A program made the position numbers and the translations under genes. A stretch of DNA of 64,000 nt. Source: Candidatus Micrarchaeia archaeon. Its GTDB lineage: Archaea; Micrarchaeota; Micrarchaeia; CABMEP01. Of this stretch, positions 1 through 64,000 are shown one piece after another; positions within the stretch are counted from its first letter, which is position 1; each line of letters starts with the position of its first letter. The notes under the pieces were generated by a model. The model was not told the origin of the DNA. It made no database searches and worked only from the letters and a program-made list of their open reading frames with translations. The DNA is taken from positions 160,001 to 224,000 of the forward strand of contig JAVZXS010000002.1 in the NCBI GenBank assembly GCA_038886535.1, read 5' to 3'.

Positions 1-1
1 T

Positions 2-1144
2 CTCTTTCCGGCTTCTACAAAAGGAAATACAATTACTATTAGAAAATTTGCAAAAGAACCATGGACAGTTACAAAATTTATTGCAAATCATACTCTTTCT
101 GTTGACATGGCTGCATTACTATGGCAGGCTGTGCATTATGAGATGAACGTTATAGCAACTGGAGGAACTGCCAGTGGAAAAACAAGTCTTCTTAACATCA
201 TGATGCAGCTATCTCCACCTTATCAAAGAATAGTTTCGATTGAAGAGACAAGAGAGATCGCACTTCCTGAGCACATATGGAACTGGGTTCCTCTTCTTGT
301 AAGAGAAGGAGGTCCATCTCTTGAAATGGAGAAAGTTAAGATATCAATGGCAGATCTATTAATAACTTCATTAAGAATGAGGCCAGATAGAATCATTTTG
401 GGGGAAGTCAGATCTCCAGATGAGGCAAAAGTTCTATTTGATGCAATGCATACGGGACATAGCGTATCCACCACATTTCATGCAGATTCAGCAAACCAAA
501 TGCTTAAGCGTATGCTAGAGCCTCCGTTTTCAATTCATGCAACAGAAGTCGAATCTATTCATCTAGTTGTCGTCCAGCACAGAGACAGAAGAAGAAATCT
601 AAGAAGAACATTTGAGATATCTGAAATTTCACCTGGTTTAGATGGTTCGTTATCAACAAATAGATTATACATCTGGAGGCCAAGAACAGACAAATTCGAA
701 GAGATAAACAAACCCAGAAGATATATAGAGGATATAAACATTTATACTGGAATGACTGAAAAGGAGATTTATGATGATCTCGAAGAAAGAAAGCGGATTT
801 TAAACTGGATGGTAAGACAGAAGTATTTTGATATCTTGCAGATCAGCGAGGTTGCAAAGGCATATTACAATACACCAGATGTACTTTATAGGGCTGTTGA
901 AAAAGACAGAGAGCTAGAGGGAGTTCCAAAACCAAAACATTTGTTTGAAGCTCCGACCCTTTCTACTTTCAATGCAGTTTCAAGTGAAAAGATAAACTTA
1001 AAAGAAGAATCTAAATCAATTTCACTAAGTAAAATACCTGAAGTAGAATTTTCTACCTCAGAAGTTCTTAAAACACTTACAGAAGAGATAGAAAAGGCAA
1101 AGGCAGAGAAGAGGAGCAAGAAACCAAAAGGTAAGAAAAGATGA
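2..1144 (+). CDS. Type IV pilus/secretion ATPase (VirB11/TadA/FlaI family), 5'-truncated by window edge
   Basis: Frame open from position 2 (..GNTITIRKFAKEP..); Walker A GGTASGKT, SIEETRE Asp box, LRMRPDRIILGEVR, TGH..TFHA His box. Confidence 0.93.
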   Translation, partial: LFPASTKGNTITIRKFAKEPWTVTKFIANHTLSVDMAALLWQAVHYEMNVIATGGTASGKTSLLNIMMQLSPPYQRIVSIEETREIALPEHIWNWVPLLVREGGPSLEMEKVKISMADLLITSLRMRPDRIILGEVRSPDEAKVLFDAMHTGHSVSTTFHADSANQMLKRMLEPPFSIHATEVESIHLVVVQHRDRRRNLRRTFEISEISPGLDGSLSTNRLYIWRPRTDKFEEINKPRRYIEDINIYTGMTEKEIYDDLEERKRILNWMVRQKYFDILQISEVAKAYYNTPDVLYRAVEKDRELEGVPKPKHLFEAPTLSTFNAVSSEKINLKEESKSISLSKIPEVEFSTSEVLKTLTEEIEKAKAEKRSKKPKGKKR

Positions 1145-1169
1145 TTTAAATTTATTAGGGGGATAATTG

Positions 1170-2135
1170 ATGCTTGCAAAAAAGAAACATAGCGATGAAA
1201 ATAAAGATAAATTATCAATTAAATCATTAAATTCAGAGATTCAAAAAGAAAACCATTCTGAAGTATACATACCTATTCAATTGGTTTCTGTAGAACAGGC
1301 AAAGTACGGAAAATTTTTACTTCCACTTGCAAGATTTTTATTGACTCCTTCAAAGAAAAAAGAGATTGAAAAGGCCTACCTTGTCGGCGAGCCTGATTAT
1401 ATAATTGTTGCATTCCTGTTGTCCTCTCTTGTCTGGGCTTTGTTCTTCTCATTCGCGGTATTTGTATTGCAAATTCTGATAGCATTTGAAACACCAGAAT
1501 CTGCAGCCCCTCTTTCAATAACAATATTTGTAATTTCATTTCTTTTCTTCTTTTATTTGCATTATATTTATCCTGGAATTCTTGCAAGAAAAGTTGCAGA
1601 AACCACTGAATTCGAACTTTTATATGTTCTTAGAGAAATGTGGATAGATTCGACATCTGGTGTACCATTATATAATATACTTGTGAATGTTGCAAAAGCC
1701 GGATATGGGCCGATTTCAAAAGATATAGAAGCTGCAGTTCGAGAAATCAATACTGGAGAAAGAGATGTGAATGCACTAGAAAAAGTAGCGCAGAAAACAA
1801 GCTCAGAAAACTTCAAGAGAATTTTATGGCATTTGTCCTCATCAATGCGAACTGGAGTTGGATTAACTCTCGCATTGGAAAATTCTATCAATCTGCTTTC
1901 ATCAGAACAATTGAGAAAAATAAGGGAATACGGTGCTTCTTTAAATTTCTATTTGCTACTTTATCTTTTGTTCGCAGCAGTGATACCATCGATTGTAATA
2001 ACATTCTTTGCTATACTTTCTGCATTTGGCATATTTCCAATAACATTTGATCTATTATTTGCTTTAGTTATTTTATCATCTTTATTCCAAGTTGTATTGA
2101 TAGGTTTAATGAGGGCGGGGAGACCTGCAATATGA
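1170..2135 (+). CDS. TadC/FlaJ-like (T2SSF) pilus platform membrane protein
   Basis: Several TM segments; SGVPL..YGPIS..T2SSF-like region; directly after ATPase. ATG 1170 (track start 1167 is TTG). Confidence 0.88.
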   Translation: MLAKKKHSDENKDKLSIKSLNSEIQKENHSEVYIPIQLVSVEQAKYGKFLLPLARFLLTPSKKKEIEKAYLVGEPDYIIVAFLLSSLVWALFFSFAVFVLQILIAFETPESAAPLSITIFVISFLFFFYLHYIYPGILARKVAETTEFELLYVLREMWIDSTSGVPLYNILVNVAKAGYGPISKDIEAAVREINTGERDVNALEKVAQKTSSENFKRILWHLSSSMRTGVGLTLALENSINLLSSEQLRKIREYGASLNFYLLLYLLFAAVIPSIVITFFAILSAFGIFPITFDLLFALVILSSLFQVVLIGLMRAGRPAI

Positions 2136-2146
2136 GAAGGGGTTGT

Positions 2147-3184
2147 ATGATATTTAGTAATCTGTTAAAAAATTTAGAAGACAGAGTACCTACATATATT
2201 AAAAATAAGATTCAAAGATTGCTTTCCTATGCAGGAGAAGATGAAGCACCAGAATCTTGGTTTATAAAGAATTCAATAGTTTCATTACTTTTTGGTCTTG
2301 CATTTCTCTCTGCACCAACCATATTCTTTAGTTATCTATCTGAAGTAGGCTTGAATCCTGCAGAGACAAGATTTCTCATATTCTCTTTTATAATTGGATT
2401 GACTGCATTCATTGTTTACTGGATATTTGTTTTTTCAGCATTATATCTTAAAATAGAATATAGAAAAAGAAGAACAAATGATATATTACCTGATTTTCTT
2501 TCAAGCGTTGCAATGAATATAAGGGCAGGAATGGAACCGATATCAGCGCTCTATGTTTCTTTAAGGTCTGATTTCGATCCAATAACATCTGAAATGATGA
2601 AGATAAGATCTTTGGCTATTGGATCAAAATCAATATTGGATCAGCTGTCGTATCTTAATTCTAAGATTGATTCTAATGCACTTAGAAGAACAGTTGCAAT
2701 TATAGACAGAGCATCAAGATCTGGAGGGGAATTAGGAAGATTGTTGCTCTCTGTAGCGGATGATTTAAGAGATACAAACAGAGTACAGAAAGAATTAGAG
2801 ACGTCAACAAGAGGATATGTATATTTCATTTCATTCCTTACTATATTGGGAATTCCATTGCTTCTTTCTGTTTCATCGGTTTTCATTAGCGCCACTGCAA
2901 AACAAAGCCAGCAGTTTACTGGAGGATTCGGCGGTTTGATAAGCGTAATTCCAATATCTAATGTAGTCACTTCCCAGACTTTAGATCCATCATCAGTTTT
3001 AATCATATTCATAATTCTTATATCTATAGGTGCTATCTCTGCTTCACTTATGTTGGGTGTATTGTGGCATGGGGAGGTAAAGCAAGGATTTAGATATTTA
3101 ATAATATTATTACCCTTAGCCATTATTGCATTTTTAATATTTAGATCTGCTATGTCCTCTCTAATCGCATCTTTCGGAATCTAA
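2147..3184 (+). CDS. Second TadC/FlaJ-like platform membrane protein
   Basis: LPDFL..AMNIRAGM and ASRSGGELGRLL motifs, TM helices; ATG 2147 follows AGGGG (alternative start 2132). Confidence 0.88.
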   Translation: MIFSNLLKNLEDRVPTYIKNKIQRLLSYAGEDEAPESWFIKNSIVSLLFGLAFLSAPTIFFSYLSEVGLNPAETRFLIFSFIIGLTAFIVYWIFVFSALYLKIEYRKRRTNDILPDFLSSVAMNIRAGMEPISALYVSLRSDFDPITSEMMKIRSLAIGSKSILDQLSYLNSKIDSNALRRTVAIIDRASRSGGELGRLLLSVADDLRDTNRVQKELETSTRGYVYFISFLTILGIPLLLSVSSVFISATAKQSQQFTGGFGGLISVIPISNVVTSQTLDPSSVLIIFIILISIGAISASLMLGVLWHGEVKQGFRYLIILLPLAIIAFLIFRSAMSSLIASFGI

Positions 3185-3277
3185 AAAAGATTTTTATATC
3201 TTGCATTATAATCATAATAATCAGTAACAACATATCGTTAATGCGGTATGTTTGGAAAATTTAATTGAGGTGGATAT

Positions 3278-3745
3278 ATGTTTGGAAAGAAAAAAGGTCA
3301 AGCAACTATAGAATATTTGGTTTTGCTTGCAGTGGCAATAATAATTGCACTGGTGATTTTTGCATTTATGGGATGGATACCTGGCTTTGCAGGTAGCCTA
3401 AAAGAGAGACAAGTTAAACTCTACTGGTCTTCTCAATACCCAATTCAAGTAAGAGAATATAGTTATACAAATAGTACAGGAAATCTTTCTCTATATCTTC
3501 AAAATGTAGCAGATTATCAAATTAATATAACTGGGATTTCAACAAGCGTAGGTTCCTACAATATAATTAATGGAAGTGTAGTTTTACCCGGTGAATCTAA
3601 ATTAGTAAATTTCAATCTTAACTATAACTGCCAACCAGGTTCTCCATTTGAATTTACAAGTGTAAAAATATATTATAAAATAATCGATTCTGGAATGGAT
3701 ATGGTAGAAGTTGGTGACAGACCATTCGTAGGAACCTGCCAGTAA
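3278..3745 (+). CDS. Archaeal type IV pilin (probable major pilin)
   Basis: Class III signal KKKG/QATIEYL plus hydrophobic helix; GAGGTG SD; upstream TATA-like TTTATA near 3193 and downstream T-tract. Confidence 0.88.
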   Translation: MFGKKKGQATIEYLVLLAVAIIIALVIFAFMGWIPGFAGSLKERQVKLYWSSQYPIQVREYSYTNSTGNLSLYLQNVADYQINITGISTSVGSYNIINGSVVLPGESKLVNFNLNYNCQPGSPFEFTSVKIYYKIIDSGMDMVEVGDRPFVGTCQ

Positions 3746-3754
3746 ATTAGTTAG

Positions 3755-3830
3755 TTCTTTTTTATTTTTTTATAATTTCTTTTATTTTTCGTGTGCTCTG
3801 ATTTTGATCTTATTTTTGATTTTATTTAAC
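3755..3830 (+). terminator. Oligo-T archaeal terminator region after pilin
   Basis: Successive T5-T7 runs right after the stop, between convergent genes. Confidence 0.55.
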
Positions 3831-3917
3831 TATTTAATGTCCAGCCAACTATTGGACTATTTACTTTTTAGCTAGTTATTTTAGTCATATTTTGATTGTT
3901 AATCCTTTTTTTGCTTT

Positions 3918-5036
3918 TTACTTCAAATATTCCTGCAATTCTTTTTTCATATTCTCTATGCTTAGAATAAAATCAGCGTATCCTATCCATTTTCCATCTT
4001 CAAAACTATACATGTCATTGTCACTTATAACGATCATCAATTCATTTATTCCATTTTTGAAAACAGGCAGTTTAATCTCCTTTCCTATTTCTCCCATATA
4101 TGAACCATCTTGCGGTTCAATTAATTCAGCTCCATTAAGAAGATTAATCTGAGAGCTATTGTTTATTTTATATCGAGAAAAAGCAACAACACAATGTCCC
4201 AGCGAAGGTTCTGTTAAGTAGCAAACAACATAAGGATAAACATTTCCTGGCTTAAGCTCTTTTGCTTCCACATCTCTAATGAACCAGGTGTCTCTATTGT
4301 TTATAAAATATCTATTACCATTTTCTATCGGAATGTAGGATTCAATAATTATCTTTTTATCGCTGCATTTGCTTAATATGTGGTTCATTTCTGCTTTAAA
4401 AAATAGAGAATAGTCTTCACAGTCGCCCCCTTTATTTGCGATGAATTCATCTAATGAACTTAGTTTATCTTCTCTATTATAAAGAGAGGTATCTAAAATG
4501 TATCTAAGTCCATAAAATTCATCATTAACGAGATAAAAGCAAGCAGTTTTGATCCTGCATTCATCTAAAATTATTTTATAGCATTCCGTTTTAAGATCGC
4601 TTACTAGGCTTATTTTTAGGCTATCATTCATTTTTTCAATATTTGAATTTTGAGAAAACCATCTCATGGATTCATTTATTTTTTGTGAATAATCATCCAA
4701 CTTTTCTAATAATGTATTTGCCTCATCTTTGAGTTGTTTATATCTGCTTTCTAGAAGAGTATAATTTTGAGTCAACATCTGATATTCATTTTGCAGCTTA
4801 GAGTAATTTTCTTCAGCTTCACTAAGCTTTCTTTTTAAATTTTCATTTTTTTCCAAAGCAGATTGAAGCGAATTAATAAGTTCTTTCTTTTCTAAATTTA
4901 ACTTCTCTATATTTGCATTTGCATTTTCTACATAGTTAAGATGCAGTTCTCTAAGAGAATTGTATCTATTAAACTGATATACATTCAATAAAATAAGCAA
5001 TAAAACTGCAACTGCAAGAATTTTTTCCTTTTCCAT
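3918..5036 (-). CDS. Membrane-anchored coiled-coil protein with transglutaminase-like cysteine-protease domain
   Basis: N-terminal TM, ~90-aa heptad coiled coil, GGDCEDY, GHCVVA and IEPQ motifs. Confidence 0.7.
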   Translation of the reverse strand: MEKEKILAVAVLLLILLNVYQFNRYNSLRELHLNYVENANANIEKLNLEKKELINSLQSALEKNENLKRKLSEAEENYSKLQNEYQMLTQNYTLLESRYKQLKDEANTLLEKLDDYSQKINESMRWFSQNSNIEKMNDSLKISLVSDLKTECYKIILDECRIKTACFYLVNDEFYGLRYILDTSLYNREDKLSSLDEFIANKGGDCEDYSLFFKAEMNHILSKCSDKKIIIESYIPIENGNRYFINNRDTWFIRDVEAKELKPGNVYPYVVCYLTEPSLGHCVVAFSRYKINNSSQINLLNGAELIEPQDGSYMGEIGKEIKLPVFKNGINELMIVISDNDMYSFEDGKWIGYADFILSIENMKKELQEYLK

Positions 5037-5059
5037 TTTATTCAACTTTTAATGTTTAA

Positions 5060-5132
5060 TAGCCCCGACCGGATTCGAACCGGTGTCTCGGGCTCCAAAG
5101 GCCCGCATACTTGACCGCTATACGACGGGGCT
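5060..5132 (-). tRNA. tRNA-Gln(TTG), no intron, CCA not encoded
   Basis: AGCCCCG acceptor, anticodon arm CGGGC-CT-TTG-GA-GCCCG, T loop GGTTCGAATCC. Confidence 0.97.
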
Positions 5133-5186
5133 ATACAAAAATATATACTATTTATAGCTAATCAAAATTTTAAATACTTACTTATT

Positions 5187-5714
5187 TTACCAAGGTACAC
5201 TTTTGAGCTTTAGTTTATAAGCAATTATATTTGACAAATAATGAACTATTAAAGTTATTATTGCCAATACTGATAGTATTGTCAAATCAAATTCCTCAGG
5301 CAAATATGGAGAAGCAAATAAAAGCGCAAAAACATAGAAGCTAAGTTGATCAAGTATCGGAACTGATTTTCCACTCTTTACATTAATTCTTCTTTTTATA
5401 AAGCTACCAACCGCATCTCCAGTCATTGTACCGACTGAAAGCAGAAATGCGACCAGCATGTGTGTTTCAAATGTAGAATATATGTTAAGGATGCCTAAAA
5501 ACCAGGTAATCATTCCAATCATCGTACCTGTTAAAATTCCAGTAAAGAATCCAGTCCATGTTTTTCCTTTCCCTAGTATTCTCCTGCTGTCATAAAACTT
5601 TGCTCCATAATCCATCGGTGTTTTGCTTGTTCCAGTTTTGAATAAAACCGGTGCTGCATTTGCAAAATATGCAGGAAGTATAAATATAATTGCTTTAATA
5701 ATCGAATCAATCAT
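5187..5714 (-). CDS. carS: CDP-archaeol synthase (DUF46)
   Basis: PAYFANAAPV, GKGKTWTGF, GDAVGSFIKRR, PILDQL motifs; probable start ATG 5714 (longer track start overlaps sppA). Confidence 0.9.
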   Translation of the reverse strand: MIDSIIKAIIFILPAYFANAAPVLFKTGTSKTPMDYGAKFYDSRRILGKGKTWTGFFTGILTGTMIGMITWFLGILNIYSTFETHMLVAFLLSVGTMTGDAVGSFIKRRINVKSGKSVPILDQLSFYVFALLFASPYLPEEFDLTILSVLAIITLIVHYLSNIIAYKLKLKSVPW

Positions 5715-5775
5715 TTTTTCACTTATTAGCATTAATAGCATAAATATTTTTAAATATACCAAACAATCTATTAAT

Positions 5776-6699
5776 ATGCGATCAACACAACACCTTATAA
5801 AGCAAGATGGTGCAACCACCATCAGTGCTGGAAGAATAATTCTTTATATAATTGCAATATTAGTTATTGCAATGTTCCTTCTCAATTTCTTATCAGTTGT
5901 AGGAGTTGGAGGGTGTGTTGGGGTAATAGAGGTAAATGGAGAGATTTCCACTTATAAAGGATATGGATTAGTTTCTTCATCTGAAATCATTAGTTTGCTT
6001 AAGGAGGTAGAATCCAGGCCAGACATAAGAAGCGTTGTTTTAGTAATGAACACACCAGGCGGTTCAGCAGTTGCCTCTGATGAAATTTATTCATATCTAA
6101 AAAGCATGAAGAAACCAACTGTTACATATATAAGTGAAATGGCAGCTTCTGGAGGATATTTCATATCTCTTGGAACAGATTATATATATTCAAATCCATA
6201 TGCAGTTACAGGGAGTATAGGTGCAAGAACAGGATGGATCATTGACATGTCAAGATGGCTAAACAATACAGGAATAAATATGAGCGTAATAAAAAGCGGA
6301 GAGATGAAAGATTCTGGTGATATTTACAGACCTATGACAGAAGAAGAGAAAAAAGTATTTCAAGAAATAATTGACGAAATAGGAGGTTCATTCCTGAATC
6401 TTACAATATCAGAGAGATCTAAGAATGCAAGATTCAGCCAGAATTCCATATCCCTAATCTCTGATGCAAGAATATTTACAGGAAAACAAGCATTTGAAAT
6501 TGGGTTGGTTGATGAGCTGGGAACAAGGCAAGATGCAATAAATAAGGCTGCAGCGATGGCAGGATTAGAACCAAGACCAAATATATGTGTTCTTGAGACA
6601 AAGAAAGATTTCTTAAGTACTCTGTTTAATGAGATGGGAAGAGGTATAGGCGAAACTTTAAGCAATAAGTTATCATTTAATAGTCTTCGTATACAATAA
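5776..6699 (+). CDS. sppA: Signal peptide peptidase SppA (S49)
   Basis: NTPGGS, AASGGY, TGSIG, KSGEMKD, GLVDELG; N-terminal TM; probable start 5776. Confidence 0.92.
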   Translation: MRSTQHLIKQDGATTISAGRIILYIIAILVIAMFLLNFLSVVGVGGCVGVIEVNGEISTYKGYGLVSSSEIISLLKEVESRPDIRSVVLVMNTPGGSAVASDEIYSYLKSMKKPTVTYISEMAASGGYFISLGTDYIYSNPYAVTGSIGARTGWIIDMSRWLNNTGINMSVIKSGEMKDSGDIYRPMTEEEKKVFQEIIDEIGGSFLNLTISERSKNARFSQNSISLISDARIFTGKQAFEIGLVDELGTRQDAINKAAAMAGLEPRPNICVLETKKDFLSTLFNEMGRGIGETLSNKLSFNSLRIQ

Positions 6700-6743
6700 A
6701 TATAAATAGCCTAAGATAAAAGGCAATCTAATCAAGTGAGAAA

Positions 6744-7331
6744 ATGGGAAAAAATAATAGGGGAAAATATAAGAAAAACGCATTTATATTCACAACAGAT
6801 GCCTTTCTCGCCCTCCCACTTGTTGTCTTGGCAGTGTCTACATTTATAGCATTTTCAGTTACTCTTCGAGATAATATTACTGTACAAGAATACGCCTATA
6901 TAATTGCAAAAGATGCAATGAATGTTTTAATCGATTCAAATCCACAATATATCGGAGGATCTGGAGATAACTCATTTGCTTATATAATTGCACAGAATAT
7001 TGCTGACTCGGATTTAAATAGTGCAAACAATACAGCATCTGTAATTGATTCTATTGTTCCTTCTAATGCAGCATATATACTTGAATACAAATCATCTTCT
7101 GATAATCAATGGAAAGAGATAAGAATTTTAGACAGGGGGAACAAGATAGCACAGAACAAATATTCAATTCAGGTCTCGAATACAAGGTTGATTACAGATA
7201 TCTCAAAACCAAGACTCAACCCTAGTGGCAACTGTCCAAGCGAAATAGTTTGTTCTTTCCCATCAATATCACAGTATACTCCAGGTTCAATAGTTGGTCC
7301 ACTACTCCTCAGGATAAGGGTATTCATATAA
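6744..7331 (+). CDS. Minor pilin-like protein
   Basis: Basic N-terminus KKNA/FIFTTD then hydrophobic helix (class III-like signal). Confidence 0.68.
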   Translation: MGKNNRGKYKKNAFIFTTDAFLALPLVVLAVSTFIAFSVTLRDNITVQEYAYIIAKDAMNVLIDSNPQYIGGSGDNSFAYIIAQNIADSDLNSANNTASVIDSIVPSNAAYILEYKSSSDNQWKEIRILDRGNKIAQNKYSIQVSNTRLITDISKPRLNPSGNCPSEIVCSFPSISQYTPGSIVGPLLLRIRVFI

Positions 7332-7359
7332 TAAATGTAATTAAAGGATAAGTGTTTGT

Positions 7360-8778
7360 ATGTTAGGAAAAGAAAATTTCAAAACAGAAAAATCAAATAA
7401 AATGCAATATGGCAAGCAGAAAAAGGGATTCGTATTTACCATCCTAACTTTAGTTATAATAGTATTCATGATTATAGAACTGAACATATATTTCAGGACA
7501 TATGAATTAAAACTTGCTAATGAACCAAATAAGCTCAGGCTTCAGGTAATACAGGATTTCATAAGAGCATACTCTCCAAACTATTTCAATGAAACTGCAT
7601 ATTCTTTTATTTATTCATCTTTATATGAACTTAACAGAGATTCAATCCAATATCCTCCATCACAATCAACATTAGCTGAGTTGATTTGGAACATTACTTA
7701 TACTGGAAAGAGAACAGACAGACCAGGCCAACCCCAAATTATCAGTGCTGTAAATACACTTTCTGCTTATGATTCGAATCTTTCTGCATTAGCAAAATCA
7801 ATGAATATTGATTTGGTTGTTAATTATAAGGATTTCAACATCACACAAATAGATTATTGGACTGTACAGTATAATTTTACAATTGCAGTTTCAATAAATG
7901 ACAAGGCATCTAGCACCAGTGTCAAGTTCACTTCCCCCATTTCATTAAACATCTCAATAATTGGATTTGAAGATCCCTGGCTTGCAAGAATGGGATTCAG
8001 AAACAGGAGTATAATACCTGTGGATCAGAGGCAAATGGATCAGATAAGGCCTTCTCTTTTGATGAACGGGACAAGAGGGAGAGGTTGGTTCTATGGCGAA
8101 CCAATAATAGTTACAAGCTGTCCTTCTGTTGATTTTGAATTCACTGATTCTTTCTTAGAGAATAAGACAAAGATAATGGTTACAGACAATACTGGAGTTG
8201 CTAGGGATTGCGGTCAGCTTTTCGGAGCAGTTATAGTGGTATCTGATCAAAACGCAAATACAAACTCATTTGTTGGATTGGATGTTCCATTATTCATAAA
8301 TTCATCAGCAAGAATCTCAGATATTCCAATGCAACCTATCTTAATAGTTTCAGACAATGACACTGTAATAACAGATGACAGTTCAGGTCATTATCATTAT
8401 ATGCTTGACATAAACAATCTAAGAAGTGGAATAGAATGCGGAAGATACTTTGTAAGACCATATAATAATTATGGCTATCTAAGAAGGCTCACAAACAACG
8501 TTACTGGAGTTTTTGATGAGTTCGGTATAGAAACTATTTTGTCAGGTACAACCCAAGCAATCCCAACTTCAAGATCTTCTTATAGTTTTGTTGATAGAGA
8601 ATATAACTCATCCATCATCGGTAATCTAATTAAAGGTCTTCCAGGTTGCAGTAATCAGTTGGTATGCAATTATACTAGAGATTACCATTCCTCTTCAATA
8701 CCTTATCCAACAAGATTAAGTACAGATGCAGCTAGATATTATTTAGGCTTATTTAACTCCTCAATGCTGATAAAATAA
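7360..8778 (+). CDS. Large pilin-like/adhesin protein
   Basis: QKKG/FVFT plus hydrophobic stretch; FEDP motif; many N-x-S/T sequons; alternative start 7402. Confidence 0.7.
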   Translation: MLGKENFKTEKSNKMQYGKQKKGFVFTILTLVIIVFMIIELNIYFRTYELKLANEPNKLRLQVIQDFIRAYSPNYFNETAYSFIYSSLYELNRDSIQYPPSQSTLAELIWNITYTGKRTDRPGQPQIISAVNTLSAYDSNLSALAKSMNIDLVVNYKDFNITQIDYWTVQYNFTIAVSINDKASSTSVKFTSPISLNISIIGFEDPWLARMGFRNRSIIPVDQRQMDQIRPSLLMNGTRGRGWFYGEPIIVTSCPSVDFEFTDSFLENKTKIMVTDNTGVARDCGQLFGAVIVVSDQNANTNSFVGLDVPLFINSSARISDIPMQPILIVSDNDTVITDDSSGHYHYMLDINNLRSGIECGRYFVRPYNNYGYLRRLTNNVTGVFDEFGIETILSGTTQAIPTSRSSYSFVDREYNSSIIGNLIKGLPGCSNQLVCNYTRDYHSSSIPYPTRLSTDAARYYLGLFNSSMLIK

Positions 8779-8790
8779 GATTAGGATGAT

Positions 8791-9240
8791 ATGATGGGAA
8801 ATGAAAATTTGTTTTTTAAAGGTCAAATAATGCTTGAAACCCTTATAATAGTTTCATTCCTCTTGCTTATCCTAATCCCTACTGTAATCTACATCTTATC
8901 TGTTCTTTCTACCGAGTCATGGAAGACAGATTCAAACCAAGCATATTCAACATTGACAAAAATAGTTTCAATATCTAACAAGCTAGCGATGCTTGGGAAT
9001 GGTTCATCTTCGTATGAATCCATATTTCTTCCATCAAGTACTCAAAGAATGAATGTATCAAGTGACGGAAGAGAGATCTTTATTACTTTAAAAGGGCCTA
9101 AATCAAGTGATTTACATGTTGTTGCTTTAAGTCCAGTTAGCATAAGATTGAATTCAACTCAAGATTGGAGTAATATTAAAGGAGCGCAAACACTTATGTT
9201 TGTTGTCCAAGATGGAGAGGTAATAATATCAAAAACATAA
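8791..9240 (+). CDS. Minor pilin
   Basis: KG/QIMLE class III signal (E at +5). Confidence 0.8.
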   Translation: MMGNENLFFKGQIMLETLIIVSFLLLILIPTVIYILSVLSTESWKTDSNQAYSTLTKIVSISNKLAMLGNGSSSYESIFLPSSTQRMNVSSDGREIFITLKGPKSSDLHVVALSPVSIRLNSTQDWSNIKGAQTLMFVVQDGEVIISKT

Positions 9241-9300
9241 AAAACATAATATATTGAAAATAGAGATTAGTAATGTTTATTTTATTGATAGTGTGGTTTC

Positions 9301-9753
9301 ATGAAGAAAATTAATAATCTTGTAAAAAAAGGACAGGTTGCATTTGAATTCCTTCTCATTTATAGCTTTTTCATATTTGTATTTCTTTCTTCGCTTTATA
9401 TAATCTCTGGACAGGCACTTAACCAGCAGAGATATGCAGAAGGATTGTATGCACGAGAATTTATTGTAACAATTGCAGATGAGATAAATGCGGCAGCTAC
9501 AATCGAAGGTTACGAAAAGAATCTAACTATTCCAACTACAATAAGCAGTGTTCCATATCAACTTTATGTATATAAAGGTATGGTTGGATTAAATTACAGC
9601 TCAATAACAAATATAGATACACTATATCCTTTGGCAACAGATAAAATATTTGTAAATGGAGTAGATACGTCTGAACGCATTGGATATATTAATACAGCGA
9701 AAGGAAAATTAAAAATAATAAGCTCACAGGGCACGGTGATATTAAATGACTAA
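9301..9753 (+). CDS. Minor pilin
   Basis: KKG/QVAFE class III signal (E at +5). Confidence 0.82.
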   Translation: MKKINNLVKKGQVAFEFLLIYSFFIFVFLSSLYIISGQALNQQRYAEGLYAREFIVTIADEINAAATIEGYEKNLTIPTTISSVPYQLYVYKGMVGLNYSSITNIDTLYPLATDKIFVNGVDTSERIGYINTAKGKLKIISSQGTVILND

Positions 9754-10258
9754 AAAATTTAATTCAATTAAAAACAAACTAGAATGCAGAACTAAAAAAG
9801 GCCAGTTCTTTTCATATGATGCAATAGTAGCCGGAGTACTTTTCATTCTTCTTCTTACAATTCTTTATAATTATTGGAATTCATTAAGAACAGCAGTTTC
9901 AGTAAGGATTGATGATTCGTCAAGAATCGCATTAAGTGTTTCAAACATGCTTTTGACACCAGGCTATCCTTTGGATTGGAATTCAACAAACTTCAATCAG
10001 ATAGGTTTAACAGAAGATTACAACACAATAAAAATTAATGAAGCAAAGGTTTCAAATCTCACTCTTATTTCTTATATAAATTATGAATTAATGAAAGAAA
10101 GGTTAGGTGTAGGACCTTATGAAATATATATTACGATTGGAGACGAGATAATAGGTATTGCACCTTTAAATCCTACATCAAAGGTCACAATATCAAGGCC
10201 AGCCATATATAAGGATAGATTAGAAAATCTATCAGTAACTATTTGGAGTACAAAATGA
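9746..10258 (+). CDS. Minor pilin
   Basis: KKG/QFFSYD class III signal; TPGYPLDW motif; overlaps previous gene by 8 nt. Confidence 0.8.
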   Translation: MTKKFNSIKNKLECRTKKGQFFSYDAIVAGVLFILLLTILYNYWNSLRTAVSVRIDDSSRIALSVSNMLLTPGYPLDWNSTNFNQIGLTEDYNTIKINEAKVSNLTLISYINYELMKERLGVGPYEIYITIGDEIIGIAPLNPTSKVTISRPAIYKDRLENLSVTIWSTK

Positions 10259-10285
10259 ATTTTTGTATTTAGACTTATTCAGACC

Positions 10286-10771
10286 TTATTTGTCCTTTTC
10301 TTTATTTAGAAAGAATTTCATTCTGTCTATCAATCCTATATTTTCATTTTTTACTGATTCTACTTGAATTTCATCCTGGACATTTATTTTTTGAATAGTT
10401 TCTTCCGTTTTTCTTTTATATTCCGAGTAAAATTTTTCAACAGTTCTCCTGTTGACATAATCGTGCTGTCTAAACCCTCCTCCGAATGATTTTGGTATAT
10501 GTAGCAATTCATGTATCAATACTTTCGTTTTTTCTTCCTCATTCATTCTGTCGAATCTCTCACTAAGTACCTCTATAACATAAAATGCATCCGTATTCAT
10601 TCCAAGCTGCATTACTTTCGGCAGTCCATGACATCTGGCAATTACTCTTCTTGAGTTAGTTCCATAACTTCTAAAACAAGCAATTCTTTCTATATTTACA
10701 TAATTTATATTCAGTTTTTCAACGATGTCCTTTATCTTTTCTTCCAGGTCCTTTGCTCTTTCGTATCTCAT
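10286..10771 (-). CDS. Putative zincin metallopeptidase
   Basis: LIHELLHIP (HExxH) followed by GGFRQH; probable start MRYERA at 10771. Confidence 0.75.
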   Translation of the reverse strand: MRYERAKDLEEKIKDIVEKLNINYVNIERIACFRSYGTNSRRVIARCHGLPKVMQLGMNTDAFYVIEVLSERFDRMNEEEKTKVLIHELLHIPKSFGGGFRQHDYVNRRTVEKFYSEYKRKTEETIQKINVQDEIQVESVKNENIGLIDRMKFFLNKEKDK

Positions 10772-10847
10772 AAAATAAGATTTGATGTAAATAATTTTAA
10801 ATCTAGAGTTAATTTTCATTTTCAATAAAATGGTTATAAAACAATAA

Positions 10848-11297
10848 TTACCAGCTAGGGTACTTGGTTTTTAGTTCATTAAGATAAAATTTATATGCTT
10901 CAACAGAATCCATATTGTGGTTTCTAGTGAATCTTTCGTTAATTTTATGTGGATTTAACATTGCATTTATTGTCTTCAACAACGCCATTTCTTCTATTGT
11001 TATCTTTTCATTCCTATGAACTATCTTCTTTCTTATTATCTGAAGAGAAGGATTCCATGCCATATGGAAATTTTTAACACACCATCTTGCTCCGCGGTCG
11101 ATTAATACATTGATCATTTTTTCAACCATGTATCCATTTTCTAGTCTTTCGCTTTTATTTATTCTACCTTTGTTTTCTTCCAATCTTTTAATCAACGGCA
11201 GAAAGTCAATTATCTCTAACTTGTCTTGATGAGGATCTCCGAAATTCCTATTAGAATAGGGTGCACTACCATCTTCCATGAATTTGAATCTTTCCAT
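10848..11297 (-). CDS. Hypothetical protein (149 aa)
   Basis: Fills intergenic space, GAGTGG upstream of ATG; no motif recognised. Confidence 0.55.
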   Translation of the reverse strand: MERFKFMEDGSAPYSNRNFGDPHQDKLEIIDFLPLIKRLEENKGRINKSERLENGYMVEKMINVLIDRGARWCVKNFHMAWNPSLQIIRKKIVHRNEKITIEEMALLKTINAMLNPHKINERFTRNHNMDSVEAYKFYLNELKTKYPSW

Positions 11298-11417
11298 AAA
11301 ACCACTCTATAAAGTCATCCTAATATTTATAGAATTTAGAACATTCAATGTTTATATTTCTTTCTATTTTATTATTATTGCTTATTTTATACAATTTAGA
11401 TTTGGAAAGTGATTATT

Positions 11418-14057
11418 ATGGCAAAAACAAAAGAGGTATATCTGTTTAAAGAAGGTTCAAGTAAGATGAGGCAAATACTTGGAGGTAAAGGTTGTGAATT
11501 GTCTGAGATGACAAGAATCGGATTACCTGTTCCACCTGGAATTATAATAACTACGGAACAGTGTCTTATTTATCAGAAGACAAAGAAGATCTCAAAAGAT
11601 CTTGAAAATAAAATATTTAAAGCACTCTCAAGTGTGGAGAAGCAAGTAGGAAAGAAGTTCGGAGATGAAAAAAATCCGCTTTTAGTTTCAGTTAGATCTG
11701 GAGCACCAGTTTCAATGCCAGGCATGATGGACACAATTTTAAATCTAGGATTAAATGATAAGACAGTCATTGGTTTTGCAAAAAACACAAATGAAAGAAC
11801 AGCTTATGATGCATACAGAAGATTGGTGCAGATGTTTGGAGAGGTTGTTCTTGGTATCAAGAAGGAAAAGTTTGACAAAATATTCGAATCTGTAAAGGAA
11901 GAGCATGGAAGAAAGCAGGATATAGAATTAAATGTTGATGAGCTTAAAGAGATAATCTCAAAATACAAACACCTTGTTCATCAAGAAACTGGAAAGGAAT
12001 TTCCAGATGATCCAAGAAAGCAGCTGATAATGGCAGTGGAAGCAGTGTTTAATTCTTGGAACAATCCAAGGGCGATAACTTACAGAAATTTGTATAAAAT
12101 TCCACATGATATGGGAACTGCAGTAGTCATCCAAGCAATGGTGTTTGGAAATAGCGGAGAAAAGAGCGGTACTGGAGTTGCATTTACAAGAAATCCATCA
12201 ACCGGTGAAAAGAAACTATATGGAGAATATTTAATTAATGCACAAGGAGAGGATGTGGTTGCAGGAATAAGAACACCACAACCTATAGAAAAAATGAAGA
12301 AAGAATTGCCACAAGCTTACAAAGAGCTGGAAAGAATAGCAAAGCTTCTTGAAAAACACTATAGGGAAATGCAGGATATGGAGTTTACAATTGAAAACGG
12401 AAAGCTATGGATGCTTCAGACAAGAACAGGTAAAAGAACAGCGGCTGCAGCTGTAAAGATTGCAGTAGATATGGTAAAAGAGAAGCTCATAACAAAGGAA
12501 GAGGCAATAATGAGAGTTTCCCCTTCACAGATTGACCAGTTGCTACATAGACAAATCGATCCAAGTGTTAAAGTCAATCCGATTGCAAAAGGTTTGCCCG
12601 CGAGCCCAGGTGCAGCAACCGGAAAGATTGTATTCACAGCAGATGAAGCTGCAGAAAAAGGTAAAAAAGAAAAAGTAATTCTTGTTGCAGTTGAAACCAC
12701 TCCAGATGACATCCATGGTATGATTGCATCTCAAGGAATTCTTACCAGCAGAGGAGGAATGACTTGTCATGCAGCAGTGGTAGCAAGAGGTTTAGGTTTG
12801 CCATCTGTTGTAGGATGCGAGGCCGCAAAGGTAGACATAGATAAGAAAACACTTACAATAAACGGAAAGGTATTCAAAGAAGGAGATTTGATCACTATTG
12901 ACGGTTCAACAGGAAATGTGATAGAGGGAGAGGTAAAGCTTGTAGAACCCACTATATCTGGAGAATTCAATGTATTTTTGAATTGGTGCGATTCAGTTGC
13001 AAGGATGAAAGTAAGAGCGAATGCAGACACTCCTTCGGCAGCAAAAGGAGCACGCAACTTTGGAGCAAAGGGAATTGGATTATGCAGAACAGAAAGAATG
13101 TTCAACGATCCAGAGAGGCTTCCTTTCGTGCAAAAGATGATTCTCTCAGAGACAGCAGAAGAGAGAAAGAAATGGCTAGCAAAGCTTAAGGAATTTCAGG
13201 TTAAGGACTTCTATGAGATTTTCCTTGCAATGGACGGTTTACCAGTAACTGTCCGTTTACTAGATCCACCACTTCATGAATTTCTGCCTAAGCTTGAAGA
13301 ATTGCTTGCAGAGATAGCAGAACTTAGTTCAAAGAAGGTTGATGAAAGAGTTATTGAGGAGAAGCAGGCAATGCTTAAGAAGGTAAGAGAGCTGCAGGAA
13401 TTCAATCCAATGCTTGGCCACAGAGGATCAAGATTAGGAATCACTTATCCAGAGATTTATGAAATGCAGGTCTCTGCAATATTTGAAGCAGCTGCAAGAT
13501 TAAAGAAAGAGAAAAAGAACCCAATAGTAGAAATCATGGTTCCATTGATAGGAAACGTCAATGAACTAAAGATATTGAAGCCGATAATAAAGAAGACCGC
13601 TGATGAGATATTGGAAAGAGAAAAAGTAAAACTAAATTATACGATTGGAACAATGATAGAGGTTCCAAGAGCTGCATTAACAGCAGACGAGATAGCACAA
13701 GAGGCAGAGTTCTTCTCATTTGGAACAAATGACCTTACTCAAACAACGCTTGGTTTTAGCAGAGATGATGCAGAGGCCAAATTCTTGCAGCTTTATCTCA
13801 ATAAAGAAATTTACAAGTCTAATCCATTTGAAGTAATAGATTACGGAGTAGGAAAGCTTGTAGAGATGGCAGTTAAGCTTGGAAGATCTACAAGAAAGAA
13901 CCTTAAGGTTGGGGTATGTGGTGAAACAGGCGGAGAACCTACTTCAATCAAATTCTATCACGATGTAGGATTAGACTATGTAAGCTGCTCTCAATATAGA
14001 GTTCCAATTGCAAGATTAGCTTGCGCTCAGGCAGCCATAGCTGACAAGAAAAAATGA
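11418..14057 (+). CDS. ppdK: Pyruvate, phosphate dikinase
   Basis: LGGKG, SVRSGAPVSMPGMMDT, phospho-His motif GGMTCHAAVVARG, SFGTNDLTQ, VCGE. Confidence 0.97.
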   Translation: MAKTKEVYLFKEGSSKMRQILGGKGCELSEMTRIGLPVPPGIIITTEQCLIYQKTKKISKDLENKIFKALSSVEKQVGKKFGDEKNPLLVSVRSGAPVSMPGMMDTILNLGLNDKTVIGFAKNTNERTAYDAYRRLVQMFGEVVLGIKKEKFDKIFESVKEEHGRKQDIELNVDELKEIISKYKHLVHQETGKEFPDDPRKQLIMAVEAVFNSWNNPRAITYRNLYKIPHDMGTAVVIQAMVFGNSGEKSGTGVAFTRNPSTGEKKLYGEYLINAQGEDVVAGIRTPQPIEKMKKELPQAYKELERIAKLLEKHYREMQDMEFTIENGKLWMLQTRTGKRTAAAAVKIAVDMVKEKLITKEEAIMRVSPSQIDQLLHRQIDPSVKVNPIAKGLPASPGAATGKIVFTADEAAEKGKKEKVILVAVETTPDDIHGMIASQGILTSRGGMTCHAAVVARGLGLPSVVGCEAAKVDIDKKTLTINGKVFKEGDLITIDGSTGNVIEGEVKLVEPTISGEFNVFLNWCDSVARMKVRANADTPSAAKGARNFGAKGIGLCRTERMFNDPERLPFVQKMILSETAEERKKWLAKLKEFQVKDFYEIFLAMDGLPVTVRLLDPPLHEFLPKLEELLAEIAELSSKKVDERVIEEKQAMLKKVRELQEFNPMLGHRGSRLGITYPEIYEMQVSAIFEAAARLKKEKKNPIVEIMVPLIGNVNELKILKPIIKKTADEILEREKVKLNYTIGTMIEVPRAALTADEIAQEAEFFSFGTNDLTQTTLGFSRDDAEAKFLQLYLNKEIYKSNPFEVIDYGVGKLVEMAVKLGRSTRKNLKVGVCGETGGEPTSIKFYHDVGLDYVSCSQYRVPIARLACAQAAIADKKK

Positions 14058-14099
14058 AAGTAAGAATACAAGATGAAAAGCAAAAAGAATGAAAATTTA

Positions 14100-14225
14100 G
14101 TTTTTCCTTTTTTATTTTCTTTATTTCTTTTATTTTTTATTTAGTTCTTTTTTCTTTCAGTTTTATCTCTTTTAATCTGTTATTTTTATTTGTTTTTTGT
14201 TATTTTTTTATTCTTTTGAGTTTTG
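14100..14225. terminator. Long T-rich tract between convergent ppdK and GT2 genes
   Basis: ~125 nt dominated by T runs on the + strand. Confidence 0.5.
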
Positions 14226-14257
14226 TTGTCTATTATGTTATCTATTCTATTATCTTA

Positions 14258-15028
14258 TTATCTAACATCTTCGTATTCCTGCTTTGACTTTCCAGTAAGG
14301 GTATATTTTATTAGATTTGTGGCATGGAAGAAGAAGAACTTCTTGTATCCCCAGTGCTTAAGTCGCCTCGCTGAAGTATATGTTACTGCATCAACAAATC
14401 TTATCTTTCCTTTTCTCTTTATTCTGTTAAAGAGATCTATGTCTTCTGCAGTTTTAAGATTAAGATTGAATCCTCCTATCTGATTGAATGCATCTTTTCT
14501 GACAGCCATGTTCATTCCTGCAACAGCAGGTTTTCCAATTAGATCAGTGAATCTTATATAAGGGGTGAAGAGCTTTGCAAGAATTTTATCTATTCTGCTA
14601 CCATCTCTTATCAAAACTCTTCCATAAACAGCTACAATCTTTTCATCTTTAGAGAATGCATCCGCTATCTTCTTTAGCCAATCTTTCTCTGCGATTGTGT
14701 CAGAATCAATAAATGCAATTATATCTCCTTTAGCTATTTCAGCTCCCTTCTGTCTCTCTGCTGCTGCAGATCTTCTTTTTTCGATTATCACCTTGTCTGC
14801 GTACTTTCTTGCAATCTCTCTTGTTTCATCTTCACTATTTCCGTCGCATACAATTATTTCTAAAGGTTTGTAAGATTGGCTCTTTAGTGATTTTAAGCAT
14901 GATTCTATGTATTTCTCTTCATTCAATGCAGGAACTACTACGCTTATTTCAAGCTTATTTTTCATCTTTCTGTTTTCTTTTTTTTCTTCTTGTACCTTTT
15001 TATTGTCTCTTTTTTCATCTTTTTTCAT
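14258..15028 (-). CDS. Glycosyltransferase family 2
   Basis: SVVVPALNEE, DGNSED, FIDSD (DxD), EDIDL, TSARR. Confidence 0.93.
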   Translation of the reverse strand: MKKDEKRDNKKVQEEKKENRKMKNKLEISVVVPALNEEKYIESCLKSLKSQSYKPLEIIVCDGNSEDETREIARKYADKVIIEKRRSAAAERQKGAEIAKGDIIAFIDSDTIAEKDWLKKIADAFSKDEKIVAVYGRVLIRDGSRIDKILAKLFTPYIRFTDLIGKPAVAGMNMAVRKDAFNQIGGFNLNLKTAEDIDLFNRIKRKGKIRFVDAVTYTSARRLKHWGYKKFFFFHATNLIKYTLTGKSKQEYEDVR

Positions 15029-15092
15029 TTAGGCACCTATTTAAAAGAAAGAATATGAATTGAAAAAAATTAAATGAAATAAAAACAAAAAA

Positions 15093-17285
15093 TTAGTCCA
15101 TAAAGTCCTTTGCTGTTGGAGGTTCTTTAGGCTCTCCTTTTCTTTCACGGACTTTGGTTACTAATTCATTCTGCAGCGAGGTTGGAACAAGCTCGTATCC
15201 TGCATATTCATGATACCAGATTGCTCTTCCCTGTGATGCAGATCTTAAATCATTGGACATTCCGAATGTCTCAGATACTGGCAGCTTTGCCTTAACAGTG
15301 GATAGTTCTCCTTCCTGTCCAATTTCAATTATTTCACCACGTCTTCCCTGCAATGCAGTTATTATATTTCCTGCATACTCCTGTGGCGATTGTACAAGGA
15401 ATATCTGCTTTGGTTCCATGAGCCTTACTCCAGATGTGAGCATGCTTGCATAGATTGGTCTCTTTATTGCAGGCATGATCTGAGCAGGACCTCTATGTGC
15501 AGGATCTTCATGAATTATTGCATCTGTTAATAATACCTTCACGCCAACAACCTTTTCTTTTGCAAGAGGTCCTTTGTCCACTGCTTCCTCGAATGCCTTG
15601 AGCACTAATTCCATGATTTCCTGCATGTATTGTACTCCTTTTGTTGCATCCACGAGTACACATCTGTTCTTTATGTCTAGAACTTTCTTTGCCTGATCTC
15701 TTTCCATTCCTGCTTCTACAAGAGCATCAACTATAGCCTTTCCTTTCGGTCTTCCCTCAGGAATCTTTCCTTCTACTATTGCATTGTAAACTCCCTCTTC
15801 AAGAGGCTCAACCTTTATCTTGAATTTGTTGTGCTTGTTAGGTGATTTTCCTTCAAGTTCAGGTCCTGGTTTAAGTATTGTTTCTCTATACACCACAATT
15901 GGTGGAGAAGTTTCTATTTCTACTCCTTTCTCCTTTGATATCTTGTACTCCACAATCTCAAGGTGAAGTTCACCCATACCACTTATAAGGTGCTCACCAG
16001 TTTCCTGGTTGATTTCTACTTTAAGAGTTGGGTCTTCCTTTGACATCTGTCTTAAGACTTCAATTAACTTGACAAGGTCCTTTGTGTTCTTTGCCTCTAT
16101 CGATTTTGTAACAACGGGTTCAGAGTAGTGTTTGATCTGTTCAAATGGTTCAAAGTTTGGATTTTCACTTATTGTTTCTCCTACATAAAGGTCTCTCAAT
16201 CCTACTATTGCAGCAATGTTTCCTGCTGGAACCTCATCTGCAGGAATTCTATCTGGACCCATGTAGATTCCTACCTGTTGAACCTTTGCTGAGGTATGTT
16301 TTGAGGCAATAGTTAATTCTGTTCCCTTTCTTACTGTTCCACTGAATATTCTTGCAACCCCTACCTCTCCAGCATGCTTGTCTACAACCACACCGAAGAT
16401 AATTCCACATACCTTTGCATTAGGATCAGTATTCAACATCGCCTTTCCATCTTCTGTGTTTAAATCACCATGCCACAAGATTGGAATTCTATATACTTGT
16501 GCCTCTTGTGGGTTTGGAAGATGTTGGATTACCATTGTAAGAACAACTTCATCTATTGGTGCCTTTTCAACTAATGTTTTGTGGTCGTTTTTAGTACATA
16601 ACTCATATATATCTGTAAATTTAACTCCCTTCAACTTCATGTATGTGAAAGAAGTCGCCCACTTGTTGAAAGCAGATCCAAAAGCAATGTTTCCTTTTTC
16701 TACATTTATCTTCCATTCATCTTTCTTATCTGCAGGTGCATATTTGTCTATCAGCTTGTTTATATCTGTAATTAGTTTGATCAATCTTTCCTGCGTCTGT
16801 TGTGGCGTGTATTTCAGCTCGTTGATTAATCTGTCAATCTTATTGATGAACACTGTTGGCTTTGATTTTTCCTTTAAAGCCTGTCTTAATACTGTTTCAG
16901 TTTGAGGCATTATACCTTCAACTGCATCTACTACGAGAATAATTCCATCAACTGCTCTCATTGCTCTTGTAACGTGTCCTCCGAAGTCTACGTGTCCTGG
17001 GGTGTCGATAAGGTTGATGACATAGGGCTCTCCATTATATTCGAAACCAAGAGAGATGTTTGCAGATTTGATTGTAATTCCTCTCTTCTGTTCAAGTTCC
17101 TCGAAGTCCATGACTCTCTGTTCTCCTGCAAGCTCTTTGCTGATTAATCCTGCTCTTGCTACTAGAGAGTCTGCTAGTGTTGACTTACCGTGATCTACGT
17201 GTGCTACTATAGCAATGTTTCTCACGTACTTTAGATTTTTCATAATTTTCTGTACTTCTTCTACAACTAATTCTTTTCTTACCAT
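15093..17285 (-). CDS. fusA: Archaeal elongation factor 2
   Basis: AHVDHGKS, RGITI, DTPGHVDF, NKID; diphthamide loop HEDPAHRGPAQ intact. Confidence 0.98.
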   Translation of the reverse strand: MVRKELVVEEVQKIMKNLKYVRNIAIVAHVDHGKSTLADSLVARAGLISKELAGEQRVMDFEELEQKRGITIKSANISLGFEYNGEPYVINLIDTPGHVDFGGHVTRAMRAVDGIILVVDAVEGIMPQTETVLRQALKEKSKPTVFINKIDRLINELKYTPQQTQERLIKLITDINKLIDKYAPADKKDEWKINVEKGNIAFGSAFNKWATSFTYMKLKGVKFTDIYELCTKNDHKTLVEKAPIDEVVLTMVIQHLPNPQEAQVYRIPILWHGDLNTEDGKAMLNTDPNAKVCGIIFGVVVDKHAGEVGVARIFSGTVRKGTELTIASKHTSAKVQQVGIYMGPDRIPADEVPAGNIAAIVGLRDLYVGETISENPNFEPFEQIKHYSEPVVTKSIEAKNTKDLVKLIEVLRQMSKEDPTLKVEINQETGEHLISGMGELHLEIVEYKISKEKGVEIETSPPIVVYRETILKPGPELEGKSPNKHNKFKIKVEPLEEGVYNAIVEGKIPEGRPKGKAIVDALVEAGMERDQAKKVLDIKNRCVLVDATKGVQYMQEIMELVLKAFEEAVDKGPLAKEKVVGVKVLLTDAIIHEDPAHRGPAQIMPAIKRPIYASMLTSGVRLMEPKQIFLVQSPQEYAGNIITALQGRRGEIIEIGQEGELSTVKAKLPVSETFGMSNDLRSASQGRAIWYHEYAGYELVPTSLQNELVTKVRERKGEPKEPPTAKDFMD

Positions 17286-17313
17286 AATACCTACCTTTAT
17301 ATCAATATAAATG

Positions 17314-17335
17314 AAAAAAGCGAGCGAAAGCCCGC
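17314..17335 (-). terminator. GC hairpin plus U6 between uS7 and aEF2
   Basis: Minus strand GCGGGC-TTTC-GCTCGC-TTTTTT. Confidence 0.5.
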
Positions 17336-17354
17336 ATGAAAATAAAAAAAGAAT

Positions 17355-17960
17355 TTATCTTGCGCTTCTTGCCATTCTTTCTGTTTCATCCTTCTTCTTT
17401 ATTGCATAGCTGTTTACATCTCCAGTTGCTGCGAGTATTATTTCATTTGCAAGCGCTTCTGCGAGTGTGGCTTTCTTATCGAAAGATGAGATTATAGCTG
17501 CAAGGCTTATGTTTCTAAGAGCCATATCTACTCTTCTTTTTGGAGAAACATCTACTGCGACCTGGTATCTTACTCCTCCGTATTCCACTCTTGTTACGTC
17601 TTCTCTCGGAGCGCTGTTTTCTATTGCTTTTATGAGGTATTGGATTGGATTTTGCTTTGTTTTTTCATGAATTATGTCGAAAGCCTCTTCTACTATTTTT
17701 ATTACTCTCGTCTTCTTGCCTTGCAACTTTCCATGGGTTCTTATTAGCTTTCCTCCTACCTTTTCACCAGTTCCTCCTCTCATTAACTTGTTTACAAGCC
17801 TTTCCACTATGTTCTTTTCTATTCTTTTCTTTCTTTTTCCAACTCTACCAAAAGTGTGAGGCATTACTGAAGGTCTTAGATTTATGTAATCCTTCATTGT
17901 CTCATCAGTGATTTGTACATTGTAATCATATTTGTTGAAAAGCTTATCATTGATTTCCAT
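17355..17960 (-). CDS. rps7: 30S ribosomal protein uS7
   Basis: IVERLVNKLM, NPIQ, ENSAPRED, AVDVSPKRR, ERMARSAR. Confidence 0.97.
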   Translation of the reverse strand: MEINDKLFNKYDYNVQITDETMKDYINLRPSVMPHTFGRVGKRKKRIEKNIVERLVNKLMRGGTGEKVGGKLIRTHGKLQGKKTRVIKIVEEAFDIIHEKTKQNPIQYLIKAIENSAPREDVTRVEYGGVRYQVAVDVSPKRRVDMALRNISLAAIISSFDKKATLAEALANEIILAATGDVNSYAIKKKDETERMARSAR

Positions 17961-17998
17961 AATATCACTCTATTAAATTTAATTAAGAGAATAGAGAA

Positions 17999-18421
17999 TT
18001 ATCTTCTCGGTTTCTCTTTCTTACCTTTTCTTATCTGCTCAAGAGAAGTATTGTTTACGGCTATCACCTTATATCTGACGCCAGGGATTGAACCCATCTG
18101 TCCTCTTTGTGATCCACCAAGTCCTTCGACTAAAACTTCATCATGTTCATCTATGTGATTTATTGCTCCATCTCGGGGTGCGAATGCAGTGATTATCTTG
18201 CCGTTCTTTATTAACTGTATCTTTACGCATTTGATAAGACCAGAGTGAGGCTGCTTTTGCTCAAGCACTTTCTTTTCTAGCACTATTCCTCTTGCTGCAT
18301 GAGCTCCCTCGAGAGGATCGTATTTCTCTTTGAGTTTTTCAACTTTTCTTCTCCATGTTTTCTTTAACCATCTGTATTTCTTTCTTTTCTTTAATATATC
18401 TCTTCCAGAGAATTCTCCCAT
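17999..18421 (-). CDS. rps12: 30S ribosomal protein uS12 (divergent decoding loops)
   Basis: [38 protein letters not shown]; operon position. Confidence 0.97.
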
Positions 18422-18633
18422 ATAATTACACCTTATAATGTTTAACAGCGCCAGCTGGTAAACTTAAGAACACTCATTTCGAGTGTTGTAAATATAATTG
18501 TATTAATCTATTTTAAGCCCGCTGCACAGAAAAAGTTCTGTAAGGGCACTTATTTGATGAAATTTGGATATCTAGGATAATATATAATATATATATTTGT
18601 AGTGTTTTTAAATCTTATTTTATTACCCTTTAA

Positions 18634-19035
18634 TCATGCTCTTATCTCAATTTTCTTAAAGTTTCTTTCAACAAGTACATTTGCGAGCTTTATTTTATTT
18701 CCACCTCTTCCGATGACATACTTCCTATCTTCGGAGCTTGTTATTACCCTAGCAGTGTCACCTTCTATTACAACGTTTACTTTTATAGGTGCAAATATGT
18801 TGCTAATAAATCTTTCGAGTTCTTCAGACCATTCTATAACTACTATATCTCTTTTAAGCTTCTTTTTAAGATTATTAATCATCTTTCCTCCAGGTCCTAT
18901 AACCTTTCCAACATCTCCTTCTGCAACTACGATAGCAAGCGTTTTTCCATCGTCATATACATCTCTTATCGCTGCACGAGTTGCATCCTGAAGGAACATC
19001 ATCATTTTAATATCTTCATTAGATAGTTTTGTCAT
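18634..19035 (-). CDS. nusA: Archaeal NusA (two KH domains)
   Basis: VIGPGG and VIGRGG KH motifs; canonical position after eL30. Confidence 0.94.
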   Translation of the reverse strand: MTKLSNEDIKMMMFLQDATRAAIRDVYDDGKTLAIVVAEGDVGKVIGPGGKMINNLKKKLKRDIVVIEWSEELERFISNIFAPIKVNVVIEGDTARVITSSEDRKYVIGRGGNKIKLANVLVERNFKKIEIRA

Positions 19036-19054
19036 TAGATCTCCTTTTTATACT

Positions 19055-19357
19055 TTACTCAGCGATTTTTAGAATCTCTGAATCACCAGGTTCTATTATC
19101 GCCATCATGAGTACTGGAAAAGGTTTTCCAGCTAACGATCCTAACTCTATTGAGGGATAATTCAATTCCTTGTAAGGAACTTTAGAATTTTTACATATCT
19201 CTATTATTTCATTCTTTAAGTTTTTTGGACAATTTCCAGCTAAAAGTATAAGCTTTGCATTTCCATGTGCAGCTAGATATTTACAGGTTCTTGTTCCAAA
19301 TTCTACCTTTCCAGTATCAACACATATTCTTATTGATTTTTCAATATCGATATTCAT
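19055..19357 (-). CDS. rpl30e: 50S ribosomal protein eL30
   Basis: DTGKVEFG, ELGSLAGKPF, EPGDSEI. Confidence 0.96.
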   Translation of the reverse strand: MNIDIEKSIRICVDTGKVEFGTRTCKYLAAHGNAKLILLAGNCPKNLKNEIIEICKNSKVPYKELNYPSIELGSLAGKPFPVLMMAIIEPGDSEILKIAE

Positions 19358-19383
19358 ATTTTCACCTATAGTAAAAATTTAAT

Positions 19384-20409
19384 TTATTTAGTTTCATGTT
19401 TCATTGTAAGCTTAACAAGACCAGTTCCTAACGGAACAGGTTGTCCTATTAATATGTTTTCAGTTACTCCTTTTAACCTATCTTCTTCTCCATTTATTGC
19501 AGCGTTAACTAAGTGTTTCACAGTTTCTTCAAATGCTGCTCTTGCAAGAACAGATGGTTTTCTTCCACTAAGACCATGTCTTCCTACCGAAATAACCTCT
19601 CCATCAACAGTCATTGCGTCCGCAAGAAGACAAATGTGTCTTATATCCACATCTGTTTTCTGAGTTTTCATAGTAGTATATATCTCATTAACTATTGCAT
19701 TTCTTGCAGCCTCTATTCCAAATAAATTGTAGATTTCCATTATATCATTTGTAATAGATCTAGTCGGATCGACGTGCGGGAATTTAAATAATTCTGTAAG
19801 ATTTGATCCACCTGCAATAATTATCCATTCACCATTTTCATCTTGGGTTACAACTGGTTTCGTTATTCCACTAACACCTTTAATATGTAGATTTTTCAAT
19901 TTATTTGTGAATTTTCTTAACATTCTTAATGGTGTATTTTTGGCTGTAAGAAGAACTTTATCAGCTTGATGTTTCATTGTGATGTTAGGTTCTAATTCTG
20001 CTTTTATTTTCTTCTTTACCTGAATAAGATCTATATTTTTTTGTTTTATTTCATCTTTATCTATTTTTATCAATACTTGTTTCTTTTTAAAGTCTTCAGA
20101 AAAGGTTGCAATATCATTGAGTATAACTTGGTCTATTTCATTTGCTATTTCTTCTACCTTTTTCTTGTCTTTATATTTCTCTTTGAGGTATATCATAACG
20201 ATGGGTTTTTTAGGTTTCTTTTTTGCATCTACTATTTCAATGAGTCTCGGAAGACCTGTTGGTACTGCCTCGACTACTCCAGGAAGGTGGAAGGTACGCA
20301 TAGTCATTTGTGTTCCAGGTTCACCTAAGGAATGTGCAGCAAGTATTCCTACTCCCTCTCCAGGAGTTATCATAATATCTTTTTTCTCTTTATCAATATG
20401 TTTTGTCAT
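19384..20409 (-). CDS. rpo1C: RNA polymerase subunit A'' (Rpo1C)
   Basis: [41 protein letters not shown]. Confidence 0.97.
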
Positions 20410-20425
20410 TATATCACCTTTATAT

Positions 20426-22987
20426 TTATTCTTTCTCAGGTACGCCTACAGGTGTTAAGAGCTCTTCTTTTATTTTCTTTATTTTCATAGTGTCTCTTCC
20501 ATCTCCACCATATATGAATTGTACGATCTTTCCACTTCCGTCTCTAACACTGTAATCATCTTTTACAATCAGATCCTGAAGTGCATTAATCATTCTTCTT
20601 TGCATGTATCCAGATCGTGCAGTTCTTATTGCAGTGTTAACTATAGATTCTCTTGCAGACATGGATTGGAAGAAGTACTCAATCGGGTCAAGACCATCTA
20701 TAAAATTGGATCTAATAAATCCTCGAGCTACAGCACTTAAATCCTTTGGTTTAAAGTGAGAAAGTGTCCTATATCTGTATCCTCTGTGTAATCTTTTTTC
20801 TCTTACTACTTGCTGTGCAACAGCTCCAGACATCTGTGTAACGTTTGTCATAGAACCTCTCGCTCCAATCTTTGCTATTATAATAGCATTATTTTCTTGA
20901 CCTAAGTCCTCTTCTAATACTTTACTCATATCATTTCTAATTTTTCCAAGAGTATCAACCGCTTTACTCTCTAAGGTTTCTTTAAGACTCTTTCCAGGTT
21001 CTCTTTCAAGAGTTTTATTCTTATATTGCATTATGTATACATTTACTTGCTTTTCCGCATTTTCAACAATTTCTTTGATCTTTTTCTTTCCTTCTTCAGA
21101 TACAGTGTAATCCTTCAAACTTACAGTCATTCCCTTTATAGTTATAATTTCAGCTGCAATTCTTCCGATAGCATCTATGAATTTTCTTGCTTCTTCATGC
21201 CCATAATTTAAGGTTATTGCTTCTACAATTGCATTTAAAGATTTCTTTTCAAAATATCCACTTATCACTTTTCCATCTTTTATTTCAACAATGCTTTTAT
21301 CACTACCCTTCTTTCCAATTTTAGATTCAACCCTAAGATTCAATCCCTTTGGCAAAATTTGAGAGAGTATCAATTTTCCACTATATCTATCTTTTACATC
21401 TGGTTTAGGAAGTTCATATATTCCTGCCATAGCTAAAAGGTCTGCTGCTTGGCTTTTTGTGAATGTTGTTTCATCAAGTGATAAAAGATAGGTTCCAGTT
21501 ATACGATCTTGTGTCGGACCAATTATTGCATGGCCATGACGTGGTGAAATTATTTGTTTTTCTACCAGCATTAATGTTTCAGCCTCTGCTCTCGCCTCTT
21601 CTTTCTGAGGAACATGTATATTCATTTCATCTCCATCGAAGTCAGCATTGTATGGGGTTGTGACAGAGGGTGGAACTCTGAACGTCTTTCCAGGTAATAT
21701 CTTTACTCTGTGAGCCATTATAGACATTCTGTGAAGAGATGGATAACGATTGAATAATACTATATCTCCATCCATGAGTTGTCTTTCAACAGTCCATCCA
21801 GCAGCAATTTCCTTTATTAATTCTTCTTTATTAGCGTCTGTAACCTTTCTTCTTCTTCCATTTGGAGAGGTTACATAAATAGCTCTTGGTTTTTCATTTG
21901 AAGTTATCATTTTCTTGCATTCCTCAAGGTTCCAGTCAGTAACTTTAACAGGCACAGTCAATTCATCAGCTATCTGCTGTGGAACTCCTACTTCATTTAT
22001 AGAGATGCATCCGTCCGGGGACACTACAGTTCTTGCACTGAAGTTTACTCTTTTTCCAGAAAGGTTGTATCTGAATCTTCCCTCCTTTCCTTTAAGACGT
22101 TGGGCCAATGTTTTTAATGGCATTCCTGACCTGTGAGTTGCAGGAGGTATGTTAGGGCTTTCGTTATTGAAATAAGTGGTAACATGATATTGGAGAAGTT
22201 CCCACAAATCCTCTATGATGAGTTGAGGTGCCCCTGCATTTATGTTAGATTCCAATCTCTGATTTATTCTCAAAACTTCTACAAGCTTATGAGTAAGGTT
22301 GTCTTCGCTTCTTTCACCACTTTCAAGAGTTATAGAAGGTCTTACATTGACAGGTGGAACAGGTAAAACGGTAAGGACTGCCCATTCAGGTCTGCTGTAT
22401 TCAGGATCAAAGCCTAGCTCTCTTAAGTCATCATCCGAAATCTTAGCTAATCTGTCTCTTACCTCTGTAGGAAGCATTAATCTGTCATCTTCATAGAAGT
22501 TGGTTGGTCTCTCAAACTTTATTTCTTTTTGTTCAGTTTGGCAGTGAGGACACTTCTTAACTTTCTTAGTTCTTGCAAGAATTGTAGCAATCATTTCGTC
22601 CCTTGTCATTAAGCTACTTTTTATTTCATCTATTTCCTCCTTTGTAAGTAGTACTTTTCCACATGAATTACAAGTTGACCTTAGAAACATATATATCATT
22701 GGGGCGAATTCTGGATGTATCACAGGCCTTATCAGTTCTATTGAACCAAAATGACCAGGGCATGTTCTGACTGTTCCTCCACATGTCTTACATCTTAAAC
22801 CAGGATCTATAACACCCATTCTTAAGTCTGCAAATCCTCCTTCAATAGGATATCCATCATCATTATATGTATCAGGTACAAAAAGTTTTACTGCAGACAT
22901 CTTTCTAATCATCTCTGGAGAGAAAAGAGTGAACTTTATTTTACTTATGTATTTTTCGAAAATTTCATTTTCATCTAATGTTGCCAC
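20426..22987 (-). CDS. rpo1N: RNA polymerase subunit A' (Rpo1N)
   Basis: [15 protein letters not shown], catalytic NADFDGD, SGYMQRR; probable GTG start 22987 after GGTGGT. Confidence 0.98.
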
Positions 22988-23024
22988 ACTACCACCATTA
23001 ATATTATAAACAAATAATGAAAAA

Positions 23025-24857
23025 CTATTCATCTGTCTTATTGCTTGTAATCATTCTTGGGAAGATTCCGAGTGATTTTATTTCATCAATTAGAAGTTTA
23101 AATGCATAAGACATCTCTACTTGTGAGAAGTTTGTAGAATCGCAGATAGGACATATTGGTTTGTTCTTGAGATAATCATAGTATCCAAACGACCCACATT
23201 CATTACAGATTATCTGGACTGTTTTATCTGATTCATCCATTAAACGTTCTTTGAGTAGCATAGTTGCTCCATATCCTATGATACAATCTCTTTCCATTTC
23301 TCCTAATCTAAGACCACCTTCTCTTGATCTTCCTTCTGTTGGCTGGTGGGTCAAAAGTTGTACTGGACCTCTACTTCTTGCATGTATTTTGTTAGAGACA
23401 AGATGTTGCAGTCTTTGATAGTAGATTACACCTATAAATATCTCTGCTTCAATTCTTTCTCCTGTAACACCATCATAAAGAACTTCATAACCATTAGGTT
23501 CAAATCCGTATTTCTTTAAAGTTTCTTTTGCCTCATCTAAATTCGCTGGTGTGAAAGTAGTTCCATCAACACGTTTTCCTTCGAAACAAGCAGCCTTTCC
23601 TAAGAGTGTTTCAAGAAGATGACCAACTGTCATACGAGAAGGAATTGCGTGGGGGTTAATAATCAAATCAGGTACAATACCATCTTTTGTAAACGGCATA
23701 CTCTCCTGAGGTACAAGTAATCCTATAACTCCTTTCTGTCCGTGTCTAGATGCAACTTTGTCACCATTTTCAGGTATTTTTGTTTCTCTTACTCTAACCT
23801 TCACCATTTTATTTCCAGAAGGACTTTGGGTAATAAGAACAGAATCGACTATTCCTTTTTCTTCTGCCTTAAGTGTAACTGAACTCTCTTTCTTTTTTTC
23901 TTCAGCTATTCCAAATGCACTCACTTCTTCGAGGAATCTTGGAGGAGAAGTTTTTCCTACTAATACATCTCTTCCTCCTACTTCTATTCCAGGTGATATT
24001 AATCCATCTTCATCTAAATATTTATATGCATTCTCTCCTCTATACCCATTAACTGTAGGGACAGGAATTTCAAATTTATCTTTTTGTCCTCCAGGATACC
24101 TTCTTTCCTCTGTCGAATACGTTTTAAACATTTCAACTCTAAGTAATCCCCTGTCTACAGCGGATTTGTTAACAACAACTGCATCTTCCATGTTGAATCC
24201 TCTATAACTCATTACTGCAACAACCAAATTATTTCCTCCTATTCTTTTATCAGTTCCAAGTATCTTTTGAGGCCTAGTTGTTACAATTGGAGTTTGAGGA
24301 TAGAACATCACATACGCTTTTGTATCGTATCTCAATGAATAGTTGGAAGCATATAATCCCAGCGCCTGTTTAGCCATAGAGCAAGCCATGGTAGTTCTTG
24401 GTGATGAATTGTATTCTTGCATTGGCAGTTGAGATGTAACGAAACTGAGTATACCTACTGGATCGATTTCAAGGTGTGTGTGCTCTGGCGTTATATCTTC
24501 TTCTCTAACTGCTATATAAGAAAGAGTGTCTTCCTCTCCAGGATCCAAATACTCTATTATACCGTTTCTTATTAAATCTTTCCATTCAATTTCATTGTTT
24601 TTTATTTTCGCTTTAATTTCTGGGGTTAGCTTAGATTTTCCATTTTCTACTATTATTAAAGGTCTTCTGCTTCTTCCTCCATCGCTGTTTATGTAGACTT
24701 CTTTAAGCTTTGGATAAAATTCTACATTAACCTCATGATTTATTTCACCGTTTCTTCTTTTTCTAATTATCTCGCGTACGAGCTCTTCACCATTTGGATG
24801 AGAACCAACAATTTTACCATTAAGATATACTATGAATTCATCACTTTTCTTTGCCAC
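23025..24857 (-). CDS. rpo2C: RNA polymerase subunit B' (Rpo2C)
   Basis: GDKVASRHGQKG, NPHAIPSRMT, GGLRLGEMERD, C-terminal Zn ribbon; GTG start 24857 (or 24863). Confidence 0.97.
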   Translation of the reverse strand: MAKKSDEFIVYLNGKIVGSHPNGEELVREIIRKRRNGEINHEVNVEFYPKLKEVYINSDGGRSRRPLIIVENGKSKLTPEIKAKIKNNEIEWKDLIRNGIIEYLDPGEEDTLSYIAVREEDITPEHTHLEIDPVGILSFVTSQLPMQEYNSSPRTTMACSMAKQALGLYASNYSLRYDTKAYVMFYPQTPIVTTRPQKILGTDKRIGGNNLVVAVMSYRGFNMEDAVVVNKSAVDRGLLRVEMFKTYSTEERRYPGGQKDKFEIPVPTVNGYRGENAYKYLDEDGLISPGIEVGGRDVLVGKTSPPRFLEEVSAFGIAEEKKKESSVTLKAEEKGIVDSVLITQSPSGNKMVKVRVRETKIPENGDKVASRHGQKGVIGLLVPQESMPFTKDGIVPDLIINPHAIPSRMTVGHLLETLLGKAACFEGKRVDGTTFTPANLDEAKETLKKYGFEPNGYEVLYDGVTGERIEAEIFIGVIYYQRLQHLVSNKIHARSRGPVQLLTHQPTEGRSREGGLRLGEMERDCIIGYGATMLLKERLMDESDKTVQIICNECGSFGYYDYLKNKPICPICDSTNFSQVEMSYAFKLLIDEIKSLGIFPRMITSNKTDE

Positions 24858-24915
24858 GTTCACACCTTTTTAATTTAGTATTAACATCAAATATTGAAAC
24901 TCATCATTGTGAAAA

Positions 24916-26382
24916 TCATTTTATAGCTGTTACTCCAATTTTCTTTAGAATACTCTCCACTTCTTTTTCATCTACTCCAATTGAAATTTCGTTTGTTAAA
25001 GCCATATTCTTAACTAGAGATGCAGATGCACCTTCAGGAGTTTCATTTGGACATAACCTTCCAAACTGAGTTCCATGCAGATCTCTTGCTTCAAAGTGAG
25101 GATGCACTCTGCTAAGTGGTGAATTAATTCTTCTTAAATGCGATACTGTCGCTAAATAAGAAACTCTATCAAGAAGTTGACATACTCCTGTTTGACCGGC
25201 TATCCAGTTTCCAGTAGCCATTGCATATCTTATTCTATCACTTAAAGAATCAGGTCTCACAAATGTTTGTACGTCCTGTAATCTTCTTCCTCTTGCAACA
25301 GCTCTTTCTGCTTGGTAGGCTATATCTCTTACCAAGAACTGGAATGAGTATCTAAATAACTCTTCCATCAAAACTCCACTTAATTTAATTCTTTTATTTC
25401 CATAATGGTCTTTATCATCTGCAGGATATTTCTTGTTTGCTACAAGTGTTGTTCTTTGTGCCATTAATGCAAGGAATTTTGCTTTAAGATGCTTTGCAGC
25501 GGGAGTAGTTCCAAAATGAGGTAGCAAATAATTGTTTAACAACACTTCTACTCTTTTATCTCTATATTCTTTGGGTTGTCCAGGAACTGCTTTTTTACCA
25601 ATCTCATCTATTGCATCATCAACAGTCTTTACCTCACCAATTTCTATATTTAAAAGTACATCATTGATTATCTGCTTATCGTCGTCAAATAATTCAAGTA
25701 TATCCTCATCTTTCTTTATTCCAAGAGCACGAAGTACAACCATGAACGGTAGCTTAGGTGGAGCAGCTGGAAATTCAATAGTCCATGTACCATCTTCTGA
25801 TCTGTTTACCGCACATCTCATTCTTGCTCCGCCGCTTTGTGAAAATATCTTCGCTGTGATTATTGATCCTTGTTTTTCTTTGGTTACCATAATTCTATTT
25901 GCAATCAAATCCTCTATTCCGATTAAAACTCTTTCTGTTCCATTTATGATCATGTATCCTCCCGGATCCATTGGGTCTTCTCCTGCTTTTATCAGTTCTC
26001 CTCTTGACATTCCTTCAGTATAGCATATTTTCGATCTTACCATAGCAGGAATGTCTCCAATATATGCAATTGTAGTTTTTCTTTCAATATCATTTATTAT
26101 CGGGGTTATTTCCATATATACTCTTCCAGCATAAGTTAGGTCTCTTTGTCTTGCTTCCATAGGTAGAATCGGTCTTGTTGCAGAATCAGCTTCAATAACC
26201 ATAGGTTTCTCAACCCATGCCCTCCCAAGCTTAAGTTCATAATTCGGGACATTAGGCCTTATTACTCCAACTGAACTTACTATTCTTTGTATTCCTTCTT
26301 CTATAAACCTATTATATGAGTCAAGATGCTGCTTGACTAATTTATTTTCATTTAAATATTTCTCTAACAGATCCTTTGTCAC
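24916..26382 (-). CDS. rpo2N: RNA polymerase subunit B'' (Rpo2N)
   Basis: QHLDSYN, DPGGYMIINGTER, DDKDHYGNKR, CPNETPEG; GTG start. Confidence 0.97.
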   Translation of the reverse strand: MTKDLLEKYLNENKLVKQHLDSYNRFIEEGIQRIVSSVGVIRPNVPNYELKLGRAWVEKPMVIEADSATRPILPMEARQRDLTYAGRVYMEITPIINDIERKTTIAYIGDIPAMVRSKICYTEGMSRGELIKAGEDPMDPGGYMIINGTERVLIGIEDLIANRIMVTKEKQGSIITAKIFSQSGGARMRCAVNRSEDGTWTIEFPAAPPKLPFMVVLRALGIKKDEDILELFDDDKQIINDVLLNIEIGEVKTVDDAIDEIGKKAVPGQPKEYRDKRVEVLLNNYLLPHFGTTPAAKHLKAKFLALMAQRTTLVANKKYPADDKDHYGNKRIKLSGVLMEELFRYSFQFLVRDIAYQAERAVARGRRLQDVQTFVRPDSLSDRIRYAMATGNWIAGQTGVCQLLDRVSYLATVSHLRRINSPLSRVHPHFEARDLHGTQFGRLCPNETPEGASASLVKNMALTNEISIGVDEKEVESILKKIGVTAIK

Positions 26383-26470
26383 GTAATCATCCCCATGAGC
26401 CGGATTTTATAAGTTTTTAGATCTCATTCGAGATCTAAGCTTTTAGATCAAGATCAAAAACAGAGGCACA

Positions 26471-26737
26471 TCAAACAACCACTCTATAATAAATACTTTT
26501 TGCATGCCTTTCTTCTCTGTATATTTTTATTATGTCTCCTTTTTTCGGATTAAGATGTCTTATAGCCGGATCATCTATTTTAATTTTTGGTAACTGTTCT
26601 TTTGTAACATTAAGGCTCTCCAGCAACTTTTTTTCTTCTTCTTCTTTTAATATTTCATGCTTAGGAATTAGTTTATGCACTATAGGTTCATTTTCAAAAT
26701 TCGAAGTTTCGTGTTTTTTAACCTTAGTTTTGGCCAA
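26471..26737 (-). CDS. rpo5: RNA polymerase subunit H (Rpo5)
   Basis: HKLIPKHEIL, QLPKI..DPA, YYRVV; TTG start after GGTGGT. Confidence 0.96.
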   Translation of the reverse strand: MAKTKVKKHETSNFENEPIVHKLIPKHEILKEEEEKKLLESLNVTKEQLPKIKIDDPAIRHLNPKKGDIIKIYREERHAKSIYYRVVV

Positions 26738-26969
26738 ATTACCACCATAGAATGCCGGTTAGATATCACTAAGGATAGCCTAACAACTAGCATTTCTTTC
26801 AGAGATCTAGATCTAAAAGCAAAATATATTAGTTATTAAGATTTATAAATATTTTGTTACTTTTAGATTTTTTTTCTTTTTTAATCGGCCAGTGGGATTT
26901 TTGGTTAGTTTTTTAAAACTCACTACATATTTCAATAATATAATTCAAATGTAATTAATCAGTGATAGA

Positions 26970-27338
26970 ATGAATGATATAGAAGAGAGGCTTTCTTTAA
27001 TACTTAAAGAAATTAAAAGTTCAGGAGATGTCGAGGCTTCTGTTATAATGAGAAGAGATGGAATAATTATATCTTCAGATTTTCAAAACATTTCTTCAAA
27101 AAATCTTTCAGTTATATCCTCCCTTATTTCAGTTGCTGAGTTATCTTCCCTAGAATTAAAACGTGGTGTTTTTCAAGAGATGATGATTGAGAGTGAAAAT
27201 GGTAAGATTATTTTAATTAATGCAGGAAAAAATGCAGTTTTACTTTCATTTGTTAAAAAGGAAGGAAATATAGGTTTTATTTTAATTACTTTAGAAAGCG
27301 CAGCAAAGAAGATACAAAGTATAATCGATAAAATTTAG
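26970..27338 (+). CDS. Roadblock/LC7 domain protein
   Basis: SVIMRRDGIIISS, IESENGKIIL, GNIGFIL pattern; 122 aa. Confidence 0.88.
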   Translation: MNDIEERLSLILKEIKSSGDVEASVIMRRDGIIISSDFQNISSKNLSVISSLISVAELSSLELKRGVFQEMMIESENGKIILINAGKNAVLLSFVKKEGNIGFILITLESAAKKIQSIIDKI

Positions 27339-27363
27339 AAATTATATTTGATAGGTAGATAAA

Positions 27364-28101
27364 ATGGAAAATACAGTGAAGAGGAAGTTATTCTTTACCT
27401 CTCCTCCTAGGGTTCCTTCAGGTATATTTGGACTTGATGACATGATGGAGGGAGGTTTCGAAAAAAACAGTTTAAATCTCGTATGTGGAGAATTAGGATC
27501 AGGAAAAACTTTGTTTGCAATGCAATTCGTTTTCTTCGGTGCACAAAAGTATAATGATAATTCATTATTTATATCATTTGAAGAGACAAAGGATGAATTA
27601 AGAAGGAGAATGGGGAGATTTGGCTTTGATCTTACAGCACAAGAGGCGAGTGGAAAACTTTTGATTTATTCTTATTCTCCAAGAGAAGTAAACAAATTTA
27701 TTGAGGATCTTCCTAATATAGAAAGCTTGATAAAAAAGAATAAAATATCTAGAATAGCATTTGATTCTCTTACAACATACTCTGCTTTCTTCGATAATCC
27801 TTCAAGGAGGTCACTTGAGGTAATTTCATTGATCGATAAACTCAAAAAACTAGATTGCACATTTGTTATCACTTCTGATCTTAAATTACCTTCTAAGACA
27901 CTAGAAGCAGAGGAAGGATTGATCAATGAATATTTAGTTGATTCAGTAATTTCACTTTATTCTGTGAGAAGGGGAGATATTAGAGATTTTGGACTTGAGA
28001 TAATAAAAATGAGAGGTACAAATCATAGTAGAAAGATAGTTCCAATGAGAATCATACCCACAGGGATGATTGTATATCCAGATATGCCATTTATTAAGTA
28101 A
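27364..28101 (+). CDS. Single-domain KaiC/RAD55-like ATPase
   Basis: SGIFGLD, GELGSGKT, SFEE, IAFDS, IIKMRGTNH. Confidence 0.9.
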   Translation: MENTVKRKLFFTSPPRVPSGIFGLDDMMEGGFEKNSLNLVCGELGSGKTLFAMQFVFFGAQKYNDNSLFISFEETKDELRRRMGRFGFDLTAQEASGKLLIYSYSPREVNKFIEDLPNIESLIKKNKISRIAFDSLTTYSAFFDNPSRRSLEVISLIDKLKKLDCTFVITSDLKLPSKTLEAEEGLINEYLVDSVISLYSVRRGDIRDFGLEIIKMRGTNHSRKIVPMRIIPTGMIVYPDMPFIK

Positions 28102-28154
28102 TCTTTATATAAGAATTCTAAAAATTATTTGATTAGGAAAATTATTTACTCTAG

Positions 28155-30182
28155 TTAGACGTTTAGTTCTTTTCTTAATTCTTTTATTAACCTTTCTTTT
28201 CTCTTACTGTCTTTAATTGCATGTTCAATTACATCTATTAGGTTGCTCACAGCTATTATCTCTATTTTCTTTCTTTTTTCTTCACTCAATACTATGTCAT
28301 CTAAATTCTCTTTCGGAACAATTACTGCCTTTAATCCTGCATCAACAGCTGCTTCAACTTTAGCTGTAACACCGCCCACTGGAAGAACTTGTCCTCTTAC
28401 ACTTAATGAACCTGTCATTGCAACATCCTGTTTTATTGCAACTCCTTCCATTGCACTTAAAACCGCGAGGGCAACAGAAATCGAAGCGCTATCTCCTTCT
28501 ACACCTTCATATGTTTGTAAAAATTGAATATGTATATCATAACCAGTTACATCTTTTTTCATATGTTTCTTTATTATTGCACTTACATTGTCGACTGCTT
28601 CTTTTGCAATCTCTCCAAGCTTTCCAGTTGCTATAACCTTTCCTTCGAATTTAGATGAAGCAGGAGTCACTTCCGCAACTATTGGCATTACTAATCCGCT
28701 GCTTCCATCTCCTATCACCGCCAACCCATTCACCCTCCCGACTTTTGCTCCATGGGTCTCTAAAACACTGTATTCTTTCTTTTGTTCAATCATCATATGT
28801 GCAAGTTGTTGTTCTATTGTTTTAGCAACTCCTTTTGCCTTAAGTACATGAGATACGTCTGTTACTGGAGAATTTTCACTTTTTGCTATGTCTCCTGCGG
28901 CCCTTATAAGACCACCTAGCTCTCTTAATTTTAATGTAAGTCTTTTCTTTCTACCTGCTTTTCTTTTTGCCTCTTTGATTATTTCTATAACTGCATCTCT
29001 TGTGAAGTGAGGGATTTTTCCGTCTTTCTTTACTTCCTGTGCAACGAATCTAACTAATTTCTCTCTATTTTCTTTAGTGTCTGGCATAGTATCGTTAAGG
29101 TATATTTCATATCCATATCCTCTTATTCTCGATCTTAATGCAGGATGCATGTTCTGAAGATCATTTAAATTTCCTGCTGCAACTAGAACAAAGTCACATG
29201 GAACAGGTTCAGTTCTGGTTAACGCTCCGCTTGACATTTCACTTTGACCTGTAATTGGAAATTTCTTTTCCTGCATTGCAGTGAGCAGATCTTGTTGTGA
29301 TTTTAGATTTAGTGTTCCAATTTCATCTATATAAAGAACACCCATGTCAGCCCTATGAATTGCTCCGCTCTCAACTCTGAGATGTGCTGGAGTACCCAAG
29401 CCTCCTGTTTGTAAAGGATCATGCCTGACGTCTCCAAAAAGGGCTCCAGCCTTAGCACCAGTAGCTTCGATAAAAGGTGCAGTTCTTCTTCCAGTATTGT
29501 CAACTATAAGTTTTGGTTCATTATACTCTTCTCTTCTGATTCCACTTTGAAGTCTTGATGTAAACATCCACATTGCAAGGAAGAATAATCCTCCAAGTAC
29601 AATAGCAGCAATTATTGAAGAGTATTTCTCAATTTCTGAAAGTACTGAAAGGTCTACAAATTGAAATATCAGCAAACCAATTAGAAGAATGATAAGTAAT
29701 TTAGTTATCCAAGATATGCCACCTTGTTTCTTTGGCATTAGTTTTTGCATCTTACTTGCAAGTATTATTTTCCTTCCCTGTCCAATTTTTTCCTCTTCAG
29801 GTGCATTTTCAGGTGGAAGTCCATTAGGATAGGTAAGTACTGTTTTTATCTTTGGATTATTCTCATCGAATTCATTTGGATATACTAATACATCCCTCAG
29901 GTTTTCTGCAGGCATTAATTCCGCCATTCCTTGTGCAAGCATACTTTTTCCAGTACCTGGAGAACCAAGAAGAAGAACGTTTCTTCTTTGTGCAGCGGCT
30001 TTCTTTACTATTTCTACTGCTTTATCCTGTCCTATTATTTGATCGATTATTTTTTCAGGTATTTTTATTTCTGCAGTTGTATTAAATTTAGGAATAGTCT
30101 TTTCGATATCTTCTAAGTCTTCACCGATTTTTGTTGTTTTTTTCTTTTCTTTTTTTAATTTTAATGTTTTCTCTTCCATCAA
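28155..30182 (-). CDS. lonB: Membrane-anchored Lon protease LonB
   Basis: GSPGTGKS, two TM helices in AAA domain, YIDEI, GDSAS catalytic Ser; no intein. Confidence 0.97.
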
Positions 30183-30246
30183 ATCACTATATTAATTATT
30201 AATATCAAACTAAAAATTTTAAAAAAATATATTTTCAACACTCTAT

Positions 30247-31035
30247 TTATTTCAATCTTGAAAAAGCAGTATCCCCCGATGGTAAAAGACGAATTACCTC
30301 ATCTTTTTTAAGACTTAGTTGCTTTGCGATTTTTTCTGCAACTATGTCTTTTGAATATCTTCCAGGTTGCAGAGTAAAACAAATCTTGAATTTATCTGCT
30401 CCACTTTCTTCTGGAAGACACAGAAGTTCACCATTTTCATTTAATCCGATAAGCAATTTTAATTGAACTCCTCTGAAGTAATTTTTTCTTCCAGAAATAA
30501 AAAAGCTTCCTTTTTGTAAATATTCTCCAGATGGTGGAGATTTGCTTACTTGATCTTTTGTTACATAATAAACGTCAATACTTCCGTATCCCGTCTTCCA
30601 TGCAGATGAATAACAAGCAGCGAATTGGGCAGTTTGTCTAAGAGATGATTCTGGTGCATTTTTTCCTTTTTTAAGTACTACAGCAGGAGCCCCAATTATA
30701 TCAGCGTGAAAAAATAAATCATCCTCTTCAAGTCTTTTTTTGACAATTTCTTCATTCTGTCCTGCGCTTTTTCCACCTATTGCTAAAAATCCATCTGTTG
30801 TAAAAAACCAATGATATTGGCTATACCATTCTTTCTTTTCTTGCTTTTTTTCTTGTTTTTCTTGCTTTTTTTCTTTTGATCTTTCTGTTTCTTCTTCTAT
30901 CTCTTTTTTTGTTTCTTCTATTGCTTTTTTTGTTTCTTCTAGTTTTCTTTTCATTTTTTTTGCATTTTCAAAATAAATATTTGCATTGTCAAAAACTTCT
31001 TTATTCGGATCGATTATTATTTCCATATCTATCAA
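30247..31035 (-). CDS. Short NFACT/Rqc2-like protein (coiled coil, NFACT-R, C-terminal domain)
   Basis: NANIYFENAKK, WYSQYHWF, GGKSAGQNE, FFHADIIGAP, VSKSPPSGEYL. Confidence 0.88.
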   Translation of the reverse strand: MIDMEIIIDPNKEVFDNANIYFENAKKMKRKLEETKKAIEETKKEIEEETERSKEKKQEKQEKKQEKKEWYSQYHWFFTTDGFLAIGGKSAGQNEEIVKKRLEEDDLFFHADIIGAPAVVLKKGKNAPESSLRQTAQFAACYSSAWKTGYGSIDVYYVTKDQVSKSPPSGEYLQKGSFFISGRKNYFRGVQLKLLIGLNENGELLCLPEESGADKFKICFTLQPGRYSKDIVAEKIAKQLSLKKDEVIRLLPSGDTAFSRLK

Positions 31036-31100
31036 TATTCCAAAATATTATAAATAAGTATAAATAAGATATTAAGAAGAAAAAATCTTAAAATAAGTCT

Positions 31101-31289
31101 TTATTCTTTTATCTTTGCCGCATATCTACCTGGAGTTTTTATTCCTAACTTCTTTGCGATTTCAGAAACTTCTGGATTAATTATTATTACCTCTCCACTC
31201 CATCTATCCGTCAATCGTTCGCTTCCACAGAGTGGACACTTGTTTTGACCTTTTGAAATATATTTACAATCTTTGCATGCTTTTTCCAT
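31101..31289 (-). CDS. spt4: Transcription elongation factor Spt4 (RpoE'')
   Basis: ACKDC..CPLCG, WSG, SEIAKKLGI..PGRYA. Confidence 0.96.
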   Translation of the reverse strand: MEKACKDCKYISKGQNKCPLCGSERLTDRWSGEVIIINPEVSEIAKKLGIKTPGRYAAKIKE

Positions 31290-31322
31290 ATAAACACCTG
31301 TAATGATTTATATTAAATTCGT

Positions 31323-31934
31323 TTATTTTTTCTTTCCTTTTTCGGTTTTCTTCTCTTTCTCTTCTTCTTTTTCTACTTTCTTTGCTTTCTTTCCTTTTTC
31401 TTCTTCATATAACCAAGTTAAATTTCCTAATCCATCTCCCTTCATTGTCATTGCAATTTTAGTTTCCGGAATTGTCGGTTTCATACTTACAGATACTATC
31501 TTTGCTCTTACTATATCTCCTTTCTTTACAGTATGTTTGCTTCCTTTTAGAAGCAAGCTTCCTGTTTTTTTATCAAATGTTATGAAATCATTTGCGATTT
31601 GAGATAAGTGAACAAGTCCATCGAATGGACCTATATTTATAAATATTCCAAAATCCATTACTTCTGTTACCTCTCCATTAACAATTTCATGTGTCTCCGG
31701 TATATATACAAGTACGTTATACTTGACATCGTAGTATGCTGCTCCATCACCCAATACAACCTTTCCTCCTTTTATGTCATGTATATTCCATATTTTCAAT
31801 ACAACTCCGTTTTCTAGGTCAACCTTTCTTTCATATTTGTCTTGTAATATTCTCAATATGGAATCATTAAGTTCCATTGTAAAATAAGAAGGAGGTACTC
31901 TGATTGTATCAGAAATCGTTATAACTTTGTACAT
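31323..31934 (-). CDS. rpo7: RNA polymerase subunit E' (Rpo7)
   Basis: IRVPP, GDGAAY, GPFDGLVHLSQI (S1 domain), GLG..W. Confidence 0.96.
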   Translation of the reverse strand: MYKVITISDTIRVPPSYFTMELNDSILRILQDKYERKVDLENGVVLKIWNIHDIKGGKVVLGDGAAYYDVKYNVLVYIPETHEIVNGEVTEVMDFGIFINIGPFDGLVHLSQIANDFITFDKKTGSLLLKGSKHTVKKGDIVRAKIVSVSMKPTIPETKIAMTMKGDGLGNLTWLYEEEKGKKAKKVEKEEEKEKKTEKGKKK

Positions 31935-32091
31935 AAGATCAAACCTCGCGATTCAAATCAACATTTTATATTTGGCAAAATCCAATAGGACATTGCCATA
32001 TAATTAATGTAATATCTAATTATCCACTTATAATCGCTTAGAATATATTAGATACTATATATTAATTCAGAAAATTTTAAATTGTATTGAT

Positions 32092-32511
32092 TTAGTCTCT
32101 AAGCATTATAATTTGCGCGCCTAACCTTTTTAAATATTGCTTGAGTTTTTTATCGTATGTTACTATAGAGAGTTTTTGTTTCTTTGCTATTTTTATGAAC
32201 CATCTATCTAAAGGAGGATCAGCTTTTTCGACATTTATCTTCCCATCCTTTTCCCATTTTTGGATTATTTTTAGTGCTATAGTTGCATTTCTTTTTTCAG
32301 ATAAACTACTTTTCTTTGAGTTGATAATTTTTTCTAATTCATCATAGATTCCAGAGGGAACTACTACAATGGATTTTATTCCTCTAATTTTTTTATGGAG
32401 CGTTTCTAAGATGTCAATCTTCTTTTGTATAGAATAGATAATCGCATTGGTATCAAAAGTTAATATTTGTTTTTCTTTGTTTGTTTCTATCTCTTTCTTT
32501 TCCTGTCTCAT
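32092..32511 (-). CDS. PIN-domain protein
   Basis: FDTNA, ELEKI, VTYDKKL; usual neighbour of rpoE'. Confidence 0.82.
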   Translation of the reverse strand: MRQEKKEIETNKEKQILTFDTNAIIYSIQKKIDILETLHKKIRGIKSIVVVPSGIYDELEKIINSKKSSLSEKRNATIALKIIQKWEKDGKINVEKADPPLDRWFIKIAKKQKLSIVTYDKKLKQYLKRLGAQIIMLRD

Positions 32512-32515
32512 TTGA

Positions 32516-35119
32516 TCACTGCTTTGTTCTTAGTAGATGTTTTTTAGCTTCAAATATTATTGTAATAATTACAATAAGAGGAACAATATGTATCCATTGC
32601 ATCAGAGTAAGAGGTTTAAGTTCAAATAAAGGCGCCAAGAATGGTATGTAAAATGCAGCAAATAGAATTAGAAATGTTAAACAAATAGAGAGAATAGTAT
32701 CCGAAGAAATATGTTTCCATGACTTAAGTAAGCTATCTTTTATTGATATTGAGTTTATAGATATTGTTAATACAGTTATAGATAATACTGCTATTGCTAA
32801 TGTTCGACTATATCCTTCAAATATTGGGATCAATGTTAAATACCCAAAGTATATAGATGCAACAAGTGCAATTAAGAGCATCGCAAGGTATTCACTTGTT
32901 TCAGGGAATTTTTTCGATGTTTTAATTGCCAATGATTTTTCATATAATCTTTCCTTTGAGAAATTCGTTGCAATTGCAACATCCGCAATTAAATTTATAA
33001 GTAGTATCTGGGTTGCAGTCATCATGTCTCCTGTAAATATTATTGCGCTTACCATAACAGTAAAAAATATTGCCATATCTGATGCTGATAAAGCATAAAA
33101 AGTTCTTTCTATGTTTCTTCTCATATCTCTTGATTCCTCTATTAAATCTACTATACTTTCATATCTGTCGTTCTTTATTATTCCATCTGCATTATTTTTT
33201 ATTATACCTGGAGCACTTTCAACTGCGAGAGATAAATTTGTGTACAATAATGGACTGTAGTCTGTTCCTATTGATTCGATGTATGTGACATGATGCCCTT
33301 CTTTTTTAAACGTATCTAATATCATTGCCTCGTATTCTTCTGTAGATTCTGAGAAAACAACTGATTCAAGTATTCTTTTTGTCCTTTCTTCAGCTCTCAT
33401 ATATTTTAGTTCTTCACATATAACAGCTTTGTCTTTTTCAGTCATTATTCCAATTTCTCTTGCAAAGCTTACTGCTTCTCCACTTTTTACTTTAGTTATT
33501 ATAATTGGCTTTATTCCGGCTTCCTTAAGTTCTTGTACTGTTTTTTTGACTTCCTGCTTTGGTGGGTCATATATACCTAATAGAGAAAGGAATGTGAAAT
33601 ATTTTGGTTCTTCTTTTTTCCAGGCAAATGCAATTGCGTATGGGGTTTGTCCATTTGCGGTCATTTTAATCTCTTGAGCTTCTATTTCTTCTTTAATTTT
33701 TTCATCAATCTTTAGGAATTTTCCATTTGAGTAAAGTGATTTGCATCTTTCTTTTACTTTTTCAGAGGGACCAAACATAACAAATGCAAATCTGTTTCTT
33801 TTCTTTATCTTAACAATTTTTACATCTTCTGTTTCTTTTCTTTCAAGCATCACCCATTCTCCTCTTACATTTGTTATTGGGATTCTATTTTTCATTGCCA
33901 TTACTACCAGTGCGCCTTCGATTGGATCTCCATCAAGATATGGTATATTATCTTTATATTCTAATGTTGCTTCTGTAGCAGCTGCAGCCATTTCTGTCAT
34001 CATATCTATAGTTGCATAATTTCTTGTTCCTTTGAAAATACCAAGAACATCCCATCCATCTCCAGTTACCTGTACTTCTTTTCTATCTATCCATATTCTT
34101 CTTACTGTAGGTTCATTTCTTGTTAGAGATTTTAACATTTCTGTAGCTACAATTGTAGTCTTGCCAATTTTATCCGCTGCACCTTCTCTTCTAAGCACAA
34201 CGAATTTAGACATCCTTTCTATTGTCGATGCATATATGTAAGTTGCAACACTAAAAATAGTGTCAGGGATTGCAGCCACTGCAGCGGCGGCAGCAATTAC
34301 AATTGCATTAAATAAAGGCATTCCGTCTGCAACTAGTTGAAATACTATAATAAGAGAAGCGAGATATACTACATTTCCAAAAGAATCAGTGGCCTTCTTT
34401 ACTCTACTTATAGAATCGTTTTTCTTTGGATCTGTTGATAAAATGTTTTTAATCCCAAAAACAGTAAAGTATTTTGTATTCTTTCCTGTAGCTGTGACTG
34501 TTATTGTACATTCTCCTTTTTTAACAAATGTTCCTGCATAAACAGAAGATGGATCTGATTTATATGGTTTGAATGTTTTTTCTACCTCCATTTCCGGTAC
34601 TTTTTCCACGATTCCTCTTTGGAATATATTTTCATCAACCAAGCAGTTTTTAGATTTAATAACTATTCCATCTGCAGGAATAAGCATTCCTTCTTCGAGT
34701 ATTAATATGTCACCTGGAACAACTTCTTCTATATCAAGTCTAACTATCTTTCCATTTCTATATGCTTTTACATATCCATAAAATTCTTTAAGATTTTTTA
34801 TTATTTTTTCTTCACTTTCTCTGTTTCTTATCCAATTTATGACCACCGTTAGCAAGATTATTGATATTATGAATATACTATGGACAATATCTACGGTAGC
34901 AAGAAAGATAGCTGCAAGAATTAAAATAATAATAGGATAGCTAAACTGTGAAATAAGGAGTTCCAATTCACTTGTTTTTACATATTGATAAATAACGTTT
35001 TTTCCATGTCTTTTAAGTCGTTCATTCGCTTCTTCTGTTGTCAATCCAATTGGTAGATTTTTAATTTCCTTACTAGTTTTTTCTTTTTTTTCATTTATTT
35101 CTTTTTGTCTCTCCACCAT
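32516..35119 (-). CDS. P-type (type II-like) cation ATPase homologue with degenerate catalytic motifs
   Basis: GLTTEEA..GKN, VVPGD..IPADG, TGKNT, GDPIEGAL, DPPK, QILLINL retained; DKTGT, TGES, TGD and GDGVND not recognisable. Confidence 0.88.
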   Translation of the reverse strand: MVERQKEINEKKEKTSKEIKNLPIGLTTEEANERLKRHGKNVIYQYVKTSELELLISQFSYPIIILILAAIFLATVDIVHSIFIISIILLTVVINWIRNRESEEKIIKNLKEFYGYVKAYRNGKIVRLDIEEVVPGDILILEEGMLIPADGIVIKSKNCLVDENIFQRGIVEKVPEMEVEKTFKPYKSDPSSVYAGTFVKKGECTITVTATGKNTKYFTVFGIKNILSTDPKKNDSISRVKKATDSFGNVVYLASLIIVFQLVADGMPLFNAIVIAAAAAVAAIPDTIFSVATYIYASTIERMSKFVVLRREGAADKIGKTTIVATEMLKSLTRNEPTVRRIWIDRKEVQVTGDGWDVLGIFKGTRNYATIDMMTEMAAAATEATLEYKDNIPYLDGDPIEGALVVMAMKNRIPITNVRGEWVMLERKETEDVKIVKIKKRNRFAFVMFGPSEKVKERCKSLYSNGKFLKIDEKIKEEIEAQEIKMTANGQTPYAIAFAWKKEEPKYFTFLSLLGIYDPPKQEVKKTVQELKEAGIKPIIITKVKSGEAVSFAREIGIMTEKDKAVICEELKYMRAEERTKRILESVVFSESTEEYEAMILDTFKKEGHHVTYIESIGTDYSPLLYTNLSLAVESAPGIIKNNADGIIKNDRYESIVDLIEESRDMRRNIERTFYALSASDMAIFFTVMVSAIIFTGDMMTATQILLINLIADVAIATNFSKERLYEKSLAIKTSKKFPETSEYLAMLLIALVASIYFGYLTLIPIFEGYSRTLAIAVLSITVLTISINSISIKDSLLKSWKHISSDTILSICLTFLILFAAFYIPFLAPLFELKPLTLMQWIHIVPLIVIITIIFEAKKHLLRTKQ

Positions 35120-35141
35120 ATGGATCAGCTATGTAAAAGCT

Positions 35142-36368
35142 TTATTGCTTTACAATTATTCTTTCTCCTACGCTGCTTATTCTCTCAAGTTTTATGGGTA
35201 TCTTTGTTCCTACAGGAGTCTGTGCTATTGCAGTTCCTGCTTTTTTATCTATACCTATTACTTTTCCAATATATGCACCTATTTCGGTTATTATCTCCTT
35301 TCCTTCTAATCTTATCTTCGCTGCGACTCTTATCTTTAAAGTTCTAGCGAATTCGGTTGCAAGTAATGTTACTATTATAGAGAGAATTATGGCAATTAAA
35401 AATTCATAGAACCATGCCTCTCCTACTATCCAAGAGAGAGCAAGATATGATAAGAAAGAGACAATTATTCCATTGAATGAATATAATCCACTGTCTATAA
35501 GTTCAAACAAACTTCCTTTTGGATATAGTTCAATCACTCTTCCAACCATTATTAAAATTATTATGAATACTGCAAAGGGCCACAGTATAGGTCTTAATCC
35601 AAAGGATAGAGATTCAAAAAAGCTATAACTATTTAAGCTTGCATTAATAAATTCGTTCACACCTATCGAGATAGATATCAGGGCCAATGCAACTATAGGT
35701 ACATAAACAACAAGTGTAGTTCTTGTAGAGGATGAGAATAGATTTCTCACTGTATTTATTATAAAATCCTCTATTCCAAATCCTTTGAGTAGGAGATATA
35801 GACCAACAATACCAACTATAGGTCTCCATCCATATCCAAGCATATCACTAATAAGAAAAGATATCAATATTAAAGCAGGAACTCCGAAGAAAAGTTTTGC
35901 ATAATACGGCTCTTTGAGCTTACTTAAAAGAGTAACGTATGTTTTTTCAAGCTCTTTTGCCTGTTTCATAACTACAGTTCTTTTTGAGTCAAGTTTTACT
36001 CTTGAAGAGATTAAAGGAAGTAGTTCTTCGTCATCAGCTCCGTCAGTTACAAAAATACATGATGTTGCATGAAATTGTTGAAGAATAGATTCTAGTTGTG
36101 TAACTATTTTCTTATCTGCATAATACCCTAATCGACTATCTCCAGTAATGGTCACAACTTCTGCTTTTTTAGTTTTTATTATTTCATCATAGATTTTTAC
36201 TGCCTGAAACATTGCATTTGCATCTGTATCTTCTGGATCACTTAAAAGAAGACTTGTTGCAGCATGTATATTTGCTTGTCTTCCTATCACTGGACCAGTT
36301 ATTTGCGCTTTTTTACCTAAATCATCGTCACGGTCTATACACAATATAAGTATATTCTCTTTTGTCAT
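35142..36368 (-). CDS. DUF373 membrane protein with C-terminal PRC-barrel-like extension
   Basis: LCIDRDDDLG, DPEDTDAN, VTDGADDE, VVMKQ; TM block; C-terminal GKEIITEIGAYIGKV..VGERIIV. Confidence 0.85.
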   Translation of the reverse strand: MTKENILILCIDRDDDLGKKAQITGPVIGRQANIHAATSLLLSDPEDTDANAMFQAVKIYDEIIKTKKAEVVTITGDSRLGYYADKKIVTQLESILQQFHATSCIFVTDGADDEELLPLISSRVKLDSKRTVVMKQAKELEKTYVTLLSKLKEPYYAKLFFGVPALILISFLISDMLGYGWRPIVGIVGLYLLLKGFGIEDFIINTVRNLFSSSTRTTLVVYVPIVALALISISIGVNEFINASLNSYSFFESLSFGLRPILWPFAVFIIILIMVGRVIELYPKGSLFELIDSGLYSFNGIIVSFLSYLALSWIVGEAWFYEFLIAIILSIIVTLLATEFARTLKIRVAAKIRLEGKEIITEIGAYIGKVIGIDKKAGTAIAQTPVGTKIPIKLERISSVGERIIVKQ

Positions 36369-36524
36369 TGAAGCACCATTTAATTTTTTCTTTTTTTCTA
36401 TGAATAAATGTTATTAAATATTTATAAATTCTATTATTGTATATAATATAGTCTTGTGTTATTATAAATCTAAGATCTATTTTAATTGATTAAAATTTGA
36501 AATTTAATTTTAAAGTGGGTAGCT

Positions 36525-37232
36525 ATGGAAAACGATGAAGAGATTATAGCTGTTCCTGGAGATATACTCGGAACGGAAGAGGAATTCTTTCCTGGAGAGG
36601 GAACGTATACAGATAAAGAAGGTAATATTCGTGCATTAAATGCAGGATTTGTTGAAATAAGCAAGGATAGAAAAATATCTGTTTTTTCAGATAGACAACC
36701 CGAAAAACTTAAACCAGGTGATGTAGTTTATGGAAGAGTAGAAGAAATGTTTGAATCCGTTGCATTCCTTACTATCGAACATCCAAATTCCGCAAGTATA
36801 GAACGAATTGATAGGATGTCAGCAGTTATTCCAATTTCAGAAATAAAGGAAGGATATGTTAAATCAATACGAGATGCAATTCATGTTGGTGATATTGTTA
36901 TAGGTGCAGTCAAAGAAGTTACCCCGTTAAGAATAGTTGTTACTCTTAAGCCAAAGGGAATGGGCGTGGTGATGGCGTATTGTAGTTATGATCGAAAGCC
37001 TATGTTATTGAAAGGAAGGTATCTTATATGTAGTAAATGTGGACAAAAAGAGGAACGTCTTATTGCAGATAACTACGGAAAATTTGAATATATAGAATCT
37101 GCCCAAATAGTTCCGGAAAGAAAAGATAGATTTCAGAAAGCAAGAATAGTAAAGGGAAGACTTTCTGTAAGAAGGAAATACAGACATTTTCAGGAAAAAT
37201 TTCAATTTAAGCAAAGAAGATCAAGATTCTAA
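36525..37232 (+). CDS. csl4: Exosome RNA-binding cap subunit Csl4
   Basis: PGDILGTEEEFFPGEGTY, S1 domain, GVVMAYC..CSKCG..ER; precedes rpo11. Confidence 0.93.
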   Translation: MENDEEIIAVPGDILGTEEEFFPGEGTYTDKEGNIRALNAGFVEISKDRKISVFSDRQPEKLKPGDVVYGRVEEMFESVAFLTIEHPNSASIERIDRMSAVIPISEIKEGYVKSIRDAIHVGDIVIGAVKEVTPLRIVVTLKPKGMGVVMAYCSYDRKPMLLKGRYLICSKCGQKEERLIADNYGKFEYIESAQIVPERKDRFQKARIVKGRLSVRRKYRHFQEKFQFKQRRSRF

Positions 37233-37297
37233 TAGTCTTAGTATTTTAAAGCTTTGTCTACAATAGCTTTAATATTGTGTACTAATGAGGTGTTCAA

Positions 37298-37561
37298 ATG
37301 TCTGAATTAAAGGTTAATAAAATAGATAAAAATCATGTAGAGATTCATTTTTTTGGTGAGGATATTGCATTTGTTCATGCGCTTAGAGAATTTGTTATCG
37401 AAAACGATGATGTTGAGTTTGCGGCAGTTAAGCAGGAGCACATAGAAGTTGGAGAACCTATTCTTGTTGTGAAAACAAAGAAAGGAAATCCAATTCCTAT
37501 AGTTGCAAAAGCTGCTGCAAAGCTTGCAAAGACAGCTGAAGATCTCTCAAAGTCAATCTAA
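37298..37561 (+). CDS. rpo11: RNA polymerase subunit L (Rpo11)
   Basis: GED..HALRE..DVEFAA..H pattern, 87 aa; csl4-rpoL synteny. Confidence 0.88.
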   Translation: MSELKVNKIDKNHVEIHFFGEDIAFVHALREFVIENDDVEFAAVKQEHIEVGEPILVVKTKKGNPIPIVAKAAAKLAKTAEDLSKSI

Positions 37562-37590
37562 TAAAATAATATATGGAATTCTCTGATTAG

Positions 37591-38181
37591 ATGTCACAAC
37601 TAATCTGCAAAGAAAGTATAAAAATAGATAAAAATATCCGAATTCTTGCAGTGGATGATACCCCTAGGATTAATTCTTCTTCTTTTCTTATAGGGATAGT
37701 TTATAGGAATGGAATTGTAGAGGGAGCTGTCAGTACTAAAATAACATACGATGGGGAGGACAGTACTGAACAAATAATAAAGATGATAAAGAGATCTCGT
37801 TTTTCAAATCAGATAAAATTAATTCTCCTAAATAGCATTACAATGGGAGGGCTGAACATAATAGATATTTCTAAATTGTCTGCCTCTCTTTCAATACCTG
37901 TAATTGCAATCACTCGTCATCTGCCAAGAGTTTCTGAACTGGAAAAAGCAGTTAGTAAACTTGATATTTCTAAAGAGGAAAAAGAAAGAAAACTTAATGC
38001 AATTAAGAATGCTGGGGAACCGTTCAAAATCAAAACAAAGCCGATACTTTATGCTCAAGCAGCAGGCATAGACAGGTTTAAGGCAATAGAAGCAATCAAA
38101 AATATAGGCATAGAACCTTTGAGATTATCGCATATAATAGCTTCTGCACTTGTTTTAGGCGAATCAAAGGGAAGATTCTAA
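37591..38181 (+). CDS. DUF99 family (endonuclease dU-like)
   Basis: ILAVDD, DGEDST, GGLNIIDI, EPLRLSHIIAS, GESKGR. Confidence 0.88.
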   Translation: MSQLICKESIKIDKNIRILAVDDTPRINSSSFLIGIVYRNGIVEGAVSTKITYDGEDSTEQIIKMIKRSRFSNQIKLILLNSITMGGLNIIDISKLSASLSIPVIAITRHLPRVSELEKAVSKLDISKEEKERKLNAIKNAGEPFKIKTKPILYAQAAGIDRFKAIEAIKNIGIEPLRLSHIIASALVLGESKGRF

Positions 38182-38430
38182 TTAATTTTAATTTTGCAAT
38201 ATTGTTTCTAAAGTAATGCTACCCCGATATAAGTAGAGCGAATAAATCTTATTTTTTGGTTTGGATCTAGATCTAATATCTTTTTTATCTTATTTTCTGT
38301 CACATATTTTTATCTTCCTTTATATTGCATCTCTTTTATACTTCATACTTTATTGCATAATTTTTATTTTCAGTTATATTTATCTATTTTTTTATCTATA
38401 ATTATTTATCAGCAACTAATGGGTCATAAT

Positions 38431-38607
38431 GGGCCAGTAGCTCAGAGGTAGAGCGCTTCGTTCGCATAAACTTTCTTAGAAAGAAAGTTTAATCAAAGAA
38501 ACTCTTTTAAGAAAAGAGTTTCATTAGAAAATTATGGATTAAGCTTTCATATTAAAAGAAAGTTTCGGAAAACGAAGAGGCCGCGAGTTCGAATCTCGCC
38601 TGGTCCA
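38431..38607 (+). tRNA. tRNA-Ala(CGC) with 105-nt intron at 37/38 (intron 38467-38571)
   Basis: GGGCCAG/CTGGTCC acceptor with G3:U70, anticodon stem CTTCG/CGAAG, T arm GCGAG-TTCGAAT-CTCGC; BHB central helix TTCG/CGGA with 3-nt bulges. Confidence 0.95.
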
Positions 38608-38654
38608 TGATTAGTATGATCCATAATTAGTAAAAATCAATTAAAGAGGTTAAT

Positions 38655-39893
38655 ATGAAAAAAGCTGAAGGAAAAAAGAATATTAAAAGTAATGTCTTTT
38701 GGCTTGGGATTGTAAGCCTTCTTGCAGATGCTTCTTCAGAAATGATTGCTCCAGTTATGCCATTATTTCTTTCTACTGTTCTTGGGGCAAGCGGATTTAT
38801 GATAGGATTGATTGAAGGAATTGCAAAATCTGCTGAGAGGCTGCTCTCATTTGTTTTTGGATGGTATTCTGATAAGATTGGAAAAAGAAAACCTGTGATT
38901 GCGTTTGGTTACTTTCTTTCATCAATTATGAAGGGAGCATTCGCATTTACAACTGTCTGGACTGAATTTTTGTTTGCAAGAGTTATTGAAAGAACAGGAA
39001 AGGCAATTAGAGATGCACCAAGAGATGCATTGCTTGCTTCTTCAACTGGAGATTCACTTGAGGAGAGAAGAAAGGGATTTGCGCTGCATAGAATGTTAGA
39101 TACGCTTGGTGCAATAATAGGTCCTCTAATAGCGCTTCTTTTTGTAGCCTCTCTAACGCTGGATTTCGAAAGCACTGTAAGGAATCTTTTCATTCTATCA
39201 CTCATCCCAGGTCTTCTTGGGGTCTTAATAGTATTGATCTTTGTAAAGGATGTTGAGCTCAAAAAATCAGAAAGAACAAAAAAACCAATCTCAAAATCAT
39301 TTTCTATAGAATACGGAAATAGTTATAAGCAATTTCTGTTTTCCTTAGTTCCATTTTTCCTTTTTACTCCTCCACTTGCATTCATATATTTACAAGCTAG
39401 CGAATTCGGCCTTGTTCTATCTGGGGTTATAACACTTGGCTTTTTGTATTCCGTATTTTATATCTTAGGTGCGAATCTAATTAATTTTATATCAGATAAA
39501 TTCGAGATAAAAATAGGAAAGAAGCAGGGAATTGAAATTTCACTTTTGTTTGTAATGCTTTCATTCCTATCAGTTTTTCTTGTCCATTATTTGCAATTAG
39601 ATCAGGGGAATGCTCTTACGTTTATTGTTTTGATCTTAGCATTGGTTCTTTATGGAATAGGAATGGGAATGTTTGAAGTGGAATCTAAGTCCTATATATC
39701 TCTTCTTGTAGATAAAAAAGATATGGGCGGAGCATTTGGAGCTTACCAAACAATAAGTGGAATTATGATAATCTTTTCAGGTTTGGTATTTGGATTCATT
39801 TGGGATTTTTCACCGGGATTTGCATTCTTAATAGCAAGCATCGCTTCGCTTCTTTCATTAATTATCTTCAGACATTTTATTAATTTCAGTTAA
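38655..39893 (+). CDS. MFS transporter
   Basis: About 12 TM segments; GWYSDKIGKRK motif A; ERTGKAIRDAPRDAL. Confidence 0.92.
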   Translation: MKKAEGKKNIKSNVFWLGIVSLLADASSEMIAPVMPLFLSTVLGASGFMIGLIEGIAKSAERLLSFVFGWYSDKIGKRKPVIAFGYFLSSIMKGAFAFTTVWTEFLFARVIERTGKAIRDAPRDALLASSTGDSLEERRKGFALHRMLDTLGAIIGPLIALLFVASLTLDFESTVRNLFILSLIPGLLGVLIVLIFVKDVELKKSERTKKPISKSFSIEYGNSYKQFLFSLVPFFLFTPPLAFIYLQASEFGLVLSGVITLGFLYSVFYILGANLINFISDKFEIKIGKKQGIEISLLFVMLSFLSVFLVHYLQLDQGNALTFIVLILALVLYGIGMGMFEVESKSYISLLVDKKDMGGAFGAYQTISGIMIIFSGLVFGFIWDFSPGFAFLIASIASLLSLIIFRHFINFS

Positions 39894-39919
39894 CTTATTT
39901 TTTATATCTTAATATAATC

Positions 39920-40822
39920 CTAATGTAATAAAATAGTGTCGCAGCCTTCTGGTTCTCCATAATATGCAGGACCGCTTATAACAAGTTTTACATATCCAAG
40001 TATGGGTATTCTGAAGATTACTTTTCCTTTTATGTCACTTTCTCTCACAATATCAAAATAGCTAATGTCCATATAGTTGTTATTGTCTCCCTTTGTTAGC
40101 AAATAGTAGCTTTCCCCCACTTTAAGCTTGAGAAATACTCTGTGAACTATATCCATATTTGTATATGTTCCGTTTAGATGGGATGCATAAACTATTACGT
40201 CATTAGTAAGATTTTCACTTATTTCCTTTTCATCAATATATATTGATCTAACACATTCAGGAGAATAACCTACCAATTTCTTTGCTGAAGAAGAAATTCT
40301 TGGGCACATGCTCTGACATTTGTAAATGATGCTTCCATTCTTACTACTGCCGCATAAAACTTTAGAATTGTTTATGTCATTCAGTTCTTCTTCTGTTATT
40401 TCAATCGTAGGCGCATTAATGTCTTTTGCCTTAATTCCTTGCACTATTACAAAGTCTCCTCTCTCATAAGATGGCAGGAGAGAGCAGGAAACAACACTGC
40501 TAATTGGAACAGAGGTTCCAAGCAGGAAAGATATGGTTGCAAATATAATTATTGCAAGTGCCGCAGCCTTTAATATCTCAATTATTTCTTGTTTCCAGCT
40601 TGTTTGTGATGCACTTACATAAATGTCAACAAAAAAATACGCAATAAGTGAAAAGCCTGAAAGAAATGCAAAGATTATGGATTTTGTCAAAAGATATAGA
40701 ATGAAAGATATTCCAAAAACAATCAATAGCAGATTGCTTTTATGTAGTTCTGTCAGTTTTTCTTTTCGTTTGTCTTCCTTTTCTATTTTTGTATTTTTTT
40801 CTAATTTATCTTCCATGATCAT
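39920..40822 (-). CDS. Signal peptidase I (Sec11/S26B-like) with extra N-terminal TMs and Cys-containing insert
   Basis: VVSCSLLP..RGD box B, IVHRV, TKGDNN..D, GKV..IP.LGY. Confidence 0.85.
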   Translation of the reverse strand: MIMEDKLEKNTKIEKEDKRKEKLTELHKSNLLLIVFGISFILYLLTKSIIFAFLSGFSLIAYFFVDIYVSASQTSWKQEIIEILKAAALAIIIFATISFLLGTSVPISSVVSCSLLPSYERGDFVIVQGIKAKDINAPTIEITEEELNDINNSKVLCGSSKNGSIIYKCQSMCPRISSSAKKLVGYSPECVRSIYIDEKEISENLTNDVIVYASHLNGTYTNMDIVHRVFLKLKVGESYYLLTKGDNNNYMDISYFDIVRESDIKGKVIFRIPILGYVKLVISGPAYYGEPEGCDTILLH

Positions 40823-40960
40823 ATTTGTTTGTAAAGTAATTAAAATATATCTTAAAATGTCGCAAAAATAGAATTAAGAAAAAATAAACGATTCAAATAA
40901 TAAAAAATAGAAATATAAAAAAGAAAAAATAAGGCGATTGCAATGACAGACTAGTTATGT

Positions 40961-42037
40961 TTACCACATAACCTCTTCTATCATTTCATATGCCTTGTGT
41001 TCTTGTTTCTGCGGTTCAAGGTTTCCAAGCAATGATGTTGATGTTACACCAGTCATGATTGCAGTGACAACAACCTTGTCTCCGAGTTCTGGCATGAGTC
41101 TTGCTCCCCAGATTACATTTGCATTGTTGTCAAATGCTGCAGTTATTCCTTCACCAATCTTGGTTGCCTCACCCAATGTAAGGTTTGGACCACCTGCTAT
41201 GTGGATGAGGGCTCCCTTTGCACCCTCATAGCTGACATCAAGCAATGGGTGCTCTAGTGTGCTCTTTATTGCATCCTCAACTTTGTTTGTTCCCTTTCCT
41301 TCTCCAACAGAGAGCATTGCAACTCCACCGTTGCCCATGATTGCTCTTATATCTGCAAAGTCAATGTTGATGAGTGATGGGGTCATTATAGTATCGGATA
41401 TTCCTTTTATTGCTCTTGCAAGGATTTCATCTGCTACATTGAATGCCTCATTCATTGGTAAGTTTGGCACATATTGAACTAATCTGTTGTTGTCAATCAC
41501 AACCACGGTGTCACATGTTTTTCTTAATTCTTCCAATCCCCATCTTGCCTTTTCTGTTCTCGCTCTCTCAAGAGAGAACGGGTATGTAACCATACCAACT
41601 ACTATTGCACCCTCTTTCTTTGCAACCTCTGCAACTACTGGTGCAGCACCTGTACCTGTACCTCCTCCCATACCTGCTGTAATGAATACTAAATCTGCTC
41701 CGCTTAATGCCTCTGCAAGCTTGTCTTTTGATGCCTCAGCTGCCTTTCTTGCAACCTCCGGATATCCTCCAGCACCAAGACCTCTTGTTATTGACTGACC
41801 AATTAAGAGTCTCTTGTGAGCCTCTGTTATCTTTAGGTGGTTGACATCAGTGTTAATTGCTATTGTGTCTGCTGTTTTTATCCCAGATCTCATTATTCTG
41901 GTGATGCTGTTGCATCCACCTCCACCTACTCCTACAACAGTGATTCTGATCTTGTCAGATCCAAGGTAATCTTTCTCCGGTGCCTTGGTCGCCTTAACTG
42001 TGGTTCCAGATGTAAACGAACTTAGGAAGCTTTCCAT
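40961..42037 (-). CDS. ftsZ: Cell division protein FtsZ (FtsZ2-like)
   Basis: [36 protein letters not shown]; start MES at 42037. Confidence 0.96.
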
Positions 42038-42114
42038 TTTAACACCCTGCCTCAAATATTATTTTCCACTAAAAAAATTAAGTGGACTGGCTGAAAATCA
42101 GCCAGCTAACAAAT

Positions 42115-43176
42115 TCAACCAATTATTTCAATGTCACCATAAACTGGTGATTCTACTTTTTGCTCTTCAAGTGGTACTCCTACTACACTTGCGCCCTTTA
42201 CTCCAGTTACGATCGCAACTATTTCTATCTTGCCATCGTATCCTGGAATAAGTCTTGCTCCCCACTTGACGCTTGCTGTTGAATCCATTCTTTCAGTTAT
42301 TATTTCTCCTGCTTTGATTGCATCTCCCAGTGTTAGATCGTTTCCACCAGAGATGTGGATCAAAGCACCCTTTGCTCCTTCGAAGTCAACATCAAGCAAT
42401 CTGTTCTTTAGAACTCCTTCTGCAGCTGCCTGAACCTTATTTGTTCCTCTTCCTTCACCAACTGCAATGAAACCAACATCACCTTGAGACATGATTGCTC
42501 TTACATCTGCAAAGTCAATGTTGATTAATGAAGGCTGTGTGATTGTCCAGACAAGTCCACCAATTGCTCTTGCAAGTATCTCATCTGCAACTCCGAAAGC
42601 CTCGTTCATTGGGAGATTTGGAACTAATTGAACCAGTCTGTTGTTGTCAATTATAATAACACTGTCTGCGTGTTTTCTAAGCATCTGAATTCCTTCGTCT
42701 GCTTTGCTTCTTCTTGCCTTTTCAAGTGCGAATGGGTATGTAACCATAGCAACTACTATTGCACCTTGTTCTTTTGCAATTTCTGCAACAACAGGAGCAC
42801 TTCCTGTACCTGTACCTCCTCCCATACCTGCACATATGAATACTAATTGTGCGTCCTTCAATGCTCTTTCAATTAAAGGCTTGTCAATTTCTGCAGCCTT
42901 TCTTCCTACATCAACATATCCTCCAGCACCAAGACCTCTTGTTATAGATTTACCTATAAGAATCTTTTGAATCCTTTCATCTAATGTCAATAAGTGCTGG
43001 TTATCTGTATTGATTGCAATCAAATCAGCACCCTTGACACCATATCTAAGAAGTCTCTGAAGGGTGTTGTTTCCTCCACCACCGCAGCCCACGACTGCGA
43101 TCTTAATTCTTTCAACTGGACCAAGATTTGACTCAGCCTCAGTGTGTCCTGTAACAGATTTGATTAAGCTTTCCAT
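42115..43176 (-). CDS. ftsZ: Cell division protein FtsZ (FtsZ2-like, second copy)
   Basis: [30 protein letters not shown]. Confidence 0.96.
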   Translation of the reverse strand: MESLIKSVTGHTEAESNLGPVERIKIAVVGCGGGGNNTLQRLLRYGVKGADLIAINTDNQHLLTLDERIQKILIGKSITRGLGAGGYVDVGRKAAEIDKPLIERALKDAQLVFICAGMGGGTGTGSAPVVAEIAKEQGAIVVAMVTYPFALEKARRSKADEGIQMLRKHADSVIIIDNNRLVQLVPNLPMNEAFGVADEILARAIGGLVWTITQPSLINIDFADVRAIMSQGDVGFIAVGEGRGTNKVQAAAEGVLKNRLLDVDFEGAKGALIHISGGNDLTLGDAIKAGEIITERMDSTASVKWGARLIPGYDGKIEIVAIVTGVKGASVVGVPLEEQKVESPVYGDIEIIG

Positions 43177-43341
43177 TACAATCGCCTCAATATTGCTATT
43201 AATATATAATATTTAAATATGTTTCTTTTTTTCTTTTTTCTTCGTCGTAAATTTTTTGAAAAATTTTCAATTTTGAAGAACGAAAATAACTATTTTGATA
43301 CTTTTTCAATTTTTTGACGACTCAAAAATAAAAAAATAGTT

Positions 43342-43408
43342 TTAAAAATATTGAATTATAATTCTTATTTGTATATATAAAATTGTTAAAAATATTGAAT
43401 TATAATTC
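43342..43408. promoter_or_regulatory. Two exact 23-bp direct repeats TTAAAAATATTGAATTATAATTC (44-bp period), each holding palindrome GAATTATAATTC
   Basis: Copies at 43342-43364 and 43386-43408 in the divergent ftsZ/DUF134 intergenic region. Confidence 0.75.
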
Positions 43409-43459
43409 ATGTACTTTAAACATTATGTGCTGTCAAAATATTGCTAATAATCAAGTGAT

Positions 43460-43744
43460 ATGATGCCAAAAAAGAGAAAATATAGGAAGATAGGTTCGGT
43501 TCCTAATGTAAGAATATTCAAGCCATTTGGAAATAAAGTAAATCATTTAGATGAGATCGTATTAACAATCGATGAATTCGAGGCACTAAGACTTGCTGAA
43601 TTAAACAATCTTAAACAGAAACAAGCAGCAAATAGAATGTGGATTTCTCAATCTACTTTCAATCGTCTTCTTAAATCAGCTAGAAAAAAGATTGCTTTGG
43701 CAATTATAGCGGGAAAACAAATTAGAATCGAATCAAGCAAATAA
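43460..43744 (+). CDS. DUF134 (UPF0251) HTH protein
   Basis: PKKRKYRKI..FKP, LTIDEFEALRL, Q..AA.RM.ISQSTF.R.L.SARKKIA. Confidence 0.9.
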   Translation: MMPKKRKYRKIGSVPNVRIFKPFGNKVNHLDEIVLTIDEFEALRLAELNNLKQKQAANRMWISQSTFNRLLKSARKKIALAIIAGKQIRIESSK

Positions 43745-43768
43745 ACAAAACGTAAATGAATTTAGTCA

Positions 43769-44914
43769 TCAGATTATTTCTTCGATATTTCCGTCTGCAG
43801 CTTTTTCAATTCTTTCCATTATTGCTCTTCCTATTCCGAATTCATAAACTCCTTCAATTAAGATAACATCGAAATTATTTTTATCGGCATTTCTCAACTC
43901 TTTAAATAGACAACGGGCCATTTGAATATGGTTTTCATACTCTGTGATGTTTCCTAATTTAGAAAATTCTTTCTTCATTTTTTCAGGTATTGGTTCTGAG
44001 AATATTATCTTTACTTTTTTCTTTTTATTGGATAATTTTTCTGCAGCATATGCCATATTTATTATTGTTTTCATTCTGCCATCCTTTCTTCTTCCTATGA
44101 ATACCTTTGCATCTGGAGAATAGTGTTTATATTTCATACCTGGAGAAAGAGGTTTTTCGCAGTTCTTTTTGCAGATTTCAATATTCTTCTTTAGTTCTTC
44201 TTCTATTTGTTCTTTTGTTATGTAACCTTCTCTTAAAATAGTATATGGTTCAGACACCATATTAATTACAGTTGATTCAATACCTATCTTACATTGGCCA
44301 CCATCTATAATTAATGGGACCTTTCCTTGAAGATCAAAAAATGCATCTTTTGCATTAGTGGCACTCGGTTTTCCTGAAAGATTTGCAGAAGGAGCAGCGA
44401 TAGGAAATCCCGATGCTTTGATTATGTCTAATGCAATAGAGTGGTTTGGCATTCTTATTGCAATAGTATCTAATCCTGCAGTTGTTATCTCTGGTACTAA
44501 AGTATTTTTCTTTAATATCAAAGTTAAAGGTCCAGGCCAAAATTTGTTCATTAGTCTCTTAGCATCTTCGCTTATCTCTTCAACTAAGAATTTTAACATT
44601 TCTAAAGATGATATATGAACAATTAATGGATTGTCTTTAGGTCTGTTTTTTATTTTAAATATCTTAGAAACAGCGCTAGAGTCAAATGCATTTGCACCTA
44701 AGCCATAAACTGTTTCGGTTGGAAATACTATAACCTCTCCAGAATTTAGTAATGATGAAACTTCTTCTATTATTCTTTTATATTCATGTACATGTAGTTT
44801 TCTTACATCGATTATTTTAGTGTTGATAATCCGTTCTTCTTTTGGGTTGAGGATTTGATGGTTTTTATTTTTTCCCCTTGCTTCTTTCTCTTTTTTATTT
44901 CTTTTCAAATCCAT
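43769..44914 (-). CDS. sua5: Threonylcarbamoyl-AMP synthase Sua5
   Basis: FPTETVYGLGA, KNRPKDNPLIVH, APSANLSG, PGMKYKHY, Sua5 C-domain. Confidence 0.96.
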   Translation of the reverse strand: MDLKRNKKEKEARGKNKNHQILNPKEERIINTKIIDVRKLHVHEYKRIIEEVSSLLNSGEVIVFPTETVYGLGANAFDSSAVSKIFKIKNRPKDNPLIVHISSLEMLKFLVEEISEDAKRLMNKFWPGPLTLILKKNTLVPEITTAGLDTIAIRMPNHSIALDIIKASGFPIAAPSANLSGKPSATNAKDAFFDLQGKVPLIIDGGQCKIGIESTVINMVSEPYTILREGYITKEQIEEELKKNIEICKKNCEKPLSPGMKYKHYSPDAKVFIGRRKDGRMKTIINMAYAAEKLSNKKKKVKIIFSEPIPEKMKKEFSKLGNITEYENHIQMARCLFKELRNADKNNFDVILIEGVYEFGIGRAIMERIEKAADGNIEEII

Positions 44915-45018
44915 AATCTACACCATATAATAACCAACATAACTAATTTTGACTTAAAATTTAACGAAATTTTTCTTTATATATTTAACGATTTTTTAAT
45001 GCAAATGTAAAATGAGAT

Positions 45019-45948
45019 CTAAACCTTGATTTTTCCAATTATTCTCATCTTTCCTTCTGGCCTTAGTAAAAGATACTCATTTCCAGGAATGATTGCAATA
45101 TCTTTATCTGATTTAAGTTTTATCTTTCCATCTGAAACACTTACAACATCAACCTGCCTGTATTGAAGATGCGCAGCGATAAATATTTTGCTGTTTTCTT
45201 TTACTTCTTCTGTGTAATACTTATTCTTTATGAAATCGCCCTCTATTTCCTTTGCAGATTTTAATTCCTGCTTTGAAAATAAATGCCCTCGTTCTACCTC
45301 TTCAACGCTGACTCCTTTTAGTGCCAAGCCAACTCTTTCTCCTATTTCAGCGGATTTTACATCTTTATCATGGACTTGTATGGATCGAATCGTTACTTTT
45401 TTTCCTCCAGGATATATTCCGAATTCATCATGGACATTTACACTCCCTCTCGCCACGCCAAGAACGACAGTTCCAACGCTTTTAACGTCAAAAGCGGCAT
45501 CGATTATTACATGTTCTATTTCTGATTTTTTATTTTCAAATTTTGCAATTCTTGGATATATTTCAGATGGAACCTTATCTACAATTATGAATGATTCAAG
45601 CACAGTTCCTTTTACTAAATTTACAAATTTGTCTTTTTCGACATAATCATCAAATATTATCAATCCTTTGTTTATTCCTAAAAGGTCAAGCGCTATTATG
45701 TACTCCCCCAATTCTTTATCTAATTTTTTAACAACTAAAATTGCTGCATCTGCCATTGCCAAGCAGTGAGTTAGTGATTGAAGCTTTTCTGGATAGCTTG
45801 TAGGAACTAAGAAAGTCGCAGTCAGTTCTCTACCTTGCATGTCACTTCCTTTGTAATTATATATTGTAAAATCAGTAACAGTTCCTTTTTTTCCAAGTTC
45901 TTTTGCAAATTCGTTGTCTCCTAAAATTACGACATTTATATTCTTCAT
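45019..45948 (-). CDS. Archaeal SelB/EF-Tu-like protein with degenerate G domain
   Basis: LGKKGTVTD, YPEKLQSL; domain II FDVKSVGTVVLG, IRSIQVHD, RVGLALKG; no GxxxxGK. Confidence 0.82.
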   Translation of the reverse strand: MKNINVVILGDNEFAKELGKKGTVTDFTIYNYKGSDMQGRELTATFLVPTSYPEKLQSLTHCLAMADAAILVVKKLDKELGEYIIALDLLGINKGLIIFDDYVEKDKFVNLVKGTVLESFIIVDKVPSEIYPRIAKFENKKSEIEHVIIDAAFDVKSVGTVVLGVARGSVNVHDEFGIYPGGKKVTIRSIQVHDKDVKSAEIGERVGLALKGVSVEEVERGHLFSKQELKSAKEIEGDFIKNKYYTEEVKENSKIFIAAHLQYRQVDVVSVSDGKIKLKSDKDIAIIPGNEYLLLRPEGKMRIIGKIKV

Positions 45949-46047
45949 TTTTTACACCGCTATATTTTATACAATAAATAATTAGTATAATTATAATTAA
46001 AATTAATATTTATAATATTTAGCAGGCTAATTTTTCCAGTTGATAAA

Positions 46048-46767
46048 ATGACTAAATTTGTAAGACTACATAGGTTTTCTAATATTTCCGCTTCACAACT
46101 TTGGTCTTTTACGATAGCTGCAAGAAAGATGCCTAAAGGATTTTATCAGCTTAATCCAATTTCGTTTGTTAAAGAGAATGAAGGAGAAATGTTTATTTTA
46201 GAAAAGGATTTAGAAAAATTTTCTAAATCTATTCCAACTGAAGTTCAAAATACATTGATTCAAAATTTCTTTTCAGAATGGTTTAAATCTTACGAATTAG
46301 CAAAAATTTCAATTAATGATCTTAATGGACTTTCCTTTTCTTCTCTTTCTAATGAAGTTCTTTACAAAATTTATTCTATAATAAGTATGCAAAGCAGCGA
46401 TGTTTCAAAAATTATTTTCTTTTCAAAGGTATTGGAGGTAACAAATAAAGATATGCATTCGAAATTGAGGACCTTTCTTTCAAATAGATCAATATCCGAT
46501 GGAGAGATCCTTTCTCTTTCTTTGAATTTGTTTAATGACAAACTATTTGAAGAGATAGGAAAACGAATATACAAAACAAAAAAAGAAACTTATCTAATGT
46601 CTCCAGAAGAGTTCCATTCCGCTCTCTATGGTGGTGTTTTTGACGATGAAGAAATAAACGAAAGAAAAACAAATTACATAATGGTTTATGATCTTGAAAA
46701 GGATGCGCCACATATCTATAGCGGAGAAAAAGCAAGGGTAATGGAAGCCTCTTTATTAAAAAGTTAA
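46048..46767 (+). CDS. Hypothetical protein (239 aa)
   Basis: Long ORF filling the gap; no motif recognised. Confidence 0.55.
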   Translation: MTKFVRLHRFSNISASQLWSFTIAARKMPKGFYQLNPISFVKENEGEMFILEKDLEKFSKSIPTEVQNTLIQNFFSEWFKSYELAKISINDLNGLSFSSLSNEVLYKIYSIISMQSSDVSKIIFFSKVLEVTNKDMHSKLRTFLSNRSISDGEILSLSLNLFNDKLFEEIGKRIYKTKKETYLMSPEEFHSALYGGVFDDEEINERKTNYIMVYDLEKDAPHIYSGEKARVMEASLLKS

Positions 46768-46796
46768 ATATAATTTGTATATTTCAGGGTGGTAGT

Positions 46797-47081
46797 ATGA
46801 TGTCTGAAATACCTATAAGACTAGATAAGGTAAATAAGAAAGATATAGACAAAGAGATTTTAAGAGCAGGAATAATTGCAGAACTTGATGCAATTAATCT
46901 ATATGAGCAAATGGCAGCATTGGCTCAAGATAAGAAGATAAAAGCTATGCTTCTTGACATTGCAAAAGAAGAGAAGACCCACGTCGGCGAATTTCAAAGG
47001 CTTCTTTTGAATAGAGATAAGCAACAGGTGGAAGAATTAGAAAGGGGAAAGGAAGAAGTAATGAAAGAAGTAGGAGAATGA
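46797..47081 (+). CDS. Short ferritin-like protein (Flp/rubrerythrin-like)
   Basis: IIAELDAINLYEQ..DIAKEEKTHVGEF di-iron ExxH pattern. Confidence 0.87.
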   Translation: MMSEIPIRLDKVNKKDIDKEILRAGIIAELDAINLYEQMAALAQDKKIKAMLLDIAKEEKTHVGEFQRLLLNRDKQQVEELERGKEEVMKEVGE

Positions 47082-47084
47082 GTG

Positions 47085-47444
47085 CTATTCCTTCAATGCT
47101 TTTTTTACTTCTTTTATTAAATCTGTATGTATGGATGTTTTAGGCAGAACTCTAACTGGAAAATATTTTGCTGCGAATTCTCTTTCTATTTCAAATGGCA
47201 TTCCTACTGCAGTCACTACTATTACTGGTTTATTTAATCTCATTTTTTTGAATTCAGCCATTACTTCTCTTCCAGACATTACCGGCATCATGATGTCTAA
47301 AAGTATAAGGTCATAATTTTTTGCCTTTTTGATTCCTTCTTTCGGATTCAATGCATAGTCTGCTTTATACCCATTCATTTCTAAAAGCATCTTAACACTT
47401 TCTGCAACATCACTTTCATCTTCTATTATTAATATCTTTTTCAT
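47085..47444 (-). CDS. Stand-alone response regulator receiver
   Basis: ILIIEDE, LLDIMMPVMSG, VVTA, K. Confidence 0.93.
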   Translation of the reverse strand: MKKILIIEDESDVAESVKMLLEMNGYKADYALNPKEGIKKAKNYDLILLDIMMPVMSGREVMAEFKKMRLNKPVIVVTAVGMPFEIEREFAAKYFPVRVLPKTSIHTDLIKEVKKALKE

Positions 47445-47457
47445 TTTATCACCATTA

Positions 47458-50400
47458 CTATTCCCTTGGAAGAATTATCTCAAATCTAGTACCTTTTCCT
47501 TTTTCACTCTTTACGTTTATCTCTCCTTTGTGTTTATCAACAATTTCTTTAACAATTGTTAAACCAATTCCCGTGCCCGGTGAATTTGGATCTGCCTTAT
47601 AAAATTTTTCAAAAATATGGGATTTTTCTTCTTCTGTCATTCCGATTCCAGTATCTTCTACAGCAATCATAAATTTATGGTCGAAGGATTTGGTTTCTAT
47701 TTTTATTTCCCCTTTATCAGTAAATTTAACAGCATTGCTTATAAGGTTTGATAGCATCAATGAAAACAAATTTTTATCTATCATAGCTACTATAGGTTCT
47801 AATTCCCTTTTAATGACTATTCCTTTTTTATTTGCTAGCGGAGAGTACTCTTCATAAATCTCATTAATCAAATCATTTATTATTGTTCTTTCTTTATTTA
47901 GAGCCACTGAACTTAATCTAGTTAAATTCAATATCTGATCTATAGAGTTCTTTAATCTTTCACCACTTCTTTGCAGCATTTCAATCATTTTGAGCCATTC
48001 TTTTTCCTTTCCAATTGGTGCCATTTGCTTTAGCATTTCTAAATTTGTTAATATAACTGAGGTGGGCGTTTTAAGTTCGTGCGTCATATTTCTTATAAAT
48101 TCATCTTTTGTTTCTTCTAGCCTTTCAATCTGCTGCAATTTTTCATTTAGCTCTTTAGTTTTATTTTCTACTTCTTTTTCCAATTCTATCCTGTAGTTTT
48201 TCTCTAAATTTTCTTTTTCTTTTCTTTCAGTTATGTCATGAAACATAATGTATATTTTATTTAATTTATTTTTTTCTAATTCTCCTTGAGCTAGGATTTC
48301 AACATCGTATTTTTTACCATCTAAGCTTATTTCTATATCGTCGTGATAAATTCCATCTCTTTTAACTGCAGAAATTATTTTTTTAATAAGTTTTTTATCC
48401 GAGTAAATATCAAAAATATTCTTTCCGATCAGTTCAGTTGTTTTTAACCCATATCTCTCAATAGAAGGGGTTACTAATTCAATGTTTAGCTTATCATTTA
48501 ACTCAAAATATATGTCGTTTATGTTTTGGAATAATGTTCTATATCTTTTTTCAGATTCAGTTATAAGATCTATTATTTCTTTTTCTTTCGTTATATCACG
48601 ATATACAATAATAAGATCGCCTGTTTTAATTTTAAAAACATAGTAATCACGCCATCCTTTTCTTATCGGATCACTGTAATATATGTTTTTAATTTGCGTT
48701 TTTTTACCTGTTTTGAGTGTCTGTCGAAGCTGTTTTAATAATCCTAGTTTTTTAATTCCTGGAAACATTTTTGCGATGTTCTTTCCTATTACTTCTTCTT
48801 TTTTAACTTTGCTTATTTCAGTGGCTCTTTCGTTTATTTCTTTAATAATGAAGTTTCTTCCATTTTTAATAGGGGTTAAAACAATTATGCCATCACTGAT
48901 ATTCTCAAATATATTAAAGTAAAGTTCTTCTCTTTCTTTTAATTTTTCTTCTATTGATTTTCTTTGTCTTATATCTCTTAGGATTGCTATTAATTTTATT
49001 TCATTTCCTATAGTAAATTTATTCATAGTTAATTCAATTGGAATATTTTCTTCTTTTGTTCTAATATTTACTTCTACTGTTTTTCCAATTAGGGGCGATT
49101 TTCCTGTCTTCTTAAAAATATTTAATCTATTCAATGGATATTCTTTGACTGAAAGTATAGAATGAATATCCTTTCCTTTTATCTTTTCTAACTGATAGCC
49201 TGTTAGTTTTTCAAATGCTTTATTAACATATTCGAACCTAAGATTGCTGTCTCCCACTACGATTGCATCTACACTAGCATCGAAAACGCCTTTTAAATAT
49301 TCATTGTCTTTTTTAATTTCGTCTAACAATTCCTGCTCTCTAGTTAGATTTATGTGGTTTGCAAAAAAGTAAGAAGGCTTGCCTTTTTCAAAAACAGTAT
49401 CAATTATTAATCTAACTGGAATATTATTTCCATATTTATCTTTGTTGATGATATTCCCTTCCCAGTGACCTTTTCTTTTGTCTAAAATGGATTTCCACAT
49501 TTCTTTATAGGTTTTTAATGGAGTCAGTCCAGATTTTAATATTTTTGGATTTTTACCGATTACTTCTTTTTCATCATATCCATAAAGACCAGTGAAAGCA
49601 GAATTAACGTGCATTATAACTGGTTCATTGTTTTCATATTTTACTAAAAGTCTTGAAATTGCACTTAATGTGAATCCTTTTTTTAGTAATTTTAATTCAT
49701 CAATTTTTCTTTTTTCAGATTCTTCAAGTTCTTTTTTGTAAATCATTTGGCTGATTTGCGAAGCTAAATCTTTGATCAATTTAATCATATATCTGTTTAT
49801 TAAAATCTCATTTCTGAAATGTATAGTTAGGATCCCATAGAATTTGTTTCTTATTTTTATAGGATATAATGCAGCAGAATGGCTGCCAGTTTCTTCTTTA
49901 TGCTGTCTGTAAATTCCTTTAGAAACATCTTCAATGACGAATCCCTTTTTCTTAACTTTCTCAATCAATTCATCATTATAAAAACCTAAAATCTCCTCTT
50001 TTGTTTGATCAGTCGAAGAATAGAAATAAAGTTCCTTGCTTTTTCCATCAATTCTTAAAAGATGGATGCAACCTAAATATTTATTTTTATGGATTTTTTG
50101 AACAACTGCGCTTAATATTTTTTCTTCTATAAGTGGCTTATTCAAAATTATATGAACATCCAGTAAGGTTCTAAGTAGTTCATTTACTACTTTTAATTCT
50201 TCAGTTTTCCTTAGCTCTTCAGTTATTTCATTTAAAATCAGCATAACTTCGACAATGTTATTATTTTCATCCGTTATTGGGTTACAGATGGTTATAAATT
50301 TTCTTTTTTTACCCCCTATCATTAATTCCAAATGTTTTATTCCTTCTTTGCCGTTTACCGCATTTAAAAACAAACGTTGTACTTCATTATTTTCAATTTC

Positions 50401-50550
50401 TTTAATTCTTAAAAAAGGAATTTTTTTCATCAATTTGTTCTTAAAAATAAAGTTTCCTTTTAAATCCAGAATTGCAATATTTACTGGGAGATTTCTGATT
50501 ATTCTTTTCATTAATGGTGTTATAATTTGTTTTGCACCTGCTGTTTCCAT
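47458..50550 (-). CDS. Cytoplasmic multi-PAS/GAF sensor histidine kinase
   Basis: Several PAS repeats, GAF-like region, THELKTP H-box, NLISNAVKFT, DTGIG, GTGIGL; no TM. Confidence 0.94.
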   Translation of the reverse strand: METAGAKQIITPLMKRIIRNLPVNIAILDLKGNFIFKNKLMKKIPFLRIKEIENNEVQRLFLNAVNGKEGIKHLELMIGGKKRKFITICNPITDENNNIVEVMLILNEITEELRKTEELKVVNELLRTLLDVHIILNKPLIEEKILSAVVQKIHKNKYLGCIHLLRIDGKSKELYFYSSTDQTKEEILGFYNDELIEKVKKKGFVIEDVSKGIYRQHKEETGSHSAALYPIKIRNKFYGILTIHFRNEILINRYMIKLIKDLASQISQMIYKKELEESEKRKIDELKLLKKGFTLSAISRLLVKYENNEPVIMHVNSAFTGLYGYDEKEVIGKNPKILKSGLTPLKTYKEMWKSILDKRKGHWEGNIINKDKYGNNIPVRLIIDTVFEKGKPSYFFANHINLTREQELLDEIKKDNEYLKGVFDASVDAIVVGDSNLRFEYVNKAFEKLTGYQLEKIKGKDIHSILSVKEYPLNRLNIFKKTGKSPLIGKTVEVNIRTKEENIPIELTMNKFTIGNEIKLIAILRDIRQRKSIEEKLKEREELYFNIFENISDGIIVLTPIKNGRNFIIKEINERATEISKVKKEEVIGKNIAKMFPGIKKLGLLKQLRQTLKTGKKTQIKNIYYSDPIRKGWRDYYVFKIKTGDLIIVYRDITKEKEIIDLITESEKRYRTLFQNINDIYFELNDKLNIELVTPSIERYGLKTTELIGKNIFDIYSDKKLIKKIISAVKRDGIYHDDIEISLDGKKYDVEILAQGELEKNKLNKIYIMFHDITERKEKENLEKNYRIELEKEVENKTKELNEKLQQIERLEETKDEFIRNMTHELKTPTSVILTNLEMLKQMAPIGKEKEWLKMIEMLQRSGERLKNSIDQILNLTRLSSVALNKERTIINDLINEIYEEYSPLANKKGIVIKRELEPIVAMIDKNLFSLMLSNLISNAVKFTDKGEIKIETKSFDHKFMIAVEDTGIGMTEEEKSHIFEKFYKADPNSPGTGIGLTIVKEIVDKHKGEINVKSEKGKGTRFEIILPRE

Positions 50551-50592
50551 GATTTATTTTTATATAGTATATTTTTAAATTTATTTAATCAG

Positions 50593-50705
50593 GGCCGCAG
50601 AGGGGAATCGAACCCCTGCTTGGAGGTTTCTGCATCTTTGATGAAACTTTCCTTTGCAGAAAGTTCCTCCACAGCCTCCCGTCCTGCCATTAGACGACCG
50701 CGGCC
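50593..50705 (-). tRNA. tRNA-His(GTG) with encoded G-1 and 41-nt intron at 37/38 (intron 50628-50668)
   Basis: G-GCCGCGG/CTGCGGC-C acceptor, GGAGG-CT-GTG-G..A-CCTCC, AGGGG-TTCGATT-CCCCT; central helix CTGT/GCAG. Confidence 0.94.
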
Positions 50706-50766
50706 ATATTTTCTAACTTTCAATATTCTCTAAAACTAAATTATATTGCTTTTAAAAGATATAAAC

Positions 50767-51861
50767 TTATCTGGTTATCTTTGCATTTTCAATTATTTGC
50801 TTAGTTTCTGCAGCTTCCTTATTTTTCTTGAAATATTCTCTGACTGGTTCAAGTATCTCTATTAAATTTTCTGCAACTGAATTTTTAAGGTCCATCGGAT
50901 GAAGTTTTCCTTCAGAATAAATGTTTGTCAACTCATCAAAAGAATGGATCTCGATATTTCCTCCAAATTTTGCAGGCCTTTCTATTATCATTTCATTTTT
51001 TTCTCTAAAGATGACATGTTTTGCAAGATCCATTATTGGATTATTTTCAACTTCCTTTTCGGGGCAGAACGCCTTTGATATCTTTGTTCTTATTTCTTCA
51101 GGTTCATCATAAATGAATATCGCTGTGTTTGGTTTTGATTTTGACATCTTCACCGCACTCAATGCCTCTTTTCTTTCAGTTGGATCTTTTGGTAAAGGCC
51201 AGATTGGAGGTTTTACAAGACCTTGCAATAAATGATGATGGACAGGAACAGGTTTCCAGAATCCAATCTTTTCTCCAACCTCCATTGCAACCACATTTGC
51301 CTTTCTCTGATCCATTCCTAATTGAGGAATCTGAACACCGAAATGAAATATATCTGCAACCTGCATTGGAGTGTAAAGAAGAGAAGCAAGCTTTAATCCT
51401 TCGCTTTCTTTTCTTCCAGCTATTTCCAATGTTCTTATTCCTCTTGCAAGCGTCATTTCTTTTGCAACCTTTACAACTATCTCCCAGTAATCAAGATCAT
51501 CATATAGCTGGTCAGGCCAAATGAATTCTATCTTATCTTCAGGTACTCCCAAAGCTATCCATGAATGCTTGAAGTGCATGGCTGCCTTCTTAATCAATTC
51601 TCTGTCTCCACCAAGTTTGTCATTTATCCAGGCATGCCAGGTTGCAAGATATACTTTGAATTTTATTCCCGCCTGAATAAAATCTTTCATTTTGTAAGAA
51701 CATATCAAACCAGTTCCTAGATGAACCTTTCCAGACGGCTCAAATCCATTGTATGCTACTGGCCTGTCGTTTGTCTCTAAAAGTTCTCTTAGTGCCTGGA
51801 CAGTTATGATTTCATCTGTAGGCGGCCTTGCAATAAGTTCAATTTTTGTTTCAATATCCAT
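50767..51861 (-). CDS. tyrS: Tyrosyl-tRNA synthetase
   Basis: YNGFEPSGKVHLG, YTPMQVAD, GMDQRK, KMSKS, LHPMDLK. Confidence 0.96.
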   Translation of the reverse strand: MDIETKIELIARPPTDEIITVQALRELLETNDRPVAYNGFEPSGKVHLGTGLICSYKMKDFIQAGIKFKVYLATWHAWINDKLGGDRELIKKAAMHFKHSWIALGVPEDKIEFIWPDQLYDDLDYWEIVVKVAKEMTLARGIRTLEIAGRKESEGLKLASLLYTPMQVADIFHFGVQIPQLGMDQRKANVVAMEVGEKIGFWKPVPVHHHLLQGLVKPPIWPLPKDPTERKEALSAVKMSKSKPNTAIFIYDEPEEIRTKISKAFCPEKEVENNPIMDLAKHVIFREKNEMIIERPAKFGGNIEIHSFDELTNIYSEGKLHPMDLKNSVAENLIEILEPVREYFKKNKEAAETKQIIENAKITR

Positions 51862-51970
51862 AAGCTATTTTTCTAGCTAAGACTTATAAATATTTAACAG
51901 CTAAAGAAAGATATAAAAATTAATTTATACAAATATATCTAAACATTCAACATTTTTATTAGGTGATTAT

Positions 51971-52084
51971 TTGGGTTCTAGACCAAGAAAATGGAAGAAA
52001 AAAGGAAAAATGAGATGGAAATGGATTAAGAAGAGAAGAAAGAAAATGAGAAGAATGCAGAAGAGAAGAGTAGGAGAACTGTAA
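51971..52084 (+). CDS. rpl41e: Ribosomal protein eL41 (37 aa), absent from ORF track
   Basis: TTG start after AGGTGA; MGSRPRKWKKKGKMRWKWIKKRRKKMRRMQKRRVGEL has the RPRKWKKKG-x-MRWKW signature. Confidence 0.92.
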   Translation: MGSRPRKWKKKGKMRWKWIKKRRKKMRRMQKRRVGEL

Positions 52085-52093
52085 GGTGTTTTT

Positions 52094-52261
52094 ATGACAA
52101 GAAGCTTCATAAAAAACATGTCTTCATGGTTCAAGTCAACTTTTTGGGATAGGGTTTTCTCTAAAAAGCCAGAGCCATATTCCAAAAAGGAAAAAACACC
52201 TAAGCAGTATTATAAAGGAAAAGAACGCCAGCAAATCTCTTCCATGAAAAAGAAAAGATAA
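52094..52261 (+). CDS. Small basic hypothetical protein (55 aa), absent from ORF track
   Basis: AAGGTG SD overlapping eL41 stop; MTRSFIKNMSSWFKSTFWDRVFSKKPEPYSKKEKTPKQYYKGKERQQISSMKKKR; T-tract follows. Confidence 0.62.
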   Translation: MTRSFIKNMSSWFKSTFWDRVFSKKPEPYSKKEKTPKQYYKGKERQQISSMKKKR

Positions 52262-52303
52262 TTTTTTTAGATTTTTATTTATATTTTTATATCGGCGTGT
52301 CTT

Positions 52304-53113
52304 ATGGTAAAAAGATCAATAAAAATAAAAGGTAAATCTGCAAAAAGCAAACTTACTCATTCTAATTCTTCAAAGAAGGAATACAGCCTTTATAAGCTTA
52401 TAACAGCTAGGAACATAGGCGCATTGACTGAAAAAGAACAGGATATTCTTTTTAATGCAAAGATTGCAGTTGTTGGCTGCGGTGGCCTTGGTGGAATTGC
52501 TATAGATCTCCTTGCAAGGGCAGGAGTAGGAAATCTGACCATTGCAGATGGAGATGTATTTGAAATTTCAAATCTAAATAGGCAGATCTTTAGCAGCTAT
52601 TCAGTGATTGGCAAAAAGAAAGTAGATATAATAAAGAAAAGAGTCTTAGATATTTCTCCTTCAATTAAGATTAAAACCTATGACAAATTTGTTGATTCAG
52701 AAGAAGCAGCATTTAATCTATTGAAAGGACATGATTTAGTAGTTGATGGCTTAGACAATGTTCTTTCAAGAATCTATCTTTCAAGAGCAGCAAAGGACCT
52801 GCAGATACCATATGTCTTCGGTGCAGCAGAAAAGACAAGAGGCTATTCAACTATATTTCTTCCAAAAGGCCAGAGCTATGAATCAATATTCATGCTTCCT
52901 TCAAACGGTAAGAGAATAGATGAAAAGCTGAAAGAAAGATTACAAAAGGCAGGCGGATGCTATTCCATACTCGGTATAACTGCAAATATCATAGGTTCAA
53001 TAGAGGCAATGCAGACAATCAATCTTCTCTTAAATAAGCCTTATGTGCGTGCACCAGAATTTATTCACATTTCTTTATTTGATTCAGTTCCATTTAGAGT
53101 TTCATCCCTCTAA
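52304..53113 (+). CDS. ThiF/MoeB/UbaA E1-like adenylyltransferase
   Basis: VVGCGGLG, DGDVFEISNLNRQ, VDGLDN..R. Confidence 0.92.
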   Translation: MVKRSIKIKGKSAKSKLTHSNSSKKEYSLYKLITARNIGALTEKEQDILFNAKIAVVGCGGLGGIAIDLLARAGVGNLTIADGDVFEISNLNRQIFSSYSVIGKKKVDIIKKRVLDISPSIKIKTYDKFVDSEEAAFNLLKGHDLVVDGLDNVLSRIYLSRAAKDLQIPYVFGAAEKTRGYSTIFLPKGQSYESIFMLPSNGKRIDEKLKERLQKAGGCYSILGITANIIGSIEAMQTINLLLNKPYVRAPEFIHISLFDSVPFRVSSL

Positions 53114-53160
53114 TCTAAATGGCCTTTAATCTAAACAATAACATTTAAACCAGTGATTTT

Positions 53161-53991
53161 ATGAAATTCGGCACAGCTGGAGTTCCAATCTCATGTGAAA
53201 AAAGAGATTCGATTTCTGGAATAGAATGTGTTTACAAATTAGGCTTAGATGCATTTGAGTTAGAATTCGTGCATGGATGTAGGATGAGTGAAGAAAGTGC
53301 GAAGGAGGCAGGACAGATTGCTAAAAAATATAACATAGTTCTAAGCGCACACGCTTCATATTATTTGAATCTGCTTTCTGAAGAGAAGCTGAAATATAAG
53401 AAAACAGTAGATGAAATAATCAAAACAGCAAAGATACTTGATATTGCAGGAGGGGATAGATTAGTTTTTCATCCTGGTTTTTTCTTGAAGATGAGTCATG
53501 ATAAGGCTTATGAGCGAATGAAAAGAGAGTTTAAGTCTCTTGCTAAGCAGATAAAAGAGAATAATTTTAATGTTCATCTTGCTCCAGAGACAACTGGAAA
53601 ACCAACTGCATTCGGTTCATTTGAAGATCTTTATTCTCTTGCAGAAGAGATCGGATACGATTTAATAAGGCCAACAATTGATTGGGCACATATACATGCA
53701 AGAGAGAATGGAAGGTTTAAGACAAAAGAAGATTATGTTAAGGTATTGGAGTTTGTAGAAAAGAAAACAGGAAAAGAGGGATTAAGGACGCTTCATTGTC
53801 ACATGTCATCCATCAACTTCACTTCAAAAGGAGAGCGAAATCACCTTACGATGGATAATGACATTCCTCCAGTCAAACCGCTTTTTGAAGCATTGCATGA
53901 ATTTAAATGTGATGGTGTGATAATCTCTGAATCGCCAAACATTGAAAAAGATGCAATTTATATGAAGAAATTGTTCAACTCTATAAAGTAG
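53161..53991 (+). CDS. Endonuclease IV-like TIM-barrel nuclease
   Basis: FGTAG, SAHASYY, VFHPG, PETTGK, DWAH.HAR, HCH, ISESP. Confidence 0.9.
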   Translation: MKFGTAGVPISCEKRDSISGIECVYKLGLDAFELEFVHGCRMSEESAKEAGQIAKKYNIVLSAHASYYLNLLSEEKLKYKKTVDEIIKTAKILDIAGGDRLVFHPGFFLKMSHDKAYERMKREFKSLAKQIKENNFNVHLAPETTGKPTAFGSFEDLYSLAEEIGYDLIRPTIDWAHIHARENGRFKTKEDYVKVLEFVEKKTGKEGLRTLHCHMSSINFTSKGERNHLTMDNDIPPVKPLFEALHEFKCDGVIISESPNIEKDAIYMKKLFNSIK

Positions 53992-54064
53992 CTATTAATA
54001 TATTATTTACAGCTCAAATTTTGGTTTGACATCACTTTTTTAAATTATATTACTAAATCATTTT

Positions 54065-55279
54065 ATGGCAAAGAAAATCAAATCTTCTGGCAATTCTAGA
54101 TCAATAGGTCCAAAAAGGCCTAGATCTTTAATTTCAAAACGCATTCCTGAGAGCAGGGATGAAAAAAGAGATCTTATTTTCATGGATTATGCATCGTCTA
54201 CACCAATACGGGAAGAAGTTTTGGAGGCGATGCAACCATATCTTAAAAATAAATTTGGAAATCCATCTTCTCTCCATTATTATGGCCGTGAAGCAAAGCT
54301 GGCAATAGAAGAATCAAAGGAAATAATTGCAAAGACAATCAATGCATCCCCAGAGGAAATCATTTTCACCTCAGGTTCAACAGAATCTTCAGTTCTTGCA
54401 ATAAGAGGAGTAGCCAAAGCAAAGATTGCATATGGTAGTCACATATTATCCTCAGCGATAGAGCACGATCCAGTATTTTCAACATGTAAATCACTGGTTA
54501 CAGAAGGTTATACTCTTTCAAGTCTTCTTGTAGATGTAGATGGAATGATAAGCATAGCGGATTTAAGATCAAAGATAACTCCAAAGACAATACTTGTATC
54601 TATACAGCATTCAAACGGAGAGATAGGAACAATTCAGCAAATAGAAGATGTGGGAAGAATAACAAAAGAAAAAAACGTGACCTTACATACTGATGCAACA
54701 TTTTCTTATGGCTGGGTTCCATTAGATGTCAAAAAGATGAATGTAGATTTAATGACATTTGATGCGCATCATTCCTATGGTCCTAAGGGGATTGGTGCAC
54801 TTTATGTAAAGAATGGAACTCCTATCAAGCCGATTTTTCCAAATAGAGAGAACATTCTTCGACCAGGTACACTGAGTGTTGCATCTATAGTGGGTTTTGC
54901 TACTGCCGCAGAGTTAGCACATAAAGAAATGAACAAGAATCAAAAGAACCTGATCAAGCTTCAAAAGATGTTTATTGATTATGTGGAAGAAAACATAAAA
55001 TTCGTGAAACTTAACGGTCATCTTACAAAAAGATTGCCAAATAATGTTAACTTTAGCTTCAGTGGAATAACTGGTACTGAACTTGTTAAGCAACTTGAGG
55101 AGAAAGGATTTATCACCTCAACTTGCATAGATTGCAGGGTTCTTGAGGCAATAGGTGTCAAAGGAGAGAAATTTACTGGATCCGTAAGATTCACATTTGG
55201 AAAAGACACTAGTCAGGAAGAAGTAAAAAGATTATCTATAACGTTGAAATCACTTGTGGAAAAAGCGAGACATAGCTAA
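54065..55279 (+). CDS. Cysteine desulfurase-like protein with degenerate active site
   Basis: DYASSTP, GNPSS.H, EH, EIGTIQ, GPKG, RPGT retained; SxHK replaced by DAHH; GSAC loop replaced by STCIDC. Confidence 0.85.
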   Translation: MAKKIKSSGNSRSIGPKRPRSLISKRIPESRDEKRDLIFMDYASSTPIREEVLEAMQPYLKNKFGNPSSLHYYGREAKLAIEESKEIIAKTINASPEEIIFTSGSTESSVLAIRGVAKAKIAYGSHILSSAIEHDPVFSTCKSLVTEGYTLSSLLVDVDGMISIADLRSKITPKTILVSIQHSNGEIGTIQQIEDVGRITKEKNVTLHTDATFSYGWVPLDVKKMNVDLMTFDAHHSYGPKGIGALYVKNGTPIKPIFPNRENILRPGTLSVASIVGFATAAELAHKEMNKNQKNLIKLQKMFIDYVEENIKFVKLNGHLTKRLPNNVNFSFSGITGTELVKQLEEKGFITSTCIDCRVLEAIGVKGEKFTGSVRFTFGKDTSQEEVKRLSITLKSLVEKARHS

Positions 55280-55327
55280 TATCTTTAATTTTTTATTTTA
55301 GTTTAATTTTAGATAATTTGTGATTTA

Positions 55328-57433
55328 ATGATTGGAATAAAGAAAGTTCAAAAGAGAGATGGTTCAATAGTAAAATTCGATCAATCTAAAATCACAAATG
55401 CAGTTTACAAAGCAACGGAAGCCGCAAAAACACCAGATATGAAACTTGCACAAAAGATTTCAGATAGAGTTGTTAAAAAGCTCTCTGCCGTCTTTAAAAA
55501 CAAGATACCTTCAGTTGAAGAGATACAAGACATAGTTGTAGAAGAACTTTTAAGGGAGAATAAAAAAATTGCAAAACTTTACATCAACTACAGAAGAGAA
55601 AGAGCAGAGATAAGAGAAAAGAAAAAAGTTCTTTTTGGAGTTTATGATGATCTTAAATTGGATCTAAATGCAACTAAGGTATTGGCTTCAAGATATCTAC
55701 AGAAAGACGTTAGCGGAAAAATCATCGAAACTCCAAAGCAAATGTTTAAGCGAGTCGCAAAGAAAATCGCAGAATCAGATCGAGTTTATGGAGAAGATGT
55801 GAAAAAATCAGAAAAAGTTTTCTATGAAATGATGAGCAATCTTGAATTTCTGCCAAATTCACCAACATTAATGAATGCAGGAACAAGATTAGGACAGCTT
55901 TCCGCATGTTTTGTGCTTCCAATAGATGATTCTTTAGAAAGTATTTTTGAGACATTGAAGCACGCAGCACTCATACATCAAAGCGGAGGAGGAACTGGTT
56001 TTTCATTTTCAAGGATTAGGCCAAAAGGTGACTTAGTACGTTCTACAATGTCAATCGCATCAGGTCCTGTTTCATTCATGAAGATATACGATGCGATGAC
56101 AGAAACAATAAAGCAAGGGGGGAGAAGGCGCGGTGCAAACATGGGTGTTTTGAGATGCGATCATCCAGATATAATTGAATTTATCAATTCCAAAAAACAA
56201 GGTGGACTGAAAAACTTTAACATCTCAATCGCGGCTACAGATCGTTTCATGAAAGCAGTTCAAAAAGATGACGATTATGAATTAATAAATCCAAGAACGG
56301 GGGAAGTAACAAAAACAATCTCTGCAAGAGAAGTGTTTAATCTTGCAGCTGAACAAGCATGGGAAATAGGCGATCCAGGAATTATATTTATAGATAGAAT
56401 TAATAAATTACATCCATTAAGAAAAATTGGAGAAATAGAGGCTACAAATCCTTGTGGTGAGCAGCCTTTATTGCCATACGAATCTTGTAATCTAGGAAGT
56501 ATAAACCTTACTAAATTCATACTTTCAGATGGAAGTGATTTTGATTGGGATAGATTAGAAATTGCAATTCAAAATGCAGTGCATTTTTTAGACAATGTTA
56601 TTGATGCAAATTCTATTCCTATTAGTGAAATAGATAGAGTTACAAAAGCAAATAGAAAGATAGGATTGGGTATAATGGGATGGGCGGATTCTCTCATTCT
56701 TCTTGGAATTAGATACGATAGTAAAGAAGCAATTTTAATGGCTGAAAAGCTGATGAGATTTATAAGACAGATATCATACAATACATCTACAGATCTTGCA
56801 ACTAAAAGAGGAAGCTATCCAAACTTCAAATTTGCAATTTATCCATCCAGATATAAACGATTAAGAAATGCAACATTAAATACCATTGCGCCAACAGGTT
56901 CGCTTTCAATAATTGCAGGTGTATCTTCTGGAATCGAGCCTTTATTTGCAGTTGCTTATTATAGACAAGTGCTAGAAAACATGAAGCTGATAGAGATAAA
57001 TAGAATCTTTCATTCTATTTCTATTGAAAGAGGTTTCTATAGCAGATCATTAATGGAAAAGATCTCACATGGTTTATCAATACAGAAAATGAGTGAAATT
57101 CCAAGAGATGTAAGAGATTTGTTTGTTACTGCTTATGATATTGAACCGATATGGCATTTAAAAATGCAAGCAGCTTTCCAAAAATATGTTGATAATGCAG
57201 TTTCAAAAACAATAAATCTGCCATATGACGCAACTGTAGATGAAGTTGAAGACATCTATCTTAAGGCATACGAATTAGGAATAAAGGGAATAACTGTTTA
57301 TAGATATGGAAGCAAAGTAGAGCAAGTAATATACCTGGGTCTTCCAAAAGAAGTGGGCGAAGAACAGAAAAGAAAGGTCACTGTTTCTTCTGAATTCGCA
57401 GGCCATTGTTCATCAGGTATTTGCCAATTATGA
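55328..57433 (+). CDS. nrdJ: Class II (AdoCbl-dependent) ribonucleotide reductase with ATP cone
   Basis: VQKRDG ATP cone, PNSPTLMNAG, SACFV, TNPCGEQPL, ESCNLGS, IAPTG, C-terminal CSSGIC; no beta subunit nearby. Confidence 0.9.
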   Translation: MIGIKKVQKRDGSIVKFDQSKITNAVYKATEAAKTPDMKLAQKISDRVVKKLSAVFKNKIPSVEEIQDIVVEELLRENKKIAKLYINYRRERAEIREKKKVLFGVYDDLKLDLNATKVLASRYLQKDVSGKIIETPKQMFKRVAKKIAESDRVYGEDVKKSEKVFYEMMSNLEFLPNSPTLMNAGTRLGQLSACFVLPIDDSLESIFETLKHAALIHQSGGGTGFSFSRIRPKGDLVRSTMSIASGPVSFMKIYDAMTETIKQGGRRRGANMGVLRCDHPDIIEFINSKKQGGLKNFNISIAATDRFMKAVQKDDDYELINPRTGEVTKTISAREVFNLAAEQAWEIGDPGIIFIDRINKLHPLRKIGEIEATNPCGEQPLLPYESCNLGSINLTKFILSDGSDFDWDRLEIAIQNAVHFLDNVIDANSIPISEIDRVTKANRKIGLGIMGWADSLILLGIRYDSKEAILMAEKLMRFIRQISYNTSTDLATKRGSYPNFKFAIYPSRYKRLRNATLNTIAPTGSLSIIAGVSSGIEPLFAVAYYRQVLENMKLIEINRIFHSISIERGFYSRSLMEKISHGLSIQKMSEIPRDVRDLFVTAYDIEPIWHLKMQAAFQKYVDNAVSKTINLPYDATVDEVEDIYLKAYELGIKGITVYRYGSKVEQVIYLGLPKEVGEEQKRKVTVSSEFAGHCSSGICQL

Positions 57434-57486
57434 TTTTTGAACCGAATAGTTTTTTTCTAAATTGATGTCTTTTCGTTTCTTTATGT

Positions 57487-58107
57487 TCATTCGGTTTCTT
57501 CCTCTTCTTTAGATTCTTTCCGTTTTTGATACCTGCCTCTCTTTTCTATTTCATCCATTTGTCCGATTATCTTTTCCCATCCTTTAAGATTTTTGTATCC
57601 TTCTAAAAAATATTTGAAATTTCTCCCTATAGATCTTTTCATTAATAAAACATCTATTGCTCTCTCTTCTGGATCCTTTGAAAATTCTGCGAGACCAAAA
57701 TCTATGATATATGGTTCATTTTTTATGAACATTACATTTGCAGGGGTGAAGTCACCATGTGTTATTCCTATTGAATGAAGCTTACAGAGTAGCTTTCCAA
57801 CGTTTCTATAATCATTAGGAGAATTTTTTCGATCTTTCATTAATTTTCCTTCAAGCCTTTCAAGAATCAACTCGTATTTGCCGGCATGGTATATTTTAGG
57901 AACATTTATGCTATTTTTTAAGGCGTGAAGTATGCATCTTGCTTCTGTTTTGTTTCTCGTTTTTCTAAGTATTTCATCTAATTCACTTATTCTGTATTCC
58001 TTTTTATCTCTGATTTTTATAACAACAGGAAGACCAAATAAATCAGAGAAATAGACCTTTGCTTCTGCGCCTCTGCTTTTGTAATTCCTTTGTTTACTTT
58101 GGCTCAC
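57487..58107 (-). CDS. bud32: KEOPS kinase Bud32
   Basis: RGAEA, KEYR, TEAR, HGDFTPAN, IDFGL, RGRY; GTG start overlapping upstream stop. Confidence 0.94.
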   Translation of the reverse strand: MSQSKQRNYKSRGAEAKVYFSDLFGLPVVIKIRDKKEYRISELDEILRKTRNKTEARCILHALKNSINVPKIYHAGKYELILERLEGKLMKDRKNSPNDYRNVGKLLCKLHSIGITHGDFTPANVMFIKNEPYIIDFGLAEFSKDPEERAIDVLLMKRSIGRNFKYFLEGYKNLKGWEKIIGQMDEIEKRGRYQKRKESKEEEETE

Positions 58108-58790
58108 TCTTCTCCCTTCTTTTCTTTGAGAACGGTCGGTCCCCTCTTTAGAAATTCACCCAAGCTTCTTGCACCACTTTTTGTTATAATATAAGAACCT
58201 GTGAATACTATTGCTGCAACAAATGGATTCAATCCTAGTGCCAATGCACCTATGCTTCCTCCACCTATCAATGGCAGAGAGGGCGAAGTGAGCAACTCAG
58301 CTATTTTTTCACTTAAAGTAGGTGGTGTTTTAGTGAATGGATTTATCTCTATTAACGTCTTTCCATTCTTCATAATTCTTACAGCACCATCCTCTTCACT
58401 TGAGATTATAGAAAGAGTTCCTGGCACTTCAGATATCCCAAGCGCAGCGCTATGTCTTGTGCCATGTCCTTTGTAATGTTTTGTCTTTTTAATTTGAGCG
58501 CCATATGCAATAAGATATCCGTCTTCATCGATTATTATTGCACCATCAAGTTCAGCAAGCTTCCTTATAACTGGAAGGATTCTCTGATTATTTATTTTGA
58601 CTTTTGTTTTTTCCAATATATCAGTGTATAACCATGAATAGTACGGTTTAAGATTTCTATTAGTGATTATGAAGAATGAACCTTTTTTTTCCTGTCCGAA
58701 TTCCATTGCGAGATCAATCACTAATTTAACTATATTCTTTTCTAAGTCTATATCATTGATTATTTTTTCTTTCACTTTTTTATCTACCAT
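58104..58790 (-). CDS. Diadenylate cyclase (DAC/DisA_N domain) with C-terminal hydrophobic segment
   Basis: LAELDGAIII, GHGTRHSAA, SSEEDG; hydrophobic LIGGGSIGALALGLNPFVAAIVF; ATG 58790 after AGGTGG. Confidence 0.87.
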   Translation of the reverse strand: MVDKKVKEKIINDIDLEKNIVKLVIDLAMEFGQEKKGSFFIITNRNLKPYYSWLYTDILEKTKVKINNQRILPVIRKLAELDGAIIIDEDGYLIAYGAQIKKTKHYKGHGTRHSAALGISEVPGTLSIISSEEDGAVRIMKNGKTLIEINPFTKTPPTLSEKIAELLTSPSLPLIGGGSIGALALGLNPFVAAIVFTGSYIITKSGARSLGEFLKRGPTVLKEKKGEE

Positions 58791-58894
58791 TATTTCCACC
58801 TATATTTCTTCAATTTTAATTTGAATTGGTCGTATAATTAATTAGTAGACAAATGTATATAAACTTTAATGCAATTTTTTCTAAAACTTGCAAG

Positions 58895-59893
58895 CTATTG
58901 CCATTTTATTAAAAATTCATCGGTTCTAAACTTAGGCTTTGGAAGTATTTTGTTGGGAGAGAGAAGATATTTTCTTTGTTTTTTTTCATCCAATTTTGAT
59001 ATTAGATATCCCACATATGCAATCATTCCACCATTATCTGCATTGAATTCATTTGGTGCTACTCCGAATTTACAGTTCCATTCTTTCGCCATATCTGAGA
59101 GCATTTTTTGCAATCTTTTATTTTGCGCAACTCCCCCGCAGATTGTTATTTCTTTTTTTTCAGTCAATGCAAGGGCTCTTTCTGTTATTTCACATAATGC
59201 TGCATATGATGTTTCTTGCAATGAATAACATATGTCTTCTATTTTCTCCTTTCCTATTAATTTTTCTGAATGTGTCAATATCCCGCTGAAAGAAGCATCC
59301 ATTCCCTTTACAGAATATGGCATCATTATGTACTTCTTTCCATTCAGGGCTTTTTCTTCCACATCTTTTGCATTTTTTAATCCCGCAGATCTTGCAAATG
59401 TATCTAGCATGTTTCCAATTCCAACATCAAGAGTTTCTCCGAGAATATGATATCTATTTTCCTTCTTAATAAGTATCTGTGTATTTCCGCCGCTTACATA
59501 AAGAACAAGGGGATCTTTAAATCCAGTGAAATACTTAGAGATTTCTATATGTGCAACACAGTGGTTAACACCTACAACTGGTTTATTAAATGAAATCGCA
59601 AGTGTTCTTGCTGCTATTGAGGATATTCTTAGACAAGGCCCGATTCCAGGTCCTTGAGAAAATGCTATTAAATCAACATCTTTTAATTTAATTCCAGCTT
59701 TTTTAAGAGCTGCTTCCATTACTTCTTGGAATGCATCTGCATGATGGTCTGCTGTCTTTCTTGGATGGATTCCATACTCAAAAAGCATACTTTTTTCGTT
59801 TGCAATTATTCTTCCATTTTTTACTATACCTATTCCTAGTGTATGCGCAGTGCTTTCAATTCCTAGTACTATTTTTGTTGTATTCGGTTTCAT
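58895..59893 (-). CDS. kae1: KEOPS t6A transferase Kae1
   Basis: LGIESTAHT, SQGPG, VNHCVAHIE, YVSGGNTQ, GGVAQN, DNGGMIA. Confidence 0.96.
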   Translation of the reverse strand: MKPNTTKIVLGIESTAHTLGIGIVKNGRIIANEKSMLFEYGIHPRKTADHHADAFQEVMEAALKKAGIKLKDVDLIAFSQGPGIGPCLRISSIAARTLAISFNKPVVGVNHCVAHIEISKYFTGFKDPLVLYVSGGNTQILIKKENRYHILGETLDVGIGNMLDTFARSAGLKNAKDVEEKALNGKKYIMMPYSVKGMDASFSGILTHSEKLIGKEKIEDICYSLQETSYAALCEITERALALTEKKEITICGGVAQNKRLQKMLSDMAKEWNCKFGVAPNEFNADNGGMIAYVGYLISKLDEKKQRKYLLSPNKILPKPKFRTDEFLIKWQ

Positions 59894-59954
59894 GTCTATC
59901 TATTCATCTTTAATCCGAGCAATTTAAAATTGTTTTCTGATTTATTTATATTAG

Positions 59955-60019
59955 ATGATGACAATGGATGAATCTGAGTCCTAGCTTGCTGGGGCAGTGA
60001 CGAATGATTGGCGGTCTGA
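59955..60019 (+). ncRNA. C/D box guide sRNA
   Basis: Box C ATGATGA 59955-61; 12-nt guide; D' CTGA 59974-77; GC hairpin; C' GTGACGA 59997-60003; 12-nt guide; D CTGA 60016-19. Confidence 0.88.
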
Positions 60020-60079
60020 TAAATTAAATCAATTTAGATATTATTATATCTTTAAATTTCTTTTTGTCAATATAACTTC

Positions 60080-61660
60080 ATGCTATTCGAATTGATATTT
60101 ATTCTTGCAGGAGTTGCAATATTCATTTATAGTATTGAGCAGCTTAGTGATCAGCTCCTGCGAGTTTCAAAAGAAAGACTTAAAGAAATACTTCAAAGAT
60201 TTACAGACAAACCTCTAAAGGCATTAGGGACAGGTTTGATAGTAACTGCAGTTATTCAATCAAGCACTGCAACTACTTCTATCTTAGTTTCTCTCGTCAA
60301 TGCAGGTTTGATATCTTTTGAGCAGAGTCTTGGTGTTATAGCAGGTGCACATATAGGAACAACAGTTACAGCACAACTTGTTGCGTTTAGGTTTATGTGG
60401 TTTGCGCCTATTTTTATATTATTGGGATTCCTATTAAGTTTGTTCCAGAGATACAACTTGCTAGGAAAGTCAATCTTCCTTTTTGGTCTTGTGTTTTTTG
60501 CACTCTCTATAATCTCAGAAGCAACAACGCCATTTAAAGAGAGCCAAGAATTAAAGGACTTGCTTGTTTCTTTAGACAATCCATTATATTCTATTATTGC
60601 AGGCATTGTTTTAACCCTAATACTTCAATCCAGCTCAATAGTCACTGCACTTGCAGTTCTGCTTACAATGGAAGGTTTAATTCCTGTATCTATTTCAATT
60701 CCATTGGTGTTGGGAAGTAACATAGGAACAACATCTACAGTTTTATTTGTTTCAAAGAATATGGACATATATGCAAAGAGGACTGCATATGCACACTTTC
60801 TTTTCAGCACTGTAGGTGTCATTCTTATATATCCATTTCTTACTGACTTCACTTCTTTTGTAAATTCTATAAGTTTGAATGAAGGTTCAGCGGTTGCAAA
60901 TGCACATACAATATTCAATGTAATAATGGCTGCCGTTTTCTTAATTTCATTACCTGTTTTCATAAAATTAATAGAGAAATTAACTCCAACTACCGAAAAG
61001 CAGATTCTTTTCATGCCTAAGCATATAAAAAGAATACCAAGAGATACGGATCTCGCAATAGAAAAGATAAAGTTGGAACTTGTCAATCATTTGCAAATCT
61101 CTAAAGAGATGTTTACGATAGCAACAGATATGATAGCAAATAAGGACATCTCAAAATTGCAAACAATAGAGAAGTATGAATCTTTAAGCGATTATTTGGA
61201 TTCTAAGATAACCAATGCGCTTGTTGAGCTCTCTCAAAGAAATCTTACAGAAAAGCAATCTTCGCAGATCGTTCTTCTTTCAAAAATCTCAAATGAAATT
61301 GAAAGATTGGCAGACGCTGCGCATGATTATGCGTATATCACGCAAAAACTAAATGAAAACAATTTAGAGTTTTCAAAAGACTCTATCAGGGACATATTAA
61401 AAATAAAGTTCGCTCTGGATGAAATTTATGATTTTGTTGAATTCAATTTCAATTCGATTAATTCTTCAAAACTATCAAAGATAATCAAGATGAGAAAAAA
61501 TGTAGATAAGCTTATATCCTCTTCGCATAGATTAAGAATTAAACTGCTTTCAGATGAAAAGATCGGTACGTACTCCACTGTTTTATTTATTGATGCAATT
61601 TCTTTTTTTGAGGAAGCAGTTTCAGTTTTGGTAAGAATATCAAAGAATCTAAAAACGTAA
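60080..61660 (+). CDS. Na+/Pi cotransporter (PNaS) with PhoU-like C-terminus
   Basis: Two QSS repeats, GAHIGTT and GSNIGTT, IERLAD. Confidence 0.92.
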   Translation: MLFELIFILAGVAIFIYSIEQLSDQLLRVSKERLKEILQRFTDKPLKALGTGLIVTAVIQSSTATTSILVSLVNAGLISFEQSLGVIAGAHIGTTVTAQLVAFRFMWFAPIFILLGFLLSLFQRYNLLGKSIFLFGLVFFALSIISEATTPFKESQELKDLLVSLDNPLYSIIAGIVLTLILQSSSIVTALAVLLTMEGLIPVSISIPLVLGSNIGTTSTVLFVSKNMDIYAKRTAYAHFLFSTVGVILIYPFLTDFTSFVNSISLNEGSAVANAHTIFNVIMAAVFLISLPVFIKLIEKLTPTTEKQILFMPKHIKRIPRDTDLAIEKIKLELVNHLQISKEMFTIATDMIANKDISKLQTIEKYESLSDYLDSKITNALVELSQRNLTEKQSSQIVLLSKISNEIERLADAAHDYAYITQKLNENNLEFSKDSIRDILKIKFALDEIYDFVEFNFNSINSSKLSKIIKMRKNVDKLISSSHRLRIKLLSDEKIGTYSTVLFIDAISFFEEAVSVLVRISKNLKT

Positions 61661-61707
61661 TATTATAAGATAATATTTTCAAGTATTTTATGGTTGTTTA
61701 ATGAAGA

Positions 61708-62298
61708 TTAGTAATCGACCCCCCATCTTGCAAGAATTCCTTTGTCAAATGGGTGCTTTATTTTTTTAACTTCGCTAACTAAATCAGCGATTTCTATTAT
61801 TTTTTGAGGGGGCTTAAAGCCAGTTAGAATAACCTCTGTATGCTTATTTTTTTTCTTTAAAATATCAACTATTTCATCGTATCTGAAATGCCCAAAGGCA
61901 GCTGCAGTATTTATCTCGTCTAAAATAACTAAATCATATTTTCCTGAAGAAAGAAGTTTTTCGCTTAGTTTCAATCCTTTCTTAGAATTTTCAATTATGT
62001 GTTCATCATATTCAAAATAAATCTTAGTAATTTTTGCTTTTCCATCTCTTACAAGTTTATCATATTCTTTTCCAGCAGAAGGTCCCAATTCGAATATTTT
62101 TATCTTGTGTTTTTTAAGATAATTAAATTCTCCACTTATTCCTCCATCTTTAAGGAATTGAACTACTGCAACTTTTAATCCATGCCCAGCTGCCCTGATT
62201 GCAGTTCCAATCGCTGCGCTTGTTTTTCCCCTTCCATTTCCATAAAATACCTGGATCAATCCAATTTCTAATCTTTTCTTTTTATTACTTTTTCCCAT
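61708..62298 (-). CDS. btuR: Cob(I)alamin adenosyltransferase (CobA/BtuR family)
   Basis: GNGRGKTSAA.G, VQFLK, ILDEI, ILTG, ADLVSE, KHPF. Confidence 0.92.
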   Translation of the reverse strand: MGKSNKKKRLEIGLIQVFYGNGRGKTSAAIGTAIRAAGHGLKVAVVQFLKDGGISGEFNYLKKHKIKIFELGPSAGKEYDKLVRDGKAKITKIYFEYDEHIIENSKKGLKLSEKLLSSGKYDLVILDEINTAAAFGHFRYDEIVDILKKKNKHTEVILTGFKPPQKIIEIADLVSEVKKIKHPFDKGILARWGVDY

Positions 62299-62362
62299 GC
62301 TTTAATTATAGTGTGTTCATTTTAAATCTTTTATGGATTAAGGCTATTGAAACGATAAAAGA

Positions 62363-62387
62363 TTTAAAAACTTAACAGTGTAAAGTT
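62363..62387 (+). promoter_or_regulatory. TATA box (TTTAAAAA) overlapped by imperfect palindrome AACTTAAC-AGT-GTAAAGTT
   Basis: TATA 22-29 nt upstream of ATG 62392 (leaderless spacing); 7 of 8 arm positions complementary. Confidence 0.6.
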
Positions 62388-62391
62388 ATTT

Positions 62392-62742
62392 ATGATACCT
62401 TGCGAATTCATGGTTACTGAACTTCTCCCAACAATAAGAAAGGAAACTGTGAAGTTCCTTATTTCAAAAAATTACTCTCAAAGAGAGGTTTCAAAAATGA
62501 TAGGAATTTCAGAAGCTGCAGTTTCATTATATTTGAAAAAGAAAAGAGGATTGCATAAGAAGGAATTAGAAAAAATTATTACAGATTACATTCAAAAAAA
62601 CTATGATTTAAATAGGACATTCAGCGAGAATGTTTGTAAACTTTGCAACGATTTCAGAAAATCTGGTTATTTCTGTAAGAGCCATAGAATAATATCGGAA
62701 ATACCTAAAGTAGAGTGCGAAGGTTGTTTGATAAAATCATAA
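62392..62742 (+). CDS. HTH transcriptional regulator with Cys-rich C-terminus (COG2522-like)
   Basis: PCE..LPTIR, SQREVS..GISEAAVSLY..KRG, CKLC..C..H..CEGC. Confidence 0.82.
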   Translation: MIPCEFMVTELLPTIRKETVKFLISKNYSQREVSKMIGISEAAVSLYLKKKRGLHKKELEKIITDYIQKNYDLNRTFSENVCKLCNDFRKSGYFCKSHRIISEIPKVECEGCLIKS

Positions 62743-62757
62743 AGAAGGTGAGATTAA

Positions 62758-63930
62758 ATGAAGAGAATATATCTTGACTATGCAGCCACTACTCCAGTAA
62801 GAGATGAAGTTATTCAGGAGATGTTGCCGTATTTTAATAAGAATTTTGGTAATGCTTCTTCTCTTCATACAGATGGAAGAATTGCTGCAGACGCATTAAA
62901 AAGAGCAAGAGAGAAAATAGCAAATATAATAAACGCTTCACCAGAAGAAATAATATTTACTTCAGGGGGAACAGAATCTGATAATCTTGCAATAAAGGGA
63001 ATTGCCTATGCAAACCAAGACAAAGGAAATCACATAATAACCTCTTCAATTGAACATCATGCTGTACTAAACACGGTAAAGGAGTTAGAAAAGGAAGGCT
63101 TTAAAGTTACTTTTCTTCCTGTTAATAAATTCGGTGAAGTAAATCCTAAAGATGTTGAAAATGCGATAACTGATAAGACAATATTAATTTCTATTATGCA
63201 CGCAAATAATGAAATAGGAACAATACAGCCAGTAGAAAAGATAGGTAAGGTAGCAAGAAAGTATAATATCCCTTTTCATGTAGATGCAGTTCAGAGTTTT
63301 TGTCACATTCCCATTGATGTAAAGAAAATGAATATCTCTCTTTTATCAGTTTCATCACATAAAATAGGCGGTCCGAAAGGAGTAGGGGCACTGTATGTAA
63401 GAAAAGATTTGAAATTGAAACCTCTACTCACTGGTGGGCCGCATGAATTCAATAAAAGAGCAGGAACAGAAAATATCCCAGGAATAGTTGGTTTTGCAAA
63501 AGCAGCTGAAATCTCATCAAATGAAATGGAAAAGGAAAGTAAAAGATTGTCAAGACTTAGAGACAAACTAATCAAATCAATTCTTTCAGAAGTTCCAGGA
63601 TCAAGATTAAATGGACATCCTAAGAATAGACTTCCAAACAATGTTAATTTTGGTTTTGTTGGAGTAGAAGGAGAGGCATTACTTCTCATGCTTGATTCTT
63701 TAGGAATTTCAGCTTCAACAGGGTCTGCATGTTCTTCGCATGATCTTTCTCCTTCTCATGTGTTGCTTGCATTGGATCCCGATCCAGTTAAGGCACACGG
63801 TTCTCTCAGATTAACATTAGGATACAAAACAAAGGAAGAAGAAATAGACAAAGTAATAAAGGTAATTCCTAAGATTGTTAATCAGATAAGAAAGATTACA
63901 CCAAGAATAGAGGGGGTAACTACTTATTGA
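62758..63930 (+). CDS. iscS: Cysteine desulfurase IscS/NifS (canonical)
   Basis: YLDYAATTP, TSGGTESDN, HVDAVQ, SSHKIGGPKG (PLP Lys), STGSACSS (catalytic Cys). Confidence 0.96.
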   Translation: MKRIYLDYAATTPVRDEVIQEMLPYFNKNFGNASSLHTDGRIAADALKRAREKIANIINASPEEIIFTSGGTESDNLAIKGIAYANQDKGNHIITSSIEHHAVLNTVKELEKEGFKVTFLPVNKFGEVNPKDVENAITDKTILISIMHANNEIGTIQPVEKIGKVARKYNIPFHVDAVQSFCHIPIDVKKMNISLLSVSSHKIGGPKGVGALYVRKDLKLKPLLTGGPHEFNKRAGTENIPGIVGFAKAAEISSNEMEKESKRLSRLRDKLIKSILSEVPGSRLNGHPKNRLPNNVNFGFVGVEGEALLLMLDSLGISASTGSACSSHDLSPSHVLLALDPDPVKAHGSLRLTLGYKTKEEEIDKVIKVIPKIVNQIRKITPRIEGVTTY

Positions 63931-63947
63931 TATAAAATGGTGATTAT

Positions 63948-64000
63948 ATGGTAAAGAATAAGAGTACAAAAAAGAGCAAAAGAGTTGAGAAGATCAAAAG
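63948..64000 (+). CDS. Start of next gene, truncated by window end
   Basis: GGTGA SD then ATG; MVKNKSTKKSKRVEKIK; identity not determinable. Confidence 0.5.
   Translation, partial: MVKNKSTKKSKRVEKIK

Follow-up and report, generated by a model that had tools for sequence, protein, structure and literature searches.

The introns of two tRNA genes in the window (the whole stretch of 64,000 nucleotides that we analyzed) are built from a repeat of about 30 nt, a hairpin with a tail (GAAACTYYY-loop-RRRAGTTTC-ATCAAA), and comparison with related genomes shows that intron sequence was exchanged between different tRNA genes. The explanation that we favor, with a probability of roughly 0.6, is that a non-autonomous, REP-like DNA repeat colonizes tRNA genes, is tolerated there via the epsilon2 endonuclease, and forms introns that recombine with each other by ectopic conversion. 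Within this explanation, we infer the splicing, the arrival of the repeat at the DNA level, and the recombination through the hairpin arms.

The window belongs to a draft genome of 1.14 Mb (33% GC, 40 contigs), which we call G000; G001 to G008 are the other genomes of the family, and L numbers denote loci with the repeat. The genes around the two tRNAs are archaeal and include an exosome Rrp4/Csl4-type N-terminal domain, RNA polymerase subunit L, and a class I Trp/Tyr-tRNA synthetase. G000 encodes a three-unit epsilon2 EndA of 381 amino acids (G000:C1:41089-42231), which aligns with the ARMAN-2 epsilon2 enzyme (4FZ2) over residues 11 to 381 (E = 7e-123), and a second, single-unit EndA of 173 amino acids (contig C16 of G000; L152:1474-1995). 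The epsilon2 match, together with introns of this kind in records named Candidatus Micrarchaeota, suggests that G000 is a DPANN archaeon of the Micrarchaeota type. RtcB is encoded in all five genomes examined, including G000. In G000 it is a 960-amino-acid frame (G000:C2:11176-14058) that is split by an insertion of about 500 amino acids with intein-like ends; RtcB is likewise split in G005 and G147 and is unsplit in G004 and G007. Several small contigs of G000 may represent mobile DNA or may not belong in the bin: C8 has conjugative-type genes, C10 and C11 have bacterial-looking tRNA-Pro, and C25 has an IS607-like resolvase and TnpB pair. The bin is about 0.3 Mb bigger than its congeners.

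The first tRNA gene, tRNA-Ala(CGC), lies on the forward strand at 38431..38607, with exons at 38431-38466 and 38572-38607. It scores 53.6 bits against Rfam RF00005, and G3-U70 is present. Its 105-nt intron (38467..38571), at position 37/38, comprises three hairpin units and has a strict hBHBh' junction, with an h of 5 bp, an H of 4 bp (38461-38464 with 38566-38569), and an h' of 10 bp (38468-38477 with 38556-38565). Unit 1 (38467..38496) is a 25-nt hairpin with an ATCAA tail (z = -4.1 for its fold as DNA). Unit 2 (38498..38530) is again a 25-nt hairpin with a tail. Unit 3 (38532..38566, reverse strand) is degenerate, as the initial annotation had it, and we found from the sequence and the fold that it is also inverted, with its tail on the 5' side. 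Ten base pairs between the 3' arm of unit 3 and the 5' arm of unit 1 complete the strict bulge-helix-bulge. The fold of the entire intron has z = -5.5, and when the 105 nt are removed in silico, ARAGORN reports a clean tRNA-Ala(cgc).

The second gene, tRNA-His(GTG) (about 50592..50705, reverse strand; 46.6 bits in Rfam), also has its intron at 37/38. This 41-nt intron (50628..50668, reverse strand) consists of one forward unit, its tail, and a GCAG H' strand; without it, the two exons make up a tRNA body of the normal kind, 73 nt long and including G-1. The junction, by inspection, is of the relaxed hBH type; in the single-unit His and Ser introns of G001 and G005, h and H are present and h' is 0 to 1 bp. 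Our automated calling of spliced tRNAs skipped the His gene of G000, whose GGAAC core is outside the pattern, and called its orthologue in G005. The His intron is 82% alike to the Ser(GCT) intron of G000. Without its intron option, ARAGORN overlooked both genes, and with this option, it misnamed them as Leu and Tyr; the hairpin introns explain why standard tRNA callers overlook or misname such genes. By every sequence test that we applied, both are bona fide BHB-type archaeal tRNA introns, and we predict that they are excised. Contigs from two Logan runs (with a hot-spring metagenome label) contain positions 38000-39000 in one piece with 0 differences, which argues against an assembly chimera; these runs are possibly the source of the window's DNA, so they are not biologically independent.

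The window also contains a non-coding repeat of about 73 nt at 38191-38263, 170 nt upstream of tRNA-Ala, and a second copy on contig C3 (57688-57760) is 92% identical. There are 2 to 3 copies per genome in all seven genomes of the genus and none in the two other family genomes. Because this repeat is almost unstructured (-2.4 kcal/mol), an RNA is less likely than a site that acts as DNA (of the promoter, operator, or origin type).

As the initial annotation reported, unit 1 of Ala and the His unit are identical at 26 of 31 positions (the mismatches are at positions 9, 10, 11, 14, and 23), and unit 2 of Ala differs from unit 1 by two compensatory swaps (positions 5/17 and 7/15). The pattern AACTYTY-N6-10-RARAGTT occurs three times in the window, each time in the Ala or His intron; 0.16 matches are expected, and none of 100 shuffled sequences reached three. 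The annotation had suggested this comparison and had also held that absence from other tRNA introns and from relatives would speak against its idea. We found the unit in 8 of the 18 introns of G000 that we anchored by hand, namely those of Ala(CGC), His(GTG), Arg(TCT), Ser(GCT), Gly(CCC), Ala(TGC), Ser(CGA), and Thr(CGT) (the last is in the anticodon stem), and we found it in all eight of the other family genomes. More generally, nine of these 18 introns fall into cross-isotype groups (at least 80% identity over the shorter sequence), versus a mean of 0.95 and a maximum of 4 in 60 shuffles; the Asn intron, which is one of the nine and lacks the unit, is probably there by chance. One of these genes, tRNA-Ala(TGC), lies behind the 16S gene (G000:C1:~177-355; L008) and has a second intron, of 31 nt, in its T-loop, which includes about 14 nt that nearly repeat part of the exon upstream of it.

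The exchange that we mapped involves the Ala(CGC) and Gly(CCC) introns. Judging from the alignment, unit 1 of the window's Ala intron is inherited: it is common to the Ala(CGC) introns of G001, G002, G004, G005, and G006. Beyond unit 1, the introns of G001, G005, G006, and G002 go on with other units. In the window's intron, by contrast, the final 75 nt (38497..38571), which comprise units 2 and 3, match the entire 75-nt Gly(CCC) intron of G001 (97% identity) and of G005 (95%), and are at just 0.40 to 0.69 to the Ala orthologues. Of 1391 cross-site pairs (median 0.51), none scores higher than these two matches (0.97 and 0.95); the pairs include two mis-cut rows of 55 (G005_tgc and G007_gca), neither of them among the top pairs. 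Across the nine family genomes, the block's non-palindromic 24-nt spacer is present only in the Ala intron of G000 and the Gly intron of G001, with a version in the Gly intron of G005 that has a 1-nt deletion. Because the orthologues keep unit 1 along with other units, while the block matches Gly(CCC), the state of the window's Ala gene is derived, by replacement rather than insertion. On this evidence from alignments, the block took the place of the ancestral Ala units 2 and 3, and the crossovers appear to lie inside short arm sequences that are shared at both ends. The window's intron retains an Ala-type 3' end.

Related versions of the block were found elsewhere. Downstream of the block, run X4 continues into the Gly 3' exon, and its Ala locus has the other allele; Arg(TCT) in run X3 contains a version that has 6 differences over 53 nt. 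The Arg(TCG) intron of G003 is at 0.83 to the block. The metagenome scan gave 0 matches to the swapped block. Candidate donors are an earlier Gly intron, the Arg(TCG) gene that is missing from the assembly, and DNA of a sister population that occurs alongside. Several donors are possible because the Gly intron that G000 has now is different (0.71 to 0.72 to those of G001 and G005, and 0.78 to that of G003) and because the node that joins G000, G001, G005, and G006 is unsettled in the EndA tree.

These comparisons also modify what had been proposed for the arrangement of the units. Unit 2 does begin 31 nt after unit 1, but this period is specific to G000: in six Ala(CGC) orthologues, the distance is 33, 42, 43, 43, 45, or 49 nt. 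Similarly, the idea of tandem amplification does not hold for the window's intron, where unit 2 is part of the block shared with Gly(CCC) rather than a duplicate of unit 1. Elsewhere, genuine tandem arrays are present: G006 has one, and so does the metagenome locus L346, with four exact tandem units.

Across the family, in-silico splicing confirmed 40 introns at 20 anticodon-by-position sites; this is an ARAGORN-checked set that leaves out residual-intron calls and three mis-registered duplicates, and we did not rely on an unfiltered BHB scan, which makes many chance calls. The introns start 4 to 5 nt ahead of the C of AAAC in 38 of the 40 (we tried offsets of -7 to -3). An h' of at least 4 bp was found in 25 of 28 introns of at least 60 nt and in 2 of 12 shorter ones; because h' goes with length in this way, a second, usually inverted unit turns a relaxed junction into a strict one. 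The initial annotation had the repeat spreading into position 37/38. Introns of different tRNAs are indeed filled with it, but the sites extend to the T-loop and the D-loop (of the 40 introns, the anticodon loop has 30, the T-loop 8, and the D-loop 2), and outside the family, most copies among the matches listed are not in tRNAs. As an example across positions, the D-loop intron of Val in G007 is at 0.86 to the anticodon intron of Arg(TCT).

Close relatives differ through gain, loss, and replacement of introns. The Arg(TCG) intron is filled in G002 and G003 and empty in G005, G006, and G008 (precisely empty in G005 and G006), while G007 has a short unrelated intron; we did not find the Arg(TCG) gene in the assemblies of G000, G001, or G004. 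Glu(TTC) and Glu(CTC) have an intron in G004 and none in G000. Genomes with filled and empty sites have EndA genes that are 92 to 95% identical. We also considered whether the epsilon2 EndA could itself be the cause of the spread, and we rejected this because 40 of 41 relatives have the enzyme, but the strict unit occurs in just 13 of 151 genomes of the class.

Seven of the eight strict hairpins in G000 are inside tRNA introns; the eighth has no tail. One tail-less hairpin is on contig C8, which has conjugative-element-like genes and may be foreign to the G000 organism. A genome-wide search of G000 gave no clear case of a free tailed copy. Free copies do occur in G004, G007, and G008, several of them directly behind a stop codon or the end of a tRNA. 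The strict pattern is present in all eight other family genomes and in none of 32 more distant ones, and a reversed-pattern control gave 0. A T-rich variant of it is found, patchily, in 13 of 151 genomes of the class (again with 0 for the reversed control), and 138 of the 151 lack the strict unit. Given the family's introns, the geometry of their BHB junctions, and the free copies in relatives, we agree with the initial annotation that this looks like a dispersed, mobile hairpin module that predicted splicing makes harmless. In G004, the 3' part of tRNA-Ser(CGA), with a 78-nt T-loop intron, occurs twice, 1.7 kb apart (G004:C1:3050-3420 and ~4900-5100; L183 and L019), and this doubling resembles what an integration-type duplication leaves.

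The repeat is not limited to this family. A scan of genomes found it in at least 121 stretches and a scan of metagenomes in at least 129, with both the core and the tail kept across phyla; a few of the rows in the genome scan repeat the family's introns and so are not independent. The 80 named records among the matches listed include Micrarchaeota, Aenigmatarchaeota, Woesearchaeota, Iainarchaeum, Altiarchaeota, Thermococcus, bins labeled as Methanosarcinales, and Oscillospiraceae/Eubacteriales; none of these 80 is a Thermoproteales record. Two viral contigs also matched. The matches listed correspond to 123 unique sites, of which 19 were placed in introns, 4 in tRNAs without a BHB call, 12 behind the 3' end of a tRNA, and 88 elsewhere, by an automatic placement that overlooks some multi-intron tRNAs that are recognizable by eye. 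Among the matches listed, all 12 of the tRNA-adjacent copies are on the sense strand and begin 0 to 3 nt behind the 3' end.

Some of these loci have features of their own. The two viral contigs (L231 and L232; one is 239 kb long and one has a GVMAG label) each contain an inverted pair of units, at intergenic sites that are homologous between the two. By eye, the unit lies exactly at the 3' end of the 16S rRNA at L250 and inside apparent insertions in 23S rRNA at L249, L251, and L261 and at L359. At a set of loci of Woesearchaeota type and from Oscillospiraceae (L043, L052, L070, L071, L084-L086, and L104; L036, L064, L081, and L107), the unit forms the central part of a larger composite, which has a GC-rich hairpin upstream and is often 31 nt behind the stop codon of a housekeeping gene.

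We looked for whatever might mobilize the repeat. Y1_Tnp was found in none of the nine family genomes, whose assemblies are incomplete. Y1 is present in two of five other genomes with the unit, and none of the 12 Y1 loci has the hairpin beside it. RVT_1 and GIY-YIG were each found in none of five genomes; TnpB was found in three of five, and its four loci lack a hairpin of the repeat family. The genomes in these searches are 54 to 94% complete. A Pfam scan of 78 neighbors of non-tRNA sites (from the first 80 of at least 121 loci) identified mostly housekeeping proteins and no transposase or nuclease family. Thus, the search for a cognate transposase or nuclease, which the initial annotation had proposed, turned up none beside the repeat.

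No target-site duplication was seen at the tRNA intron junctions. A copy of 14 to 28 nt of the immediate 5' flank is present downstream at 5 of 224 sites, versus 0 in the shifted-flank, permuted-pair, and mirror controls. This count is in favor of the DNA repeat proposed below, although four of these five are from one metagenome data set, outside the G000 family. The 5' foot of 247 sites is GTAG in 4, GGAG in 5, CGTC in 2, and GACG in 14, and none of these in the two window introns; at the opposite end of all 247 is the ATCA tail, which the search pattern fixed. The earlier description of the unit as REP/MITE-like therefore stands as a likeness, but we found no REP tag, no fixed target-site duplication, and no cognate transposase.

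We propose that the repeat spread in three steps. First, the repeat would be copied as DNA by an agent acting in trans, and it would enter sites that are transcribed or single-stranded, in the same orientation as the gene; the agent is most likely an enzyme that recognizes hairpin DNA and is encoded away from the repeat. Second, an insertion 0 to 2 nt behind a position where the exon supplies H and h should be removable by the broad-specificity epsilon2 EndA and RtcB. In structure, as the junctions show, a single unit gives a relaxed hBH junction, and an added inverted unit, by pairing with the first arm, gives a strict hBHBh' junction. Third, once several tRNA genes have the unit, arms that are common to both ends of an intron would act as short homologies, so that non-orthologous tRNA genes could trade intron bodies by ectopic recombination or gene conversion. 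The Ala(CGC) intron in the window, with its inherited unit 1 and its 75-nt block, would be a product of the third step. Once excised, the intron is most likely functionless; selection would act on spliceability, and palindrome repair would keep the stems perfect. Two observations count against this explanation as a whole: no mobilizer was found, and G000 has no clear free tailed copy. Also, the ends of the block coincide with the donor's splice sites, the Arg(TCG) site is precisely empty, and copies lie on the sense strand at RNA 3' ends, and these three observations fit an RNA route as well.

Such an RNA route seems to us unlikely, although it accounts for several of the observations. The excised intron, linear or circular, would be the mobile entity: EndA and RtcB would join it to free RNA 3' ends (those of 5' exons, tRNAs, and 16S rRNA), and a reverse transcriptase acting in trans, or RNA-templated repair, would bring it back into DNA. 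This would explain why the block that moved is a whole intron (75 of 75 nt), the precise empty site of Arg(TCG) in G005 and G006, the sense orientation of all 12 tRNA-adjacent copies among the matches listed and their location 0 to 3 nt from the 3' end, the copy at the 16S 3' end in L250, and the fixed register of the unit relative to the 5' splice site. However, RVT_1 was found in 0 of 5 genomes, and there are copies in Bacillota records and in viral contigs; Bacillota are not known to have EndA. The stems also lack the G-U bias of transcripts (see below), and the Ala-type 3' end of the window's intron fits a crossover within a shared arm. A related possibility, which we also consider doubtful, is an enzyme-less mini-element that lives through host splicing: a pan-archaeal hairpin that supplies h' would create new BHB introns in tRNA and rRNA, and these introns would be moved via the excised RNA. 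If this were true, it would identify where gained archaeal introns come from and how they travel.

It is quite improbable that the hairpin and tail are kept as a functional RNA module, with a factor that would bind the pre-tRNA or the excised RNA (for regulation of splicing or of termination). In favor of this idea, the core and tail are conserved across phyla, and the compensatory changes are real: in a 20-row alignment with six mis-registered rows, 14 cells had double changes, versus 7.4 ± 1.9 when shuffled (0 of 500 shuffles reached this). At stem positions 6 to 8 of 65 family units, there are 140 T-A, 48 C-G, 4 T-G, and 3 C-A pairs, counts that overstate the number of independent events since the units are related. 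Wobble pairs are no more common than C-A in either orientation (7 versus 9), and there is no transcript G-U bias (3:3 in forward units and 4:2 in inverted ones), in a strand test that is symmetric and of low power, with tRNA/other labels from a rough heuristic that is wrong for some rows. Thus, the covariation is real yet is of the Watson-Crick type only, without a G-U bias, and does not imply an RNA function. The hairpins are of odd length in 60 of 65 family units and in 86 of 129 of the scan matches listed. The pair counts and the odd lengths in the family are a signature of the DNA type, in favor of our preferred explanation. Presumably, the two arms change jointly, in the way expected from repair of a DNA palindrome; selection at the RNA level would act on the h' helix only. 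Also, neither window intron contains RUGAUGA or CUGA (C/D) boxes, no Rfam family other than tRNA was above threshold, introns are gained, lost, and replaced in close relatives, most copies among the matches listed are non-intronic, and the strict unit is absent from 138 of 151 class genomes. We therefore disagree with the initial annotation where it took covariation as a sign that the excised intron has a function: G-T is as rare as C-A, C/D boxes are lacking, and intron bodies turn over quickly among close relatives.

Finally, we think it very improbable that there is no mobile element and that AT-rich palindromes were homogenized by template switching, with introns converging because h' needs a stem and with the Ala/Gly match due to chance or mis-assembly: the unit is of low complexity, its odd-length, mismatch-free stems fit palindrome self-repair, and no mobilizer was found, but this view is largely refuted by the shared asymmetric CATCAAA tail and unique 24-nt spacer, by the reversed-pattern controls (0), by the locus being in one piece in two runs, and by the presence of the unit in distant phyla.

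Our preferred explanation, a DNA repeat that colonizes tRNA genes, can be compared to several known systems. The closest is the transposition of introns in Thermoproteales, where, according to the accessible text of these sources, similar introns occur across tRNA isotypes and positions, constrained by BHB and with a broad-specificity EndA (PMC4090602, PMC4033280, PMC3239211, bioRxiv 10.64898/2026.10.13.758758); the mechanism is given as unknown (PMC4090602). In our case, too, related introns are found at different isotypes and positions. Compared by description only, our case differs in the lineage, in the epsilon2 enzyme, and in having a defined modular repeat, which is also found free and in other phyla. 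Also, one replacement can be mapped here between sister species, and the available text on Thermoproteales describes no free donor repeat. In ARMAN-2, the epsilon2 EndA cleaves both strict and relaxed (hBH) motifs in vitro, as far as that paper's text was available (PMC3239211). The enzyme is of the same type as in G000 (PDB 4FZ2), and introns are likewise at 37/38 and in the T-loop, but the assayed introns were of 13 and 25 nt, and the accessible text mentions no repeat family (PMC3239211).

Like REP, REPIN, and BIME elements as described in the accessible parts of the literature, the unit is a palindrome of 20 to 40 bp with an unpaired tail and occurs as singletons, as inverted dimers with variable spacers, and in clusters (PMC3733652, PMC3116915, PMC6006769); also, REPs are often just behind genes, according to the text available (PMC3733652). 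Unlike the REPs of those descriptions, the unit has no GTAG/CGTC tag, is AT-rich and mainly archaeal, has no Y1/RAYT adjoining it, and in G000 is found almost only in spliceable tRNA introns. Nor does it look like a MITE, as there is no fixed-length duplication and no transposase among the 78 neighbors. The two window introns differ from the box C/D guide intron of the tRNA-Trp type in having no boxes. G000 does have an intron of this known guide type, of 135 nt with C/D-like boxes, in tRNA-Trp (G000:C1:129442-129649), and it has no relation to the hairpin unit.

In the tRNA-Thr of Caldiarchaeum, an intron was gained through an integrating mobile element, by the available account (PMC3293823). 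As in our case, that account has gain or loss between very close relatives, tied to mobile DNA and recombination; however, it concerns one locus with an integrase and att repeats, while here there are many loci and positions and no integrase-type att duplication at the introns (PMC3293823). In Asgard archaea, tRNA introns were gained repeatedly at BHB-competent sites, and the part of the preprint that was available calls the arrival of introns a central open problem (bioRxiv 10.64898/2026.10.13.758758). Cross-isotype intron families make up 1.5% there, with the donor not found, according to the same text; in G000, by a different procedure, they make up about half, and a donor repeat is visible (bioRxiv 10.64898/2026.10.13.758758). 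We found no description of the hairpin-plus-tail repeat in the literature that we covered; the supplements of PMC3239211 and of the preprint may list introns with this unit. The available texts state that the entry of introns into archaeal tRNA genes is an open question (PMC4090602; bioRxiv 10.64898/2026.10.13.758758), and here a candidate donor sequence is defined. Furthermore, the exchange between Ala and Gly can be mapped to within a few bases, and there are filled and empty sites, which makes the question of intron origin testable. What appears to be new, judging from the sequences compared, is a defined donor repeat together with a mapped exchange, as a variant of the known theme of intron transposition.
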